The notes: generated by a model from the sequence alone, not told the origin. 64,000 nt of DNA from Candidatus Sericytochromatia bacterium (GCA_036676985.1 JAKFBU010000023.1:160001-224000), one strand, 5' to 3'. Positions 1 through 64,000 are shown, counted from the stretch's first letter. Translations and numbers: made by a program.

Positions 1-158
1 CCAGATCGGTAGATCTTGCTTGCCAGCCTTGTAAACTTATGTTAAGTTGTTACAAGACTTTACAAGTGAGCTCTCAGCGGCCCGTGACCACGAGTCGTCT
101 GCTGAGGAGATGTCGTCGCAGCAGTACCATCTTGCCGGTACGAGGGAGGGATTCAAGC

Positions 159-1511
159 ATGCATGTGAGTTTCTACGTCCCGGAGAACACCGATCCTCAA
201 GCGGCCGGCAATGCCGCTTCGACTGCCGAGGGAGCCGCCTTTTCTCCGACCTCCCTGGCGCTCTCCATTCGCCTGACCCAGCTCGCCTTGGACAGCGCGG
301 GGCTCGAGGCGATCGCCAAGGCCCTCGCCACCGACATGCGGGCCCCGGTCCTCATCGAGGATCGTCAGTTCAACCTGCTCGCCCACTTCGCCCCTTCGGG
401 CATCACCTCCAAGACCTACGACGAGCTGGTCACGTCAAGCGGCACGCCCGTGTCCATCCTCAAGGAGCTCGAGGATTCGGGCGCCTTGAGGCAGCTGCGC
501 AACGAGCGCGGGCTCCTGACCATCCCCGCGGTCGACGGCGGTCAGCCCCGTCACCTCTGCCCGGTGGTCATCGGCGGGGAGATCATGGGCTACCTCTCCT
601 GCATCGACCTGGACGGCCAGGCCGGAGCGCTCGCCCCCGAGTACCTGATGGCCGGCATCCACGGCGTGGCCATCGAGCTCCTCAAGCAGAAGGGCATTGC
701 CGAGAACGAGCAGAAGCTGCGCCGGGACTTCTTCCGCGACCTCCTCTTCTCCAACGGCAACATCTCGCCCGAGACCCTGCACCGCCGCGCCACCTACCTG
801 GGCTACCAGCTCTCCTCCGCCTACTGGGCGCTGGTCGTCGAGTTCGACCAGGTCCCCAACGAGGAGCTCTTGCCCGACGAGGTCAAGAAGCTCGCAAGCT
901 CCCTCAACTCGCTGTTGAGCTTCCGACAGGCGCTGGTGATCACCCAAACGCAAGGTGCGACCATCCTCTACCCCATCAAGGAGGGGCAGCCCAGCCTCGA
1001 CAAGATCAAGCACCTGGCCGAGACTATCCGCCAGAAGATCTCGGGTACGACCCAGGGCTGGACCGTCTCCATCGGCGTGGGACAGCTCTACAACGACCTC
1101 TTGTCGATCCCTCGCTCGTACCGCGAGGCCCAGCACGCCGTGAAGATCGGCCGCGCGCTCAACGGCCCCAACACCATCGCGTGCTTCGCGGAGCTCGGCA
1201 TCTACCGCATGCTGCTGCAGTTCGCCCAGACTCAGAACCCCAACGAGTTCTTCTGCGAGGCCCTGCAGCGTTTGCTCGAGTATGACCAGCAGGCGGACAA
1301 GGAGCTCGTCAAGACGCTGACGGCCTTCCTGGAGTGCAACGGCAACCTGACGGAGACGTCGGATCGCCTCTTCATCCACCGCAACACGCTCAAGTACCGC
1401 CTGGAGCGGATCCGCGACATCACGCAGATCGACCTGGACGACTCGGAAAACCGCTTGATGCTGCATCTCGGCCTCAAGATGAACCAGATCGTCTCGACGC
1501 TCAAGCGCTGA
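159..1511 (+). CDS. PucR/CdaR-family transcriptional regulator
   Basis: C-terminal HTH (GNLTETSDRLFIHRNTLKYRLERI), GGDEF-like middle (SIGVG...SYREA), GAF-like N-terminal region. ATG at 159 follows GAGGGAGG; the ORF-track start at 39 is probably too long. Confidence 0.9.
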   Translation: MHVSFYVPENTDPQAAGNAASTAEGAAFSPTSLALSIRLTQLALDSAGLEAIAKALATDMRAPVLIEDRQFNLLAHFAPSGITSKTYDELVTSSGTPVSILKELEDSGALRQLRNERGLLTIPAVDGGQPRHLCPVVIGGEIMGYLSCIDLDGQAGALAPEYLMAGIHGVAIELLKQKGIAENEQKLRRDFFRDLLFSNGNISPETLHRRATYLGYQLSSAYWALVVEFDQVPNEELLPDEVKKLASSLNSLLSFRQALVITQTQGATILYPIKEGQPSLDKIKHLAETIRQKISGTTQGWTVSIGVGQLYNDLLSIPRSYREAQHAVKIGRALNGPNTIACFAELGIYRMLLQFAQTQNPNEFFCEALQRLLEYDQQADKELVKTLTAFLECNGNLTETSDRLFIHRNTLKYRLERIRDITQIDLDDSENRLMLHLGLKMNQIVSTLKR

Positions 1512-1526
1512 GCCAACCCTCGTCAG

Positions 1527-1556
1527 ACGGCCGCCTGCAGTGCAGGCGGCCGTTTT
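1527..1556 (+). terminator. Intrinsic terminator
   Basis: ACGGCCGCCTGCA/TGCAGGCGGCCGT inverted repeat plus TTT just after the regulator stop. Confidence 0.7.
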
Positions 1557-1742
1557 CGTTGCAACGCCATGGCCTGGCCGAAAGGGAATGGTACCCGCCA
1601 CAAAGGCCGATGCCGAGCGCTCTGCAGGGCGAGTCCTCCCCTCTTGAACGGCAGAGCATTCGTTGCATCCGGGTCCGGCAACATGTTAGCGTCCGGCCAA
1701 AGCCGCAGCAGAGCGAGCGAGTGCTTCGAAAGGAGGCCATCG

Positions 1743-2630
1743 ATGGCGAATAGGGCCTTGACGGCGGCGTTTGCCGCGACCCTGGGCATCGCAATGGCGC
1801 TGCCCGCGCATGCCCAAATGCGCACCTCCCAGCCTTCCCGGAGCGCGGTCACTCCGGCCACCGAGATCCAGCCGGTGGTGGGGCCGACCCGCTTCTTCAT
1901 GATTCCTCGATCGGACGTGCTTCCGACCGGTGAGTCCGTGACCTCCGCCGCCCTCCAGATCAGCACCGCTGCTCCGGCGCAGGTCACCCCGGGCCTCGGC
2001 GTACCGGCCCCGACCGCCCCCGGCATGGGGCTCGGCTTCGGGTACTCGGGCAACGCCCTGAGCCTGGCCAACCAGACGGGCATGGGGCCCTTCCAGCTGG
2101 ACACGGGCATCACGGCGTACGCCACCACCCCGTGGCAGGGCCGGTTGGATCTCGCGGGTAAGATGGGCATCCTGCAGCAGCAGTTCGGCATTCCCATCAA
2201 CATCGCCGGCGTGGCGGGCGCGGCCCTGAACCTCGACGCCAACGGCACCCCGAGCCTCGGCTTCAACGTCGGTATCCCGATCGGTGGGGCGATCGCCTTC
2301 ACCGACATGAACCGGCTGTCGTTGACCCTGTATCCCAACTGGGGCACGGGCCTGGTGGCACCGGGCGTGGTGGGGGCCGGCATCGTGCCTTCGACCCGGT
2401 TCGCCCTGGGCGTGGGCGGTGCGTTGACGCTGACGGACACCCTGGCGCTCTTGGCTGACACGAGCATCCTGGCGACGACCGCGGGCGCGCCGAGCGAAGG
2501 CGGCAACGTGGGTCTGCGCTTCGGATACTCGCCGAACGTGACCTTCGACCTGTGGGCCGGCATGGCTCCGGCCGCGGCCGTGGGCACCACGCCCATCAAC
2601 ATGGGGGTGGGGTTGAACTGGCAGTACTAA
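1743..2630 (+). CDS. Exported Gly-rich protein, probable outer-membrane beta-barrel
   Basis: AGGAGG RBS, signal peptide ending AHA-Q, alternating hydrophobic strands, C-terminus GVGLNWQY with terminal aromatic residue. Confidence 0.65.
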   Translation: MANRALTAAFAATLGIAMALPAHAQMRTSQPSRSAVTPATEIQPVVGPTRFFMIPRSDVLPTGESVTSAALQISTAAPAQVTPGLGVPAPTAPGMGLGFGYSGNALSLANQTGMGPFQLDTGITAYATTPWQGRLDLAGKMGILQQQFGIPINIAGVAGAALNLDANGTPSLGFNVGIPIGGAIAFTDMNRLSLTLYPNWGTGLVAPGVVGAGIVPSTRFALGVGGALTLTDTLALLADTSILATTAGAPSEGGNVGLRFGYSPNVTFDLWAGMAPAAAVGTTPINMGVGLNWQY

Positions 2631-2690
2631 TAGGGGTTGATCCTGGGGGCTCGCCGAGTGGCGGGCCCCCTTCCGCTTTGGTTGCTAGTC

Positions 2691-2837
2691 ACCCCCCCTT
2701 CCCCCCCTGCTTCGCAAGGGGGGCACAAGGACTGGACCCGGCTTCGCCGGGCCGGTTTGATTGAGGGGCACCTCCTTCAATCCTGCGCAGCAGGACGCCC
2801 TAAGCCCCCCTTGCGAAGCAGGGGGGGAAGGGGGGGT
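2691..2837. repeat. REP/REPIN-like element with 34-bp perfect inverted arms
   Basis: ACCCCCCCTTCCCCCCCTGCTTCGCAAGGGGGGC (2691-2724) is the exact reverse complement of 2804-2837; lies between convergent genes. Confidence 0.85.
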
Positions 2838-2853
2838 CAATTGAATCGCCAGG

Positions 2854-3801
2854 TTACGAGTAGACTTCCGCCCGCAAGAGGTAGGATGCCCCCTTCTCGG
2901 GCAGCGGAATCACCAGCCGGTCGAAGTCACTGGGCATCACGAAGCGATCGAAGACGGTCTTGGCCTCCGCGATGATCTCGCGCGGCGTGTACCGGAAGCT
3001 CATGTGCGTGAGCGCCAAGAGCTTTACGTCCGCCTCCTTGGCCACCTGGGCGGCTTCCGCCGCCGTCGAGTGCATGGTGTGCCGCGCCCGCTCGGCCTCT
3101 TCCTGGGTGAAGGTCGAGTCGTGCACCAGGAGGTCCGCCCCGCGCGCGGCCTCGATCACCGAACGGCACGGCCGCGTGTCGCCCGTGAGCACGATGCTGC
3201 GACCCGGCCGCGACTCGCCCAGGACGTCCTCGGGCCGCACCACGCCGCCCGGGACCTCCACCGTCTCGCCGCGCTGTAGCCGGCCGAAGTCCGGCCCCGG
3301 CTTCACGCCGAGCTCTCGGGCGCGCTCCACGTCGAAGCGGCCCGGACGCGGGTCTTCCGCGAGCTTGAAGCCCAGGCTGCTGATCTTGTGGTCCGTGGCC
3401 ACGCCCACCACCCGGTAGCCGTCGAAGGGAATCTCCGCGCCCGGCTGGAGCTCATGCCAGCTGATGGGAAAGTCCACCTTGCCGATGAGGCGCTTGAGGA
3501 CGTCGAGGAAGTCCAGGAGGCCCCTCGGACCGTAGACCGCGATGGGCTCGGTGCGCCCCCAGAGCTGCCAGGTCTTCATGAGGCCGGGCAGGCCCAGGTA
3601 GTGGTCCGCATGCAGGTGGGTGATGAAGACGTGCGAGATCTGGTTGATGCCGATCCCGATCCGGATGAGCTGACGCTGGGTGCCCTCCCCGCAGTCCACC
3701 AGGAAGCGATCGCTTCCGCGCTGCACCAGGGTGGCCGAGAGGTTTCGCTGCGGGGTGGGGACCGATCCGGCCGTCCCGAGAAAGAGCACGCTGAGTTCCA
3801 T
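2854..3801 (-). CDS. rnz: Ribonuclease Z
   Basis: FLGTAGSVPT, DCGEGTQRQ, THLHADH, GP-motif exosite (PGPDFGRL), GDTRP, HST, LTHMSFRY. Confidence 0.95.
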   Translation of the reverse strand: MELSVLFLGTAGSVPTPQRNLSATLVQRGSDRFLVDCGEGTQRQLIRIGIGINQISHVFITHLHADHYLGLPGLMKTWQLWGRTEPIAVYGPRGLLDFLDVLKRLIGKVDFPISWHELQPGAEIPFDGYRVVGVATDHKISSLGFKLAEDPRPGRFDVERARELGVKPGPDFGRLQRGETVEVPGGVVRPEDVLGESRPGRSIVLTGDTRPCRSVIEAARGADLLVHDSTFTQEEAERARHTMHSTAAEAAQVAKEADVKLLALTHMSFRYTPREIIAEAKTVFDRFVMPSDFDRLVIPLPEKGASYLLRAEVYS

Positions 3802-3902
3802 CTATCCAGTGTAACACAGCCCCACAAGGCGACCGGGCCGCCAGCGCAGTCGCGCTGGCGGCCCGGCGAAGGGACGCGTTCCGGCCCGAAAAGCCGCGGG
3901 CG

Positions 3903-5711
3903 CTAGGAGACGGGCACCTGGGCGCCCGCGTACATGCCGTCGATGGCGTCCTGGTAACGCTTGAGGACGTTGCGGCGCTTGAGCTTGAGGGTCGGAGTCA
4001 GTTCGTCGCTCTCCTGGGTGAACTCCTGGGCGAGGATCACGAACTCCTTGATCTGCTCGAAGCGGGCGAAGTCCTTGGTCTGCTGGTCGATCTCCTTGCG
4101 GACGAGCTCCTTGACCTCGGGGCGCGCCACGAGCTCCGCCCGGGACGCGGCCGACCAGCCGCGCTCCTTGGCCACCCGCTCCAGCGTCTCGAAGTTGGGC
4201 ACCACCAGCGCGGTGATGTAGTTGCGGTTGTCGCCGATGACCATGGCCTGGGCGATGAAGGCGCTCAGCGCCATCGCGTTCTCGATGGGCTGCGGGGCCA
4301 CGTTCTTGCCGTTGGACATGACGAGGATCTCCTTCTTGCGGTCGGTGATCCGCAAGAAGCCGTCCTCCAGGGCGCCGATGTCGCCGGTGTGCAGCCAGCC
4401 GTCCGCATCCACGGTCTCCCGGGTGGCCTCCTCGTTGTTGAAGTAACCGAGCATGATGTTGGGGCCGCGGGCCAGGATCTCGCCGTCCTCGGCCAGCTTG
4501 ACCTCCACGTGCGGGATGGGGTGGCCCACCGTGCCGAGGCGGATCTTGCCCGGGCGGTTGCAGGCGATGACCGGGCTACTCTCCGTCAGGCCGTAGCCCT
4601 CGAGGATGGTGATGCCGATGACGTTGAAGAAGATGCCCACTTCCTTGGGGAGGGGCGCGCCGCCCGAGATGCAGTAGCGGAGGTTGCCGCCGGTGCGCTC
4701 GCGGACCTTGGAGAAGACGATCTTGTCGGCGAGGGTGTACTGGAGGTTGGTGAAGAAGTCGGGCTCGCGGCCCGCGGCCTTGGCCTCGTACACCCGGCGA
4801 CCCATCTCGAGGCCCCAGTAGAAGAGCGTCTGCTTGACGGCCGAGCCCGAGTCGATGGACTCGAAGACGCGCGCGCGGATCTTCTCGAACAGGCGCGGCA
4901 CGCTGACCAGGAAGGTCGGGCGAACCTCCGTGAGGTTGGCGGCCACCGTGTCGATGGACTCGGCGTAGTTGATGAGCGCCCCCTGGTGCAGGAAGGCGTA
5001 GTAGGCCACCCGCTCGAGCACATGGCTGAGCGGCAGGAAGCTGAGGCAGGAGTCCGTGGAGTGCAGGTCGATGATGCCGCACACGGTGCTCGCGTTGGAG
5101 GCGAAGTTGCGGTGGCTCAGCATGACGCCCTTGGGGTTGCCCGTGGTGCCCGAGGTGTAGATGATGGAGACCACGCTCGCGGGCTCGATGCCCTTCTCGC
5201 GCATGGCGAGCTCCTCGGCGTACTGGGAGACGACGGACTCGCCCTTGGCGACGAAGTCCGCGAGGGTGGTGACCGTGAGGCCGTCCCGGCCCTCGGCGGG
5301 GCCGTCCATGACGATCACGTGCCGCACCGAGTCCGCCTCCTGGCAGGCCTCGAGGACCTTTTGGAGCTGGGCCTGCGACGAGCAGACGACGGTCTGGGGG
5401 CGGCAGTCGTTGAGGATGTAGGCGAGCTGCTTGGCCGTGAGCGTCATGTAGATGGGGACGTTGACGGCGCCCGTGCGGATGATGGCCAGGTCCGACTGGA
5501 CCCACTCGGGGCGGTTCTCGCTCAACAGGGCGACGCGATCGCCCGGGCGCACGCCCAGGTCGAGGAGGGCCGAGGCCATGGCCGTGATCCGGCGGTCCAT
5601 CTCGCCGTAGGTGATGTCGTGCCACGAGCCGTCGGCCTTGAAGCGGAAGCCGGGCCGATCCCGGTGCTGCCGCATGGTCTGCTCATAGATCGCGACGATC
5701 GTGTCCAGCAT
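3903..5711 (-). CDS. Long-chain fatty acid-CoA ligase (AMP-dependent synthetase)
   Basis: IIYTSGTTGNPKGV, EGYGLTE, GWLHTGDIG, ITDRKKE, ELTPTLKLKR. Confidence 0.93.
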   Translation of the reverse strand: MLDTIVAIYEQTMRQHRDRPGFRFKADGSWHDITYGEMDRRITAMASALLDLGVRPGDRVALLSENRPEWVQSDLAIIRTGAVNVPIYMTLTAKQLAYILNDCRPQTVVCSSQAQLQKVLEACQEADSVRHVIVMDGPAEGRDGLTVTTLADFVAKGESVVSQYAEELAMREKGIEPASVVSIIYTSGTTGNPKGVMLSHRNFASNASTVCGIIDLHSTDSCLSFLPLSHVLERVAYYAFLHQGALINYAESIDTVAANLTEVRPTFLVSVPRLFEKIRARVFESIDSGSAVKQTLFYWGLEMGRRVYEAKAAGREPDFFTNLQYTLADKIVFSKVRERTGGNLRYCISGGAPLPKEVGIFFNVIGITILEGYGLTESSPVIACNRPGKIRLGTVGHPIPHVEVKLAEDGEILARGPNIMLGYFNNEEATRETVDADGWLHTGDIGALEDGFLRITDRKKEILVMSNGKNVAPQPIENAMALSAFIAQAMVIGDNRNYITALVVPNFETLERVAKERGWSAASRAELVARPEVKELVRKEIDQQTKDFARFEQIKEFVILAQEFTQESDELTPTLKLKRRNVLKRYQDAIDGMYAGAQVPVS

Positions 5712-5807
5712 CCTTCCTCCTTGTCCGTGCGCAGGGGCGGCATCGCCCCCGCCAAGTCAGGGCCATTATAGCCGTTTGGCCCCTTTACGGCTACATCGTC
5801 CCCAACG

Positions 5808-5843
5808 CAACAAGGCGGGAAGCTACTGCTTCCCGCCTTGTTG
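5808..5843 (-). terminator. Hairpin closing the ffh-rpsP-khpA unit
   Basis: CAACAAGGCGGGAAGC/GCTTCCCGCCTTGTTG inverted repeat immediately after the khpA stop. Confidence 0.6.
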
Positions 5844-5852
5844 GCATTTTAG

Positions 5853-6092
5853 CTACTCGTTGAGCAGATCCAGGTAGATCGGCTCCCGCTGCTTGGTTCC
5901 GGCGGCCCTGAGCACGGCCCGGATCGCATTGATCGTCCGGCCCTGCTTGCCGATCACCTTGCCCACGTCATCGGGATCGACCTGGACGCTCAGACGAATG
6001 GCGTCTTCATCATCCGATCGGTTGATGACCAGCGCCTCGGGGTTCGAGACGACGGCCTTCAGGATGGTTTCGGCTACGGCGACAGGGTCCAT
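5853..6092 (-). CDS. khpA: KH-domain RNA-binding protein KhpA
   Basis: GKVIGKQGRTINAIR motif; canonical position after rpsP. Confidence 0.92.
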   Translation of the reverse strand: MDPVAVAETILKAVVSNPEALVINRSDDEDAIRLSVQVDPDDVGKVIGKQGRTINAIRAVLRAAGTKQREPIYLDLLNE

Positions 6093-6100
6093 CGGGTCTC

Positions 6101-6358
6101 CTACTTGGCGGCGAGCTTCTCGAACGCGCCGATCTTCTTCAGCAGCTCACGAGCGGTCTCGGTGGGCTGAGCGCCGTTCCGGAGCCACTTGAGGGCGGCC
6201 TCCTCGTTGATACGGACTTCAGCGGGCTCCTTCTGGGGATCGTAGAAGCCGATCTCCTCGATCACGCGGCCATCGCGGCGCACGCGGCCATCCGCCACGA
6301 CCATGCGGTACTTCGGGTGCTTGGTCGCCCCGACCCGCTTCAAGCGAATCTTAACCAT
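6101..6358 (-). CDS. rpsP: 30S ribosomal protein S16
   Basis: [10 protein letters not shown]...YRMVVADGR...[14 protein letters not shown]...[11 protein letters not shown]; RBS AAGGAGGTGA. Confidence 0.98.
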
Positions 6359-6413
6359 GTGTATTTCACCTCCTTTGCCATAGCGTATGGCTGTGTATTG
6401 GACTGACGTTGGT

Positions 6414-7808
6414 TCAACGCTTGGGACCGAACGGGAAGTTGCCCCCGGGGAAGTTGCCCCCCATGCCGGGCGGCATTTTCGGCATCCGTTTGCCCATTTG
6501 CTTCTCGAACTTGCCGAACTGCTTCATCATGCTCCGCATATTCTCGAAGTCCTTGAGCAACTTGTTGACGTCGGGGACGGTCGTCCCCGAGCCGTTCGCG
6601 ATCCGCCGCTTGCGCGACATGTCGATGATCTTGGGGTTGCGCCGCTCCTTGGCGGTCATCGAGTTGATGATGGTCTCGATGCGCTTGAGCTGCTTCTCGC
6701 CCTCGGCGAGCTGCTCCTTGGAGATGTCGACGCCGAGCATCTTGCCGATGGGCAGCATCTCGAAGATCTGGCTCATGGAGCCGAGCTTCTTGACCTGGCG
6801 CATCTGGGCGACGAAGTCCTCCAGGTCGAACTCGGCCTTGCGGAACTTCTGCTCCAGGCGCTTGGCCTCGGCCTCGTCGATGGTCTCCTGGGCGCGCTCG
6901 ATGAGCGTGAGCACGTCGCCCATGCCGAGGATGCGGGTCGCGATGCGATCGGGATGGAAGGGCTCCAGGGCGTCGAGCTTCTCGCCGGCGCCCGCGAACT
7001 TGATGGGGCGGCCCGTGACCTGCTTGACCGAGAGGGCCGCGCCGCCGCGGGTGTCGCCGTCGAGCTTGGTGAGCACCACGCCCGTGATGTCGAGCGCCTG
7101 GTGGAAGCTCTCGGCGATCTTGACCGCGTCCTGGCCCGTCATGGCATCGACCACCAGGAGGATCTCCTGCGGGTGCAACGTGGCCTTGAGGCGGCGGATC
7201 TCGTCCATCATGGACTCGTCGACGTGCAGGCGGCCCGCGGTGTCGACGATGACGTAGTCCTTGCCGTTGGTCTTGGCGTGCTGGACGGCCTCGGTGGCGA
7301 TCGCCACGGGGTCCGTGGAGCCTTCCTTGAGGAAGACGGGGATGTTGATCTGCTTGCCGAGGACCTCGAGCTGCTTCATGGCGGCGGGCCGGTAGACGTC
7401 CGCTGCGACCAGCAAGGGGTTGCGGCCCTTCTTGCGCAGGTAGAGCGCGAGCTTGCCGGAGGTCGTGGTCTTGCCGGAGCCCTGCAGACCGGCCATCAGG
7501 ATGACGGTGGGACCCGGATGGGCCTCGGCCAGGGGGGCGCGCTCGCCGCCCAGGAGCTCCACCAGCTCGTCGTTGACGATCTTGATGAACTGCTGACCGG
7601 GGTTGAGGCCCTGCATGACCTCGACGCCGAGGGCCTTCTCCTTGACCTTGGAGACGAACTCCTTGACGACCGCCAGGCTGACGTCGGCCTCCAGGAGGGC
7701 ACGACGAACCTCGCGCAGGGCCTCCGAGATGTTTTCCTCGGTGATCTTGCCCTGCCCGCGCAGCTTCTTGAAGACGTCTTGAAGCTTATCGCTCAGCGAT
7801 TCGAACAT
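6414..7808 (-). CDS. ffh: Signal recognition particle protein Ffh
   Basis: [37 protein letters not shown], Met-rich M domain with RRIANGSG. Confidence 0.98.
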
Positions 7809-8006
7809 GTGACTCCGCAGCCTTCCGAGCCCGCGGGGCCCGGAAAATTCTTAGCCAAGATTTAACAGTATAGCCGAGACGAGGGGGTGGCGTCAATTTG
7901 GCGTGACCGGTTGCACGCCGAGCCAGCCTGGGCACGCCCCACAAAACCAGGCATGGGTCGTCGATGGCCGCCATCAGCCGGCAAAGGAACAGTTTCGTGC
8001 GACGTG

Positions 8007-8999
8007 CTACTCCTCTTCGTCGCTCAGGGGCACGACGAGAACGTCACGCTTGGCCATCGACAAGAGGCCGCGCACCATCTTGCTCGTCACGTGCAGCTGG
8101 AGGGCCGTGATCTGGTCGATGTCGGCGTAGGACGGGGGCGGCTCCACGGGCTCCAGGTCGGCCGGGCGGACGGAGCGCAGCTCCTTGGTGCTCTTGACCC
8201 GCTTGGGCCAGAAGCGATCGCATGCCTCGATGAGCTTGGCCGAGTTCTCATGGGAGAAGTCGGCGAGGGCGCTGGCTGCGACCTCGGGATCGAAGACGTC
8301 CCCCGGCTCCGCGTCCTGGATGGCGCCGATCCACTTGCCCTTGCCCTTGCCGGCCTGCTTGCGCAGGTGATGGCTGACGAAGGCCTCGTAGTGGTAGTGC
8401 ACGTTGGATGCGAGGGTCGTGAGGCCCTGGAGGTTGAACTTGGCGTCCCAGATGTAGCTCAGGCGCATGGGGTTGGTGTGGTAGGGCTGTCCCATGTCCT
8501 CCAGGTAGTGGATGGAGCGGGCCAGGTACCGGAAGCCCCAGTAGGGATCATGCTTGCGAAAGGCGATCCGGGCGAGCTCGTAGTTGGCCTTGGCCCGCTT
8601 GGGGGCCTCGCCCACCTCGAGGGCGCCGCGCAGGAAGTGGTAGCACTGGTGGCGGTAGCCCTTGCTGCCGCCCGCGAGCGTCTGCAGCGGTGAGACCTCG
8701 AGCTTCTCGTCCATGCCCCAGTCGGGCTCGTCGACGTAGCGGATCAGGATCTCGCGCGCGTTGGTGGACTCACCGACGAGCTTGTCGATGTAGAGGGGCT
8801 TGAAGTCGGGGTTGAGGCCCTTGTCCACGTTCTCGTAGGTCCACTTGGTGACCTTGATGTTGCGGTAGGCGTTGAGCCAGGTGACCGGGCGCAGGATCTC
8901 GCGCGTGAGCAAGTCGTGGTCGGCCCATGCCAAAGCCGGCGTGGGGGTGAGCAGCGCCATGGCGAGAGCCAGGGCGACTAGCGGGCGCTGAAAGGTCAT
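8007..8999 (-). CDS. Secreted zinc-dependent phospholipase C / S1-P1 nuclease superfamily protein
   Basis: Signal peptide ending ALA, mature N-terminal Trp (WADH), EPD, HYLEDMGQPYH and HYHYE zinc-ligand motifs. Confidence 0.75.
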   Translation of the reverse strand: MTFQRPLVALALAMALLTPTPALAWADHDLLTREILRPVTWLNAYRNIKVTKWTYENVDKGLNPDFKPLYIDKLVGESTNAREILIRYVDEPDWGMDEKLEVSPLQTLAGGSKGYRHQCYHFLRGALEVGEAPKRAKANYELARIAFRKHDPYWGFRYLARSIHYLEDMGQPYHTNPMRLSYIWDAKFNLQGLTTLASNVHYHYEAFVSHHLRKQAGKGKGKWIGAIQDAEPGDVFDPEVAASALADFSHENSAKLIEACDRFWPKRVKSTKELRSVRPADLEPVEPPPSYADIDQITALQLHVTSKMVRGLLSMAKRDVLVVPLSDEEE

Positions 9000-9116
9000 G
9001 ACACCTCGTCCGGTGGGAAAACAGGCAAGCCGGAAAGATTATGCCACAAACCGGGTCGGTTGAACCCACCAAAGGCAAAGGGGCCCCTTTCGGGGCCCCC
9101 CATCGGTCGGAAGGGG

Positions 9117-9617
9117 CTAGTTGCCGAAGCGCGAGACGCGCTTCACCTGGTTCAGGGCGTCGACGATGATGGTCTGCATCTGGTTGGCGATCTCGCGCTG
9201 CCGGTGGACGTTGCCGGTGTTGGACCACTGGTAGCGCAGGTCCTCGTAGCGCTGGCAGGCACGGTCGGCGAGGTCGAAGACCTGGCGCGAGTTGTAGCCA
9301 TGGCCGCCCTGCTCGGCGGAGACGGCGTCGCGGACGTCGGCGAGGCCACGTGCCAGGACGGCGAGCATCTCGTCCTCGATGCGATCCTTCTCGGCGTCGC
9401 TGTAGGCGCGCAGCCAGCGATCGCGCAGGCGGTCGTAGCGGTCGAGGGTGTCGCCGGCGAGCTTCTTGGCGCGGCTGACGGACCAGAAGTCCTGGCCCTC
9501 GACGGTCTCGCTGGTGGTCGCGGACTTGATGCCCGTGGTGGCGCCGGGGGTGACGCCGCAGCCCGCCAGGAAGGTCAAGGCCATCATGAGGGCGACGAGG
9601 ACGGGGGCGAACTTCAT
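9117..9617 (-). CDS. Hypothetical helical lipoprotein
   Basis: GGAGG RBS, lipobox FLAG-C, charged helical body. Confidence 0.75.
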   Translation of the reverse strand: MKFAPVLVALMMALTFLAGCGVTPGATTGIKSATTSETVEGQDFWSVSRAKKLAGDTLDRYDRLRDRWLRAYSDAEKDRIEDEMLAVLARGLADVRDAVSAEQGGHGYNSRQVFDLADRACQRYEDLRYQWSNTGNVHRQREIANQMQTIIVDALNQVKRVSRFGN

Positions 9618-9825
9618 AGCAGCGGACCTCCTGTTGAGCGGGCACAACTTTAACATGAGGTTTATCCATCGTTAACTTGGCGTAAAATCTTATGAACTAG
9701 CTAACTAGTGATTAAGAATCAGTAAAGACCAGCTGCTTGATGGGGGGTAGATCCGTCGCCACTCCCGGCAGAACGAACCGCGGGCCCGCTTTCGAGCGGG
9801 CCCGCGGCCGTGAAGGGTGAGTTTC

Positions 9826-11010
9826 CTAGTCGTTGACCGCGCTGTTGAGCAGCATCGGAACCTCGGCAGCCACGCGGCGGATGACGTCGGCGTTGTAGTC
9901 CACGTCCTCCTGGGTGTCGGGATAGCGCAGACCGGGCACCGGGTTGGTCCCGAGGTAGGTGCCGTAGTCGCCCATGTAGTCCGCCTGCCAGTAGAGGCGC
10001 GAGATCTTGTCCGAGATGACCTGGTTCGCCATCCGGTTGAACTCGGCGGTGCTCATGTCCGGGTTGTTGTGCCACCGGGTGGCGATCTCGCGCTGGGTCG
10101 AGGACTGGTTGTACACGTTCATCGCCGTGATGAGGTTGCGGTTGAAGGAGCGGCCGCCGGCGCTGACCAGGTAGTTGTTCATCGTGAGGCGGTTGGTGTC
10201 GTAGATCGAGTTGAACGCCGGCATGTTGCCGATGCGACGCTGGAGATCCTGCTCGACCCAGCTATCCACCCGGCGATCGTAGGCACGGTTCTCTTCGGTC
10301 TGCAAATCGCCGCGCTTCTGCTCGCGGACCGACGGCAACAGGCTGTCGAGCTCCTTGGCGCTCTTGATCTCCTTGTACTTGCTGGCCGAGTTCATGCCGC
10401 CGTCCGGCGCGAGGAAGATGGACTGACCGTTTGCGAGCCGCGACTTGGCCTCGGTGGCGTCCAGCTTGGGATGGGTCGTGATGAAGAGGGTCTTCTTCTT
10501 CTCACGCAGCCGGCCGTAATCGCCCAGCAGCGAGAACACGTCGCTAGAGACCTCGCTCAGCTCGACCTTGCGGGCAGGGGCCGGAGCGGGCGGAAGCGCG
10601 ATCTGGGGCACCGGACGCGGATCGCTGCGCAGGATGATCGGGAACTCGGGCTGCCAGTAGTAGCGCGGCTCGTGCACCGCCGGAGGCGTGGGACGGTCGT
10701 ACCCACCGGTCGACGGAGGAGTGGGGCGATCGTAGCCGCCCGTCGAAGGAGGCGTAGGCCGGTCGTACCCGCCGGTCGAAGGAGGCGTGGGACGCGAGGT
10801 CGAGGGCGGAGTGGGGCGCGAGGTCGACGGAGGCGTCGGGCGCGAGGTGGAGTAGTCGTCGCGGCTGGAGGAAGGAGGAGCCGGACGCGAGCTGGAGCCG
10901 GTGGAAGGAGGAGCGGGACGGCTGGTCGTCGAACCACCGGTGCTGGGGGGAGCCGGACGGCTGGTGGACGGGGGGGTCGGACGGCCGGTGGTCGAGTTGG
11001 TCGAGGACAT
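9826..11010 (-). CDS. Hypothetical protein with Pro/Ser/Thr tandem-repeat N-terminus
   Basis: AAGGAGG RBS before ATG 11010; repeats RPTPPST and GGYDRPTPPST; globular C-terminal half; hairpin at about 9778-9807 after the stop. Confidence 0.8.
   Translation of the reverse strand: MSSTNSTTGRPTPPSTSRPAPPSTGGSTTSRPAPPSTGSSSRPAPPSSSRDDYSTSRPTPPSTSRPTPPSTSRPTPPSTGGYDRPTPPSTGGYDRPTPPSTGGYDRPTPPAVHEPRYYWQPEFPIILRSDPRPVPQIALPPAPAPARKVELSEVSSDVFSLLGDYGRLREKKKTLFITTHPKLDATEAKSRLANGQSIFLAPDGGMNSASKYKEIKSAKELDSLLPSVREQKRGDLQTEENRAYDRRVDSWVEQDLQRRIGNMPAFNSIYDTNRLTMNNYLVSAGGRSFNRNLITAMNVYNQSSTQREIATRWHNNPDMSTAEFNRMANQVISDKISRLYWQADYMGDYGTYLGTNPVPGLRYPDTQEDVDYNADVIRRVAAEVPMLLNSAVND
10682..10990. repeat. Intragenic degenerate tandem repeats (33-bp and about 24-bp units)
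   Basis: Three 33-bp units at 10682-10780 encode STGGYDRPTPP with synonymous differences, next to shorter STSRPTPP units. Confidence 0.85.
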
Positions 11011-11193
11011 CGCGGAAACCTCCTTCAAGGTTGTTCATCGCATCAAAGTGTTGTTAAGCAAGTTATGGTCCGGCGACGTGGCAACTTTCTTAAGGAATAG
11101 TTATGCTTCGAGTAAGAAACGTTTAACTGCACGATTTCAGCGGGTCGGGAACCTTCCGGGGCCGCTCGGAGTCTCGTGGTATAAGGGTGAGGC

Positions 11194-11781
11194 ATGAACT
11201 CCAACGCAGCCGACGAACGACAACTCATCCTGCGCTACCAGCGAGGCGACCAGAGCGCCGCGGAGGCGATCTTCCGCCTGTACCACCCGATGGTCCACGG
11301 GCTGGCCAGTCGCATGCTGGGCGCAGGCGGAGACGTCGAGGATGCGGTGCAGGAGGTGTTCATCCGCGCCTTTCGGGGTTTGAAGACCTTCCGGGGGGAG
11401 AGCTCGCTCAAGACCTGGCTCTACCGCGTGGCCACCAACGTCTGCCTGACGTATGCAGACAAGGCCAAGCGACAGCAGCACGTCGAGAGCCTCGACGATC
11501 CGCTCGGAGAGGAGGGCTCCGAGACCAAGGGCAGCCTCATCGCGTCGGGCGACCGGCTTCCCGAAGAGGAGATCCTGGGCCAGGAGCTCGGCTCCAAGAT
11601 CCAGGCGGCCCTGGACCACCTGAGCCCCGAGTTCCGGGCGGTCCTGGTGCTCAGGGACGTGGAGGGCCTCTCCTACGAGGAGGTCGCGGCCACCACCGGG
11701 GCCAACCTGGGGACCGTCAAGTCGCGCCTCGCCCGGGCCCGCGCCCAGGCGATGAAGTGGTTGAAGGAGTATCTGGCATGA
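11194..11781 (+). CDS. ECF RNA polymerase sigma factor (RpoE/SigW-like)
   Basis: EDAVQEVFIRAF, FRGESSLKTWLYRVATN, LRDVEGLSYEEVA, GTVKSRLARAR. Confidence 0.95.
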   Translation: MNSNAADERQLILRYQRGDQSAAEAIFRLYHPMVHGLASRMLGAGGDVEDAVQEVFIRAFRGLKTFRGESSLKTWLYRVATNVCLTYADKAKRQQHVESLDDPLGEEGSETKGSLIASGDRLPEEEILGQELGSKIQAALDHLSPEFRAVLVLRDVEGLSYEEVAATTGANLGTVKSRLARARAQAMKWLKEYLA

Positions 11782-11798
11782 GAAAGGAGAGCGCGCCG

Positions 11799-12260
11799 AT
11801 GGAGTGTGGCAGTTTCCAGTTGCTGCTCTCGGCCTACGTCGACGATCAGCTCGCACCGGACGAGGTGTGGAGCGTGCACGCCCACCTGATGCGCTGTCCC
11901 AACTGTGCATCGTACCTCACACAGCTCTCCACCACCGTCCATGCCCTGCGCTCCCTGCCGCCGGTGGTGCCCACCCATGACTCGTGGGAGGCCGTCTGCT
12001 TCACCTTGCGTCGCGAGGGCCTGGTGCGCCCCTGGTGGGCCCGCCCCCGTCCCTGGAGCGTCGGAGCCGCCACCGCGGGCATCCTGGTCGCGATCTACGC
12101 CTATTCGGCGCTGCGCCCCCAGCCCCAGTACGCGAACCTCGACGCCTACTGGCGCGAGCATGCCATCTTCACCTCGCAGGAGGAGCCCGTCTACTCCCAC
12201 GGCGCCCCCGCCCTGGAAGCCATGGAGGCCACCTACCAGCTCCAAGGGGTGACTCCTTGA
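11799..12260 (+). CDS. Zinc-finger (zf-HC2) membrane anti-sigma factor
   Basis: LLSAYVDDQL...HLMRCPNC (HxxxCxxC) plus one TM segment. Start is 11799 (after AAGGAG) or 11778. Confidence 0.88.
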   Translation: MECGSFQLLLSAYVDDQLAPDEVWSVHAHLMRCPNCASYLTQLSTTVHALRSLPPVVPTHDSWEAVCFTLRREGLVRPWWARPRPWSVGAATAGILVAIYAYSALRPQPQYANLDAYWREHAIFTSQEEPVYSHGAPALEAMEATYQLQGVTP

Positions 12261-13255
12261 TGTCACGGCTCTTCCTGGCAACTCTCCTGGCCACCACCTC
12301 GCCCCTGCTCGAGCTTCCCGCCGCCTTCGCTGCCCCCGTCACCTTCGAGCGGCTCGTCGCCGCGAGTCAGGTGCCCTACACCGGCGAGCTCGTCGTCAAC
12401 GGCAAGACCGTCCTGCGCGTCACGCACGGCCCGGGCGATCGCCGCCGCAACGAGGTCCTCGCGCCGGTAGGCATGCGTGGCGAGGTGATCGTGGACAACG
12501 GCAAGACCCGCTGGCACCATTCCCCTCGCACCAGCCAGGTGGATATCGCTCCGTCCGAGATGGGCTACAAGCGCCCGATCATGAGCGCGCGCCTCATGGA
12601 GCGCAACTTCAAGCTCCACGTGATCCGCCAGGACAAGGTCGCGGGCCGATCCGTCACGGTGGTGGATATCCTGCCCCGCCATGCGGGCCGCCCCTCGCAG
12701 CGGCTCTGGATGGATCAGGCCACGGGCCTCCCCTTGCGGGTCGAGCGTCGTTCGCCACAGGGCACCCTCCTGGGTCGCAGCGAGTTCCGCTCCATCGAGT
12801 TCCCCGCCAAGCTTCCGGCGGACGCCTTCGAGTTCGCCCTGCCGCCGCGGGCGCGGGTCTCCTCGTCGGTGCAGATGATCGCGACGGGCAGCACCATCGC
12901 CGACCTCAAGACTCCCGTGCCCTTCCCCATCAAGATGCCCAGCTACCTGCCCGCGGGCTTCGAGGTGGTGACGGTGCACCTGTTCGAGAACAAGGGAGTT
13001 CGCTCGGTCCACTGGCGCCTCAGCGACGGGCTCGACATGCTGTCCCTGTTCCAGACCGATCGCGCCAACAAGGCCCAGCGACCGCCCGGGGCCCACGACG
13101 TGGCGATCGCCAACTCCCAGGGCTTCATCGTCGGTCAGGGCTCGCACCACATGCTCTGCTGGGATACGCCGAACGGCGCCTTCACCCTGGTCGGAGATCT
13201 CACGGAGGCTGAGCTGACCCGCATCGCGGCCTCCACCACGACCCAGCGAAAGTAG
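12260..13255 (+). CDS. MucB/RseB-like periplasmic sigma-E regulator (LolA fold)
   Basis: Signal peptide; DKVAGR...RLWMDQATGLPLR...FEFALPP; PSYLPAGF; LSDGLDMLSLFQ; TGATG overlap with the anti-sigma gene. Confidence 0.82.
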   Translation: MSRLFLATLLATTSPLLELPAAFAAPVTFERLVAASQVPYTGELVVNGKTVLRVTHGPGDRRRNEVLAPVGMRGEVIVDNGKTRWHHSPRTSQVDIAPSEMGYKRPIMSARLMERNFKLHVIRQDKVAGRSVTVVDILPRHAGRPSQRLWMDQATGLPLRVERRSPQGTLLGRSEFRSIEFPAKLPADAFEFALPPRARVSSSVQMIATGSTIADLKTPVPFPIKMPSYLPAGFEVVTVHLFENKGVRSVHWRLSDGLDMLSLFQTDRANKAQRPPGAHDVAIANSQGFIVGQGSHHMLCWDTPNGAFTLVGDLTEAELTRIAASTTTQRK

Positions 13256-13332
13256 GCATGCGTCTCCTCGATCTAGGGAACCTTTTTCGAGCCCTCCGAG
13301 TCATATCAACAGAACGGTAAACAGGAGGACCC

Positions 13333-13524
13333 ATGGACCCCGGATCGACCCAGCCGGATCCCCGCCAAGCGGCCTCGGATCCCGCACCCACCTACCTCGA
13401 GTTCTACCTGACGGACGGCAGCCTGGCCCAGGCCGGCACCAGCTTCACCCTGGTTCCCCGGCGCCCGGAAGGCAAGCCCGTACGCCGCTTCCGTCGGATC
13501 GGCTCCCTCTCCATTTCCGCATAG
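13333..13524 (+). CDS. Small hypothetical protein
   Basis: AGGAGG RBS; 63 aa; fills the gap between the rseB-like and htrA genes. Confidence 0.55.
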   Translation: MDPGSTQPDPRQAASDPAPTYLEFYLTDGSLAQAGTSFTLVPRRPEGKPVRRFRRIGSLSISA

Positions 13525-13544
13525 TCTTGAAAGGAGTCTCATCC

Positions 13545-14717
13545 ATGCGTAAGCGTGTGCTGCCCGCCCTGCTCAGCGTCGCCCTCGGCGTCGGGGGCGG
13601 GGCCGTGGGCGCCGGTGTGGTCATGATGGCCCAGCCCGCCGTCGAGACGAAGCCCGCCTATGCCAACCCCATGATCGGTCAGCCCGTCGCCAAGGGCGGC
13701 GAGGAGATCGCCGACCTGGTCGAGCGCGTGGGACCCGCGGTCGTCAACATCGACACCGTGAGCCGCCGCCAGGTCCCCCAGATGATGATGAACCCCTTCA
13801 GCCTCGAGGACTTCTTCAACGGAGGCCCCTCGTTCCAGCGCCGCCAGCAGAGCGTGCAGCAGAAGGGCGTCGGCACGGGCTTCATCATCCGCGAGAACGG
13901 CCTCATCGTCACCAACAACCACGTGGTGGCAGGCGCCTCCGAGCTCTACGTGACCCTGCCCGACGGACGCAAGTTCAAGGGCAAGCTAGTGGGCACCGAC
14001 CCCGGAACGGACCTGGCGCTCGTGAAGGTCGATGCCAAGGGCCTGCCCTCCTTGAAGCTGGCAGACCCCAAGAGCCTGCGCGTCGGCCAGTGGACGGTGG
14101 CCATCGGTAGCCCGCTCGGCCTCCAGCACTCGGTGACAGCCGGCCTCCTGAGCGCCATGGGCCGCGAGGTCTCGCTGAACAACCGCGTCAACTTCCTGCA
14201 GACGAGCGCGCCCATCAATCCCGGCAACTCGGGCGGCCCGCTGCTCAACATGCAGGGCGAGGTGATCGGCGTGAACACGGCGGTGGCCGCGCGCGCCCAG
14301 GGCATCGGCTTCGCGGTGCCCGTGGAAACGGTCCTGCGCGTGGTCCCGCAGCTCGAGGCCAACGGCAAGGTGGATCGGGCCTGGCTCGGCGTCGGTCTGC
14401 GCGACCTGCCCGAGGACCGGCAGGCCATGTTCTACCCGACGGACTCCGGGGTGATCATCGCCCAGGTGGACCCGCGCGGGCCGTCTGCCAAGGCCGGCCT
14501 GCTCGAGGGGGATGTGGTCCTGCAGCTCAACGGCAAGGACCTCAAGAACGCCCATGATCTCATCGTCGCCGTCAACGCCATGAAGGTCGGCGAGAAGGTC
14601 TCCTTGCTCGTGAGCCGCGAGGGCCAGAAGAAGACCCTGCAGATCACGCTCGGCCAGATGCCCGCGCGCCTGGCGGAGGCCTCCAACCAGCAGCAGATGC
14701 CCGAAGAAGGCGAATAG
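13545..14717 (+). CDS. htrA: HtrA/DegP-family serine protease with one PDZ domain
   Basis: TNNHVV, DLALVK, INPGNSGGPL triad motifs; C-terminal PDZ; N-terminal anchor. Confidence 0.93.
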   Translation: MRKRVLPALLSVALGVGGGAVGAGVVMMAQPAVETKPAYANPMIGQPVAKGGEEIADLVERVGPAVVNIDTVSRRQVPQMMMNPFSLEDFFNGGPSFQRRQQSVQQKGVGTGFIIRENGLIVTNNHVVAGASELYVTLPDGRKFKGKLVGTDPGTDLALVKVDAKGLPSLKLADPKSLRVGQWTVAIGSPLGLQHSVTAGLLSAMGREVSLNNRVNFLQTSAPINPGNSGGPLLNMQGEVIGVNTAVAARAQGIGFAVPVETVLRVVPQLEANGKVDRAWLGVGLRDLPEDRQAMFYPTDSGVIIAQVDPRGPSAKAGLLEGDVVLQLNGKDLKNAHDLIVAVNAMKVGEKVSLLVSREGQKKTLQITLGQMPARLAEASNQQQMPEEGE

Positions 14718-14744
14718 CCTCGACAAAGCTCCGTTCCAATGCCA

Positions 14745-14776
14745 CACTGCGGGGGAGTAGCCACTCCCCCGCAGTG
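14745..14776 (+). terminator. Hairpin after htrA
   Basis: CACTGCGGGGGAGT/ACTCCCCCGCAGTG inverted repeat; weak U tail. Confidence 0.5.
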
Positions 14777-14793
14777 CCGTTGAGAGGATCCTC

Positions 14794-15453
14794 GTGAAGC
14801 GCCTGACCCTCACCCTGGCCATAACGGCCACCCTGGCCACCCCCGCGCATGCCGCCTACCTCAGCGACTACGAGATCGGTACGGTGCGCGCCGTCAACTC
14901 CTTCGGGGCTCCCTTTCTGGACGGGGGCATGGGGCTCTTCTCCAACAACGCCTTCGTGATCGGAGCTCCCCTCCTGCTCTCGGTGGCGTCGGCGCCCGAC
15001 AACATGTCCGGCCCCATCCTGGTGCTCGCCGCCGAAGGCCTCGCCTACGGCGCCCAGGCCGCCCTGAAGCCCCTCTTCAACCGTCCGCGCCCTTACCAGA
15101 CGTATCCGGACCTGCGCACGCCCAATGGCGTGCTGGAGCACGACCTGCTGTCGTTCCCGTCGGGCCATGCGGCCGTGAGCTTCGCGGCGGCGACGGCGCT
15201 GGCCGACTACAACCCGGCCCTCGCCTGGCCGGCGTACGGGCTCGCGGCGCTTATCAGCTACTCGCGGATCTACAACGGGATGCACTACCCGTCGGACGTG
15301 CTGGCCGGAGCGCTGGTCGGCTTCGGCGTAGGCAAGTTCACGCGCTGGGGGTTGGACCAGATCAACGGGCGCTACGGCTTCCCGACCCTCGCCATGCAGC
15401 CCACCGCGGCCTTCGGGGATGGGTACGTGCTGGGATTCTCGCGCAAGTTCTAG
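14794..15453 (+). CDS. PAP2-family phosphatase
   Basis: KPLFNRPRP, SFPSGH, SRIYNGMHYPSD. Confidence 0.92.
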   Translation: MKRLTLTLAITATLATPAHAAYLSDYEIGTVRAVNSFGAPFLDGGMGLFSNNAFVIGAPLLLSVASAPDNMSGPILVLAAEGLAYGAQAALKPLFNRPRPYQTYPDLRTPNGVLEHDLLSFPSGHAAVSFAAATALADYNPALAWPAYGLAALISYSRIYNGMHYPSDVLAGALVGFGVGKFTRWGLDQINGRYGFPTLAMQPTAAFGDGYVLGFSRKF

Positions 15454-15480
15454 CTGTTGGAATAAGGAAGCGTTCGCCCC

Positions 15481-17262
15481 TTAGGCAGGCGTCCCCTGCG
15501 TCTGATCCCGCGGATCGTCCTGGCCGGCCGCGATCGCCCGCGCCCGCTCGATCTCTTGCTGGTACTGCCGCACCTGCCGGTCGACCCACTGCATGCGCTC
15601 CTCCTCGGTCCAGCCCTCGTGGGCCTGCAGGGAGCCGCTCATGACCGCCGCGATCTCGTCCACCGCCTCGAGGCCCTGGCGGGCGTCGAGCAGGTTGAGC
15701 CGCGTCCGCCGCATCATGACGTCGCACAGCGTCACGGCCATCTCGTAGCACACGAAGTAGGCGACCTCCGCCCGCAACAGGGGAGACTCCGGGCTCAGTC
15801 CCACGATCGGGCGATCCAGGCCGCGATCCGCCTCCATCAGCGATAGCACGACCAGGTAGTTCGTGCCGTAGCGGGACACGAGCATCCGCACGAGCCCCGG
15901 CTCCAGGTCGGGATGCGTCTCGATCGCATAGGACAGGTACTTGTCGAAGTCCCCGCCCGGCAGATCGCCGCCGCTGAGCGGTACCTCGTCGGCATGGCGA
16001 TTCGCGAGCTCCGGCAGCCAGGCCTCGTCGCGCAGGCTCTTCACGGCCACGTCCACCACCTGCCGCGCCATGGAGCGGAAGGTCGTGTACTTGCCGCCCG
16101 CGATGCCGATCACACCAGCGGGGGAGACGAAGATCTCGTGCTCGCGCGAGATCTCGGACTCCGAGACGCCCTCGCCCGGCGGGGCGATGAGCGGACGCCA
16201 GCCCGCGAAGGAGGCAATCACGTCCTCCGGCTTCAGGTCCGCGCCCGGGCACACCTCGTTCGCCGACTCGAGGATGTAGGCGATCTCCTGCGGGCTCGCG
16301 TAGATGTCGTCGTCCAGGTAGCGGTCCGTGCCGTCCTCGGCATGCGCCGTGTCCGTCGTCCCGATGAGGGTCCGCTCACCGTACGGGATGATGAACATCC
16401 AGCGCTTCTTCTTGGGATCCTTGGGCTCGTGGCTCTTGAGCACGATGGCCTTCTCGGTGATCTTGCGGACCACCAGGTGTACACCCTTGGTCGGCTTGAG
16501 GCGCGGCTTGGCCTCGGGGTCCTCCAGGCGCGCGAGCCGATCCGACCAGGGCCCCGTCGCGTTGATGACCCGCCGCGCGAAGACCGAATGAGACTCGCCC
16601 GACAGCCGATCGCGCACCGTCACGCCCGTCACCTTGCCGTCCGGGCCCTTGTTGAAGCCCGTCACCTCCACGTGGTTGGCGATCGCCGCCCCCCAGGTGG
16701 CCGCCGTCTTGAGGGTCTCGACGGTCATGCGCGCGTCCTCGGTGAGCCCGTCGATGTAGGCCAAGGAACCCTTCATGTGCTCCAGGCGCAGGTTGGGCTC
16801 CTGCTCGACGGTCTCCTGCGGCTTCAGCTTGCGGTGCAGCCGGGCCATCCGGAACTCCGAGGTGCTCGACAGGCCGTCGTAGAGCCAGAGGCCGGCGTTC
16901 ATGACCGTGAGGTTGTCGCCATACGCGTCGTAGATGGGGAAGAGGAACGGCAGCTCCTTGGCGAGGTGCGACGCGTGATGGAACAGCTTGTTGCGCTGGG
17001 TGAGGGCCTCGTGCACCAGGCGAAGCTCACCGTGCTCGAGGTAGCGCAGGCCGCCGTGCAGGAGCTTGGAGCTCTTGCTGCTGGTGCCGCTCGCGAAGTC
17101 GTCACGCTCGACGAGCGCCACCTTGAGGCCCCTGAGGGCCCCCTCCAGGGCGATGCCCGCTCCCGTGATGCCTCCTCCGACGATGAGCAGGTCCCAGCTC
17201 TCCCGGGACAGACGCTCCAGCGTCACCCGGCGGGACGTGGCGGACAGTTCGCGCGACAGCAT
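15481..17262 (-). CDS. glpD: FAD-dependent glycerol-3-phosphate dehydrogenase
   Basis: IVGGGITGAG, GTSSKSSKLLHGGLRYL, INATGPW, GTTD, GGKYTTFR, RRTRL. Confidence 0.92.
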   Translation of the reverse strand: MLSRELSATSRRVTLERLSRESWDLLIVGGGITGAGIALEGALRGLKVALVERDDFASGTSSKSSKLLHGGLRYLEHGELRLVHEALTQRNKLFHHASHLAKELPFLFPIYDAYGDNLTVMNAGLWLYDGLSSTSEFRMARLHRKLKPQETVEQEPNLRLEHMKGSLAYIDGLTEDARMTVETLKTAATWGAAIANHVEVTGFNKGPDGKVTGVTVRDRLSGESHSVFARRVINATGPWSDRLARLEDPEAKPRLKPTKGVHLVVRKITEKAIVLKSHEPKDPKKKRWMFIIPYGERTLIGTTDTAHAEDGTDRYLDDDIYASPQEIAYILESANEVCPGADLKPEDVIASFAGWRPLIAPPGEGVSESEISREHEIFVSPAGVIGIAGGKYTTFRSMARQVVDVAVKSLRDEAWLPELANRHADEVPLSGGDLPGGDFDKYLSYAIETHPDLEPGLVRMLVSRYGTNYLVVLSLMEADRGLDRPIVGLSPESPLLRAEVAYFVCYEMAVTLCDVMMRRTRLNLLDARQGLEAVDEIAAVMSGSLQAHEGWTEEERMQWVDRQVRQYQQEIERARAIAAGQDDPRDQTQGTPA

Positions 17263-17265
17263 GGT

Positions 17266-18954
17266 CTAGACTCCCTTTGGCGTGGACGCCTGAGCGGACG
17301 GACCCAACAACTTGCCAGGATTCATATACCCCGTGGGATCGAAGGCCTCCTTCAAGGCAGCGAGCGCTTCGATCCCGATCGACCCGACGTACTCCCGCAT
17401 CCAGGGCGCATGATCGAGGCCGATGGCGTGGTGATGGCTGAGCGCGCCGCCGTTGCGCACGAGGCAATCGGTCGCAGCCCGCTTGGCCTCGGCCCACTGC
17501 TCGAGCTCGCGGCCCGGCGTCTGGCGGCCCGCGAAGGTGAAGTAGAGGGACGCCCCGTCGTGGTAGACGTGCGAGACGTGGCACATGACGAAGGGCGCGA
17601 CGCCGTTTTTGGCGATCGCTTCTTTCAGGGCCCCGTCCACGGCCTGGTAGAGGTCGTGCAGGTTCGCCCACTCCGTCGCGGTCTCGAGCGTATCGACCAT
17701 CACCCCCCGGTCGAGCAGCGTGTCGCGCAGGTAGGGCAGGTCGAAGCGCGAGCGGAACCAGGAGCGTCCGATGCTCGCGCCCAAGGAGAGCCCGTCGTGA
17801 CGCTTGAGGATGGGGCGGGCGACCTCCCACTGGCTCACCACGGCCGAGGCCTCGCCCTCGAAGCCCACAAGCAGCAGGCAACGGCCCTCGAAGTCGATGC
17901 TGCCGCCCCTGGTCAGGACCCACTTGCCCGCCTGCTGGACGAACGCCTCGACGGGCGAGCCCGGCTCCTCGCGCATCTTGAAGAAGAGCTCGGTCTCCTG
18001 CCGGTCCGAGAGGCGCACGGTCGCGGGCCTGAGCTCCTGGCGCAGAAGGTCCCGCATGGCGCGGATGCCGACCTCGAAGCTCGGCATCAGGTACCCCCGG
18101 TAGTCTCGGACCGCCGGCACGCGATGGACCTTGACCGTGGCCTCGGTGATGACGCCGAGGAGGCCCTCCGAGCCCACCACGAGCTCCTTGAGGCTCGGAC
18201 CGGTCGCCTGGGCGGGGATGGGGCGCACGTCGAAGGTGCCCTTGGGCGTTGCGAGGCGCAGGCCCACCACCATCTCCTCGATCTTGCCGTACTTGGAGGA
18301 CTGCTGACCGGCCGAGCGGGTCGCGATCCAGCCGCCCAGGGTCGAGAACTCGAAGGATTGCGGGAAGTGGCCGAGCGTGTAGCCCTCGCGTCCCAATTGC
18401 TCCTCGAGGGCGGGGCCGAAGACGCCCGCCTGGATCGTGGCCGTGCCCGACTCGCGGTCGATGGCCACCACCCGGTCCATGCGCGCCATGTCGAGCGTCA
18501 CGAAGACGCCCACCTGTCCGGGAGGCACCTCGACGCCCCCCACGACGCTGGTGCCGCCCCCGAAGGGGATCACCCGCCAGCCGGCCTCGCGGGCGCAGTC
18601 CAGGACGGCCTGGACCTCGTCGTGGCTGCGGGGGTAGACGACGGCATCCGGGGCATGGGGCACATGGCCCCGGCGGATCCGCACCAGGTCCCGGTAGCTC
18701 TTGCCGTAGCTGTGGTGGACCCGCTCGGCATGGTCGGTCGTCACTCCGTCCGCGCCCACGATGGCCGACAGGGCCTTGTGGTGCTCGGCGGAGAGGCGGC
18801 TGGGCGGGAGGGCGATCGCCGCGAGCTCCATCACCGGCGCCGCCTCACCGAGGGCGGGCCCGAGGCGGCGCTCGAGGAACGGCCAGAATAGGGGCTTGCG
18901 GTCGAGGGCATAGCCCTTGTCAGGCTGCCCCCACCCCCACCACTTCATGGCCAT
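17266..18954 (-). CDS. FAD-binding oxidoreductase, alkyl-DHAP synthase-like
   Basis: MKWWGWG, PFGGGTSVVGG, GHFPQSFEFSTLGGWIATR, CHVSHVYHDGASLYFTF, LSHHHAIG, MNPGKL. Confidence 0.85.
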   Translation of the reverse strand: MAMKWWGWGQPDKGYALDRKPLFWPFLERRLGPALGEAAPVMELAAIALPPSRLSAEHHKALSAIVGADGVTTDHAERVHHSYGKSYRDLVRIRRGHVPHAPDAVVYPRSHDEVQAVLDCAREAGWRVIPFGGGTSVVGGVEVPPGQVGVFVTLDMARMDRVVAIDRESGTATIQAGVFGPALEEQLGREGYTLGHFPQSFEFSTLGGWIATRSAGQQSSKYGKIEEMVVGLRLATPKGTFDVRPIPAQATGPSLKELVVGSEGLLGVITEATVKVHRVPAVRDYRGYLMPSFEVGIRAMRDLLRQELRPATVRLSDRQETELFFKMREEPGSPVEAFVQQAGKWVLTRGGSIDFEGRCLLLVGFEGEASAVVSQWEVARPILKRHDGLSLGASIGRSWFRSRFDLPYLRDTLLDRGVMVDTLETATEWANLHDLYQAVDGALKEAIAKNGVAPFVMCHVSHVYHDGASLYFTFAGRQTPGRELEQWAEAKRAATDCLVRNGGALSHHHAIGLDHAPWMREYVGSIGIEALAALKEAFDPTGYMNPGKLLGPSAQASTPKGV

Positions 18955-20478
<1,524 letters not shown>

Positions 20479-20610
20479 GAGGGCCTCCTCTCTGAGGGAC
20501 GTTGTCTTCCCCATTTTACCGCGCCGGAGGCCCGTCCGCATCGGTACCGGACGCGAGTCCGCCGCCCCTTCCGCCCATTGACCGATAGCGGTCGCCAAAG
20601 CCCGCATCCC

Positions 20611-20619
20611 TGCTATAAT
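20611..20619 (+). promoter_or_regulatory. Extended -10 promoter element
   Basis: TGCTATAAT 30 nt upstream of the MFS start. Confidence 0.65.
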
Positions 20620-20648
20620 CAAGGCGTCTCGAGCCCCAGGGAGGCGCC

Positions 20649-22046
20649 GTGCCGGACGATCTTGCCCAAAACCGCCCCTTCAACCCGTGGGTCGCTCTCG
20701 CGGCGGTCTCCATCGGCACGCTCATGGCCACCATCGACGCAAGCAGCGTCAACGTGGCCCTGCCGACGATCGCCTCGGAGTTCGGCATCTCCATCGCCCA
20801 GGTCAGCTGGATCTCCATCAGCTACTTCCTGGTCATCACCGCCCTCCTGCTCGCCGTGGGCCGCCTCTCGGACCTGACGAGCCGGCATGTGGTCTTCTCG
20901 GCGGGCATGGGCCTCTTCGGCATTGCCTCGGGCCTCTGCGCCCTTGCACCCAACCTCGGGACCCTGGTCGCCTTCCGATGCCTCGAGGCCGTCGGCGGCG
21001 CGATGATCATGGCGAACTCCCCGGCGCTCGTCGCGAGCGCCTTTCCGGGCGAGCGGCGCGGCCGGGCGCTCGGCACCGTCACCCTGGTCGCGACCGTCGG
21101 CTCGAGCCTCGGCCCCACCGTGGGCGGCATCCTCACGGCCACCGTGGGCTGGCACGGCCTCTTCCTCATCAACCTGCCCATCGGCCTCCTGGGCGTCATC
21201 ATGGGCCTGAAGGTGCTCGGCGGCGTCCCGCACGTGCGAACGCACGACAAGACCTTCGACCTGCTCGGGGCGCTCATGAGCGCGCTCGGCCTCGGCACGC
21301 TCGTCTTCGTGTTGCGCGAGGGGCTGCACCTGCCGTCGGCCCTGGCCTGGGGGCTCGGGCTCGGCGGCCTCGCGACCCTGGTCGCCTTCTTCTGGCACGA
21401 GGCGCGCATCCGGGCGCCGTTGCTGCAGCCACGCCTCTTCAGGCGACGGGCGTTCAGCTCGGCGACGGGCAGCTCCTTGCTTTCGTTCTGCTCGCGGGCG
21501 GGAAGCTTTTTCCTGATGCCCTTCTTCCTGCAGCACGAGCAAGGTTACAGTCCGGCCGCCGTGGGGTTCATGATGACCAGCTTCCCGATCGCAGTGGCGC
21601 TGGTGGCTCCCATCAGCGGCGCGCTCTCGGACAAGCTGGGGACCCGGGGGCTGACGGTGGCAGGGCAGCTCCTCAACGCGTCGGCCCTGGCCATGATGGC
21701 CTTCCTCCAGGTGGACAGCCCCCTGGTGCTGGTGCTCTTGCCTCAGGTGATGCTCGGAATGGGAACGGCCTTGTTCACTCCGCCGAACAACAACGCGATG
21801 CTCAGTGCGGTCGACCCCCAGGACCTGGGGATGGCAGCAGGCATGCTCGCGGTCATGCGCAACTTGGGCCTGATGCTCGGCACGGGGTTCGTGAGCGTGG
21901 TCCTTGCTTTACGAGCGACCGATTTTATGGGAGGATTCCGGCTGGCGCTTGCCCTTTGCTGCCTGATCGCCCTGGCTTCGGCCCTGGTGGCGAGCGTTCG
22001 AGCCAAGGGCACCACCGTGGCCGTCCCCTCGGCTTCCCGCGGATGA
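20649..22046 (+). CDS. MFS transporter, DHA2 (EmrB/QacA) family
   Basis: DASSVNVALPTI, GRLSD, ERRGRALG, GPTVGG, FLINLPIG; about 14 hydrophobic segments. Confidence 0.9.
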   Translation: MPDDLAQNRPFNPWVALAAVSIGTLMATIDASSVNVALPTIASEFGISIAQVSWISISYFLVITALLLAVGRLSDLTSRHVVFSAGMGLFGIASGLCALAPNLGTLVAFRCLEAVGGAMIMANSPALVASAFPGERRGRALGTVTLVATVGSSLGPTVGGILTATVGWHGLFLINLPIGLLGVIMGLKVLGGVPHVRTHDKTFDLLGALMSALGLGTLVFVLREGLHLPSALAWGLGLGGLATLVAFFWHEARIRAPLLQPRLFRRRAFSSATGSSLLSFCSRAGSFFLMPFFLQHEQGYSPAAVGFMMTSFPIAVALVAPISGALSDKLGTRGLTVAGQLLNASALAMMAFLQVDSPLVLVLLPQVMLGMGTALFTPPNNNAMLSAVDPQDLGMAAGMLAVMRNLGLMLGTGFVSVVLALRATDFMGGFRLALALCCLIALASALVASVRAKGTTVAVPSASRG

Positions 22047-22057
22047 AGGAGGCGTCT

Positions 22058-23743
22058 GTGCCGCCCAAACGGAGATGGAACCGACCGCTGGCGATCGCCC
22101 TGGCCCTCCTGGCCGTGGCGGCACCCGGCGCGTGGGCCGACGGTCCCGGCGGAGCGTTCGTCGCGGTAGGCGGCGGCACCGAGCGCCCGGAGGTCATCCA
22201 GGCCATCCTGCGCCTCTTGGGCGGCAAGGACCGACGGATCGTCGTGCTGCCCACCGCCTCGGGCGACCCGAGCGCGAGCGGCCTCGCATACAAGGACTTC
22301 TTCCTCAAGGCGGGTCTCCTCGAGGTCGACAGCCTCCCCATCCCCGACCGCCAGACGGCCAACGAGCTCGAGCCCGTCAAGGACATCGGCCGGGCCGACC
22401 TGCTCTACTTCACGGGCGGCGACCAGAACCGGCTGGTGAGCATCCTCGGCAACACCGCGACCCACGGCTCCATCCAGACGGCCTGGCAGCGCTCGGCCAT
22501 CATCGCGGGCACGAGTGCGGGTGCCATGGTCTGGGGCCCCGAGTTCATCGCCAACGGCACGAGCCGCGGCGCCTTGCTCCTGGGCTTCAGCCGTGATGCG
22601 CAGGGCGTGCCGGGCCTGGAGCTCCGGCCCGGGCTGAACCTCTTCGACAACCTGATCGTCGACACGCACTTTACCGAGCAGCAGCGCCTCGGGCGCCTGT
22701 TGCTCGCGGCCGCGAGCAGCCCCGGCAGCACGGGGCTCGGCATCGACGAGGGCACGGCCGCCATCATCACCAACGACACCATCCAGCCGGTGGGCATCGG
22801 GGCGCTGACCCTGCTCGAAGCGGACCGTACGGCCATCAACAACGCGCAGGCCGTGGGCCCCGGCGCGCCCCTCGCGCTGGGCAAGGTCGCCTTCCACCGG
22901 CTCTTGCCGGGCAAGAGCTACGTCCGCAAGTGGAAGACCACCCAGGAGGACCGTCCGTTGCCTCCGGCCGAGACGCTGGCGCCGGTCTCGCCGTACATGG
23001 TGCTCGCGGGGACGGACATCCCCCGCAAGAACCTCGCTCCGATGGCGGACTTCGTGCGCGCGGCGGGCGGCAACCAGGCCCGAATCCTCATCCTGACGGG
23101 TGAGCGCGCGACCCAGGGTGCCGCCATGTGGAAGACCTTCCTGCTCAAGCAGGGGGCGAGCCAGGTGGTCAACTACAGCTCCCTGGAGCTATCGGACCAG
23201 GGGCTCGCCATCGCGTTGCAGCATGCCACGGGGATCTTCATGCTGGAGGACGGCCCGGCCAACCTCCTCAAGGCCCTGAACGCGAACCAGGGACGCCTCG
23301 CCCAGGTGATCGTTGACGCGAGCAAGCGCCTGCCCATCGCGGGAGCGGGTAATGCGGTGCGGCTCTTCGGCAACCGCGCCATCTTCGGCACGCCCGGCGC
23401 TCCGGACTACGTCTCGCTGCAGGGCCTCGGCCTTATGCCCTCGGCGGTGGTGGACAAGAACTTCTGGGTGCCCGATGCGGTCGAGCGGATGGTCCGCGCG
23501 CAGTTGCAGGGCAACCGGGCGCTCGGCATCGGCCTGTCGCCGGACAACGCCATCATCGTCTCGGGCGGCCAGGCGACCGTGTTCGGCGAGAGCCAGGTGA
23601 TGTTCCTCGACGCCAAGGACGTGACGGCCTTCAAGCTCGCACCGGAGGGGAGCGCGCAGCTTTCGAGCGCCACGAATTTGAGCCTGTCCGTGTTGCCGGC
23701 CAACGGCAGCTATGACCTGATCAAGCGGGAGCCGCGGTTTTAA
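22058..23743 (+). CDS. Exported cyanophycinase (peptidase S51) with tandem domains
   Basis: Signal peptide; VGGG, PTASG, FTGGDQ, AGTSAGA, VDTHF...RLGR, GLGIDE; second domain degenerate. Start is GTG 22058 (or ATG 22043), not 20687. Confidence 0.82.
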   Translation: MPPKRRWNRPLAIALALLAVAAPGAWADGPGGAFVAVGGGTERPEVIQAILRLLGGKDRRIVVLPTASGDPSASGLAYKDFFLKAGLLEVDSLPIPDRQTANELEPVKDIGRADLLYFTGGDQNRLVSILGNTATHGSIQTAWQRSAIIAGTSAGAMVWGPEFIANGTSRGALLLGFSRDAQGVPGLELRPGLNLFDNLIVDTHFTEQQRLGRLLLAAASSPGSTGLGIDEGTAAIITNDTIQPVGIGALTLLEADRTAINNAQAVGPGAPLALGKVAFHRLLPGKSYVRKWKTTQEDRPLPPAETLAPVSPYMVLAGTDIPRKNLAPMADFVRAAGGNQARILILTGERATQGAAMWKTFLLKQGASQVVNYSSLELSDQGLAIALQHATGIFMLEDGPANLLKALNANQGRLAQVIVDASKRLPIAGAGNAVRLFGNRAIFGTPGAPDYVSLQGLGLMPSAVVDKNFWVPDAVERMVRAQLQGNRALGIGLSPDNAIIVSGGQATVFGESQVMFLDAKDVTAFKLAPEGSAQLSSATNLSLSVLPANGSYDLIKREPRF

Positions 23744-23840
23744 GGAGCCGTTCGCCCGATACCAATCCAGGTGCCTATCCTTCGTCCGCCCGTAGGGTAA
23801 GATAGGGCGGTTGCCCTGTTCATCCGACCTCGGAGGCTCG

Positions 23841-25202
23841 ATGGAAACGCTGCTGCTCAAGAACCTGCTCGTGGCACCCATGACCGGTGCCCCGGACGCC
23901 TACTACGCGGGCGATCTGGCCATCCGGGGCGATCGCCTCGTCGATCCCGCCTCGCTCACGACCCCGCCCGACCGGGTGATCGACATGGCGGGTTGCATCG
24001 CCGTTCCGGGCCTCGTCAACACCCACCACCACCTCTACCAGACGCTCACGCGCGGCCTCAAGGCGGCCCAGAACGCCGAGCTCTTCGAGTGGCTCGTCAC
24101 CCAGTACCCGATCTGGGCAGGGCTCGATGCCGAGATGGTGTACTGGAGCGCGGTCTGCGGCCTCTCGGAGCTCGTGCTCTCGGGCTGCACCACCGTCAGC
24201 GACATGTTCTACGTCTTCCCCGATGGCTCGGACGTCACCCTGGACGCGGTGGTCCGGGCCGCCCGGGACGTGGGCGTACGCATGCACGCGGGCCGTGGAG
24301 CCATGTCGCTCGGCAAGTCCGCGGGCGGCCTGCCGCCCGACTCCGTGGTCCAGGACCCGGACGCCATCATGGCGGACGTGGAGCGCGTGGTCGCCCTGCA
24401 CCACGACCCGCGCGAGGGCGCCATGAGCCGCATCGACCTGATGCCCTGCTCTCCCTTCTCCGTCACCTCCGAGCTCATGAGCCAGATGCGTGACTTCGCG
24501 CGCCGCAACGGCCTGCGCCTGCACACCCACCTGGCCGAGACTCTCGACGAGGAGCGCTTCTGCCTCGAGACCTTCGGCGTGCGTCCCCTCAAGTTGCTCG
24601 AGGACCTGGACTGGCTGGGGCCGGACGTCTACCTCGCCCACGGCATCCACTTCAACGACGAGGAGGTCGCCCTCCTCGGCCGCACCCGCACCGGCATCGC
24701 CCACTGTCCGAGCTCCAACATGCGCCTGGGGTCCGGCATCGCGCGCGTGCTGGAGCTGGTCGAGGCCGGCGCCCCGGTGGGCCTGGCCGTTGACGGCAGC
24801 TCCAGCAACGACGGCGGCTCGCTCATCAACGAGGCGCGCCAGGCCCTCTTGCTCGGCCGCATGCGCTACGGCGTGCGCTACAGCGCCCACGAGGCCCTGC
24901 GCCTCGCGACCCAGGGCGGTGCCCAGGTCCTGGGGCGGCCTGAAATCGGGGCCCTTGTGCCCGGCATGATGGCCGACCTCGCCATCTTCGACCTCTCGGA
25001 CGTGGCCTACGCCGGCATGAGCGTGCACGACCCGGTGGCGTCCCTCACGCTGTGCCAGCCGAACCGGCCGCGTCACGTCTTCGTCAACGGCCGGCAACTG
25101 GTCGCGGACGGACAGCTCCTGACCGTCGACCTCCCGGAGGCCGTCCGGAAGCACAACCAGCTCGCCAAGAAGCTCGTGGAAAAGGCGCCCGTCCGGGCCT
25201 AG
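23841..25202 (+). CDS. 8-oxoguanine deaminase-like amidohydrolase
   Basis: PGLVNTHHHLYQ, PCSPFSV, HTHLAET, AHCPSSN, VDGSSSND. Confidence 0.85.
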   Translation: METLLLKNLLVAPMTGAPDAYYAGDLAIRGDRLVDPASLTTPPDRVIDMAGCIAVPGLVNTHHHLYQTLTRGLKAAQNAELFEWLVTQYPIWAGLDAEMVYWSAVCGLSELVLSGCTTVSDMFYVFPDGSDVTLDAVVRAARDVGVRMHAGRGAMSLGKSAGGLPPDSVVQDPDAIMADVERVVALHHDPREGAMSRIDLMPCSPFSVTSELMSQMRDFARRNGLRLHTHLAETLDEERFCLETFGVRPLKLLEDLDWLGPDVYLAHGIHFNDEEVALLGRTRTGIAHCPSSNMRLGSGIARVLELVEAGAPVGLAVDGSSSNDGGSLINEARQALLLGRMRYGVRYSAHEALRLATQGGAQVLGRPEIGALVPGMMADLAIFDLSDVAYAGMSVHDPVASLTLCQPNRPRHVFVNGRQLVADGQLLTVDLPEAVRKHNQLAKKLVEKAPVRA

Positions 25203-25212
25203 GAGGATCGAG

Positions 25213-25746
25213 ATGCATCGCACCATGGCAGCGGGCCTCGGGCTCGCGAGCATTGCCCTGGTCCAGGTCGCCCATGCGGCGCCCACGGCCAAGGATCTCA
25301 TCGGGCAGGCGGCCCCGGCGTTCACGCTGACGGCAGACGACGACACGCCCGTCACCCTCGCGGATCACCAGGGCAAGCCCGTGGTGCTCGCCTTCTTCCC
25401 GAAGGCCTTCACCCCCGGCTGAGAAGCCGAGATGAAGAGTCTCGGTCGAGATTTGCCCAAGTTCAAGGCCCTCGGCGCCGAGGTGTTCGGTATCAGCTAC
25501 GACGAGCCGGGCACCCAGCACAAGTTCGCACTCCATTGCGCGGCGAACTTTCCGTTTCTGAGCGACGCCGGCGGCAAGGTGGCCGAGCAGTACCGAACGG
25601 CAGGCGGATTCGGTCCGCTGCGGTTCGCCCAGCGGCGGACCTTCATCGTGGATGCCAAGGGTATCGTGCGCTTCGTGCACGACGGGATGCCGGACAACGC
25701 GAAGCTCCTGGCCGACGTGGAGGCGATCGCCGCCCCCAAACGCTAG
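25213..25746 (+). CDS. Exported peroxiredoxin (BCP/PrxQ family) with in-frame UGA, probable selenoprotein
   Basis: ORFs 25213-25422 and 25432-25746 are in the same frame; the joined protein reads FFPKAFTPG-(UGA)-EAE...GISYD...FPFLSD...RRTFIVD. UGA 25420-25422 replaces the peroxidatic Cys. Confidence 0.88.
25437..25454 (+). promoter_or_regulatory. Candidate bacterial SECIS hairpin
   Basis: GAGUCUC-GGUC-GAGAUUU stem-loop; G-initiated apical loop begins 22 nt after the UGA. Confidence 0.55.
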
Positions 25747-26066
25747 GCCTGCAGCTCGTCCTTGAGCGCTTGGAGCCGCTCGGCGAATCGCCGGGCGGCT
25801 TCGGCGTCGACGTCGTCCCGAAAAGCCCGCTCGATCTCGCGCGCGAGGTCCGTGCCGTGCGGAAAGCCGAAGGTCCCGAGCGAGCCCGCGAGCTTGTGCG
25901 CCTCCTGGATGGCGCGCTCGCGCAGGTCGTTCGTCAGGGCGCCCGCCTGCACCGCCACGAGCGCCTCCTCGATGCCCGTGAACCGCGCGAGCACGGTCGG
26001 ACGCATGCGCTGCCAGACGGCCGCGACGGCCGCATCGAGGCTTTCGCGGCGGGCCTCGTCGCTCAT
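25743..26066 (-). CDS. Stand-alone Hpt phosphotransfer protein
   Basis: EAHKLAGSLGTFG motif; ATG 26066 overlaps the regulator stop. Confidence 0.85.
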   Translation of the reverse strand: MSDEARRESLDAAVAAVWQRMRPTVLARFTGIEEALVAVQAGALTNDLRERAIQEAHKLAGSLGTFGFPHGTDLAREIERAFRDDVDAEAARRFAERLQALKDELQA

Positions 26067-26443
26067 GCCCGCCACCCCAGGAGCGTGCACACCTGCTCGG
26101 CCAGGCGCATGGGATCGAAGGGCTTGGCGATGACGCCCAGCACGCCGAGGTCGGCGAACTGTCGGCGATCGCTCGTCTGCACCTTGGCCGTCAGGAGCAC
26201 CACGGGGATCTGGCGGGTGGCCTCGCTCTCCTGCAAGCGCTGGAAGGTCGCCGGGCCGTCCATGTCGGGCATCATGACGTCCAGCAGGATGGCATCCGGC
26301 CGCTCGGTGCGCGCCTTCTCCAGGGCCTCGAGGCCCGAGCTGGCGGGAATGGCCTCGATCTCGCCCATCAGCTCCAGGCTGAGCATGGCGACTTCCCGGA
26401 TGTCGTCCTCGTCGTCGACGATCAGAATGCGCTTGGTCGCCAC
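26063..26443 (-). CDS. Single-domain response regulator (CheY-like)
   Basis: ILIVDDE, LLDVMMPDMDG, LLTAK, KPFDP. Confidence 0.93.
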   Translation of the reverse strand: MATKRILIVDDEDDIREVAMLSLELMGEIEAIPASSGLEALEKARTERPDAILLDVMMPDMDGPATFQRLQESEATRQIPVVLLTAKVQTSDRRQFADLGVLGVIAKPFDPMRLAEQVCTLLGWRA

Positions 26444-26649
26444 CTGGATCCTCCGTCGTCGGCGGGCCGACCGCCCAAAACCCAGCCGTCACCCGTGCAT
26501 CGGGCTCGCAGTCTGGCCTACCATCGCACGGCGCAAGCAACGGGTCAAGCCTCGATCGGACGACAAACGCCAAGACGTACGGAAGACACCGATCAGGACG
26601 GCTACGGTATGCTAGAATGGGCTCCCCAGTTAAGAGAGGTTGAAGGTTA

Positions 26650-28125
26650 GTGAATATCCAGCTTAAAGCAGGAAATCCGACGGCCATCGCGGCCGATGCC
26701 CTGGTGGTGGGGCTCTTCGAGGAGTCGTCCCTGAAAGCGGACCTCCAGGCGATCGATGCGGCGACCGGCGGTCAGCTCGCGGCCCTGCTCGCGCTGGGCG
26801 ACTTCAAGCCGTCGCTCAACGAGACCTTCACCCTCTACAAGGCCGGCAAGGCCAAGCGCCTGATCCTCGTCGGCCTGGGCAAGCAGTCGGAGCTGACGCT
26901 CGATAAGCTTCGCCAGGCCTCGGCGACCGGCCTCAAGGCCGCCCGGGAGCTGAAGGCCAAGCGGGTCGTGCTCGCGGGCTTCCCACATGCGAGCGATCGC
27001 GAGCTCGTCCAGGCGCTCGTCGAGGGCGCGGAGCTCGGGCTGTACACCTACGACGAGATGCGTGGCAAGCTCACGCAGGACGACGTGGCGGCCCCGGTGG
27101 AGCACCTCACGCTGGTCCTGCCCAAGGTCTCCAAGGACGCCGAAGCGGGCCTGGACGCCGGCGTCGCCGTCTCCGAGGCCGTCAACTGGGTGCGCGACCT
27201 GGTCAACCGGCCCGCGAACTACCTGCTGACCCGCGACCTGGTCCGCGAGACCAAGGAGATGGCCGGGCCCCGCGACCTCATCGTCAAGGTCCTCGGCAAG
27301 AAGGAGCTCGAGGCCCAGGGCTTCGGATGCCTCTTGGCCGTCAACGCGGGCTCGATCGAGCCTCCTGCCTTCCTCATCATCGAGTACTGGGGCGGCAAGA
27401 AGAAGGATCGCCCGTACGCGCTCGTCGGCAAGGGCATCACCTTCGACACGGGCGGCGTCTGCATCAAGCCGGCGGACGGCCTCGAGGAGATGAAGTCCGA
27501 CATGGCCGGAGCGGCCACGGTGCTCGGCGTCATGCGCGCCCTGAGCGACCTGCAGGCGCCGGTGAACGTGGTGGGCTTCCTCGCGGTCACCGACAACATG
27601 CCGAGCGGCAGCTCCTACAAGCCGGGCGACGTGTTCACGGCCTACAACGGCCTCACGGTCGAGGTGCTGGACACCGACGCGGAGGGCCGCGTGGTCCTTT
27701 CGGACGCCCTCGCCTACGCGGACAAGAACTACGACCCGGTGGCGACCATCGACCTCGCGACCCTCACGGGCTCGATCATCGTGGCATTGGGCGGGCTCGT
27801 GACGGGGCTCTTCAGCAACGATCAGGGGCTGAGCGATCGCCTGATGGGCGCCAGCGAGCGGACCGGCGAGAAGCTGTGGCCCATGCCCACCTGGGACGTG
27901 TACGGCGAGCAGATCGAGAGCGACATCGCCGACCTGCGCAACATCGGCCGGGGCCGCGGGGACGCCATCCATGCGGCGAAGTTCCTGGAGAAGTTCGCGG
28001 GCAAGCGCCCCTGGGCCCACCTCGACATCGCGGGGCCCTCGTGGCTTGACCACGACCGCGCGTACGAGGCCAAGGGCGGCACCGGACACGGCGTCCGCCT
28101 CTTGGTCGATCTCCTAACGCGCTAG
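26650..28125 (+). CDS. pepA: Leucyl aminopeptidase (M17)
   Basis: VGKGITFDTGG, MKSDMAGA, DTDAEGR, DLATLTG, WAHLDIAG. Confidence 0.93.
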   Translation: MNIQLKAGNPTAIAADALVVGLFEESSLKADLQAIDAATGGQLAALLALGDFKPSLNETFTLYKAGKAKRLILVGLGKQSELTLDKLRQASATGLKAARELKAKRVVLAGFPHASDRELVQALVEGAELGLYTYDEMRGKLTQDDVAAPVEHLTLVLPKVSKDAEAGLDAGVAVSEAVNWVRDLVNRPANYLLTRDLVRETKEMAGPRDLIVKVLGKKELEAQGFGCLLAVNAGSIEPPAFLIIEYWGGKKKDRPYALVGKGITFDTGGVCIKPADGLEEMKSDMAGAATVLGVMRALSDLQAPVNVVGFLAVTDNMPSGSSYKPGDVFTAYNGLTVEVLDTDAEGRVVLSDALAYADKNYDPVATIDLATLTGSIIVALGGLVTGLFSNDQGLSDRLMGASERTGEKLWPMPTWDVYGEQIESDIADLRNIGRGRGDAIHAAKFLEKFAGKRPWAHLDIAGPSWLDHDRAYEAKGGTGHGVRLLVDLLTR

Positions 28126-28490
28126 TCCTGGACCGGGGAAGGCTTGCCCTCCGCGTCGACCGCGACGAAGACGGCCTCCGCCTCGGTGACCCGGACGGTG
28201 ATGTCCGGGTTCTTGGCCCGCTGGGCCTCGACGCAGACCTTCACGGTGATGCTGGTGCGCCCCAGGCGGACCAGCGACGTGTAGAAGCTCACGGTGTCGC
28301 CGACGTAGACGGGCTCGTGGAAGACGACCTCGCGCAGGGCCACGGTGACGACGGGCTTGCGCGTGTGCTTGCGTGCCTCGACGCTCGCGGCGATGTCGAT
28401 GTGGCTGAGGATGACTCCGCCGAAGATGGTCCCGTGGGCGTTGGTGTCCTTGGGCATCAACATGACGCGGATGGAAGGTTCTTGGCTCAT
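28122..28490 (-). CDS. Acyl-CoA thioesterase (hotdog fold, YciA-like)
   Basis: MPKDTNAHGTIFGG...GRTSITV. Confidence 0.9.
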   Translation of the reverse strand: MSQEPSIRVMLMPKDTNAHGTIFGGVILSHIDIAASVEARKHTRKPVVTVALREVVFHEPVYVGDTVSFYTSLVRLGRTSITVKVCVEAQRAKNPDITVRVTEAEAVFVAVDAEGKPSPVQD

Positions 28491-28573
28491 TGGTTACTCC
28501 TTTGGCCGTCATGTTAACAACTCGGCGGGCGATCCGATAGAATCCGAAGGTCGCCAAGAAAGGCAGGAAGCTC

Positions 28574-29197
28574 GTGATCGTCGAAACGCTGGCCGTCGGC
28601 CCCCTGGGATGCAACTGCACGATTCTCGGCTGTCCCGAGACGGGCGAGGCCGTGGTCGTGGACCCGGGCGGCGACGTGGAGGCCATCCAGGAGGTGCTCG
28701 ACCGACACGGCCTCAAGGTCAAGCACCTGTTCCACACCCATGCGCACTTCGACCACGTGCTCGGCACGGGCGACCTGAAGGCGGCGCGCGGCGGCGAGAT
28801 CCTGCTGCACGAGGGCGATCGCGAGCTCTACGAGAACGTGCCCATGCAGGGGCGGATGTTCGGGATGTCGCTCGGGTCCACGCCGCCGGTGGACCGGTTC
28901 GTCGTGGACGGCGAGGTGCTCGCCTGGGGCCGGGAGTCCGGGGCGGTGGTGCACACGCCGGGGCACACGCCGGGCAGCATCTGCCTGCACGTGGGGGCGG
29001 CGAAGCTCGTCTTGACGGGCGATACGCTGTTTGCGGGCGGGATCGGGCGCACGGACCTCTGGGGCGGCTCATTTCCCGAGATCATGCGGTCGATCCACGA
29101 GCGGCTCTTGACGCTGGACGACGACACGGTCGTCATTCCGGGGCACGGGGAGCTCACGACGATCGGGGCGGAACGGGTGTCGAATCCGTTTCTGTAA
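28574..29197 (+). CDS. MBL-fold metallo-hydrolase (glyoxalase II-like)
   Basis: HTHAHFDH, TPGHTPG, GDTLF, GRTDL, PGHG, ERVSNPFL. Confidence 0.92.
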   Translation: MIVETLAVGPLGCNCTILGCPETGEAVVVDPGGDVEAIQEVLDRHGLKVKHLFHTHAHFDHVLGTGDLKAARGGEILLHEGDRELYENVPMQGRMFGMSLGSTPPVDRFVVDGEVLAWGRESGAVVHTPGHTPGSICLHVGAAKLVLTGDTLFAGGIGRTDLWGGSFPEIMRSIHERLLTLDDDTVVIPGHGELTTIGAERVSNPFL

Positions 29198-29215
29198 GCT
29201 TCCGTGGTCCTAGCC

Positions 29216-29361
29216 GATCTACCTCCCCATCCCCCCCTGCTAGGGGGGGCAGTCCGACCGCAAGCCACACATCAATCCACCTAGGTCCAACCCTAACGCC
29301 AATCCCCGCAGAGGGCTCCAAACAAAAGCCCCCCCTAGCAGGGGGGGAAGGGGGGTAGATC
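29216..29361. repeat. Second REP/REPIN-like element
   Basis: GATCTACCTCCCCATCCCCCCCTGCTAGGGGGGGC (29216-29250) nearly inverted at 29328-29361; same family as 2691-2837. Confidence 0.85.
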
Positions 29362-29382
29362 CGTTGCAGATCCGGTCAGCGG

Positions 29383-29814
29383 CTATTCGTAGACGCGCCC
29401 GGCCTCGTCCTTGATCCAACCGGCGTCGCCAGGCTTGTCCGCCATGTGCGTCCAGTGGATGCCCTGCTTCTTGCCGGTGTAGACCGTCCCGCGGATCGTC
29501 AGCTCGTCGCCGACATCCAGGCCCTCGACCTCGGTGCCGTGCGTCGTGCTGTTGTTGACCTCGTAGACCTCACCCTTGACCGTCTTAACGACGAAATTCT
29601 GGTGAGTCAGGCCCTGGGTGTCCTCGGGCAAGATCTTGACGACCACCACCTCGAACGTCTTGAAGGCGCTCTGCGGGGGTACACCAAGTGCCTCAACCGG
29701 GCCGCTATCGGCAATCTTGGTAGTGATGGGCGTCGTGGACGCTCCGCAACCCACCAGGCCGATGACGGAGGCGACGGCGGCTCCGAACCACAGCTTTTGA
29801 AGCGAACTGCGCAT
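29383..29814 (-). CDS. Lipoprotein, DUF3465-like OB fold
   Basis: Lipobox LVG-C; KILPEDTQG..HQNFVV...IHWTH...GWI. Confidence 0.7.
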   Translation of the reverse strand: MRSSLQKLWFGAAVASVIGLVGCGASTTPITTKIADSGPVEALGVPPQSAFKTFEVVVVKILPEDTQGLTHQNFVVKTVKGEVYEVNNSTTHGTEVEGLDVGDELTIRGTVYTGKKQGIHWTHMADKPGDAGWIKDEAGRVYE

Positions 29815-29934
29815 GGACTTTCCTCTCTGGCGCGTACCGAGTGCTTGCTGATCCAGATTATCGCCGCTCCCTCGCGGCTCCTTGCGTAAATTTGTTTAAC
29901 AGGCAGTTAACGACCGGACATCATTCGGTCAAGC

Positions 29935-31389
29935 CTACTGCTCGCTCAGGAGCTTCCGGTAGACCTTGTTCGCGATGCCGCGGATGGCGTTCGGGTCCTG
30001 CAGCTTCTTGAGGGCCGCCGCCGCGTTGATCCGGCCGTAGCCGTACACGGGATCGCGATCCCACGAGCCGAGATCGACCGTCGAGTAGCGCAGGGCGTTG
30101 GCGATCTCGTCGGCGGGCAGATCCATGGGCGAGACCTTGAGGTCGATCTGGCGGCTCTCGAAGAAGGCGCGGACCTCCGTGAGCATGTAAGAGGTCACGA
30201 GCGCCGTGGCCCCAGCCGTCAGCGGACAGGCCATGGAGGTGCCGTCCAGGAAGTTGTAGTTCAGGGGGCCCTTGCGGCCATACTTGGGCTGGTAAGAGGG
30301 CACCGTCGAGTAGATGCTCGATCCGGGCGCCGCGAGCGCGTCCATGCGGCCAAAGTTGGAGAAGCTGCTGATGCGATCCTGAGCGTCGGTCGCCACCACC
30401 GGGATGACGCTCGGGATGCCCGCGGGGTTCATGTCCGAGAGGTCGTTCTCGTGATCGTTGCCCGCCGCGGCGAGCACGATCACCCCGCGGCCCGCCGCGT
30501 CGTCGCAGACCGACTGCATCAGGGGCGAGATGCCGTGACCACCGAGGCTCATGTTGATGATCTTGGCGCCGTGGGTGGCCGCATAGTAGATGCCGCGCGC
30601 GATATCCAGGTCGTCTGCGTAAAAGCCCAGGTACTGGCCGTTGTCATAGTACGGCTTGAAGACCTTGACGCCCATGATCTTGCAGTCCGGCGCGATGCCG
30701 CTGCCGCCCTCTTGGTTGTTGCCCGAGGCCGCGATGATGCCCGCCACGTGCGTGCCATGGCCGCCCTCGTCGAGCGAGTCCTCGTCGTTGCCGCCGAAGT
30801 CCGGAGCGTTGATGACCTGGCCCTTGAGATCCGCGTGGGTGTAGTCGACGCCCGTGTCGAGGACGGCCACGATCACCTCGGGATTGCCCTTGGTGAGCTG
30901 CCATGCCTGAGGGGCCTTGACCTTCTCGAGCCAGTACTGCTGGAAAAGATCGGGATCGTTGGTGACCGAGCCCAGGGACGGCACGACGGGCGCGGTGGGA
31001 TCGGTCGCCGGCTGATCGCTGGTGGCATAGAGCACCAGGGGCTGGGCGCTCGCCACGCGGTTGTCGGCGTAGTAGGCGTCGAGGGCCTTCTCGACCGTGA
31101 CGCCGGCGGGCAGCTCGTGGACCTGGTAGCCCTGGAAGGAGTCCGTCACCTTCGCGCCCTTGATGGGCATGTCGCCCTCGGTGAGGCCCGAGGCCTGCAC
31201 CAGGATCTCGCGCTTGGCGTAGAGGGCCTTGTGGTTGGAGATGATGGACTTGGCGCGCGCCTTCTGCTCGGGGCGGGACATGGTCGACTTGAGGCCCGTG
31301 GTGCTCGGGGCCGTGGGGGCCGTGCCGCAGCCGGCGGCGAGCAGGGACAGGGCCAACAGGCCGAGCAGCGATCGACGGAACATGGACAC
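29935..31389 (-). CDS. S8 subtilisin-family serine protease, lipoprotein
   Basis: Lipobox AAG-C; VAVLDTG, HGTHVAG, AAAGND, GTSMACP. Confidence 0.93.
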   Translation of the reverse strand: MSMFRRSLLGLLALSLLAAGCGTAPTAPSTTGLKSTMSRPEQKARAKSIISNHKALYAKREILVQASGLTEGDMPIKGAKVTDSFQGYQVHELPAGVTVEKALDAYYADNRVASAQPLVLYATSDQPATDPTAPVVPSLGSVTNDPDLFQQYWLEKVKAPQAWQLTKGNPEVIVAVLDTGVDYTHADLKGQVINAPDFGGNDEDSLDEGGHGTHVAGIIAASGNNQEGGSGIAPDCKIMGVKVFKPYYDNGQYLGFYADDLDIARGIYYAATHGAKIINMSLGGHGISPLMQSVCDDAAGRGVIVLAAAGNDHENDLSDMNPAGIPSVIPVVATDAQDRISSFSNFGRMDALAAPGSSIYSTVPSYQPKYGRKGPLNYNFLDGTSMACPLTAGATALVTSYMLTEVRAFFESRQIDLKVSPMDLPADEIANALRYSTVDLGSWDRDPVYGYGRINAAAALKKLQDPNAIRGIANKVYRKLLSEQ

Positions 31390-31611
31390 CTCCGGCAGAC
31401 ATGGGCGGACTTCCCCTCGTTATCGCCCTCCCGGAGCGATCGCTGACCGTATTTCACCGGAACTTAACCCAAGCTTTAGACTTCATAACCTCTTCCCCCG
31501 CGCGTCGCGTCGGCGAGGGCGCAAGAGCCCGTCCGGTGGTGTTTTGCGGGCGCCCGCCAGAGGGGTATAATGGATCTCCTGCCGAGCCCCCGCCCCCTGG
31601 AAAGACCCACC

Positions 31612-33366
31612 GTGCAACGCGAACTCCGGATCTTCGCCGGTCTCCTCTGGCGCTACCGCCTCCGCTACGGCGTCGGGGTCGCCTCCCTGCTGGTCGTCGA
31701 CATCGGCAACCTGACCATGCCCTGGCTCATCGGGCGCTTCATCGACGAGGCCCAGGCCGGGAGCCTGGATGCCGCCGTCATCTGGCGCTACGTGGGCATG
31801 GTGATGGCGATCGCCGCTTTGGTCGCCGGCTTCCGCTACCTCTGGCGCATGAACATCTTCGGGACGGCGCGCCTGGTCGAGTTCGAGCTGCGCGACCGGC
31901 TGTTCCGGCACCTGCAGCGGATGGGGGCGCGCTTCTACCAGCGGCACTCGATAGGCGACCTGATGGCGCATGCCACCAACGACCTCTCGGCCATCCGCGG
32001 GGTGCTGGGCGAGGGCATCATGGCGGGCTGGGACGCCCTCATCATGGTGACGCTGACGCTCGCGACCATGGCGGGCACCATCCACTGGCAGCTGACGTTG
32101 GTGGCCCTCCTGCCCCTGCCCTTGCTCATCCTCTTCGAGTGGGCGCTCGGTCGCCAGATCCACGTGCGCTTCAAGGCCGTGCAGGCCGCCTTCGGCACCC
32201 TGTCCGAGCGGGTGCAGGAGAGCCTTTCGGGGGCACGGGTCATCAAGGCCTTTGCCCAGGAAGAGGCCGTCACCGCCCGGTTCCAGCAGGACAATGTCGC
32301 GTACTACGAGCGCTTCATGACGCTCACGCGCCTCAACGCCCTGAACGACCCGGTCATCACGCTGCTCGGCGGCCTGAGCACCGTCATCGCGCTCGGGTAC
32401 GGCGGCGCGCTCGTGCTGTCGGGCGAGCTGACGCTCGGTCAGTTCGTGGCCTTCAACAGCTACCTCGGCATGCTCGTCTGGCCCATGCTCGCCACGGGCT
32501 GGGTCATCAACCTCGTCCAGCGCGGCACGGCCTCCATGGCCCGGATCCAGGCGCTGCTCGACGAGGCGCCGGACGTCTCGGACGCTCCAGGGGCCAAGGC
32601 CCCCGAGGCCTGGCGGGGCCGGCTCGAGATCCGGAACCTCACCTTCCGCTACGCCCCCGAGCTGCCCGAGGTGCTGCGGGATGTCTCGGTGACGCTCCGC
32701 CCGGGCGAGACGCTCGGCATCGTCGGTCGCACGGGCAGCGGCAAGTCGACGCTCGTCAACCTCCTGGTGCGGGTGTACGAGCCGCCCGAAGGCACCGTCT
32801 TCCTGGACGGGCAGGACGTCCGGACCCTTGCGGTCGAGCCGCTGCGAAACGCCGTCGCCTACGTGCCGCAGGACGGCTTCCTGTTCTCGACGACCATCGC
32901 CGAGAACGTGGCCTTCGCCCCGCGCGAGCCCGAGGCCGCGGACGTCCTGCGGGCGGCTGCTATCGCACAGCTCGACAGCGAGGTCCAGGACATGCCCCAC
33001 GGCTTCGAGACCATGCTCGGTGAGCGCGGCATCACGCTGTCGGGCGGGCAGCGCCAGCGCGTGAGCATCGCCCGGGCGGTCTTCAAGGACGCGCCGGTGC
33101 TCGTCCTCGACGACTGCCTCTCGGCGGTCGACACCCTGACCGAGGCGCGCATCCTTCAGGGCCTCAAGCCGCTGATGGCCGAGCGGACGACCATCATCGT
33201 CTCGCACCGGGTCTCGGCGTTGCAGCACGCCGACCAGATCCTCGTGCTGGACGCGGGCCGGGTCGTCGAGCGGGGGACCCACGCGGAGCTCCTGGCCCTC
33301 CAGGGAGAGTACCGCAAGCTATACGACCGCCAGGCGATCGAGGCGGCCATCGAGGCGGTGGAGTGA
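31612..33366 (+). CDS. ABC exporter half-transporter (YheI/MdlA-like)
   Basis: GDLMAHATND, GRTGSGKS, LSGGQRQR, degenerate LDDC Walker B. TATAAT at 31566 favours GTG 31612 as start. Confidence 0.92.
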   Translation: MQRELRIFAGLLWRYRLRYGVGVASLLVVDIGNLTMPWLIGRFIDEAQAGSLDAAVIWRYVGMVMAIAALVAGFRYLWRMNIFGTARLVEFELRDRLFRHLQRMGARFYQRHSIGDLMAHATNDLSAIRGVLGEGIMAGWDALIMVTLTLATMAGTIHWQLTLVALLPLPLLILFEWALGRQIHVRFKAVQAAFGTLSERVQESLSGARVIKAFAQEEAVTARFQQDNVAYYERFMTLTRLNALNDPVITLLGGLSTVIALGYGGALVLSGELTLGQFVAFNSYLGMLVWPMLATGWVINLVQRGTASMARIQALLDEAPDVSDAPGAKAPEAWRGRLEIRNLTFRYAPELPEVLRDVSVTLRPGETLGIVGRTGSGKSTLVNLLVRVYEPPEGTVFLDGQDVRTLAVEPLRNAVAYVPQDGFLFSTTIAENVAFAPREPEAADVLRAAAIAQLDSEVQDMPHGFETMLGERGITLSGGQRQRVSIARAVFKDAPVLVLDDCLSAVDTLTEARILQGLKPLMAERTTIIVSHRVSALQHADQILVLDAGRVVERGTHAELLALQGEYRKLYDRQAIEAAIEAVE

Positions 33367-35183
33367 TGGCACGACAGAATTTCCACGAGGAAGATGCGCT
33401 CGCCAAGGGCTACGACCGCGACCTCATGCGGCGCCTGTTGGGCTACGCGCGCCCCCACTTCCGCACCATCGCGCTCTGCATCCTCTTTCTGGCGCTCTTG
33501 AGCGGGCTCCAGCTCTCGCAGCCCTACCTGGTCAAGGTCGCCATCGACCGGGTCCTCTTGCCCCTATCGGCGCTGCCCCTCGCCGAGCGCTCGGCGCGGC
33601 TCCCGGAGCTCTGGTGGCTGGTGGCCACGTATGCCGGCACCCTGTTGGCGGGCTTCGCCCTCTCCTACCTGCAGACCCTGCTCCTGCAGAGCACGGGGCA
33701 GCGCATCATCTACCAGATCCGCCAGGACGTCTTCTCGCACCTCCAGCGGATGAGCCTGTCGTACTACGACGCCAACCCGGTCGGGCGGCTCGTCACCCGC
33801 GTCACCAACGACACCGAGACGCTCAACGAGATGTACACCAGCGTCATGGTGAACCTCTTCCGCGACTGCTTCTCGATCGTGGGCATCCTCGCGATGCTCT
33901 TTTACCTCTCGCCGTCCCTGACGCTGGTCAGCCTGGCAATCCTGCCCGTGGTGGTGGGCGTGGTGCTCGTCTTCAGGCGGCTGGCCCGCGAGAACTCGCG
34001 CGAGACCCGCACCCGGCTCGCGCGGGTCAACGCGTTCATCGCCGAGAGCCTGTCCGGCATGCGCACCATCCAGCTCTTCAACCGCGAAGCCCGCCAGCAG
34101 CGGGAGTTCGACGGGGTGAGCAGCCAGTACCTGGCCGCCCTTTTCGGGCACTTGCGGATCTTCGCCGTCTTCCGCCCAGCCCTCGACCTCTTGGCCTCCT
34201 TCGCGCTGGCGCTCGTGCTCTGGCGGGGCGGACTCATGAGCATGCACGGCGCCCTGGAGCTCGGGACCCTCTACGCCTTCACGAGCTACGTCGGCCGCCT
34301 CTTCCAGCCCGTCAACGAGCTGGCGGAGAAGTTCAACCTCCTCCAGGCCGCCATGGCGAGCTCCGAGCGTATCTTCCAGCTCCTGGACACCCCGCCTGCC
34401 ATCCGGGACGCGGCCGAGTCCCATGCCCCCGCGGGCCTGGTGGGCGGTATCTCGTTCGAGAACGTGTGGTTTGCCTACGAAGACGACCACTGGGTCCTCA
34501 AGGACGTGAGCTTCGAGGTCAAGCCGGGCGAGACGGTGGCCTTCGTCGGTCACACGGGGGCCGGCAAGTCCTCCATCCTCAGCCTGGTGGCCCGCTTCTA
34601 CGAAGCCCAGCGGGGAACCGTGCGGGTCGACGGCGTGGACGTGCGTGAGTTCGACCAGGCCGCTCTACGGCGGGGCATCGGCTTCGTGCTCCAGGACGTC
34701 TTCCTGTTCGCGGGGGACGTCCAGTCGAACATCCGGCTGGACCACCCCGAGATCACCCCCGAGCAGGTCGAGGCCGCGGCCCGGGCCGTCGGAGCGGATC
34801 GCTTCATCCGGGCCCTGCCGGGAGGTTACGCGGCCCCGGTCTCGGAGCGCGGCAGCACCTTCTCCACCGGCGAGCGGCAGCTCATCGCCTTTGCACGGGC
34901 ATTGGCCTTCGACCCGGCGATCCTCGTGCTCGACGAGGCCACCGCGCATGTGGACAGCGAGACGGAGGCCCTCGTCCAGGAGGCCCTGAGCCGCTTGACC
35001 AAGGGGCGTACGACGCTCATCGTCGCGCACCGCCTCTCGACCATCCAGCATGCCGACCGGATCGTGGTGCTGCACAAGGGCGAGATCCGCGAGGTCGGAA
35101 GCCACACGGAGCTTCTGGCCCAGCAGGGCCTCTACTACAACCTCTGGCGGCTGCAGGTCGAGGCCGCCTTCGAGGTCTCATGA
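33366..35183 (+). CDS. ABC exporter half-transporter (YheH/MdlB-like)
   Basis: GRLVTRVTND, GHTGAGKS, FSTGERQL, LDEATA, AHRLST; overlaps the partner stop. Confidence 0.92.
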   Translation: MARQNFHEEDALAKGYDRDLMRRLLGYARPHFRTIALCILFLALLSGLQLSQPYLVKVAIDRVLLPLSALPLAERSARLPELWWLVATYAGTLLAGFALSYLQTLLLQSTGQRIIYQIRQDVFSHLQRMSLSYYDANPVGRLVTRVTNDTETLNEMYTSVMVNLFRDCFSIVGILAMLFYLSPSLTLVSLAILPVVVGVVLVFRRLARENSRETRTRLARVNAFIAESLSGMRTIQLFNREARQQREFDGVSSQYLAALFGHLRIFAVFRPALDLLASFALALVLWRGGLMSMHGALELGTLYAFTSYVGRLFQPVNELAEKFNLLQAAMASSERIFQLLDTPPAIRDAAESHAPAGLVGGISFENVWFAYEDDHWVLKDVSFEVKPGETVAFVGHTGAGKSSILSLVARFYEAQRGTVRVDGVDVREFDQAALRRGIGFVLQDVFLFAGDVQSNIRLDHPEITPEQVEAAARAVGADRFIRALPGGYAAPVSERGSTFSTGERQLIAFARALAFDPAILVLDEATAHVDSETEALVQEALSRLTKGRTTLIVAHRLSTIQHADRIVVLHKGEIREVGSHTELLAQQGLYYNLWRLQVEAAFEVS

Positions 35184-35239
35184 CAAAGACCAGTACGGCC
35201 CGAAGGCCGTACTGGCTCGCAAGGAACTGGGACTGGAGC

Positions 35240-35857
35240 CTAACGCCAACGGCGTCCGTAGCCGAAGCGGCCGTAACCGAAGCGGCCATAGCCGAAGCGG
35301 CTGAAGCCGTACGGATAGTAGAAGCTGCGATAAGCGTAGTAGGGGGTGTAGTAAGGATAGTAGCCGTAGTTGTAGTAGCTGTAGGGATAATAGGCGTAGG
35401 TGTAGGGATAGTAGGCGTACGGATAGTAGTAGCTACCAACGTTGTAGTACGGATAGTAGAAGTTACGGTAGCTCAAGAAGCGCAACCCACGGCCACGGAA
35501 GCCGAAACCACGCCAGCCGAAGCCACGACCACGCCACTGCTGAGTGCTGCGCTCACCGATCTGCGTCTGGTCGTCCGCCTGGGTTTCCATCTGCTGTATC
35601 TGGTCTGCCGGCAGCTCGACCAGCTGGTCAGCCGTCAGGCGCTGGGGAAGTTCCTGGACCGACAAGGGCGTGCCCAAGTTCTGTTCGACGGTGGCCTGGG
35701 TTGCGAACGTGGCAGCGTCCGCACCGTCGTTCACGGCCGCAATCTGCCGCTGCGTGTCAGGCTGGACCGGGGTCGTCGTCAGCGTCGGGGGCTTCTGGGA
35801 ACAACCGACGGTGGACGCCAGGGCAAGGGCTAGGACTGGAAGGAACCTAGTGTGCAT
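35240..35857 (-). CDS. Lipoprotein with Tyr/Pro-rich and Arg-Gly-Phe low-complexity C-terminus
   Basis: AAAGGAGG RBS before ATG 35857; lipobox TVG-C; YYPY repeats; (RFGYG)3 encoded by 15-bp repeats at 35256-35300. Confidence 0.8.
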   Translation of the reverse strand: MHTRFLPVLALALASTVGCSQKPPTLTTTPVQPDTQRQIAAVNDGADAATFATQATVEQNLGTPLSVQELPQRLTADQLVELPADQIQQMETQADDQTQIGERSTQQWRGRGFGWRGFGFRGRGLRFLSYRNFYYPYYNVGSYYYPYAYYPYTYAYYPYSYYNYGYYPYYTPYYAYRSFYYPYGFSRFGYGRFGYGRFGYGRRWR

Positions 35858-36110
35858 GTTTCCTCCTTTCACCTTGGCCGACCACCGCTGTGTTGCGTAC
35901 CGCTCTCTCACAGGGGCGGTGGTTGACCACGCCCTCGACAATAAGGGGCAGCGCCCCCAAGCAATACTGGAAAATCTCCCAATAAATGACCTGATGAGGC
36001 GTCGATTGAAATACAGCAAGACCAGGCGGTACCTGGCCTGAAAACGACCGCCTTGGGGGGGCTACCGCCCGCATGGCTGCTGAACGCCCCCTTGTTTCTT
36101 GACTAAGACT

Positions 36111-37475
36111 TTAGGGCAATGCGGCGAGTCGCTCGACGCGCGCGTGGAGCCACGGAATCTGGGCCAGGTGCTCGGGCTTCAAGAGGCAGGACCGCAGGAC
36201 GGTCACCGTCGGTCGATCCCACTCGAGCCCGGGGTCGTGGGCTTCGACGAGGGCCCGCGGCAATACCAGCTTCGCCAGGTAGACAGCGTCCGAGCCCGCG
36301 GACATGCCTGCCGAGAAGATGCGGTCCGTCTCTCGGCTGATGTCGCTCGCGCGCCGCCCGGCGCCGATGGCGTAGAAGGCGAGGATGTCCAGCTCGGGCT
36401 CCATGACCAGGCGCAGGCGATCGCTCGTGCGGATCCGGTCGGCCCAGTCCAGGGCGGCTTGGCGGGTGGCCTTGAGGATGGGGCCGAACCCTCGCTCGAG
36501 CTCCAGGGGGAAGGCCTGCAGCGTCGCCCAGAAGGCGGCCGCCGCGGCACCCGCGCGCGAGCACTCAAGGCTGATCTCCCCCAGGTGCAGCTCGGCCGAC
36601 GTGAAATAGGTGTAGGGGGAGTCGTGCTGGTAGAGGCGGCCCACCGAGGGGTCGCGGAAGAGCACGCTGCCGCAACCGTAGGGCTGCAGGCCGTGCTTGT
36701 GCGGATCCAGGACCACGCTGTCGGCCTCGGCGATCGCCCGGAACGGCGCTCCCGGCACCAGGTCGGCCGTGGCCAGGATCCGGTAGAAGCCGCCGTAGGC
36801 CGCGTCCACATGGACCCTGAAGCCGTGGCGGCGGCCCATGGCGACCAGCTCATGCACCGGATCGACCGCCCCCAGGGCCGTCGTGCCGGCGGTCGCCACG
36901 ACCGTGCCGATGGCATGCTCGGAGAGCTTGCGCTCGAGGTCCGCGAGATCCATGCGGCCGTTGGCGTCCACGCCCACCTCGACGGCGGCCATGCCGAGCA
37001 CCTCGGCCATGCGGCGGTGCGTGTAGTGGGCCTGGGAGCTGAAGGCGATCGCCTTGTCCGGGTGCAGGCTGCGCGCGACCCACAAGGCCTCGAGGTTCGC
37101 GATCGTGCCGCTCGAGGTCAGGTGCCCCAGGTGCTCGTCGTAGCCGAACAGGGAGGCGAGCGCCCGCACGGCCTCCCGCTCCATGGCCGCGGTGGCAGGC
37201 CCGCCGTCCAGGGCATGGTTGTTGGGATTGATTTGCATGGCGATGGCATAGGCGAGGCTTGCGATCGCATGGGGCGGCTTGAGCATCTGACCCGCGTACT
37301 GGGGGTGGAAGAACGGGTAGTTGTCGTGCAGTCGCGCCACCAGGTCGTCCAGGATACGGCGGACGGTTTCGTCGCTGAGCTCGAGCTCGGGCGCCCGCTC
37401 GAAGGGCGGCCATGTGCGCTGCCAGGAGTCGAGGGCCGTGAGGCCGTGGCGCAGGTGGTCGAGATACGAGTCCAT
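36111..37475 (-). CDS. Group II PLP-dependent decarboxylase
   Basis: [29 protein letters not shown] (PLP lysine), SLECSR. Confidence 0.88.
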
Positions 37476-37658
37476 GCAGGGTCCGTTCTAGGTGTCTGTG
37501 TCCCGGCGGGGCCGCCGGAGGGGGCTGGCGGGGCCATCATACCGTAGCCCCTCCCGCCGCTCAAGGCGGCCGCGACGCACCGCCGGATCGCGAACGGCCG
37601 AATTTTGGCTCCGATTGGATAGAGCAGGCTGCTTGCCGGGTATCCAAGCATTAGCGTC

Positions 37659-39110
37659 ATGAGAGACAACGAGACGACCGAAACCACCAATCAAGAGCGG
37701 ACACCCGACCAGCTCCTCCTAGAGCTCGCCGACCTGAGGGCTGAGCGTGAGTTTCTGGTGCGCGAAATCGAGCGCATCGAGACCGAGGCCAAGGAGACCA
37801 TCCACCGCCTGACGTTCATGGACACGCTCACGGGCTTGCCCAACCGTCTGCTCTTCCACGACCGCCTGACACACGCCCTCGCGGCCGCCCGCCGCAAGCA
37901 GCGTCACCTGGCGGTGCTCGTCGTCGACCTCGATCGCTTCAACCTCATCAACGACACGCTGGGCCACGAGACCGGCGACCTGTTGATCCGGGCCATCTCC
38001 GAGCGCCTCAAGTCCTGCCTACGCGACTGCGACACCGTCGCTCGCCTGGGCGGCGACGAGTTCACCGTGCTGCTCACCGAGATCGCGAACGTCGAAGACG
38101 CGCTCCTGGTCGCCCAGCGGATCGTCGACGAGCTCTCCTGCGCCTTCACCATCGACGAGCGCGAGCTCCTCCTGACGACGAGCATCGGCATCAGCCTCTA
38201 TCCGGCCGACGGCGAGGACAGCATGGCCCTCGTGAAGAACGCCAACGCGGCCCTTTACCGCGCCAAGGAGAACGGCAACACCTACCAGCACTACGCGCCG
38301 GCCATGAACGCGACGTCGGCCGAGCGCCTGGCGCTCGACAACAGCCTGCGGCGCGCCCTCGAGCGAAACGAGCTCCTGCTCTACTACCAGCCGCAGCTCG
38401 ACCTGCGCACCGGCAACATCGTGGGCGCCGAGGCCCTCATCCGCTGGCGCCACCCGGACCTGGGGCTCGTCTCGCCCGCGAAGTTCATTCCCCTGGCGGA
38501 GGACACCGGGCTCATCATTCCCATCACCGAGTGGGTGCTCAAGACCGCCTGCGAGCAGACCATGGCCTGGCACCGCGAGGGCTACGACGGGCTGCGCATC
38601 TCGGTGAACCTGTCCGGCAAGCATTTCCGGCACCGCAACCTGGGCCACACCATCACCAAGGCCCTCGAGGAGACGGGGCTGCCGCCCTCGTGCCTGGAGC
38701 TGGAGCTGACGGAAAGCATCCTCATGGAGAACCAGGACTCGACCATCGAGATCCTGCGTCTCTTGAACTACCTGGGCATCCAGTTCTCCATCGACGACTT
38801 CGGGACCGGGTACTCGTCCTTCAGCTACCTGAAGCGCTTCCCGATCAACACCGTGAAGGTCGATCAGTCGTTCGTGCGCGACCTGACGGCGAGCCCGGAC
38901 GACGCGGCCATCGTCACGGCCATCATCGCCATGGCCCACCGCATGCGCCTCAAGGTGCTGGCGGAAGGCGTGGAGACCGCCGAGCAGCTGGCCTTCCTGA
39001 CGGCGCATGCCTGCGATGAGATGCAGGGCTACTTCTTCAGCCGGCCGGTGCCGCCCGATGAGTTCCGGGAGCTGCTCAGGGCGCGGCGGGTCTTGGAGCT
39101 GCCGGCTTAG
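37659..39110 (+). CDS. GGDEF-EAL c-di-GMP enzyme with N-terminal coiled coil
   Basis: DTLTGLPNR, RLGGDEF, YYQPQ, EALIRW, IDDFGTGYSS, AEGVET, QGYFF. Confidence 0.95.
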   Translation: MRDNETTETTNQERTPDQLLLELADLRAEREFLVREIERIETEAKETIHRLTFMDTLTGLPNRLLFHDRLTHALAAARRKQRHLAVLVVDLDRFNLINDTLGHETGDLLIRAISERLKSCLRDCDTVARLGGDEFTVLLTEIANVEDALLVAQRIVDELSCAFTIDERELLLTTSIGISLYPADGEDSMALVKNANAALYRAKENGNTYQHYAPAMNATSAERLALDNSLRRALERNELLLYYQPQLDLRTGNIVGAEALIRWRHPDLGLVSPAKFIPLAEDTGLIIPITEWVLKTACEQTMAWHREGYDGLRISVNLSGKHFRHRNLGHTITKALEETGLPPSCLELELTESILMENQDSTIEILRLLNYLGIQFSIDDFGTGYSSFSYLKRFPINTVKVDQSFVRDLTASPDDAAIVTAIIAMAHRMRLKVLAEGVETAEQLAFLTAHACDEMQGYFFSRPVPPDEFRELLRARRVLELPA

Positions 39111-39111
39111 A

Positions 39112-40236
39112 TCAGACCGCGACCGGAGTAGGTGCCGGGGCCTTGGGGCGCCGCACCATGAAGGGTCGCTCCACCCAGCGGTAGAAGGCCGCCGCCAGTA
39201 GCAGGCTGAGGGCCACCCCGACCACCAAGGTCACGCCCGTGTGCACGGCCGCATTGCCCGGCACCAACCGCGTGACGGCGTAGTTGACGTAAAAGCACGT
39301 GGGCCGGTTCACCAAGTAGAAGCTGTACGACATCTCGCCGATGGCTACGAGCCAGGGAGCTGCGAGCCACGTGCGCACGCCCGCCGAGCGAACGATGACG
39401 CCCCCGATGGCCAGGCCCATGCACGCGTCCGACAGCGGCCAGATCCCCCAGGGATGGAAGTACCAGTAGAACCCCGCGGCCACCAACATCGGCAAGGCGA
39501 CCATCCAGAGCCGGTCGGCGGAGCCAGGCAACCGGGGACGCCAGGCATTACGCGCCAACCACGCGGCCACCATCCCGGCCGTGAAGATCGAGAGGCGACC
39601 GAGGATGGACCCGAGCGCCATCTGCGAGGCCACCGCATTCACCGGACCGACCGCCTGCCATGCCAGGAAGCGGAAGGCCAGACAGAAGGCCAGGATCGCG
39701 AACACGCCCCCCCAGCGGAAACGCAGGATGAGCAGCGCCAGGAGCGGGAAGATCGCGTAGAACTGGGCCTCGAGGCTCAGGGACCAGAAGCTCGGGTTGA
39801 TGCCCGCCTGGGTGGCGGGAAAGAGGTTGTGGACCAAGGTCAGGTGAGCTATCAACTGCCACGCCGACGGCACGGCCCCGGGCGTGTAGGCGAGCCCCAG
39901 GGCCAGGAAGAAGGGGGCAACGAGGAACGGCAGGGCGATCGCGAAGGCGATCGCCGCGTAATAAGGCGGCAGGATGCGACGCGCCCGCCGCACGAAGTAC
40001 TCGCGCCAGTGGCCCGGGGCGAGCCTCTTCTCGGCGATCGGATAGAACAGGCAAAAGCCGCTCAGCACCATGAAGACCTCGACCCCCAGGTGCCCGCTCC
40101 GGAAGAGGGGCGTGAGGAAGCCGAGGTCCGGGTCCTGGTTGAAGCGCCACACGTCGAAGGCGATCACCCACAACGCCGAGAGGGCGCGCAGGCTGTCGAC
40201 GAAGGCCAGGCGGGAGACGGGCTTGGTCTGAGTCAT
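39112..40236 (-). CDS. Acyltransferase-3 (OafA-like) membrane protein
   Basis: DSLRA, FMVLSGF, RRARRILP, WSLSLEAQFY, GEMSYSFYL, VERP. Confidence 0.9.
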   Translation of the reverse strand: MTQTKPVSRLAFVDSLRALSALWVIAFDVWRFNQDPDLGFLTPLFRSGHLGVEVFMVLSGFCLFYPIAEKRLAPGHWREYFVRRARRILPPYYAAIAFAIALPFLVAPFFLALGLAYTPGAVPSAWQLIAHLTLVHNLFPATQAGINPSFWSLSLEAQFYAIFPLLALLILRFRWGGVFAILAFCLAFRFLAWQAVGPVNAVASQMALGSILGRLSIFTAGMVAAWLARNAWRPRLPGSADRLWMVALPMLVAAGFYWYFHPWGIWPLSDACMGLAIGGVIVRSAGVRTWLAAPWLVAIGEMSYSFYLVNRPTCFYVNYAVTRLVPGNAAVHTGVTLVVGVALSLLLAAAFYRWVERPFMVRRPKAPAPTPVAV

Positions 40237-40333
40237 GGGCACCCCCACCGGAAACGAGCAAGCGTACGATTGGCACCCGTTATAGCTCCCGGCGGGGGGA
40301 AAAGGCCTTGGTCAACATGCACGAACCGATCGA

Positions 40334-41347
40334 TCAGGACTTGGCGAGCCGGACCTCGGGCTCCGTAAGGGCCAGGATCGCCTCGGCGAAAGCCTCGGCC
40401 ATCAGCTCGTTGCCCGCGGCGTTGGGATGCAGGTCGCCCTGGGACACCGAGTCCGGCAGGGAGGGGTCGTAGGGGGCCTCATGGTAAAAGAGGTCCCAGA
40501 CTCCGCCCTCGGCCGCCCGGCGGAAGATGGTCGCAAAGGACACGAGGTGGGCGCCATGTCGCTCGGCGGCCGCGGCGATCTCCCGGTTGTAGGGAGCCGA
40601 GACCTCGTTCCAATCACCGTCCCAGCGGGGCTTGTAGGGGATGTCCGCCACGATCACGCCCGGCGAAACCCGGGAGAGCGGCTGCAAGAGGTCGTCCAAG
40701 GCCTCGGGGAAGCGCGACAGCGTGGTGTTGAAGACGTCGTTGGTGCCGAACTCCACGAGCGTGACGTCCGGGTTCTGGTTCAGGACGTCGTCCGTCAGGC
40801 GCTGGATCGCCTTGGCGTAGGTGTCGCCGCTCTTTCCTTGATCCACGAAGTCCACCCAGAACCCCGGGCGCGCGGCCTGGATCCGGCCCACCAGCTTCAT
40901 GACGAAGCGATCGCCGAGGTCCACCTTGAGCCCCGCCGTGAGGCTGTCCCCGAAGCCCACGACCCGCACGCCCGACGGGCTGAGGCGCGCCTCGAGCTTC
41001 GCCCCCTTCGGCAGGGGCCCCTTGTAGGTCAGGGGCAGGTAGCCCGGCCGCACGAGCCGCACCGAGTGCGTCTCCGCGGCGGCCACCTTGACACCCCAGC
41101 GGCCGTCGGACTGCTGCTCCGCCCGGACCCCGTCCACCTCGACCCTCAGCGAGGTGATAGTACGGCCTCGCAAGCGATCGCTCGCCTGCACCTCCAGGTA
41201 CAGGCTAGGCCGCTCGGCGGTCCCGACGGGCTCCGGGGGCGGAGTGGCCGGGCTCGGTACGACGGGAAGGGAACCGGATTGACAGGCCATCAGCAGGCCG
41301 CACACCGCCAGGACAGACGACCTGAGGATTGAGACGCGAACGCTCAC
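40334..41347 (-). CDS. SGNH/GDSL hydrolase lipoprotein
   Basis: Lipobox LMA-C; GFGDSLTAG, GKSG, FGTND, DLHPN. Start uncertain; GTG 41347 chosen. Confidence 0.85.
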   Translation of the reverse strand: MSVRVSILRSSVLAVCGLLMACQSGSLPVVPSPATPPPEPVGTAERPSLYLEVQASDRLRGRTITSLRVEVDGVRAEQQSDGRWGVKVAAAETHSVRLVRPGYLPLTYKGPLPKGAKLEARLSPSGVRVVGFGDSLTAGLKVDLGDRFVMKLVGRIQAARPGFWVDFVDQGKSGDTYAKAIQRLTDDVLNQNPDVTLVEFGTNDVFNTTLSRFPEALDDLLQPLSRVSPGVIVADIPYKPRWDGDWNEVSAPYNREIAAAAERHGAHLVSFATIFRRAAEGGVWDLFYHEAPYDPSLPDSVSQGDLHPNAAGNELMAEAFAEAILALTEPEVRLAKS

Positions 41348-41546
41348 TGGCTCGATCCTCCGCGTGAAACATGGGGCAGCCGTTCGTGCGCAGCCCCGCA
41401 GGGGCCTGTCCTTCACGATAGAACGACGGGCCGCCCGCATGCATCGCAACCTCCGCCAGCCTTGTTCGGCGATAGCGGGCGGGCGAGACTCTTGCTTCGG
41501 CTCGTCAAGGGCGCTATCCTGCAAGTCCCCCCGAGCAAGCGAGCCC

Positions 41547-42467
41547 ATGAGCGCCTCCATCTTCCGCCATATCGTCCAAGCAACCCCACCGCACGCCACC
41601 GTCGCGGGCGTGCTGTCGCACCAGCTGCGCATGTCCCGGCACCTGGTGCGTCAGCTCAAGGCCGCCGACGGCATCTTCCTGAACGGCGAGCCCGTCCGGG
41701 TCTCACACCCGGCGCAGGAGGGCGACCTCTTGGAGCTGCAGCTGCCGGAGGCCCCCTCGGACAAGGTGGACCCGGAGCCGGTGCCCGTGGACATCCTCTA
41801 CGAGGATGACGACCTCGTCGTGCTCAACAAGCCGCCCGGCCTGGTGGTGCACCCGACGCACGGCTGCCACCACGGCACGCTCGCCAACGGCCTCGCGCAC
41901 TACTACCGCTCGCGCGGCCTCTCGGTCGGCATGCACCCGGTGCATCGCATCGATCGAGACACCTCCGGCCTGGTGGTCTTCGCCAAGCACGGCTACGCCC
42001 ACCAGCAACTGGCCGATCAGCTCGAGGAGTTCAAGCTGGATCGCGAGTACGTGGCGATCGCCGAAGGCCTCCTGGAAGCCGATCGCGGCGTCATCACGGC
42101 CCCCATCGCGCGGCGTCCGGGGCCCGGCGGCTACCGCGAGATCGCGGCCCACGGCCAACCGGCCATCACCCGCTACCAGGTGCTGGCGCGCAGCCGAGAG
42201 GCCCGAGAGACCCTGGTCTCCCTGCGCCTGGAGACGGGTCGGACCCACCAGATCCGGGTCCATCTGATGGACATGGGACATCCGCTCCTCGGGGACAAGC
42301 TGTACGGGCGCCCCCATGCCGAGGTCGGGCGACAGGCGCTCCACGCCCATACCCTGAGCTTTCGTCACCCCCGGACCCAAGCGCTCATGCGCCTTGTAGC
42401 CCCCTTGCCGGAGGACCTCTCCGGCTACGTGAAACGAACGTTCGGCGTCACGCTGGATCTCCCGTGA
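41547..42467 (+). CDS. RluA/RluD-family pseudouridine synthase
   Basis: NKPPGLVVHP, HRIDRDTSG, ETGRTHQIRVH, GDKLYG, QALHA. Confidence 0.95.
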   Translation: MSASIFRHIVQATPPHATVAGVLSHQLRMSRHLVRQLKAADGIFLNGEPVRVSHPAQEGDLLELQLPEAPSDKVDPEPVPVDILYEDDDLVVLNKPPGLVVHPTHGCHHGTLANGLAHYYRSRGLSVGMHPVHRIDRDTSGLVVFAKHGYAHQQLADQLEEFKLDREYVAIAEGLLEADRGVITAPIARRPGPGGYREIAAHGQPAITRYQVLARSREARETLVSLRLETGRTHQIRVHLMDMGHPLLGDKLYGRPHAEVGRQALHAHTLSFRHPRTQALMRLVAPLPEDLSGYVKRTFGVTLDLP

Positions 42468-42521
42468 GGCGCCGCTCCTGACGGAGGGTTCGCCGAGCTC
42501 CGGCCCGCCATCCCCATCTTC

Positions 42522-42562
42522 AAGGCCCATGACCCCCGAAGCGGTTGGTCATGGGCCTTTTT
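42522..42562 (+). terminator. Intrinsic terminator
   Basis: AAGGCCCATGACC/GGTCATGGGCCTT stem with a T run. Confidence 0.75.
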
Positions 42563-42738
42563 AGCTTTTGATAAATAGACGACGGCGTATATTTGTATCA
42601 AAATTTAATGACGATCTGATGTGACTTGATAGCGGCTTAAGGCTCCGCAAAGGATTCGACCTGAAAACGGAGCTATGTATATACATCACAAGGAACCCCC
42701 AACTTCCATGTCAAGCTACTCACGAAAGGAGGAGGCCC

Positions 42739-42939
42739 ATGAAAGCCACCGTTGCTTTGGCGTGCCTGCTGACGGCGATCGCGTCCGGGTTGGTCACTGG
42801 CTGCGCGACGGCTCCCGCGGCCGTTGCGCCCTTACAGGGAAGCACGGTCCGGGAGGACAGGCCCGCCATGCAGGCCCCTCCACAGGGCGATCGGAAGACG
42901 CAAGGCGCGCGGATCGGCACGGCGTCGCGGCTCGGCTGA
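42739..42939 (+). CDS. Small lipoprotein
   Basis: AAGGAGGAGG RBS, lipobox VTG-C, hairpin at about 42941-42974 after the stop. Confidence 0.7.
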   Translation: MKATVALACLLTAIASGLVTGCATAPAAVAPLQGSTVREDRPAMQAPPQGDRKTQGARIGTASRLG

Positions 42940-43084
42940 TGACGAACGGGGGAGGCGAGCCTCCCCCGTTCGTCTGGGCGCTTGGAACGAGGCAAACAAG
43001 CGGCGAAAGGGGGAACGGGCCAGATAGCTTGCGGATTGGCCCCATGGGCGGTATCGTCTCTTTGCCCCTTGACGGAGGATGCCC

Positions 43085-44227
43085 ATGAAACGCCCATCCA
43101 TCGCCATTTCACTTGGATTACCCCTGGCCGTCCTGCTCGGTTGCACCCCCCTTGCGACCACCCCCCAGGCGGGCTCCTCGCCGGCCCCCACGCCGACCGG
43201 GACGGCGTCCGGTGGTGGCGGTTACGGGCAGTTCGCGCTCTCCTGGAAGCGGGACTTGTCGGCTCGGGCTCAGGGCGTGGCCGTCGTGCCCTCGGGTGAC
43301 GTCTACCTGAGCGTCAACGCCTCCTATGCCGACGGGGATCCGTTCGAGGAGGGTGGGGGCGCCATGGTCTTCTCGCCCACGGGCACCAAGCTCGCGGACG
43401 TCCCCACGATCTTGCCACTCGCCTTCGAGGGGGCCACCCGCATGGTCTTCGCGCCACGGGCCCCGCGCGTGGCCTCGGGCAGCGTGTACCTCGGCAACTA
43501 CAACTGGGGCCTGTTCGGGATCAATCCCAGCAACCGCTCGGCCACCCAAATCGCCGTCAACCTGAACGACCTCTCGACGAGCATCACGGGCCTGGACGCC
43601 AACAGCGGCCTATCGGCGGACGGCACGCGGGCCTACCTCACGGGCACCAAGCTCTACGTCCTCAACCTCCAGAGCGGCGTGATGGAGCGGGCGGTGGACT
43701 TCGGGCGCTACGTCCGGCAGATCGTGCCGGCGTCGGGCTCCGTTCACCTGGTCAACCTCACCGAGAACCTGGACTCCGAGGGTACACTCGCCCTGTGGAA
43801 CGCGGAGACCGACACCCGGACGACCTTCGAGGTCGACCACCCGGTGCGCGGCATCGCCGCGCGGGATGACTGGGCCGTGGGCGTGGTGGAGACGGGTCTC
43901 ACCGATTACCGGGTGGTCCAGTGGGACCTCTCCAAGACCCCGCCCGTCGAGAAGGACCTCGGCGGCTTCCGCATGTCGGGCGGCAACGACTTGAGCATGG
44001 CCCTTCGCCCGGGTAAACGACAAGTAGCCATCGGGACAGCGGGCATCCAGGCGGTGACGGACAGCTCCATCACGGTCCTGACCGGGAGCACGGTCTTCAT
44101 CGACGCCGACCAGGGAACCATCGGGCGGGCGGATACCAGCAGCGTCCAGGGTCTGACGTTCAGCCCCAATGGCGGCATGCTCTACGTGGCGGATACCGGA
44201 GGTCTCAAGGCTTTTGCCCTACCTTAA
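43085..44227 (+). CDS. Lipoprotein, probable beta-propeller
   Basis: Lipobox LLG-C; SADGTRAYL and FSPNGGMLYVAD blade-like motifs. Confidence 0.7.
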   Translation: MKRPSIAISLGLPLAVLLGCTPLATTPQAGSSPAPTPTGTASGGGGYGQFALSWKRDLSARAQGVAVVPSGDVYLSVNASYADGDPFEEGGGAMVFSPTGTKLADVPTILPLAFEGATRMVFAPRAPRVASGSVYLGNYNWGLFGINPSNRSATQIAVNLNDLSTSITGLDANSGLSADGTRAYLTGTKLYVLNLQSGVMERAVDFGRYVRQIVPASGSVHLVNLTENLDSEGTLALWNAETDTRTTFEVDHPVRGIAARDDWAVGVVETGLTDYRVVQWDLSKTPPVEKDLGGFRMSGGNDLSMALRPGKRQVAIGTAGIQAVTDSSITVLTGSTVFIDADQGTIGRADTSSVQGLTFSPNGGMLYVADTGGLKAFALP

Positions 44228-45035
44228 TCCCAGGCTCCTCGCTTCCCTGATGGCCCTCTGCACCCTTACCGGCTGCATGGGGCTCGGCAAGGGCTCCTTC
44301 GACTCGACGACGGGCGCCGACGGCGCCCTCAAGGCGAGCGACGCCGCCTCGCACTCCAAGGCGCACCTGAGGCGCGAGGGGAGCGAGGTCCTCGTGCAGG
44401 ACGCCTACCGCTTCGACCTCGCCACGCTCGTCGAGGTGGACGAGGGCTACGTGCCGGGCCACAACCCCGACGAGGGACAGCAGACCAAAGATGAGACGAT
44501 CATCTCCATGGCGATCCATGGGGCCTTCGGCATGGGGACCTTCAACCCCGTCCTCGACAAGATCGACAGTCCCTGGGCCAAGGACGTCATGGCCCATACG
44601 CGCATCGGGCGCCCTTTCCTGGTGCGCTCGCTCAGCCCCAAGCGCGACGACTACTACGTCGTCCCGGTCCTCTTCAAGAGTCGCTGGGGCGTGGCGAACC
44701 ACGTGGGCGTCACGCCGCGCGGGACCTACTACAGCAACGGCTTCACCGTCCCCAACATGCCCCTCGAAAAGGCGGGCAGCGGGACGGCATTTGGCCGGAA
44801 GAACCTGGACCAGCTCATCGCGCGCCTCGGCTCGCCGACCGAGCCTCCCCAGCGGGTCTGGCTGGAGACGGATCCCCCGCAGGAGGATGCCGTGCTCGGC
44901 TATTGCTGGCTCGTGAAGGCAGGAGGCGAGGTCCGGGTGTACGACACCAAGGGGCGTTCGGGCCGTCTGAGTGCCGAACAAGCAGCCAAACTCAGGACCG
45001 GGCAGCCCCTCGACGGCGCCATTCGGCTCCAATAA
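44214..45035 (+). CDS. Hypothetical lipoprotein
   Basis: Lipobox LTG-C; GGAGG precedes TTG 44214 (start uncertain); overlaps the previous gene. Confidence 0.7.
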   Translation: MPYLNPRLLASLMALCTLTGCMGLGKGSFDSTTGADGALKASDAASHSKAHLRREGSEVLVQDAYRFDLATLVEVDEGYVPGHNPDEGQQTKDETIISMAIHGAFGMGTFNPVLDKIDSPWAKDVMAHTRIGRPFLVRSLSPKRDDYYVVPVLFKSRWGVANHVGVTPRGTYYSNGFTVPNMPLEKAGSGTAFGRKNLDQLIARLGSPTEPPQRVWLETDPPQEDAVLGYCWLVKAGGEVRVYDTKGRSGRLSAEQAAKLRTGQPLDGAIRLQ

Positions 45036-45123
45036 ACCCGAAGAGACGATGCGTTCATCTACATGAAATATTTCGAGGGCATACTGTCCTCAGGAACCCC
45101 TGCCTGGCACCTGGAGGTCGCCC

Positions 45124-45357
45124 ATGATCATCATCGTGAACGAAATCGCCTACGAAGTGACGCCCACCCCGGGAGGTCTCATCTTCGAGTTGCCGGACGG
45201 TGATCGCCAGGCCTTCATCCCCTGGGCGCGGGTCATGGAGCATGCCTTCCCCATGGAGCCCGGCGAGCACACGGACCACATCCTCGAGGGATCGCTGAGC
45301 GTGCCCGAGTACCTGGCCGGCATGGAACCCCACGGCAAGCCCACCCTCGTTCGATGA
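45124..45357 (+). CDS. Small acidic hypothetical protein
   Basis: GGAGG RBS, 77 aa, GC3-biased codons. Confidence 0.6.
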   Translation: MIIIVNEIAYEVTPTPGGLIFELPDGDRQAFIPWARVMEHAFPMEPGEHTDHILEGSLSVPEYLAGMEPHGKPTLVR

Positions 45358-45373
45358 GCACCTTAGGCGCTCA

Positions 45374-46198
45374 CTAGTCCTTGACGGCCCCCTCCAGGAG
45401 GCCGCGGATGAAGTAACGCTGACCCGCAACGAAGACCGCGATGGCCGGAATGACGGCGATCGCGGTTGCTGCCATGAGCAGGCCCCAGTCCGTGACCTCC
45501 TTCATGGAGGCCCGGAAGGCCGCGAGGCCCACGGGCAGGGTGCGCACGGCGTCCGAGTGCGTGACGACGAGCGGCCAGAGGAAGGTGTTCCAGGACGCCA
45601 GGAACTCGAAGATGGCGAGCGTCGCGATGGCGGGCAGCGCCGTTGGCAGGGCCACCCGCCAGTAGAGGTCCCACGGGCTGCAACCGTCGATGCGCGCCGC
45701 GTCCTCCAGCTCCGACGGCAGGTTGAGGAACCATTGCCGGAAGAGGAAGATGCCGAACGCCCCCGACAGTCCCGGCAGGATGAGCGCCTGGTAGGTATCC
45801 ACCCAGCCGAGCGTCGAGATGAGCGCGAACAAGGGCACCAGGTTGATATAGATGGGCACCATCATGGTCGCGAGCACGGCGAAGAACAGGGTGTTGCGCC
45901 CCTTGAAGCGCAGCCGCGCGAAGGCGAAGCCCGCCATGGAGCCCGTGACCACCTGGCCAACGACCGTGAGCACGGCGACCAGTAGGCTGTTCAGGAAGTA
46001 GCGGACGATGGGCGTCTCGGTGAGGGCCTTACGATAGTTCTCGAGCGTCGCCGGGCGCGGCCACCACTCGGGCGGGTAGGCGACGGTCTGGGCGTAGGTC
46101 ATGAGCGACGTGCCGGCCATCAGGAGGAAGGGGGCCGCCATGAGCACCGCTCCGATGGCGAGCACCAGGGTCGCAAGCCCGGTCTTGGACTTCATCAT
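45374..46198 (-). CDS. Carbohydrate ABC transporter permease
   Basis: FLNS, ELEDAARIDG EAA loop, WNTFLWPL; start ATG 46198. Confidence 0.93.
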   Translation of the reverse strand: MMKSKTGLATLVLAIGAVLMAAPFLLMAGTSLMTYAQTVAYPPEWWPRPATLENYRKALTETPIVRYFLNSLLVAVLTVVGQVVTGSMAGFAFARLRFKGRNTLFFAVLATMMVPIYINLVPLFALISTLGWVDTYQALILPGLSGAFGIFLFRQWFLNLPSELEDAARIDGCSPWDLYWRVALPTALPAIATLAIFEFLASWNTFLWPLVVTHSDAVRTLPVGLAAFRASMKEVTDWGLLMAATAIAVIPAIAVFVAGQRYFIRGLLEGAVKD

Positions 46199-47082
46199 GC
46201 CTCCTCCTGGTGGCTGAGGCGCCGCCTTGCCCACCACTGCAGGCCCGTGAGGGCCACCAGCACCGCGAAGAGGATGTAGGCCAACGCGGACGCCTTGCCG
46301 AGCTTGAAGTACGTGAAGGCGTTCTGGAACAGCCAGAACCCGATGATGGTCGTCGAGCGGTGCGGCCCGCCCTCGGTCATCAGGTAGACGGTGTCGAAGG
46401 TCTGGAAGGCCCGGATGGTCGCCATCATGACGACCATGACGAGCGTCGGCCCCAAGAGGGGCAGGGCCACGAAGCGGAAGCGCTGCCAGGCGTTGGCGCC
46501 GTCGAGGCTCGCCGCCTCCAGCTGCTGGCCCGGCACGGCCTGCAGGCCCGCGAGGAAGAGCAGCATGTCGTAGCCGAGGTTCTTCCAGACGCTCACCATC
46601 ACGAGCGACGGCAGGGCCCAGCGCGAGTCGCTCAGCCAACGGATCGGATCGACGTGGAAAACCCCGAGCAGCGCGTTCAGAAGGCCGAAGCGCGGGTCGA
46701 AGATCCAGCTCCAGAGGATGGCGCCCGCCACCATGGAGGTCACGACCGGCATGAAGTAGGCCGTCCGGTAGAGGGACTGAAAGCGCACCTTCTGGTTGAG
46801 GGCGATCGCAAGCCCCAGGGCCAATGCCACGTCGAAGACCAGGTAGAGGAGCACGAAGGCGCCCGTCTGGAGCATCACGCGGTAGAAGAGCGGGTCTCTT
46901 GCCAGGTCCTGGTAGTTGGCGAGCCCCACCCACTTGGGCGCGCCGAGCAGGTCCCACTGGGTGAAGCTGAGGACGAACGAGCCCAGGGTCGGCAGGACCG
47001 TGAAGAGGCCGATCCCGAAGAGGGCCGGGAGGAGGAGCCAAAAGGCCCAGCGCGATTCCGCGCGTCGCAAGGGGGCGCTCAC
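46195..47082 (-). CDS. Carbohydrate ABC transporter permease
   Basis: WVGLANY, WKNLGY, EAASLDGA, TEGGP. Confidence 0.93.
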   Translation of the reverse strand: MSAPLRRAESRWAFWLLLPALFGIGLFTVLPTLGSFVLSFTQWDLLGAPKWVGLANYQDLARDPLFYRVMLQTGAFVLLYLVFDVALALGLAIALNQKVRFQSLYRTAYFMPVVTSMVAGAILWSWIFDPRFGLLNALLGVFHVDPIRWLSDSRWALPSLVMVSVWKNLGYDMLLFLAGLQAVPGQQLEAASLDGANAWQRFRFVALPLLGPTLVMVVMMATIRAFQTFDTVYLMTEGGPHRSTTIIGFWLFQNAFTYFKLGKASALAYILFAVLVALTGLQWWARRRLSHQEEA

Positions 47083-48311
47083 CGGTTGTCCTCCCGCAAG
47101 AGCGCGTCGATGCGCCGGACGATGGGCCGCAGCGTCTCCTCGAGCCCCTGCTCGCCGTTCCACGCGGGCGTCAGGCCGTCGATGAGCTCGTACTGGATCT
47201 CGTCATAGGAGGGCGAGGTCCGGGTCGGCCGGGACTGGGCCACCACGTCCAGGAACACGCGGCTGGAGGCGGGTGGTCCCGACATGAAGGCCGGGGAGTT
47301 GGCCACGTCCGGGCGGCTCGGCACGATGAGGCCGCTCTCGGTGAAGGCGGCGATCGCCTTCTTGCTCGCCATGAAGCGGATCAGGCGCCAGGCCTTCTCG
47401 GGCTCCTTGCAGCTCTTGGAGATGCTCCAGCCCGAGGAGTCGGCATCGACCACCGAGCCCACCTTGCCCGCGGGGAAGGGGGCCACGTCCCACGGGAAGT
47501 CCAGCTTCTTGCGGAAGCCCGGCACCACCCAGCGACCGCCCACCATCATGGCGAGCTTGCCTTGGGCGAAGAGCTGGCTCGGGCGGGCGTTGCCCACCTC
47601 GGCCTCTGTCGGGGCCACGTGATGCTTGAAGCGCAGGTCGTGATAGCGCTGCAGGGCCGCGAGGCTCTCGGGCTCCAGCAGCGTGCTGCGGCGCGCCTCG
47701 GGATCCATCACGTCCCCGCCGTCGCTCCAGAGGTAGGGCAACCAGTAGAGCGGATACGGCGAGAAGCCGATGCCCCACTGCACATCCTTGCGGGTCAGGC
47801 GCCCGGCCTTGGCGACCATGTCCTCGTAGGTCCAGCCGGCCTCGGGATAGGGGACGCCCGCCGCGTCGAAGAGCTTGCGGTTGTAAAAGATGACGAGGTT
47901 CGAGAGGTCGCGCGGGATGCCGTAAAGGGTGCCCTTCCAGGACATGGCGTCCAGGACCGGCTGGTAGAAGTCACTTTCTTTGAGCTCGGGGTCCTTGGCG
48001 AGGAAGGGGCCCAGGTCGCGCAGCACGCCGCGGTTGGCGAAGCCCGGCAGGGTCTGACTCTCCATGAAGAGCACGTCCGGCATGGTGCGGGAGGCCGCCA
48101 GGAGGCGCACCTTGTGCGGGTACTCGTCCGGTATGTGGATGAGCTTGACCGGGACGTCCGGATTCTCGCGCTCGAACTCGGCCAGGAGCGGCTTGAGGGT
48201 CTCGATCTCGTCGATGGACCCCCAGGTGGAGAACGTGATCGCCTCGCTGCCCGGCCGCGCGCATGCGGCCAGCAACATCGTGGTCAGCAGCACGATCCCC
48301 TTGCGTAGCAC
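47079..48311 (-). CDS. Sugar ABC substrate-binding lipoprotein
   Basis: Lipobox LAA-C; PDVLF, LYGIP, FYNRKLFDAAG, FAQGKLAM. Confidence 0.9.
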   Translation of the reverse strand: MLRKGIVLLTTMLLAACARPGSEAITFSTWGSIDEIETLKPLLAEFERENPDVPVKLIHIPDEYPHKVRLLAASRTMPDVLFMESQTLPGFANRGVLRDLGPFLAKDPELKESDFYQPVLDAMSWKGTLYGIPRDLSNLVIFYNRKLFDAAGVPYPEAGWTYEDMVAKAGRLTRKDVQWGIGFSPYPLYWLPYLWSDGGDVMDPEARRSTLLEPESLAALQRYHDLRFKHHVAPTEAEVGNARPSQLFAQGKLAMMVGGRWVVPGFRKKLDFPWDVAPFPAGKVGSVVDADSSGWSISKSCKEPEKAWRLIRFMASKKAIAAFTESGLIVPSRPDVANSPAFMSGPPASSRVFLDVVAQSRPTRTSPSYDEIQYELIDGLTPAWNGEQGLEETLRPIVRRIDALLREDNR

Positions 48312-48366
48312 CCTTACTCCTTCTATGATCGGCTCGTAGCGCCCCACTTCACGTGATGGAGGCCCT

Positions 48367-49362
48367 GTGGACACGCCGCTCAAACCACCACGGCGCCCCG
48401 AACTCGACCTGATTCCCTATCGGCCTGAATTGGCCTCGGATCTGCTCGCCGTCTGGCATTCGGCCACCGGCGATCGCTACCCCATTATGCCCGCCCTGTG
48501 GGAGGCCAACACGCTCGGGGATCCCAGCTTCCAGTGCGAAGACCTCCTGGTCGCGCGGCAGGACGGCGCCATCGCGGGCTTTGCGCTCACGAAGCGCTTT
48601 CGAGAGGAGGCCGTCACATGCGAGCGCTTCGAATCCATCGGCTACCTGGCTTTGATGGCCGTCGCGCCGGGCTTCCAGCGACAGGGTCTGGGCGCTGACT
48701 TGCTTGCCGCCGCAGAAGCCAAGCTCCGCGCCGACGGGGCCGAAAAGGTCGTGCTCGGCGGCAGCTTCCACCACTTCATGCCGGGCGTACCCACGAACTG
48801 GACGGACGCCATGGTCTGCTTCGCGCGGGCAGGCTACGCCATGGGCCGGGAGTTCGTGGACGTACGCCGGGACCTGGCCACAGGCGACCCGTTGCCGGAC
48901 GTCGCGGAGACGCTCGCGGCGCGTCCCCACGTCACGCTCCGCCCCTACCGGGAGGGCGAGGCCAATCCCCTCATGAAGTTCCTGCTCGCCAACTTCCCGG
49001 GCCGCTGGTCCCGGGACGTGGGGCACTACCTGGATGCGGGCGGGGACATCGGATCGATCATGGGCCTCTTCGTCGACGGCGTGCCGCGCGGCTTCGCCTT
49101 GCTGCACCCGCCGGGCTCCGTCGGGGCGCTGCGCTGGGCGGGCTTCAACCCGACCGTTTCGGCCCTGGGCCCCATCGGCGTCGGCAAGATCGTCCAGGGC
49201 CACGGCCTCGGCCTCGCGCTCCTCGTGAAGGGCCTCGAACACCTCCAGGCCATGGGGGCCCAGGACACCGTCATCGACTGGACCGACCTCCTCGCCTTCT
49301 ACGGCAAGTGCGGGTTCCAGCCCTTCCTGCGCTACACCCTCGGCGAGAAGGGCCTCCGTTGA
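48367..49362 (+). CDS. Tandem GNAT acetyltransferase
   Basis: Two acetyl-CoA-binding motifs (FQRQGLG, VQGHGLG); IDWT...FYGKCGF. Confidence 0.85.
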   Translation: MDTPLKPPRRPELDLIPYRPELASDLLAVWHSATGDRYPIMPALWEANTLGDPSFQCEDLLVARQDGAIAGFALTKRFREEAVTCERFESIGYLALMAVAPGFQRQGLGADLLAAAEAKLRADGAEKVVLGGSFHHFMPGVPTNWTDAMVCFARAGYAMGREFVDVRRDLATGDPLPDVAETLAARPHVTLRPYREGEANPLMKFLLANFPGRWSRDVGHYLDAGGDIGSIMGLFVDGVPRGFALLHPPGSVGALRWAGFNPTVSALGPIGVGKIVQGHGLGLALLVKGLEHLQAMGAQDTVIDWTDLLAFYGKCGFQPFLRYTLGEKGLR

Positions 49363-50420
49363 GCCATCCGACCATCGATCCGGCCGCTCTCGGCGCCGTC
49401 CTCGCGCACCACCCCGACCTGGGGGAGCTGCGGGGGATCGGCCGGAACGGCCTGAGCGTCAACACGGCGACCTGCCTGTTCGAGACGGCGCGGGGCCCGT
49501 ACTTCGCCAAGGCCTACGATCCCTTGCAACGCGAGCCCATGGGCATCCTCGCCGAACATGCGCTGGTCGGACACCTGGTCGAGGGCGGCTTTCCGACGCC
49601 CCGCCTGCTGATGAACGCTGCCGGGACGACCGTCACCTGGCACGAGGGCCTCGCCTTCGTCCTCTCCGAGGTTGCCCGCGGGGAGGATCGCTACGGGAGC
49701 GTGGGGGTGTTCGAGCCGTTCGGAACGCTGCCAGAGGCGCGCTCGGCGGGGGCTGCCCTCGCCCGCTTCCACCTGGCCCTCGCCGACGGACCTCGGCTGG
49801 CTCCCAAGCCCTTCCGCGGCCTGACGGCGCGCTACGAGCTCATGGCCGCGCCGAGCCTCCGCTCGGGCATCGACGGCCTCCTGGAGGCAGCCCCCTTGCT
49901 CGAGGCGTTCCTCGACGAGCAGCAGACGATGAAGGGCCTCATGGACTTCCTGGAGCTGCGGCAGCCGCTCGTCGCGCCGCACCTGGCGGCGTTGCCGTGC
50001 GGCCTCATCCACGGGGACTTCATCAAGCGCAACCTGTTCTGGCGGGAACACGAGGTCTCGGACGTCATCGACTTCGACCTGTGGAACGTGGGCTACTGGG
50101 TCTACGACCTGGCGCTCGCCCTTTTGCCGTGCGGCTTCGACTGGCCGGCCTTGCTGAAGGGGACGGGAACGCCCCGCCTTCAGGACATGGAGGCCATGCT
50201 CGCGGGCTACCAGTCGGTGCGGCGGCTCTCGCCCGCCGAGGCGGCCGTCCTGCCCCTTGTCATGGAGACGGCCCGGGTCGAGTTCTACCTGGGAGCAATC
50301 GCCACCCAGGCCGCGCGCGGCGACCATGCCCAGGCCGAACGCTTCCGCACCCTGCTGATGGACACCACGCGCTGGTTCCATGCGCATCCGGAGTGGTCCT
50401 GGGATCTCCACTACGCCTAA
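49359..50420 (+). CDS. APH/homoserine kinase type II-like phosphotransferase
   Basis: YFAK, LARFHLA, IHGDFIKRN, VIDFD, YDLA; TTG overlaps the GNAT stop. Confidence 0.82.
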   Translation: MSHPTIDPAALGAVLAHHPDLGELRGIGRNGLSVNTATCLFETARGPYFAKAYDPLQREPMGILAEHALVGHLVEGGFPTPRLLMNAAGTTVTWHEGLAFVLSEVARGEDRYGSVGVFEPFGTLPEARSAGAALARFHLALADGPRLAPKPFRGLTARYELMAAPSLRSGIDGLLEAAPLLEAFLDEQQTMKGLMDFLELRQPLVAPHLAALPCGLIHGDFIKRNLFWREHEVSDVIDFDLWNVGYWVYDLALALLPCGFDWPALLKGTGTPRLQDMEAMLAGYQSVRRLSPAEAAVLPLVMETARVEFYLGAIATQAARGDHAQAERFRTLLMDTTRWFHAHPEWSWDLHYA

Positions 50421-50428
50421 AAAAGGAA

Positions 50429-50456
50429 GCGGGCCCCCCGAATTCGGGGGGCCCGC
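50429..50456. terminator. Bidirectional terminator between convergent genes
   Basis: GCGGGCCCCCCG-AATT-CGGGGGGCCCGC flanked by A and T runs. Confidence 0.7.
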
Positions 50457-50472
50457 CTAGTCTTTTCCTCGC

Positions 50473-51744
50473 TTACTTCTTGGTGAAGGCCTTGAGGAAG
50501 TCCTTCCAGCCCTCGTTGGCGAAGGCGATGGCGTTCGGGTCGTTGTACTTGGCGTTGAACATCTGGTTGGCGTTCGGGAAGTACACGACGATGCCCGAGG
50601 CGTTGGCGCACTTGCCGGCGTGGGTCTCGCTCACGACGGTCGCCGAGACGGCGGCCTGGACGTCGGCAGCGGCGGCCTTGAGGCCGGCCGAGGCATTGCT
50701 GCCCTGGAGCTGCTTGGCGAAGTGGCCGAGGTCGGCGCAGTCCTTGTTGTAGAAGGACTGGGTGGTGCCGCGCACCTGCTGGATGGTGGCCTTCTCGCTA
50801 CCGAGCGCGCCGCTGAGGGCGGTCGCGAAGTTGTTCATCGCGGGGACGAGCTTGGTGGTCAGGGCCTTGATGTCCATCACCGAGAGGGTGATGTCCTGGG
50901 AGCGACCGCCGGGGTTCTGCGAACCACCCGACGCGTAGCTCTGGGCGTAGCTCTGGACGAGCGCGGTGCCCAGCTGGGCGGGCGACGTGCCGCGGTTCAC
51001 GTTCTGGAGCCAGAGGTTGTAATCCCAGCCGGCGCCCGGCTCGAGCTCCTCGGAGGCGACCAGGTAATCGGCATAGCCCTTCATCTGGTAGCTGATCTCG
51101 GCATGGGCCATCAAGCAGGCGTCGAAGCCGACCATGTCGATGGGCTGACCCGCCTTCTTGGCGATCGAGGGGATGAGCGTCGACAGGTCGCTCGTGTTCA
51201 TGTGGCTGCCGTTGTCATCCCAGCCGAAGCCCTTGGTCGTGTCGAAGAAGGTGTTCTGGACGCCCTTGCGGAAGATGCCCGAGCCGTGGTCCCAGAAGCT
51301 GACCATGTAGTGCTGCGCGGGGTACTTCTGGACGGCCCACTCGCCGAACTGCTGGACGATCTTCACGTCGCCCGAGTCGATCTCCTTGGAGGCGGGGATG
51401 AAGGGCGCATCCACGGCGGTCGAGACGAGGGTCGCGTTCTTGCCGTTGGCGTCGCGCTTCATCTCGTACACGGCCGAGTCACCCTGCTTGGTACCGTCGA
51501 AGAGCACGATGACGTTGACGTCATCCGGGTTGATGCCGGCCTCGATCTCGTTGAGGTCCTGGAGGCCGAACGAGTAGAGGTTGTTGTCGGCGGCCAGGTG
51601 AACCAGGATCGTCCACTTCTTGGCGTTCTTCGGCAGCACCCGCTTGGCGCCGAACTTCGGGGTGTCATTGGAGAGGGTGGGGGCGGTGAGACCGCAACCA
51701 GCCAAGAGGGTACCCGCCGCCACGAGGGCCAACAGCTTCTTCAT
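50473..51744 (-). CDS. Clostripain-family (C11) cysteine peptidase, lipoprotein
   Basis: Lipobox LAG-C; WTILVHLAADNNL, WDHGSG (His), GFDACLM (Cys), ASEELEPG.GW.Y. Confidence 0.9.
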   Translation of the reverse strand: MKKLLALVAAGTLLAGCGLTAPTLSNDTPKFGAKRVLPKNAKKWTILVHLAADNNLYSFGLQDLNEIEAGINPDDVNVIVLFDGTKQGDSAVYEMKRDANGKNATLVSTAVDAPFIPASKEIDSGDVKIVQQFGEWAVQKYPAQHYMVSFWDHGSGIFRKGVQNTFFDTTKGFGWDDNGSHMNTSDLSTLIPSIAKKAGQPIDMVGFDACLMAHAEISYQMKGYADYLVASEELEPGAGWDYNLWLQNVNRGTSPAQLGTALVQSYAQSYASGGSQNPGGRSQDITLSVMDIKALTTKLVPAMNNFATALSGALGSEKATIQQVRGTTQSFYNKDCADLGHFAKQLQGSNASAGLKAAAADVQAAVSATVVSETHAGKCANASGIVVYFPNANQMFNAKYNDPNAIAFANEGWKDFLKAFTKK

Positions 51745-51909
51745 GAACCTAGCGCACTCCTATTACAACGAGAGGGAGGACTGTCTGTAACGTCGGGTTT
51801 AACCTTCGTTAAACCGAACTTAACCATAACAGTACAGGATCCCTCGGAAGTGCGCTAGCCCTTTATGAAAGAAAAAGGAAGTTTTAATTCTGATTTAATA
51901 ATCGGTCGA

Positions 51910-53070
51910 TTAGGAGATCTCGAAGAAGGCCTTGAAGCGGCCCAGGAAGCCACCTTCCGGCTCGGCGGGCACCGTCTCCCGGACCTCGGCGGACTCGAGC
52001 GCCCGGGCGTTATGTGCGAGCCGCTCGCTGACGATGCGGGCGATCTCGTCGGCGATCGCCGGGTTGGACGTGAGGACGGTCTTGAAGGCCACCCGATCGA
52101 TCTCCAGGAGCTCGCTGGGCTGATCGGCGGTGACGGTGGCGCTGCGCGGCTGCCCGCTCAAGAGGGACATCTCGCCGAAGACCTGGCCCGGGCCCACCTC
52201 GGCCACCCGGGAGTCGCCGATGCTGACGCCCGCATGGCCGCTCATGAGGATGAACATGCTGGCCCCCGGCTCGCCCGCGGTGCAGATGGCCTTGCCCGCC
52301 CCGTAGGTGCGGCTGCGGATCTGGGCCGCGAGCGCGGCGATCTCCTCGATGGCCAGGGGCTTGAGGATGTCCACGGCCTGGAGGTAGTCGAAGAAGCGGA
52401 TGGACTCCTTGGTCTCGTAGATCTGATCGCGGGCCATGCGGAAGGTCTCTCCCTTGGAGGGATCGCCCTTGATGGCGCGCAAGAACCAGTCGATGGCCTC
52501 GGCCCCCCGGCCGAGACGGCGCATGGCCTCGCCGACCAAAAAGGCCACGTGCGCCTCGGTGACCGAGGAGTTGCGCGAGACGCCCTTGTCGTAGGCCTCT
52601 TGGTAGAGCGCGCTCGATTGCTCGAGGTACATGTGCTCGCGCTTGCGGTCGTTGCCGTAGCGGCACGTCCAGGCCAGGCGCAAGAGGATGCCCGCGCGGA
52701 CCTCGGGTGGGGTCCGGCGGGCTTCGTAGCTCTTGAGGGCCAACTGGAAGCTGATCATCGCCGCGAACAGCGATCGCTCCTCCTTGGAGAAGTCGTGGCG
52801 GCGGTGCTCCGTGGCCCCCGAGAGGGCCATGGCGAGCGCGACCTGCTCGGACTCCGAGATCTCCCGGAAGTGCTCCTTCAGGGCCGCGAAGCCGCAGCCG
52901 GGGCAGACCCAGACCGAGTAGAACAGCGGGTTGATGCCCGTGTAGTACGGGCAGAAATCCGCGTCTCGCCGTTCCAGGACGGAGGTCCCGCTCTTGGGCG
53001 TGTGCAGCTTGAAGGAGACCTTGCAGACCGGGCACGCCACCTCGCGTGCCGCAAACGGCGATCCCGCCAC
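51910..53070 (-). CDS. DUF2225-like protein fused to a cyclic-nucleotide-binding domain
   Basis: CPVC...DFCPYY..NPLFY.VWVCPGCGFA, LRLAW, TPR-like helices; C-terminal FGEMSLL...PRSATV. Confidence 0.8.
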   Translation of the reverse strand: MAGSPFAAREVACPVCKVSFKLHTPKSGTSVLERRDADFCPYYTGINPLFYSVWVCPGCGFAALKEHFREISESEQVALAMALSGATEHRRHDFSKEERSLFAAMISFQLALKSYEARRTPPEVRAGILLRLAWTCRYGNDRKREHMYLEQSSALYQEAYDKGVSRNSSVTEAHVAFLVGEAMRRLGRGAEAIDWFLRAIKGDPSKGETFRMARDQIYETKESIRFFDYLQAVDILKPLAIEEIAALAAQIRSRTYGAGKAICTAGEPGASMFILMSGHAGVSIGDSRVAEVGPGQVFGEMSLLSGQPRSATVTADQPSELLEIDRVAFKTVLTSNPAIADEIARIVSERLAHNARALESAEVRETVPAEPEGGFLGRFKAFFEIS

Positions 53071-53089
53071 GTTGTACTCCCGATGGTTG

Positions 53090-54502
53090 TTAGCGCTTGA
53101 CCGGCTTCGTGGTCAGGGCCGCCTTCGTGCGCTCGTAGGCGGCTACCCCTTGGAAGCCCACGTCATAAACATTCCCCGGGTTCCAAAGCAAGTAACCCAT
53201 GCCCTTGGCGTCGTAGGTGGCCTTGATCTGCTCGGAGACGTAGCCCGGGCCGTAGTTGCGGGCCTTGAGCTTGCCGCCGAGATTGAAGGCCTGCAGCCAG
53301 GGACGGATGACGATGCCCGTGCCCGCGGTCTTCTGGGCCGTGCGCTTGATGCCCTCGTTGACGAAGAAGTAGGGCTCCTCGGCCGGACGCTGGTGCCCGA
53401 AGAAGGGCGGGTAGAAGTGCGAGGGGTAGACCATCGGGCTGATGACGTCCGCGTACTTGCCGAGATCCTCGAGGCGCTGGCCGGTGTTCTTGACGTCGAT
53501 GCCCTCGTCCCAGGCCACCACGCCGAAGACGTCCAGGCTGACGAGCGCGCCCGTCGGGTGAATGGTCTCGTAGGCCTGCTTGAGGAAGCTCGTGATGACC
53601 GCGTGCTTCGGCGTCTTGGTGGTGTCGAAGCTGTAGGCGATGTCCTTGAGCGCCCCCATGGCCGGGAAGCGGATGTAGTCGAACTCGATCTCGTCGACGC
53701 CCATGGCCACCAGCTCCTTGGCGATGCCGATGTTGTAGGCGCGGACCTCGGGGTGGTTGGGATCGACCCAGACCCGGCGGCCCTTCTCGAGCCAGGGCTT
53801 GCCGCTCTTGGACTTGAGGGCGAGGTCCGGGCGCTTGGAGGCGAGGTACGGGTCGTGGAAGAGCGCCTGGCGGGCCACCACGTGGATGCCCTCCTGGTGC
53901 AGGCGATCGACCAGCTTGGGGATGTCGCGGATGACGGCGTTCTTGTCCGAGCCCGTCGAGTTGGCCAAGGGCACGTTGCTGTCGTAGGCGAGCGGGCCGT
54001 CCATGTCCTTGACGTCGAAGACCACCGTGTTGAGGCCGTGCGGCTTCATCTGCTTGACGAGCGTGAAGACGCGCTCGGTCGCTGCCGAGGTCTTGGTGAC
54101 GTAGATGCCCTTGGCGTCGAAGGTCCGCTGGCGGGCCACGCGCTTGGGCACGATGGCCTGGGCGCGCACGCCGGGGATCTCGATGCGCTTGCCGACCGGA
54201 ATCCAGTTCTTGAGCCCGTTCTTGGCGAGCAGCGCCTTTTCGAGCGACGGCCGGGTGTAGTAGTCGGTCATGCGCAGGTAGTTCCGGGCCAGGAAGGTCG
54301 GATCCTGGCCCTTCTGGACCGTGTGGAAGATGCGGCCGCCGACGTACTCCCCGCCCGGAGGCAGGGCGGCGTTGCCGTAGCCGGGGTGGACCTTGAGGCC
54401 CGCCGCCTGAGCAGGGGGCGGGGCCGCCTGGGCGCGGGCCGGCAGCGGGGCGAGGGTCGCCGCGCACAGCAGCGACAGCGTGGTCGCGAGGCGAATGATC
54501 AC
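53090..54502 (-). CDS. Exported putative glycoside hydrolase (DUF4015-like) with LysM-like N-terminal domain
   Basis: KGIYVT, FDVKDMDG, WVDP, DEIEFDYIRFP, SPMVYPSH, RPWLQAF; HTVQKG...N.L...G..IEIP. Confidence 0.8.
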   Translation of the reverse strand: MIIRLATTLSLLCAATLAPLPARAQAAPPPAQAAGLKVHPGYGNAALPPGGEYVGGRIFHTVQKGQDPTFLARNYLRMTDYYTRPSLEKALLAKNGLKNWIPVGKRIEIPGVRAQAIVPKRVARQRTFDAKGIYVTKTSAATERVFTLVKQMKPHGLNTVVFDVKDMDGPLAYDSNVPLANSTGSDKNAVIRDIPKLVDRLHQEGIHVVARQALFHDPYLASKRPDLALKSKSGKPWLEKGRRVWVDPNHPEVRAYNIGIAKELVAMGVDEIEFDYIRFPAMGALKDIAYSFDTTKTPKHAVITSFLKQAYETIHPTGALVSLDVFGVVAWDEGIDVKNTGQRLEDLGKYADVISPMVYPSHFYPPFFGHQRPAEEPYFFVNEGIKRTAQKTAGTGIVIRPWLQAFNLGGKLKARNYGPGYVSEQIKATYDAKGMGYLLWNPGNVYDVGFQGVAAYERTKAALTTKPVKR

Positions 54503-54521
54503 GATGGGTCCCCTCTTTCTA

Positions 54522-55547
54522 CTAGGGCAGGATGACGGCCTTGCGTCCGCCGAGCGCGGCGGAGTTCAGGCGATCCTTGAGCTTGGCGGGCACGGTGACG
54601 GTGCTGGGGTTGCCATCCGAAACGTAGGGGCGAAAGGCCTCGTCGTTCTGGCCGGTGGCACCCGCCGGGCGGCGGAAGTGGCGCTTCCACTCGTCGTCGA
54701 TGGCCTGGATGCGGGGCACCTTCATGTAGTTGTACTTCTTGTCGAAGGGGCTGGGTGCCGGATCGGCGCCCACCAAGAAGACAGCGCTGTTCTTGTAGGC
54801 GCTCGCCCCCGAGCCGCCGGCGAGCACCGCCTGGGTGCCGGCCGCGTCCTTGGGGTAGATGCCGAAGGGCAGCGCCAGCGTCGTCAGCTTGTAGCTGCGG
54901 CCCAGCTCCTTGACGACCTCGTCCTGCGCCGTGGCCATCTCCTTGACGATCTGGGCGGGCGAGAGCTTCTTCATGCTGTTGTGGTTGTAGGTGTGGTTGC
55001 CGATCTCGCGGCCCGTCGCCACCAGGTACTTGAGCTTCTCGGCGGCCTCGGCGGGCGTCTCGAAGGCGCCCGGCAGGGTGTAGAAGACGCCTGCGCGGCC
55101 AAAGTCGGGGTGCTTGGCCGCGAACGCGTCGAGGATGCCCACGGCGCTCTGCGGATCCACCATGGCGTTACCCTTGGAGTCGCGGCGGATGGTGCCCCGG
55201 CCGTCCTTGAGGAACATGAACTGCTCGGCCGTCGAGTCGTCGAAGGTGAGGATCACGGGCTTCTTGCCCGCGGGCACGTCGAGCTTGCCCGCGCTGAGCG
55301 CCGAGGCGTTGACCGAGACGTAGCCGTTGTTGTAGAGCCACTCGAGGTCCTTGCGGAAGTTGTCGTAGGTCCGGGTCCAGCGGTCCTCGACCTTGCCGAA
55401 GCGGTGGTACTCCAGGACCGGCACGCGGCCGAGCTCGTTGGGGGTCGCAGGAGCCGCGGCCATGCTGCGGCCAGGCAGCAGCGCCGACAGCGAGAGCGCC
55501 GTCAGCGCCGTCACGGAGAGCACAAGACGAGTGTTCAAGGCAGACAT
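54522..55547 (-). CDS. Exported polysaccharide deacetylase family protein
   Basis: PVLEYH, ILTFDDS, EIGNHTYNH, ALPFG. Confidence 0.85.
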   Translation of the reverse strand: MSALNTRLVLSVTALTALSLSALLPGRSMAAAPATPNELGRVPVLEYHRFGKVEDRWTRTYDNFRKDLEWLYNNGYVSVNASALSAGKLDVPAGKKPVILTFDDSTAEQFMFLKDGRGTIRRDSKGNAMVDPQSAVGILDAFAAKHPDFGRAGVFYTLPGAFETPAEAAEKLKYLVATGREIGNHTYNHNSMKKLSPAQIVKEMATAQDEVVKELGRSYKLTTLALPFGIYPKDAAGTQAVLAGGSGASAYKNSAVFLVGADPAPSPFDKKYNYMKVPRIQAIDDEWKRHFRRPAGATGQNDEAFRPYVSDGNPSTVTVPAKLKDRLNSAALGGRKAVILP

Positions 55548-55733
55548 CCTTCTTGGGTGGGGGGCACGGATCGGTTACACGTTACCATACCCCTACACAA
55601 TCCGCTTGCAAGGCCGTTTGAGGGGGAAGCGCGGCAACTCGGCCAAGAAGCTTTGGGCGGCATGGGGAACCGGGCGAGCAGGCCTCTCTGAGACAATACG
55701 CTTGCTCGTTTGCAGACCGAATCGGAGGTGCCC

Positions 55734-56606
55734 ATGTCGTCCCAGACCCCGCGTTCTACTCCCCACGGTCCCGAGGCGGACCGGGCGGTGGCCGATCTGA
55801 TCACGCGCGGCCTCGCCGCCATGCGCCAGCGCAAGCTCCTGCCCGTCGAGGCCGTCGGGCACTACGTCGTCGGGCCCTACGCCCGGGGCGAAGGCTGGGT
55901 CACGCTCGAGGGCGAGGCCTGGCTGCCCCTCGACACGCCCCACCTCTTCATCCTGGTCCCGGACGGCTTCGAGGACGAGGCGCGCCAGTCCTTCGCCGCC
56001 ATCCAGGACCGCATGGCGGAGATCTGCGTGGAGGCCGGCTACTCCTTCTACGTGGACCTGACCACCGAGAGCCAGCTGGCCTCGCCCGAGTGGGCGCTCT
56101 TGGCCCACGAGGTGCAGACCTCGCGGCGGCTCCTGTGGAGCTACGACGGGCACGACCCCCTCGAAGGCTTCAAGGGCGGCCCCGTCGGACGGCTCGAGGA
56201 CTACGCCAAGGCCCACCTCATGGACCAGGGCCCGGGCCTGCGGGAGCTCGCGGAGTGGGCCCGGCACGAGATCTTCGGCCTGCACGAGGGGATCGCGCGC
56301 CTGTCCTTCATCCGCACCATCGAGGTGATCATGGGCCTCGGCGACGCCGTCCTCATGGCCCGGAGGCTGTATGCGCCGGACGCGCTCGCGCGGGCGGCCG
56401 CCATGGCGCGGCTCGCGGCCGAGGGCACGGTCCATGCCCAGCTCGCGGGGTTGTATCGGACGGCGATCGCCCTGCGCCTCAAGCGGCCGACGCTCGCGAT
56501 TCCGGCCTGGGCCGACCTGTGCGCCCTCATGCAGGAGGTGCAGACCTGGTCCCGGCACGTGGCGCACGCGCACTTCGGGGCCGAGGTGGTCGATCCGGCC
56601 GCCTAG
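55734..56606 (+). CDS. Hypothetical protein, degenerate nucleotidyltransferase-like
   Basis: GGAGG RBS; VVGPYARGEG resembles the NTase G-S loop but no clear DxD; helical C-terminal domain. Confidence 0.6.
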   Translation: MSSQTPRSTPHGPEADRAVADLITRGLAAMRQRKLLPVEAVGHYVVGPYARGEGWVTLEGEAWLPLDTPHLFILVPDGFEDEARQSFAAIQDRMAEICVEAGYSFYVDLTTESQLASPEWALLAHEVQTSRRLLWSYDGHDPLEGFKGGPVGRLEDYAKAHLMDQGPGLRELAEWARHEIFGLHEGIARLSFIRTIEVIMGLGDAVLMARRLYAPDALARAAAMARLAAEGTVHAQLAGLYRTAIALRLKRPTLAIPAWADLCALMQEVQTWSRHVAHAHFGAEVVDPAA

Positions 56607-56671
56607 GCCATTGGCGGATCGCGCGGAAGGGGGGCCGGGCATTTGCCCGGCCCCCCTTCTGGCGCGTGAGC

Positions 56672-57838
56672 TTACAGGATGGGATCGGAGATGAGGGTGT
56701 TGGTCCCGAGCTCGCCCAGGGTGTTGTTGAGGATGACCATCGCGGCCAAGAGCTCGGTGTGGATGTCATAGCGCCAGACCTTGAAGCCCGTGCCCGTGCA
56801 GATCTCGAAGAAGAGGCAGTCGCCCAGGAAGCGCGGGTTGTGGATGGAGGCGTAGCCGCCGAGACCCAGGTTGGGATAGGGGGCCGTGTCGATGAGGCCC
56901 GTCTGGCGATCCAGGATGAGCAGCCGGGACGTGATGCCGTCGCAGACCGTGAAGGCGATGAAGCGGCCGTCGGGGCTGATGGTCACGTGGCCGATGTTGC
57001 TCGGGATGGTCGTGAGGTCGAGGCCGCCCAGGGGCAGCAGCTGGAAGAGGTGCGGGTTGACGACGTCGTACAGGAAGAGCTTGCCGTTCAGGCTGACGAC
57101 GATCCAGCGGCCGTCGGCGCTGATGTCCACGTCGCAGACGGGGTAGTAGAAGGGGTAGCCGGGGTAGTAGTAGCCCGGGAACCCGAGCTGGACCTCCCGC
57201 TCGGCTGCGATCTTGGTGATGGTGCGGCTCTTGGCGAAGAAGGGGCCGTCGGCCTCGTACTTCATGACCACGTTGCCGTAGACGTCGATGTAGACCAGGA
57301 TGCCCGTCTCCGAGATGCGCGGGTGGGCGCCGCAGGGCAGGGCGTCGATGGCGAGGGTGACGCGCTCCTCGGTGATCATGTCGTAGTAGTAGACGCAGCC
57401 CGCGAAGTCGAAGAGCACCCGGCTGTCGCCGTAGAAGGTGGGCTCGATGGCCTGCAGCTGAATGAACGGCAGGCCCACCACGTCCAGCCCCGCCAGGGCT
57501 CCGTTGAGGATGTAGACGTCCTTGATGGCGTCGTCGTAGACAAAGAGGCTGCCGTTACAGAAGGCCTGGGACGTGAAGGCCACGAAGCGCGGGCAGACGG
57601 GCGGCGGCGGCGGGGGCGGGAGCACGGCCGGCGGCGCCGGGACCACGGGCGCCGGACAGGGCTCGGCGAGGGGTTCCGGGGCGGACTTGACCGGTGCGCC
57701 GCCCGCCTTGGCGATGGGCTGGGGCAGGGGCTCGGGAACGGTGGGCGCCGGGGCGTTGGGGGCCTTGGTACAGGCGACCGTGAGCGTCAGGCTGGCCGCA
57801 AGAGCCGTGAGGCCTCGGAAAAGCTGATTCACGCGCAT
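56672..57838 (-). CDS. Cys-rich TolB/PD40-like beta-propeller lipoprotein (paralog A)
   Basis: Lipobox TVA-C, Pro-rich linker, ISADGRWIV and ISPDGRFIAF repeats. Confidence 0.8.
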   Translation of the reverse strand: MRVNQLFRGLTALAASLTLTVACTKAPNAPAPTVPEPLPQPIAKAGGAPVKSAPEPLAEPCPAPVVPAPPAVLPPPPPPPVCPRFVAFTSQAFCNGSLFVYDDAIKDVYILNGALAGLDVVGLPFIQLQAIEPTFYGDSRVLFDFAGCVYYYDMITEERVTLAIDALPCGAHPRISETGILVYIDVYGNVVMKYEADGPFFAKSRTITKIAAEREVQLGFPGYYYPGYPFYYPVCDVDISADGRWIVVSLNGKLFLYDVVNPHLFQLLPLGGLDLTTIPSNIGHVTISPDGRFIAFTVCDGITSRLLILDRQTGLIDTAPYPNLGLGGYASIHNPRFLGDCLFFEICTGTGFKVWRYDIHTELLAAMVILNNTLGELGTNTLISDPIL

Positions 57839-58253
57839 GTTGTCCTTCCTTCCGTTGCGAACCTTAGATCCGGTGCCACACACACCGGAGCGAGAGGGTG
57901 GAGCGCACATCTCACTTCAGGTTGCCGTCACGGTTGGCTGGGACAGTGGGTCGTTGCTCGCGTCATCCGTTTCGATGCCGCAGTTGTAACACGGGGTCGA
58001 CCACCCGACGAACGTGCGTTATGCCCAAGGGGGCTCGTCGTCACGGGGTCTACGCTTGGCCGCCTAGAGGGCGGGCGAGGGTCTTGGCGAGGGGCTTTCC
58101 CGGCAAGGGGGGGTTGCCGGCGGCGTGAGCAGTGTCACGCCGGACTCCCGGAGAAAGGGTTGCTTGCCTAACGAATGTTTGATACGATTCTTTACGAAGT
58201 TTTGTAACAAGCGTCCTACCCTTCTCGCGTCGGACACCGTCCAGGAGGTCAAC

Positions 58254-59324
58254 ATGGAGTTCCAGAACGTCCCCGTCAGCCCGGCGAGCGAGGCCCCCCC
58301 GGAGGTCCTCAACGCCTTCCTCAAGTTCGTCAAGGAAAACCCCGGCATGTTCATGGGCCAGCAGGTCGAGCTCAACAACCTCAAGCCTGCCCCCCAGCAC
58401 ATGGTCTTCCGGTGCGCCAACTGCGACGCGCCGGTCCTGAGCGGCATCGAGACCTGCCCCCAGTGCAAGGCGCCCACGCGCCAGACGCTGAAGGCCGGCG
58501 ACATCCTGCAGGAGCGCTACCAGGTCGAGGGCGTCATGGTGCGCACGGGCGGCTTCGGCACCCTCTACGGCGTGGTGGACCTCCGCGACGGCAAGCGGCA
58601 GCTGGCCATGAAGCAGCTCCAGCACAGCCGCCAGATCCGGGAAAAGGATCGTCTGCTCTTCGAGCGCGAGGGGCGCCTCCTGCAGGCCCTGCGCCACCGC
58701 AGCCTGCCGCAGTTCCATGACTACTTCTCGCTCAACGGGGCGCAGTACCTGGTCATGGAGCGCGTCCAGGGCGTGTCCGTCTCCCACTACATGCGGGCCA
58801 AGGGGGCGCTCAACGAGGACCAGACGCTGGCCCTCCTGCCCCAGATGCTCGAGGTGCTCAGCTACCTGCACCACCTGCCGACGCCCGTGATCCACCGGGA
58901 CATCAAGCCGGGCAACTTCATGTTCACCGAGGCCGGCCACCTGTACCTGATCGACTTCGGCGGCGCCACGGACCTGGATCCGAAGCCTGCCGTGATCGGT
59001 CCCACGGGCATCGCCGAGGACATGACGGGCGTGTTCACCAAGGGCTTTAGCGCCCCCGAGATCTTCCTGGGAGCGAGCCCCAAGCCGGCCAGCGACCTGT
59101 TCTCCCTGGGTGCCAGCCTCATGTTCATGGTCACGAGCCGCCACCCCTTCACGCACTTCGACCCCGACTCGGCCACCTACCGGGTCGACGAGCTGCCCGT
59201 GACCGACGGCCTCAAGCAGGTCATCCGCAAGCTGACGGCCGTTCCGGTCTCCGCGCGATACCAGGATGCCGAGGACGTCCTGCAGGACCTCTTGACCCTG
59301 GGCTACATCCGCCCGAACTCCTAA
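58254..59324 (+). CDS. Soluble Hanks-type Ser/Thr kinase with N-terminal zinc ribbon
   Basis: CANC...CPQC; GGFG, AMK, FERE, HRDIKPGN, IDFG, APE, SDLFSLG; AGGAGG RBS. Confidence 0.93.
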   Translation: MEFQNVPVSPASEAPPEVLNAFLKFVKENPGMFMGQQVELNNLKPAPQHMVFRCANCDAPVLSGIETCPQCKAPTRQTLKAGDILQERYQVEGVMVRTGGFGTLYGVVDLRDGKRQLAMKQLQHSRQIREKDRLLFEREGRLLQALRHRSLPQFHDYFSLNGAQYLVMERVQGVSVSHYMRAKGALNEDQTLALLPQMLEVLSYLHHLPTPVIHRDIKPGNFMFTEAGHLYLIDFGGATDLDPKPAVIGPTGIAEDMTGVFTKGFSAPEIFLGASPKPASDLFSLGASLMFMVTSRHPFTHFDPDSATYRVDELPVTDGLKQVIRKLTAVPVSARYQDAEDVLQDLLTLGYIRPNS

Positions 59325-59328
59325 AAGC

Positions 59329-59362
59329 GAAGCGGGGGCCGTCCATCGGACGCCCCCGCTTC
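59329..59362. terminator. Terminator hairpin between kinase and paralog B
   Basis: GAAGCGGGGGC/GCCCCCGCTTC inverted repeat. Confidence 0.6.
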
Positions 59363-59393
59363 TTCCCCCCGGAATGGAGGTTTCGGTCGAGAC

Positions 59394-60659
59394 CTAGGGA
59401 TCGAGGTCGGGGCGCGAGATCAGGACGTCGTCCACGTCCTCGCCGAGTACGTTGTTGAGGATGACCATGGCCCGCAAGGTCTCGTTGAGGATGTCGTAGC
59501 GCCAGACCTTGAAGGTGTTGCCGACGAGGACCTCGAAGAAGAGCGTACGACCGTCGTAGCAGAAGACCGGGTCCAGGATGATCGGCTTGTAGTTCGCGTT
59601 GGTGATCGTGTCGCCCAGGTTCGCGTAGGACACCGCGTCGATGTAGCCCGTCTGACGGTCGAGGACCAGCAGGCGGGAGTCGTTGTTGCCCACCAGGTAG
59701 TCGCCGGTCTGCTGCTGATCGGTGACGGACTTCTTGTTGATCGTGAAGGCGACGAACCGGCCGTCGAAGCTGATGGCCACGTGGCCGATGAAGCCCGGCT
59801 GGCCGCCGAGAGCGTAGCTATCGAGGGGCAAGAGCTGGAACAGGTGCGGGTTGAGCACGTCGTACAGGAAGAGGATGCCGTCCTTGTTCACCACGAGCCA
59901 GCGACCGTCGCCGCTGATGGCGATGTCGTAGATGACGCCCGTCTTGGCGTAGCCGTAGTCGTCGCCCAGGTTGTGCTGGAAGTTGGCCTCGGCCGCGATC
60001 TTCGTCAGCTCGCGGGTCTTGGTGTAGAAGGCGCCGTCCGTCTCCTTGAGGACCACCGTGCCGCGGTGCGAGACGTAGGCCAACAGATGGCCGTCCGCCG
60101 TGACCGTGGCGCGCGGACCGCCGAAGTCCTCCGACTGGCCGTCGAAGGCCACCGTCACGCGCTCCTCGGCCACCATGTCGTAGACGTAGACGAAGTGACC
60201 GAAGCTGAAGAGCACCTTGCCGTCCGCGAACGCGAAGGGATTCAGGGTCTCGAGCGTCGTGCAGCTCGAGGTGCCCTCGACGCCCTTCTGGCTGTCGGTG
60301 ATGTCCGAGACCTCGCTGTTGAGGCCGGCCAGGGCCGCGTTCAGGATGTAGACGTCCTTGAGCGCCTCGTCCCACAGGAAGAGACCGCCCGCCTGATCGC
60401 CGTAGTAGTCGCGGCGGCAGGCCGTGAACGCAATGAAGCGGCAGTCGAGGTTGTAGATCACCGGAGCGCCGGGCTGTGGGCACGGATTCGGGATCTCGGC
60501 GACGCCGCCCACCGGCTTGACGTCACCCGAGTTCTTGACCACCGTCGCAGGGTTCGGCTGGGTGACCGGAGAAGGGGTCGAGGGGGCATTCGTACAACCC
60601 GCGACCGCCGACATGGACACAGTCGCAGCCAACAAGGCCTTCTTGGTCTTGGTCGTCAT
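59394..60659 (-). CDS. TolB/PD40-like beta-propeller lipoprotein (paralog B)
   Basis: Lipobox VAG-C; collinear blocks nearly identical to paralog A, e.g. LFLYDVxNPHLFQLLPL. Confidence 0.82.
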   Translation of the reverse strand: MTTKTKKALLAATVSMSAVAGCTNAPSTPSPVTQPNPATVVKNSGDVKPVGGVAEIPNPCPQPGAPVIYNLDCRFIAFTACRRDYYGDQAGGLFLWDEALKDVYILNAALAGLNSEVSDITDSQKGVEGTSSCTTLETLNPFAFADGKVLFSFGHFVYVYDMVAEERVTVAFDGQSEDFGGPRATVTADGHLLAYVSHRGTVVLKETDGAFYTKTRELTKIAAEANFQHNLGDDYGYAKTGVIYDIAISGDGRWLVVNKDGILFLYDVLNPHLFQLLPLDSYALGGQPGFIGHVAISFDGRFVAFTINKKSVTDQQQTGDYLVGNNDSRLLVLDRQTGYIDAVSYANLGDTITNANYKPIILDPVFCYDGRTLFFEVLVGNTFKVWRYDILNETLRAMVILNNVLGEDVDDVLISRPDLDP

Positions 60660-60695
60660 GAGCTTTCACCTCTCTGAGCGATTGGGAACCGGGAA

Positions 60696-60711
60696 ACACA
60701 CACACACACAC
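60696..60711. repeat. (AC)8 microsatellite in the 5' leader of paralog B
   Basis: ACACACACACACACAC read directly. Confidence 0.9.
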
Positions 60712-61599
60712 TTGGGTGAATGGGGACCTGGACCGGGGCTTCACCCAGCGCCCTCGGGTCCGTTGTTCGGCCTCCTTTCTGCTGAAGTCACGCATGGTGC
60801 CCGCGGGGCCGATTGGCGATACTGCGACGACGAGACGACATATCAGGGGCAGTTGGCATCGCTGCGGGTTGAAACATTTCGCAACAACCGTTTGCTTTCG
60901 TGTAACAATTTGTAACATCAACCCCCGATTGCTGTCAACGCTTTCGCATTAACCCCCGCACCCCCCTCAACCCCTGATAGCGAGCGACTTTCAGGCGACC
61001 AACGACCCTTGTTCAAGTCGCCCTATCCGCCCCTCGAGGCAGGTGCCGCGCGGAGGCCTGCCGGCCCCGGCAGCGATCCTTCGTTAAAGAGTTAATGGAC
61101 ATTTAACGACATTGCGTTGGAACATCGGCGCCGGCGGCAAGCCTGCCGGGGGTTCCCGGCCCGCGTCCGGGGCCCCTCGCCCGCCGGATGACCGCGACCG
61201 CTGGGGCGGAAGCGGAGCCGTGACGAGGTGAGCGAAGGCCAAGCCTCCCGGACGGCCGGGGTAGGCCCGCCGTCTCGCCAGCTGGATCCGCGCTTGCGTT
61301 CGAGCGCCGTGCGAGCCGTTTGCCCCCCAAGCCTGGGCCGTACCGGGCGATCGCCCCGTGCGCTTGGCCCCCGTCAAAGCCATGAGGGCCAAGCTTCCTT
61401 CTAGAAAGCGCACAGGGGAGCGTTCTATAGAGGCCCCCCGCCCTCCGATCCGCGCGGGAGGGCTGTCCAACATGCAAACGATCCTTCGGCCGTTTTAGCG
61501 GGCAAGCAAGCCTGGTCCCAAACGCCCGCCCCTTCAGGGGTTCACCCGGACAAGGGGGCGCGAGGCGAGGCGTTAGGCCCCGCTTGCCACGCTCGCTTG

Positions 61600-61628
61600 T
61601 TGACGTCGAGGCGAACAATGCTTAATAT
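61600..61628 (+). promoter_or_regulatory. Sigma70-type promoter
   Basis: TTGACG-N17-TAATAT. Confidence 0.6.
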
Positions 61629-61679
61629 TTCGAAACAACGGAGAACGTGTCTCCCGGGACCTCGATGAGGAGGAGTTGG

Positions 61680-61793
61680 ATGATCGCGGCGATTCTGAGT
61701 GTAAGCGCGACCCTGTTGATCCTGGATCGCTGGCTGCACCTGCAGTCCGCGCGTCGGTTGGCCCCAGTGCCGGTGCCAATCACCCGGAAATAG
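61680..61793 (+). CDS. 37-aa small hydrophobic protein (absent from ORF track)
   Basis: AGGAGGAG RBS; MIAAILSVSATLLILDRWLHLQSARRLAPVPVPITRK*; upstream promoter and downstream terminator. Confidence 0.65.
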   Translation: MIAAILSVSATLLILDRWLHLQSARRLAPVPVPITRK

Positions 61794-61807
61794 AGTTGCC
61801 TGATTCT

Positions 61808-61840
61808 GCGCCCCGGACGCTGGTCGTCCGGGGCGCTTTT
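61808..61840 (+). terminator. Intrinsic terminator
   Basis: GCGCCCCGGACG/CGTCCGGGGCGC plus TTTT. Confidence 0.75.
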
Positions 61841-61889
61841 CGTGCCGGACGTGGTATGATCGGCCGGTCGAGCCGATCCCGAGGACCCC

Positions 61890-62615
61890 GTGAAAGTCGT
61901 CGTCTGCCTCAAGCACGTGCCCGATCCCCGCGAGCCCCGGCGTTTCGAGCCTGCGGGTCACACGCTCCTGCGCGACAGCGCCGAAGGGATGCCGAACCCC
62001 CTGGACGACCACGCCCTCGAGGCGGTCCTGCGCTGGCGGGACGAGGGGCTGGAGGTGGACTGCTGGGCCCTCACCATGGGGCCCGCGAGTGCCCGGGACA
62101 CCCTGAAGCGCGCCCTGGCCAAGGGGGCGGACCACGCCGTCTGGATCCAGGACCCGGCGCTCGCGGGCAGCGACCTGCTCGCCACCTCGCGCGCGATCGC
62201 CAGGGCCGTGGAGCGGATCGGGGAGGTGGCGCTGGTGCTCATGGGCGATCGGAGCCTGGACGCCGGCTGCGGCGTGCTGGCCCCCATGGTGGCCGAACGC
62301 CTGGGCTGGCCGTCCCTGAGCGGGACCACGAGCCTGGAGGCGGGCTCGGACGCCGTGACCGTCGAGGTCGCGGGTCCGACAGGCCCCGAGCGCTGGCAGG
62401 CCACGTTGCCCACGGTGGTTGCGATCGCCGGGCTCTCGGGCGAGCCGCGCCTGCCCTCCTTCACGGGCATCATGGGCACCAGCAAGAAGGAGCTCGTCGG
62501 CTGGAGCCTCGCCGAGCTGGCCCTCGCACCGGAAGCCGTCGGGGCTGAGGGTTCGGGCACCCGGGTGCTCGCCGTCCACCCGGCGCGCCCCGCGGCCCAG
62601 GAGGCCCAGCCATGA
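61890..62615 (+). CDS. etfB: Electron transfer flavoprotein beta subunit
   Basis: MKVVVCLKHVPD, NPLDDHALE, TMGP, LAKGAD, PRLPS. Confidence 0.88.
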   Translation: MKVVVCLKHVPDPREPRRFEPAGHTLLRDSAEGMPNPLDDHALEAVLRWRDEGLEVDCWALTMGPASARDTLKRALAKGADHAVWIQDPALAGSDLLATSRAIARAVERIGEVALVLMGDRSLDAGCGVLAPMVAERLGWPSLSGTTSLEAGSDAVTVEVAGPTGPERWQATLPTVVAIAGLSGEPRLPSFTGIMGTSKKELVGWSLAELALAPEAVGAEGSGTRVLAVHPARPAAQEAQP

Positions 62616-63181
62616 GCGTCTGGATCCTCGCGGAGCTGGACGGGAGGCTTCCCGCCCGCATCACCTTCGAGCTGCTGACAGCCGGACGGATCATCGCGGA
62701 CGCGCTCGGCCTGCCGCTGGGAGCGCTCGTCCTCGGCCCCGGTGCCGCCACCTTCGCGCCCCAGCTGGTCCGGCTGGGTGCGGACCGGGTGGCCGTCGCC
62801 GATCACCCGGCCTTGAGCCTCGAGGCTAGCCTGGAGCTCGTCACGGCGGCCCTGCCGGCGCTCGGGGCCACCTGGCTGCTCGCCGGCCACACGCGCCCCG
62901 GCACGGAGCTCGCCGCAAGGCTCGCCGTCCGACTCGAGGCGGGCCTCCTGACGGCCTGCACGGCACTCGACTGCACCGACGGCGCCGTGACGGGCACGCG
63001 ATCGCTCCCCGACGGCGGCACCGCCCGGGTGGCCGTCACCACCCCCGTCGGAGTCCTGACGATCCAGCCGGGTACCTTCGCATGGCCCGCCGAAGAGCCC
63101 GAGCGCCCGGGCGACGTCGTGCGGCTCGAGGTGCCGACCGAGGTCTCCGCCGCGCGCGTCCGCCTCCTGTCGGCCCCATAG
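62612..63181 (+). CDS. ETF alpha subunit, N-terminal domain only
   Basis: VWILAE...ELLTAGR...GADRV...LAARLA; stops before the FAD-binding domain. Confidence 0.75.
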   Translation: MSVWILAELDGRLPARITFELLTAGRIIADALGLPLGALVLGPGAATFAPQLVRLGADRVAVADHPALSLEASLELVTAALPALGATWLLAGHTRPGTELAARLAVRLEAGLLTACTALDCTDGAVTGTRSLPDGGTARVAVTTPVGVLTIQPGTFAWPAEEPERPGDVVRLEVPTEVSAARVRLLSAP

Positions 63182-63298
63182 CGACCGTTAGTTCCTTAGC
63201 GCTCCCGTCATTTCCACGTCACGCTCCATCAGGATCCCCTTGCTACGGTAGGAGGGTTCCCTGGGACGCCCTGCGCTCCCTTCCGAAAGGAGGCCCTG

Positions 63299-63673
63299 AT
63301 GGAAGCCCTGCTCATCGTACTACCGGACCCCGGTCGGCTCCCGGAGCTCATGGACGCCCTCAAGGAGGCCGGCGTGCCGGGTGCTACCGTCCTCGACAGC
63401 CAGGGGCTCGAGTTCCTCTCGTGGTTCGGCGCGCACCCGTCCATGGCCCGGTACTGGAGCCTCGAGGGGGGCGATCGCCAGAGCAGCAAGACGATCCTGA
63501 GCATCGTGCCCGACGCCATCGTTCCGCGGGTGCTGACGGTCATCGAGAAGGCCCTGGACGGCTTCTCGCATCCCAATTCGGGCATGGTCTGCACCTGGCC
63601 GGTCGGCCACTTCCGGTGCTACCTGGGCGACAAACCCGGCTTGAAGCAGGAGGGCATGCATGGCGTTGCTTAG
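63299..63673 (+). CDS. PII-like signalling protein
   Basis: LKEAGVPGATVLDSQG...KTILSIV...GMVCTWPV; AAGGAGG RBS. Confidence 0.7.
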   Translation: MEALLIVLPDPGRLPELMDALKEAGVPGATVLDSQGLEFLSWFGAHPSMARYWSLEGGDRQSSKTILSIVPDAIVPRVLTVIEKALDGFSHPNSGMVCTWPVGHFRCYLGDKPGLKQEGMHGVA

Positions 63674-64000
63674 TCTCGGCCTGCTCGTCCTCGTCGGCTT
63701 CCTCTGCGCCAAGCTGCTCCAGCGCCTGCAGCTCCCGGCCGTCACGGGCTACCTGCTCGTGGGCGTGCTCTTGGGCCCCTCGATGCTCAAGGTCGTCGGC
63801 CCCGATACCCTCGGCACCTTGAAACCCCTCGCCACCTTCGGGCTGGCCATCATCTTCTTCCTGCTCGGCGAGGAGTTCCGGCTCAAGGAGCTCAAGTCCA
63901 TGGGCTCCCGCTTCCTCTCCATCACGGTCGTCCAGTCGCTCTTGACCTTCGCGACCGTCGCCGGATTGCTCGCCCTCTGTCACGTGCCGCTCCCCATCGC
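63660..64000 (+). CDS. Cation:proton antiporter (CPA2/Kef-like), runs off the window end
   Basis: Own translation: MALLSLGLLVLVGFLCAKLLQRLQLPAVTGYLLVGVLLGPS...FLLGEEF. Confidence 0.85.
   Translation, partial: MALLSLGLLVLVGFLCAKLLQRLQLPAVTGYLLVGVLLGPSMLKVVGPDTLGTLKPLATFGLAIIFFLLGEEFRLKELKSMGSRFLSITVVQSLLTFATVAGLLALCHVPLPI

Follow-up and report, generated by a model that had tools for sequence, protein, structure and literature searches.

Is a TGA codon in the middle of a peroxiredoxin-like gene a stop left by mutation, or is it read as selenocysteine (Sec)? This question is raised by a locus in a 64,000-nucleotide stretch of DNA from a Candidatus Sericytochromatia bacterium, which we call the window and in which positions are counted from its first letter. 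The gene is almost certainly a true selenoprotein gene with Sec at the active site of its product. Our joint reading, to which we assign a probability of roughly 0.92, is that the genome's own machinery decodes the Sec codon of an exported BCP/PrxQ-like peroxidase, in which U70 would reduce peroxides and Cys109 would act as the resolving residue. A Sec-containing, probably exported BCP/PrxQ-like peroxiredoxin had been proposed in the initial annotation of the window, which was made from the sequence alone. The Sec/Cys column of the homologues, the Sec machinery, the selection on the downstream part, and contigs of independent origin all agree with that proposal.

Gene structure and genomic context

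Under translation table 11, two open reading frames (ORFs) were found at 25213–25422 (69 amino acids) and 25432–25746 (104 amino acids), which are in a common frame and are interrupted only by the TGA at 25420–25422. With this codon read as Sec, the coding sequence extends over 25213–25746 on the plus strand and consists of 177 codons and a TAG stop; the Sec codon is codon 70, and the context around it in the read-through product is FFPKAFTPG-U-EAE. A Shine-Dalgarno sequence, GGAGGA, is directly readable on the same strand at 25202–25207, 5 nt upstream of the ATG at 25213. The initial annotation had described the two frames parted by one TGA in this motif and had anticipated that pipelines would split the gene. 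The frames lie as described, and the 69- and 104-residue pieces are held as two distinct entries in a public protein collection; gene callers did therefore split the peroxiredoxin gene. The interpretation of the two ORFs as a split gene was considered and rejected.

The TGA did not arise as an artifact of assembly. In three public runs, two of which belong to another study, contigs cover 25420–25422, and no difference is listed there. The contigs spanning the TGA are record 3 of X4 and, from the other study, record 12 of X5 and record 17 of X6; that is, contigs from independent metagenomes keep the codon. At 25412 and 25421, short contigs from other metagenomes matched as far as the active-site codon and continued with unlike sequence that reads as Cys-type sites. 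These short contigs are probably derived from homologues of other organisms and are not variants of this gene.

The genes in the neighborhood encode an amidohydrolase, an Hpt-domain protein, a receiver-domain protein, PepA, an FGGY kinase, an FAD oxidase, and peptidases of families S51 and S8. Within about 8 kb of the peroxiredoxin gene, neither a thioredoxin-like gene nor a DsbD gene was found, and no redox partner adjoins it. No partner gene was conserved across 15 orthologue loci, among which PepA occurred at three, a receiver domain at two (L021 and L022), and the amidohydrolase at none. In the interval 25743–26443 (minus strand), the end of a convergent Hpt-domain gene overlaps the 3′ end of the peroxiredoxin gene by 4 nt, and a single-domain response-regulator receiver gene (26063–26443) is located just upstream of this Hpt-domain gene.

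Family, fold, and active site of the read-through protein

The protein is a BCP/PrxQ/AhpE-like peroxiredoxin with the stop on its peroxidatic residue, and it presumably functions as a peroxidase. The Pfam profile AhpC-TSA (PF00578) matched residues 30–154, spanning the TGA, with an E-value of 1.3e-33 and a score of 116 bits against a gathering cut-off of 26, and positions 1–123 of the 124 profile positions were covered; Pfam Redoxin was also matched. Among NCBIfam models, the best match was the BCP thiol peroxidase model NF006960, with 76.8 bits against an equivalog cut-off of 140. PrxQ scored 59 against 260 bits and PrxU (NF040737) 49.3 against 270, and the weak matches to ResA (52 bits) and DsbE were both far under their cut-offs. 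The NCBIfam matches were all below the curated equivalog cut-offs. Because 76.8 bits is less than 140, the protein is regarded as BCP-like and not as an E. coli-type BCP equivalog, and because 49.3 bits is less than 270, it is not regarded as a PrxU equivalog.

In an alignment with solved chains, residue 70 coincides with the Cys of the AFTxxC motif in Sulfolobus tokodaii PrxQ and Mycobacterium tuberculosis AhpE. The UGA at 25420–25422 is at the peroxidatic position of the signature P63-x3-T67-x2-U70, as had been supposed when the stop was first placed exactly on the peroxidatic Cys of PxxxTxxC, and the homologue column described below agrees with this placement. P63, T67, G69, U/C70, C109 (codon 25537–25539), and R141 (codon 25633–25635) are invariant columns in an alignment of 12 orthologues. 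We take R141 to be the active-site arginine of peroxiredoxins on the basis of general knowledge of the family.

An AF2 model built from the 12-orthologue alignment had a mean pLDDT of 89.2, with low confidence for residues 1–20 and a peroxiredoxin fold from about residue 26. In this model, U70 is the first residue of helix 70–79 and C109 is the last residue of helix 99–109. The top match in a Foldseek search against the PDB was Saccharolobus (Sulfolobus) solfataricus Bcp4 (E = 4e-17; TM-score on the target, 0.88), and the other best matches were AhpE, M. tuberculosis BcpB, and PrxQ enzymes (E = 4e-17 to 1e-13). The protein thus has the three features by which a peroxiredoxin is recognized, namely the PF00578 profile, the PxxxT/SxxC(U) motif with the Arg, and a thioredoxin-type fold in which the first turn of a helix carries the peroxidatic residue.

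Sec/Cys exchange among homologues and selection downstream of the TGA

A six-frame search was performed on 41 genomes, comprising the window's own and 40 relatives, and a match with E ≤ 1e-10 was obtained in 36 of them. The 16 best places (L020–L035, E ≤ 1.5e-38), of which L020 is the window gene, were taken as the orthologous group. At column 70, 11 of these orthologues, which come from different genera and families, have TGA, and the other five have a Cys codon (four TGC and one TGT). TGA is also present in all five members examined of a paralogous clade (L036–L040), which lacks a hydrophobic stretch at the N-terminus.

Named genomes were scanned with the patterns AF[FY]PKAFT and HCA[AT]xFP[FL]LS, and the best 80 of 532 confirmed loci were used. 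Eight of these 80 (L045–L052; seven TGA and one TGC) were orthologue places already in the group and were counted once. The remaining 72 (L053–L124) of the best 80 of 532 are distant homologues with 35–45% identity, with titles naming Acidobacteriota, Anaeromyxobacter and other Myxococcota, and Gammaproteobacteria. At column 70, these 72 homologues have TGA in 39 cases and a Cys codon in 33 (30 TGC and 3 TGT), and the HCA cysteine corresponding to Cys109 is present in none of them, as judged from the printed sequences. Each of the 88 homologues considered (the 16 orthologues and the 72 distant homologues from the best 80 of 532; 50 Sec and 38 Cys forms) has either TGA or a Cys codon in this column, which puts the location of the TGA far outside what chance would produce.

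A quick maximum-likelihood tree of the 88 sequences, calculated with the Sec/Cys column masked, placed the window's class in one clade (SH-aLRT 97) containing 11 Sec and 5 Cys forms. The Sec/Cys label must change at least 10 times on this tree, with at least six changes forced by well-supported branches, and none of 500 shuffles gave a number as low. For codons +1 to +50 past the TGA, the dN/dS values of five pairs were 0.20, 0.23, 0.43, 0.27, and 0.20, which indicates that the part 3′ of the TGA is translated and under purifying selection.

Sec machinery in the genome

The genome assembly (79 contigs, 4.68 Mb, completeness 100, contamination 5.09%) contains selA (C62:18472–19827, 627 bits), selB (C62:16592–18442, 381 bits), selD (C26:280471–281394, L001, 387 bits), and tRNA-Sec (C62:9409–9501, 75 bits against a gathering score of 47; reported by ARAGORN as tRNA-SeC with anticodon TCA). 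All four are above the curated cut-offs, and they are located on contigs (C62 and C26) other than that of the window (C23). The initial annotation had kept another route of UGA recoding in reserve for a genome without sel genes; since this genome has them, no such route needs to be invoked. The genes for tRNA-Sec, SelB, and SelA lie inside about 10 kb (C62:9409–19827), with selB adjoining selA on the same strand. The selD gene has one in-frame TGA, which places U in the SGUASK loop of the N-terminal part; it too encodes a selenoprotein, which an ordinary gene caller would cut short.

Two paralogues in this genome likewise carry TGA in frame at the peroxidatic column, one at C41:21433–21870 (L040; AFYPKDDTPG-U), together with its relatives L036–L039, and the other at C26:23154–23492 (L042; FFPFAFTPV-U). 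Neither L040 nor L042 has an N-terminal hydrophobic stretch. Ordinary gene callers truncate or split not just the window gene but also selD and two or more further peroxiredoxin genes of this genome, and the redox enzymes of the host organisms are therefore under-counted.

Among the genomes of the 11 TGA carriers, selA was found in 10, and the exception (G006) is 81% complete. It was not found in three of the five genomes with Cys forms (G005, G007, which is 100% complete, and G008). The link between the Sec form and selA is not strict, because the other two Cys-form genomes (G023 and G027) have selA. A weak homologue with one TGA was observed at G005:C137:50245–50745, in a genome that is 85% complete and in which selA was not found, and a homologue with two TGAs was observed at G016:C85:8350–8766.

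Hairpins downstream of the UGA

The initial annotation had marked a GAGUCUC-GGUC-GAGAUUU hairpin at 25437–25454 as SECIS-like and had noted an overlapping competitor at 25426–25446; both are present at these places on the plus strand and are called H2 and H1, respectively. Counted from the U of the UGA as 0, H2 has a 7-bp stem and a GGUC loop beginning at +24, and H1 has an 8-bp stem and a GAAGA loop at +14; 10 nt (25437–25446) are common to both. The loop of H1 is closer to the UGA than in the bSECIS model. Taken alone, H2 is weaker than H1 (−5.6 and −11.2 kcal/mol, respectively), and H2 is the hairpin formed in the minimum-energy fold of 63 nt.

H2 forms all seven pairs in the window gene, in an orthologue of the same genus (L022), and in an orthologue of another family (L024). 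The changes among these three comprise one two-sided replacement of A-U by G-C and one-sided changes of the G-U/G-C and C-G/U-G types. At most four of the seven pairs can form at that place in the remaining eight Sec orthologues, and H2 forms in none of the five Cys orthologues. H1 forms 8/8, 8/8, and 6/8 pairs in the window gene, L022, and L024, respectively, and at most 3/8 in the Cys forms. Other Sec subclades have different hairpins farther 3′. Because 8 of the 11 Sec orthologues carry hairpins elsewhere, no one SECIS is common to the whole clade.

The local fold is not exceptional in energy (66 nt; z = −0.92; 38 of 200 shuffles at least as stable), and the support for a hairpin thus comes from comparison with relatives and not from energy. 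A search of 25100–25900 against Rfam in E-value mode gave no match, which says little because Rfam is not known to contain a bacterial SECIS family. For the 88 homologues, the best hairpin was defined by a loop of 3–14 nt, a G in the first two loop positions, and a loop start between +13 and +40, criteria of our own, patterned on the description of the bacterial SECIS; homologues without a qualifying hairpin (one Sec and three Cys forms) were scored as 0. With these criteria, and with kinship ignored, the best hairpins were more stable in the 50 Sec forms than in the 38 Cys forms (means, −13.2 and −8.4 kcal/mol; medians, −13.1 and −7.4 kcal/mol; one-sided Mann-Whitney p = 5e-6). The mean minimum free energies over 60 nt were −19.1 and −15.4, respectively (p = 0.004, relatedness again ignored). 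In the distant Sec forms with clear covarying hairpins, the loops are at +24 to +27, as in H2 (+24).

In the available passages of PMC1088965, the bacterial SECIS is given as a hairpin lying a short way 3′ of the UGA and having a G in its small apical loop. The above results indicate that the window gene probably has a SECIS-type element, for which H2 is the better candidate in terms of position and covariation. The original choice of H2 is strengthened in this respect; it is not proven, H1 being the stronger hairpin when taken alone.

Predicted export and the proposed role of Cys109

The N-terminus of the protein, MHRTMAAGLGLASIALVQVAHA followed by AP, bears out the signal-peptide-like stretch suggested initially. 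By eye, it has a basic n-region, a hydrophobic core of 15 residues, and A-H-A, with no twin arginine and no lipobox cysteine. Substrates of signal peptidase I typically show such an n-h-c layout, with AHA ahead of the mature part. These sequence features suggest that residues 1–22 (25213–25278) are a Sec-type signal peptide and that the protein is exported via the Sec translocon with cleavage after A22. The orthologues and most of the distant homologues (among the best 80 of 532) have a hydrophobic N-terminal segment, which is lacking in the paralogous Sec-peroxiredoxin clade L036–L040. In certain orthologues, this stretch is very short, at about 17–20 residues.

The later Cys to which the initial annotation referred is C109 in LHCAANFPFLSD (25537–25539), a candidate resolving cysteine that is invariant in the 12 aligned orthologues. 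In some PrxQ enzymes, such as that of Xanthomonas campestris, the resolving Cys is located about 36 residues further along, in the helix that follows. U70 and C109 are 39 residues apart, and C109 is one helix past the active-site helix in the AF2 model; we presume that this spacing is comparable with that of the X. campestris type. The oxidized form of the enzyme may therefore be a U70–C109 selenenylsulfide. The genome encodes a CcdA/DsbD-type membrane protein (DsbD_TM; C41:141400–142050, 78 bits), so reducing power could reach the envelope.

We propose the following mechanism. SelA, SelB, SelD, and tRNA-Sec of the genome would decode the UGA at 25420–25422 as selenocysteine, guided by a hairpin just 3′ of it, most likely that at 25437–25454. 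The N-terminal signal peptide would direct export via the Sec translocon to the cell envelope, where the U70 selenolate, held by P63, T67, and R141, would reduce peroxides and be converted to a selenenic acid, which Cys109 would resolve to a selenenylsulfide, and a thiol-disulfide relay of the envelope would then recycle the enzyme.

Alternative explanations

The TGA might be a nonsense mutation on the catalytic Cys codon, the two halves being the decaying remnants of a pseudogene. The two short ORFs under table 11, recorded by gene callers as distinct proteins, and a hairpin energy that is not beyond chance would fit this explanation. However, the retention of TGA in 11 of the 16 orthologues, across different genera and families, as well as in 39 of the 72 distant homologues (among the best 80 of 532), dN/dS values of 0.20–0.43 past the TGA, the retention of every active-site residue, and the full Sec machinery in the genome make it extremely improbable. 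It is also very unlikely that the UGA is read through mainly without Sec, by near-cognate insertion of Cys or Trp, or that termination dominates with minor Sec insertion. Although H1 competes with H2 for the role of SECIS, the TGA forms occur almost only where selA occurs (10 of 11), Cys codons are found in genomes without selA, the 3′ hairpins are stronger in Sec than in Cys forms, and the genome's own selD uses the same UGA device.

Two further explanations accept the Sec residue and concern the location and function of the protein. The protein may not be a soluble exported enzyme but may be held by an uncleaved membrane anchor, or it may be made from a downstream start as a cytoplasmic enzyme. 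The signal peptide was assigned by eye, the hydrophobic N-termini of certain orthologues are only about 17–20 residues long, and no envelope redox partner adjoins the gene. We nevertheless consider this unlikely in view of the strong Shine-Dalgarno sequence 5 nt upstream of the ATG at 25213, the n-h-c and AHA layout typical for signal peptidase I, and the family-wide recurrence of hydrophobic N-termini, from which the paralogous clade L036–L040 is excepted. A TlpA/ResA-type thiol-disulfide (selenol) oxidoreductase, serving protein reduction in the envelope and not peroxide removal, would be compatible with the probable export, the second conserved Cys, and the weak NCBIfam matches to ResA (52 bits) and DsbE. 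It is quite improbable, because the signature is PxxxTxxU with a conserved Arg and not CxxC, the best-matching solved folds are those of peroxiredoxins, and the ResA and DsbE scores are far under the cut-offs. The Sec-containing, exported peroxidase is thus the reading that we prefer.

Comparison with known systems

The available parts of PMC13188914 and PMC9312934 include Sec-peroxiredoxin (Prx, COG1225/PF00578, TxxU) in their lists of established prokaryotic selenoproteins, and an excerpt of PMC5029168 counts 91 such proteins in 78 organisms. Passages of PMC1088965 report 43 Sec-peroxiredoxin genes in the Sargasso Sea, and those of PMC1794560 list three Sec-peroxiredoxins in Anaeromyxobacter dehalogenans. 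The protein of the window shares with this bacterial family the Pfam family, the TxxU motif, the peroxidatic Sec, and the wide occurrence of Cys homologues, whereas its clade differs in host lineage and in the conserved C109, which the distant Sec forms (among the best 80 of 532) lack. Sec-peroxiredoxins of the TxxU type are among the commonest bacterial selenoprotein families, and the window gene is a further member. What is modestly new is a Sec-using class inside the cyanobacterial phylum and the combination of a predicted signal peptide with a conserved second Cys.

PrxU of Eubacterium acidaminophilum is reportedly a Sec-peroxiredoxin verified experimentally by Sohling et al. in 2001. The protein of the window has Sec at the same peroxidatic position, but the PrxU profile (NF040737), which is 233 positions long, aligns with no more than the core of these 177 residues. 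The solved enzymes S. solfataricus Bcp4 (3hjp), M. tuberculosis AhpE (1xxu), S. tokodaii PrxQ (2ywn), and X. campestris PrxQ (5iiz) are alike in fold (TM-scores to these targets, 0.79–0.88), in the PxxxTxxC layout, and in the placement of the catalytic residue where a helix begins. They have Cys and not Sec, with identities of 26–34%. These BCP/PrxQ/AhpE enzymes are generally considered cytoplasmic. The Prx-like thiol:disulfide oxidoreductase selenoproteins share PF00578, the thioredoxin fold, and Sec at the redox site, but they have a thioredoxin-like UxxC or UxxU motif, in contrast to the TxxU motif and the Arg of peroxiredoxins in the protein of the window.

Predicted secreted selenoproteins of other families appear in the accessible portion of PMC2398784. 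The term "signal peptide" is absent from the main text of PMC13188914, PMC1794560, PMC9312934, and PMC2398784; the supplementary tables may list members of the clade. On periplasmic selenoprotein peroxiredoxins bearing a signal peptide, the titles and excerpts retrieved from the literature contained nothing beyond a broad review, and no description of Sec-Cys selenenylsulfide chemistry for an exported bacterial peroxiredoxin was found in the literature. The enzyme family itself is ordinary. The natural Sec/Cys pairs within one orthologous, predicted exported enzyme provide a system for asking what Sec buys.

Host lineage and the Sec trait in the phylum

The host belongs to a non-photosynthetic sister group of cyanobacteria. 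The nearest named records, among the matches listed, are Candidatus Sericytochromatia, Candidatus Tanganyikabacteria, and "Cyanobacteria bacterium" MAGs. PsaA/PsaB was not found in the window's genome or in any of the 47 genomes of its class, and was found in 175 of the 401 genomes of a phylum sample; a search of the same-genus genome G001 likewise gave no match. The supposition in the initial annotation that the host might be a cyanobacterial relative is borne out by these records and by the lack of PsaA/PsaB. In this sample, in which many genomes are incomplete, 23 of the 47 species genomes of the window's class gave a selA match; the remaining 354, which include a large non-photosynthetic family (0 of 170), gave none.

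In the passages available, PMC1794560 reports no detection of the Sec trait in Cyanobacteria, and PMC9312934 states that Cyanobacteria "appeared to lack" it, while an excerpt of PMC9529120 mentions one Sec-containing protein in a "Candidatus Melainabacteria" proteome. A full-text literature search gave nothing pairing Sericytochromatia with selenocysteine or selenoprotein and, as far as titles and the openings of abstracts indicate, no study of the Sec trait in Melainabacteria. It is conceivable, although we regard the idea as tentative and rather doubtful, that Sec decoding is ancient in the phylum, has been retained in the non-photosynthetic class Sericytochromatia alone, and was lost toward the oxygenic cyanobacteria and the other non-photosynthetic group. 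In Sericytochromatia, it would support SelD and three types of peroxiredoxin, including an envelope peroxidase cycling via a Sec70–Cys109 selenenylsulfide.

Two further near records, among the matches listed, are titled as photosynthetic genera or families. In the homologue set, L045, L047, L053, and L096 bear titles of photosynthetic cyanobacteria or Heliobacteriaceae, and the tree groups them with Sericytochromatia-like or Blastocatellia sequences. These photosynthetic and Heliobacteriaceae titles look like mislabels.
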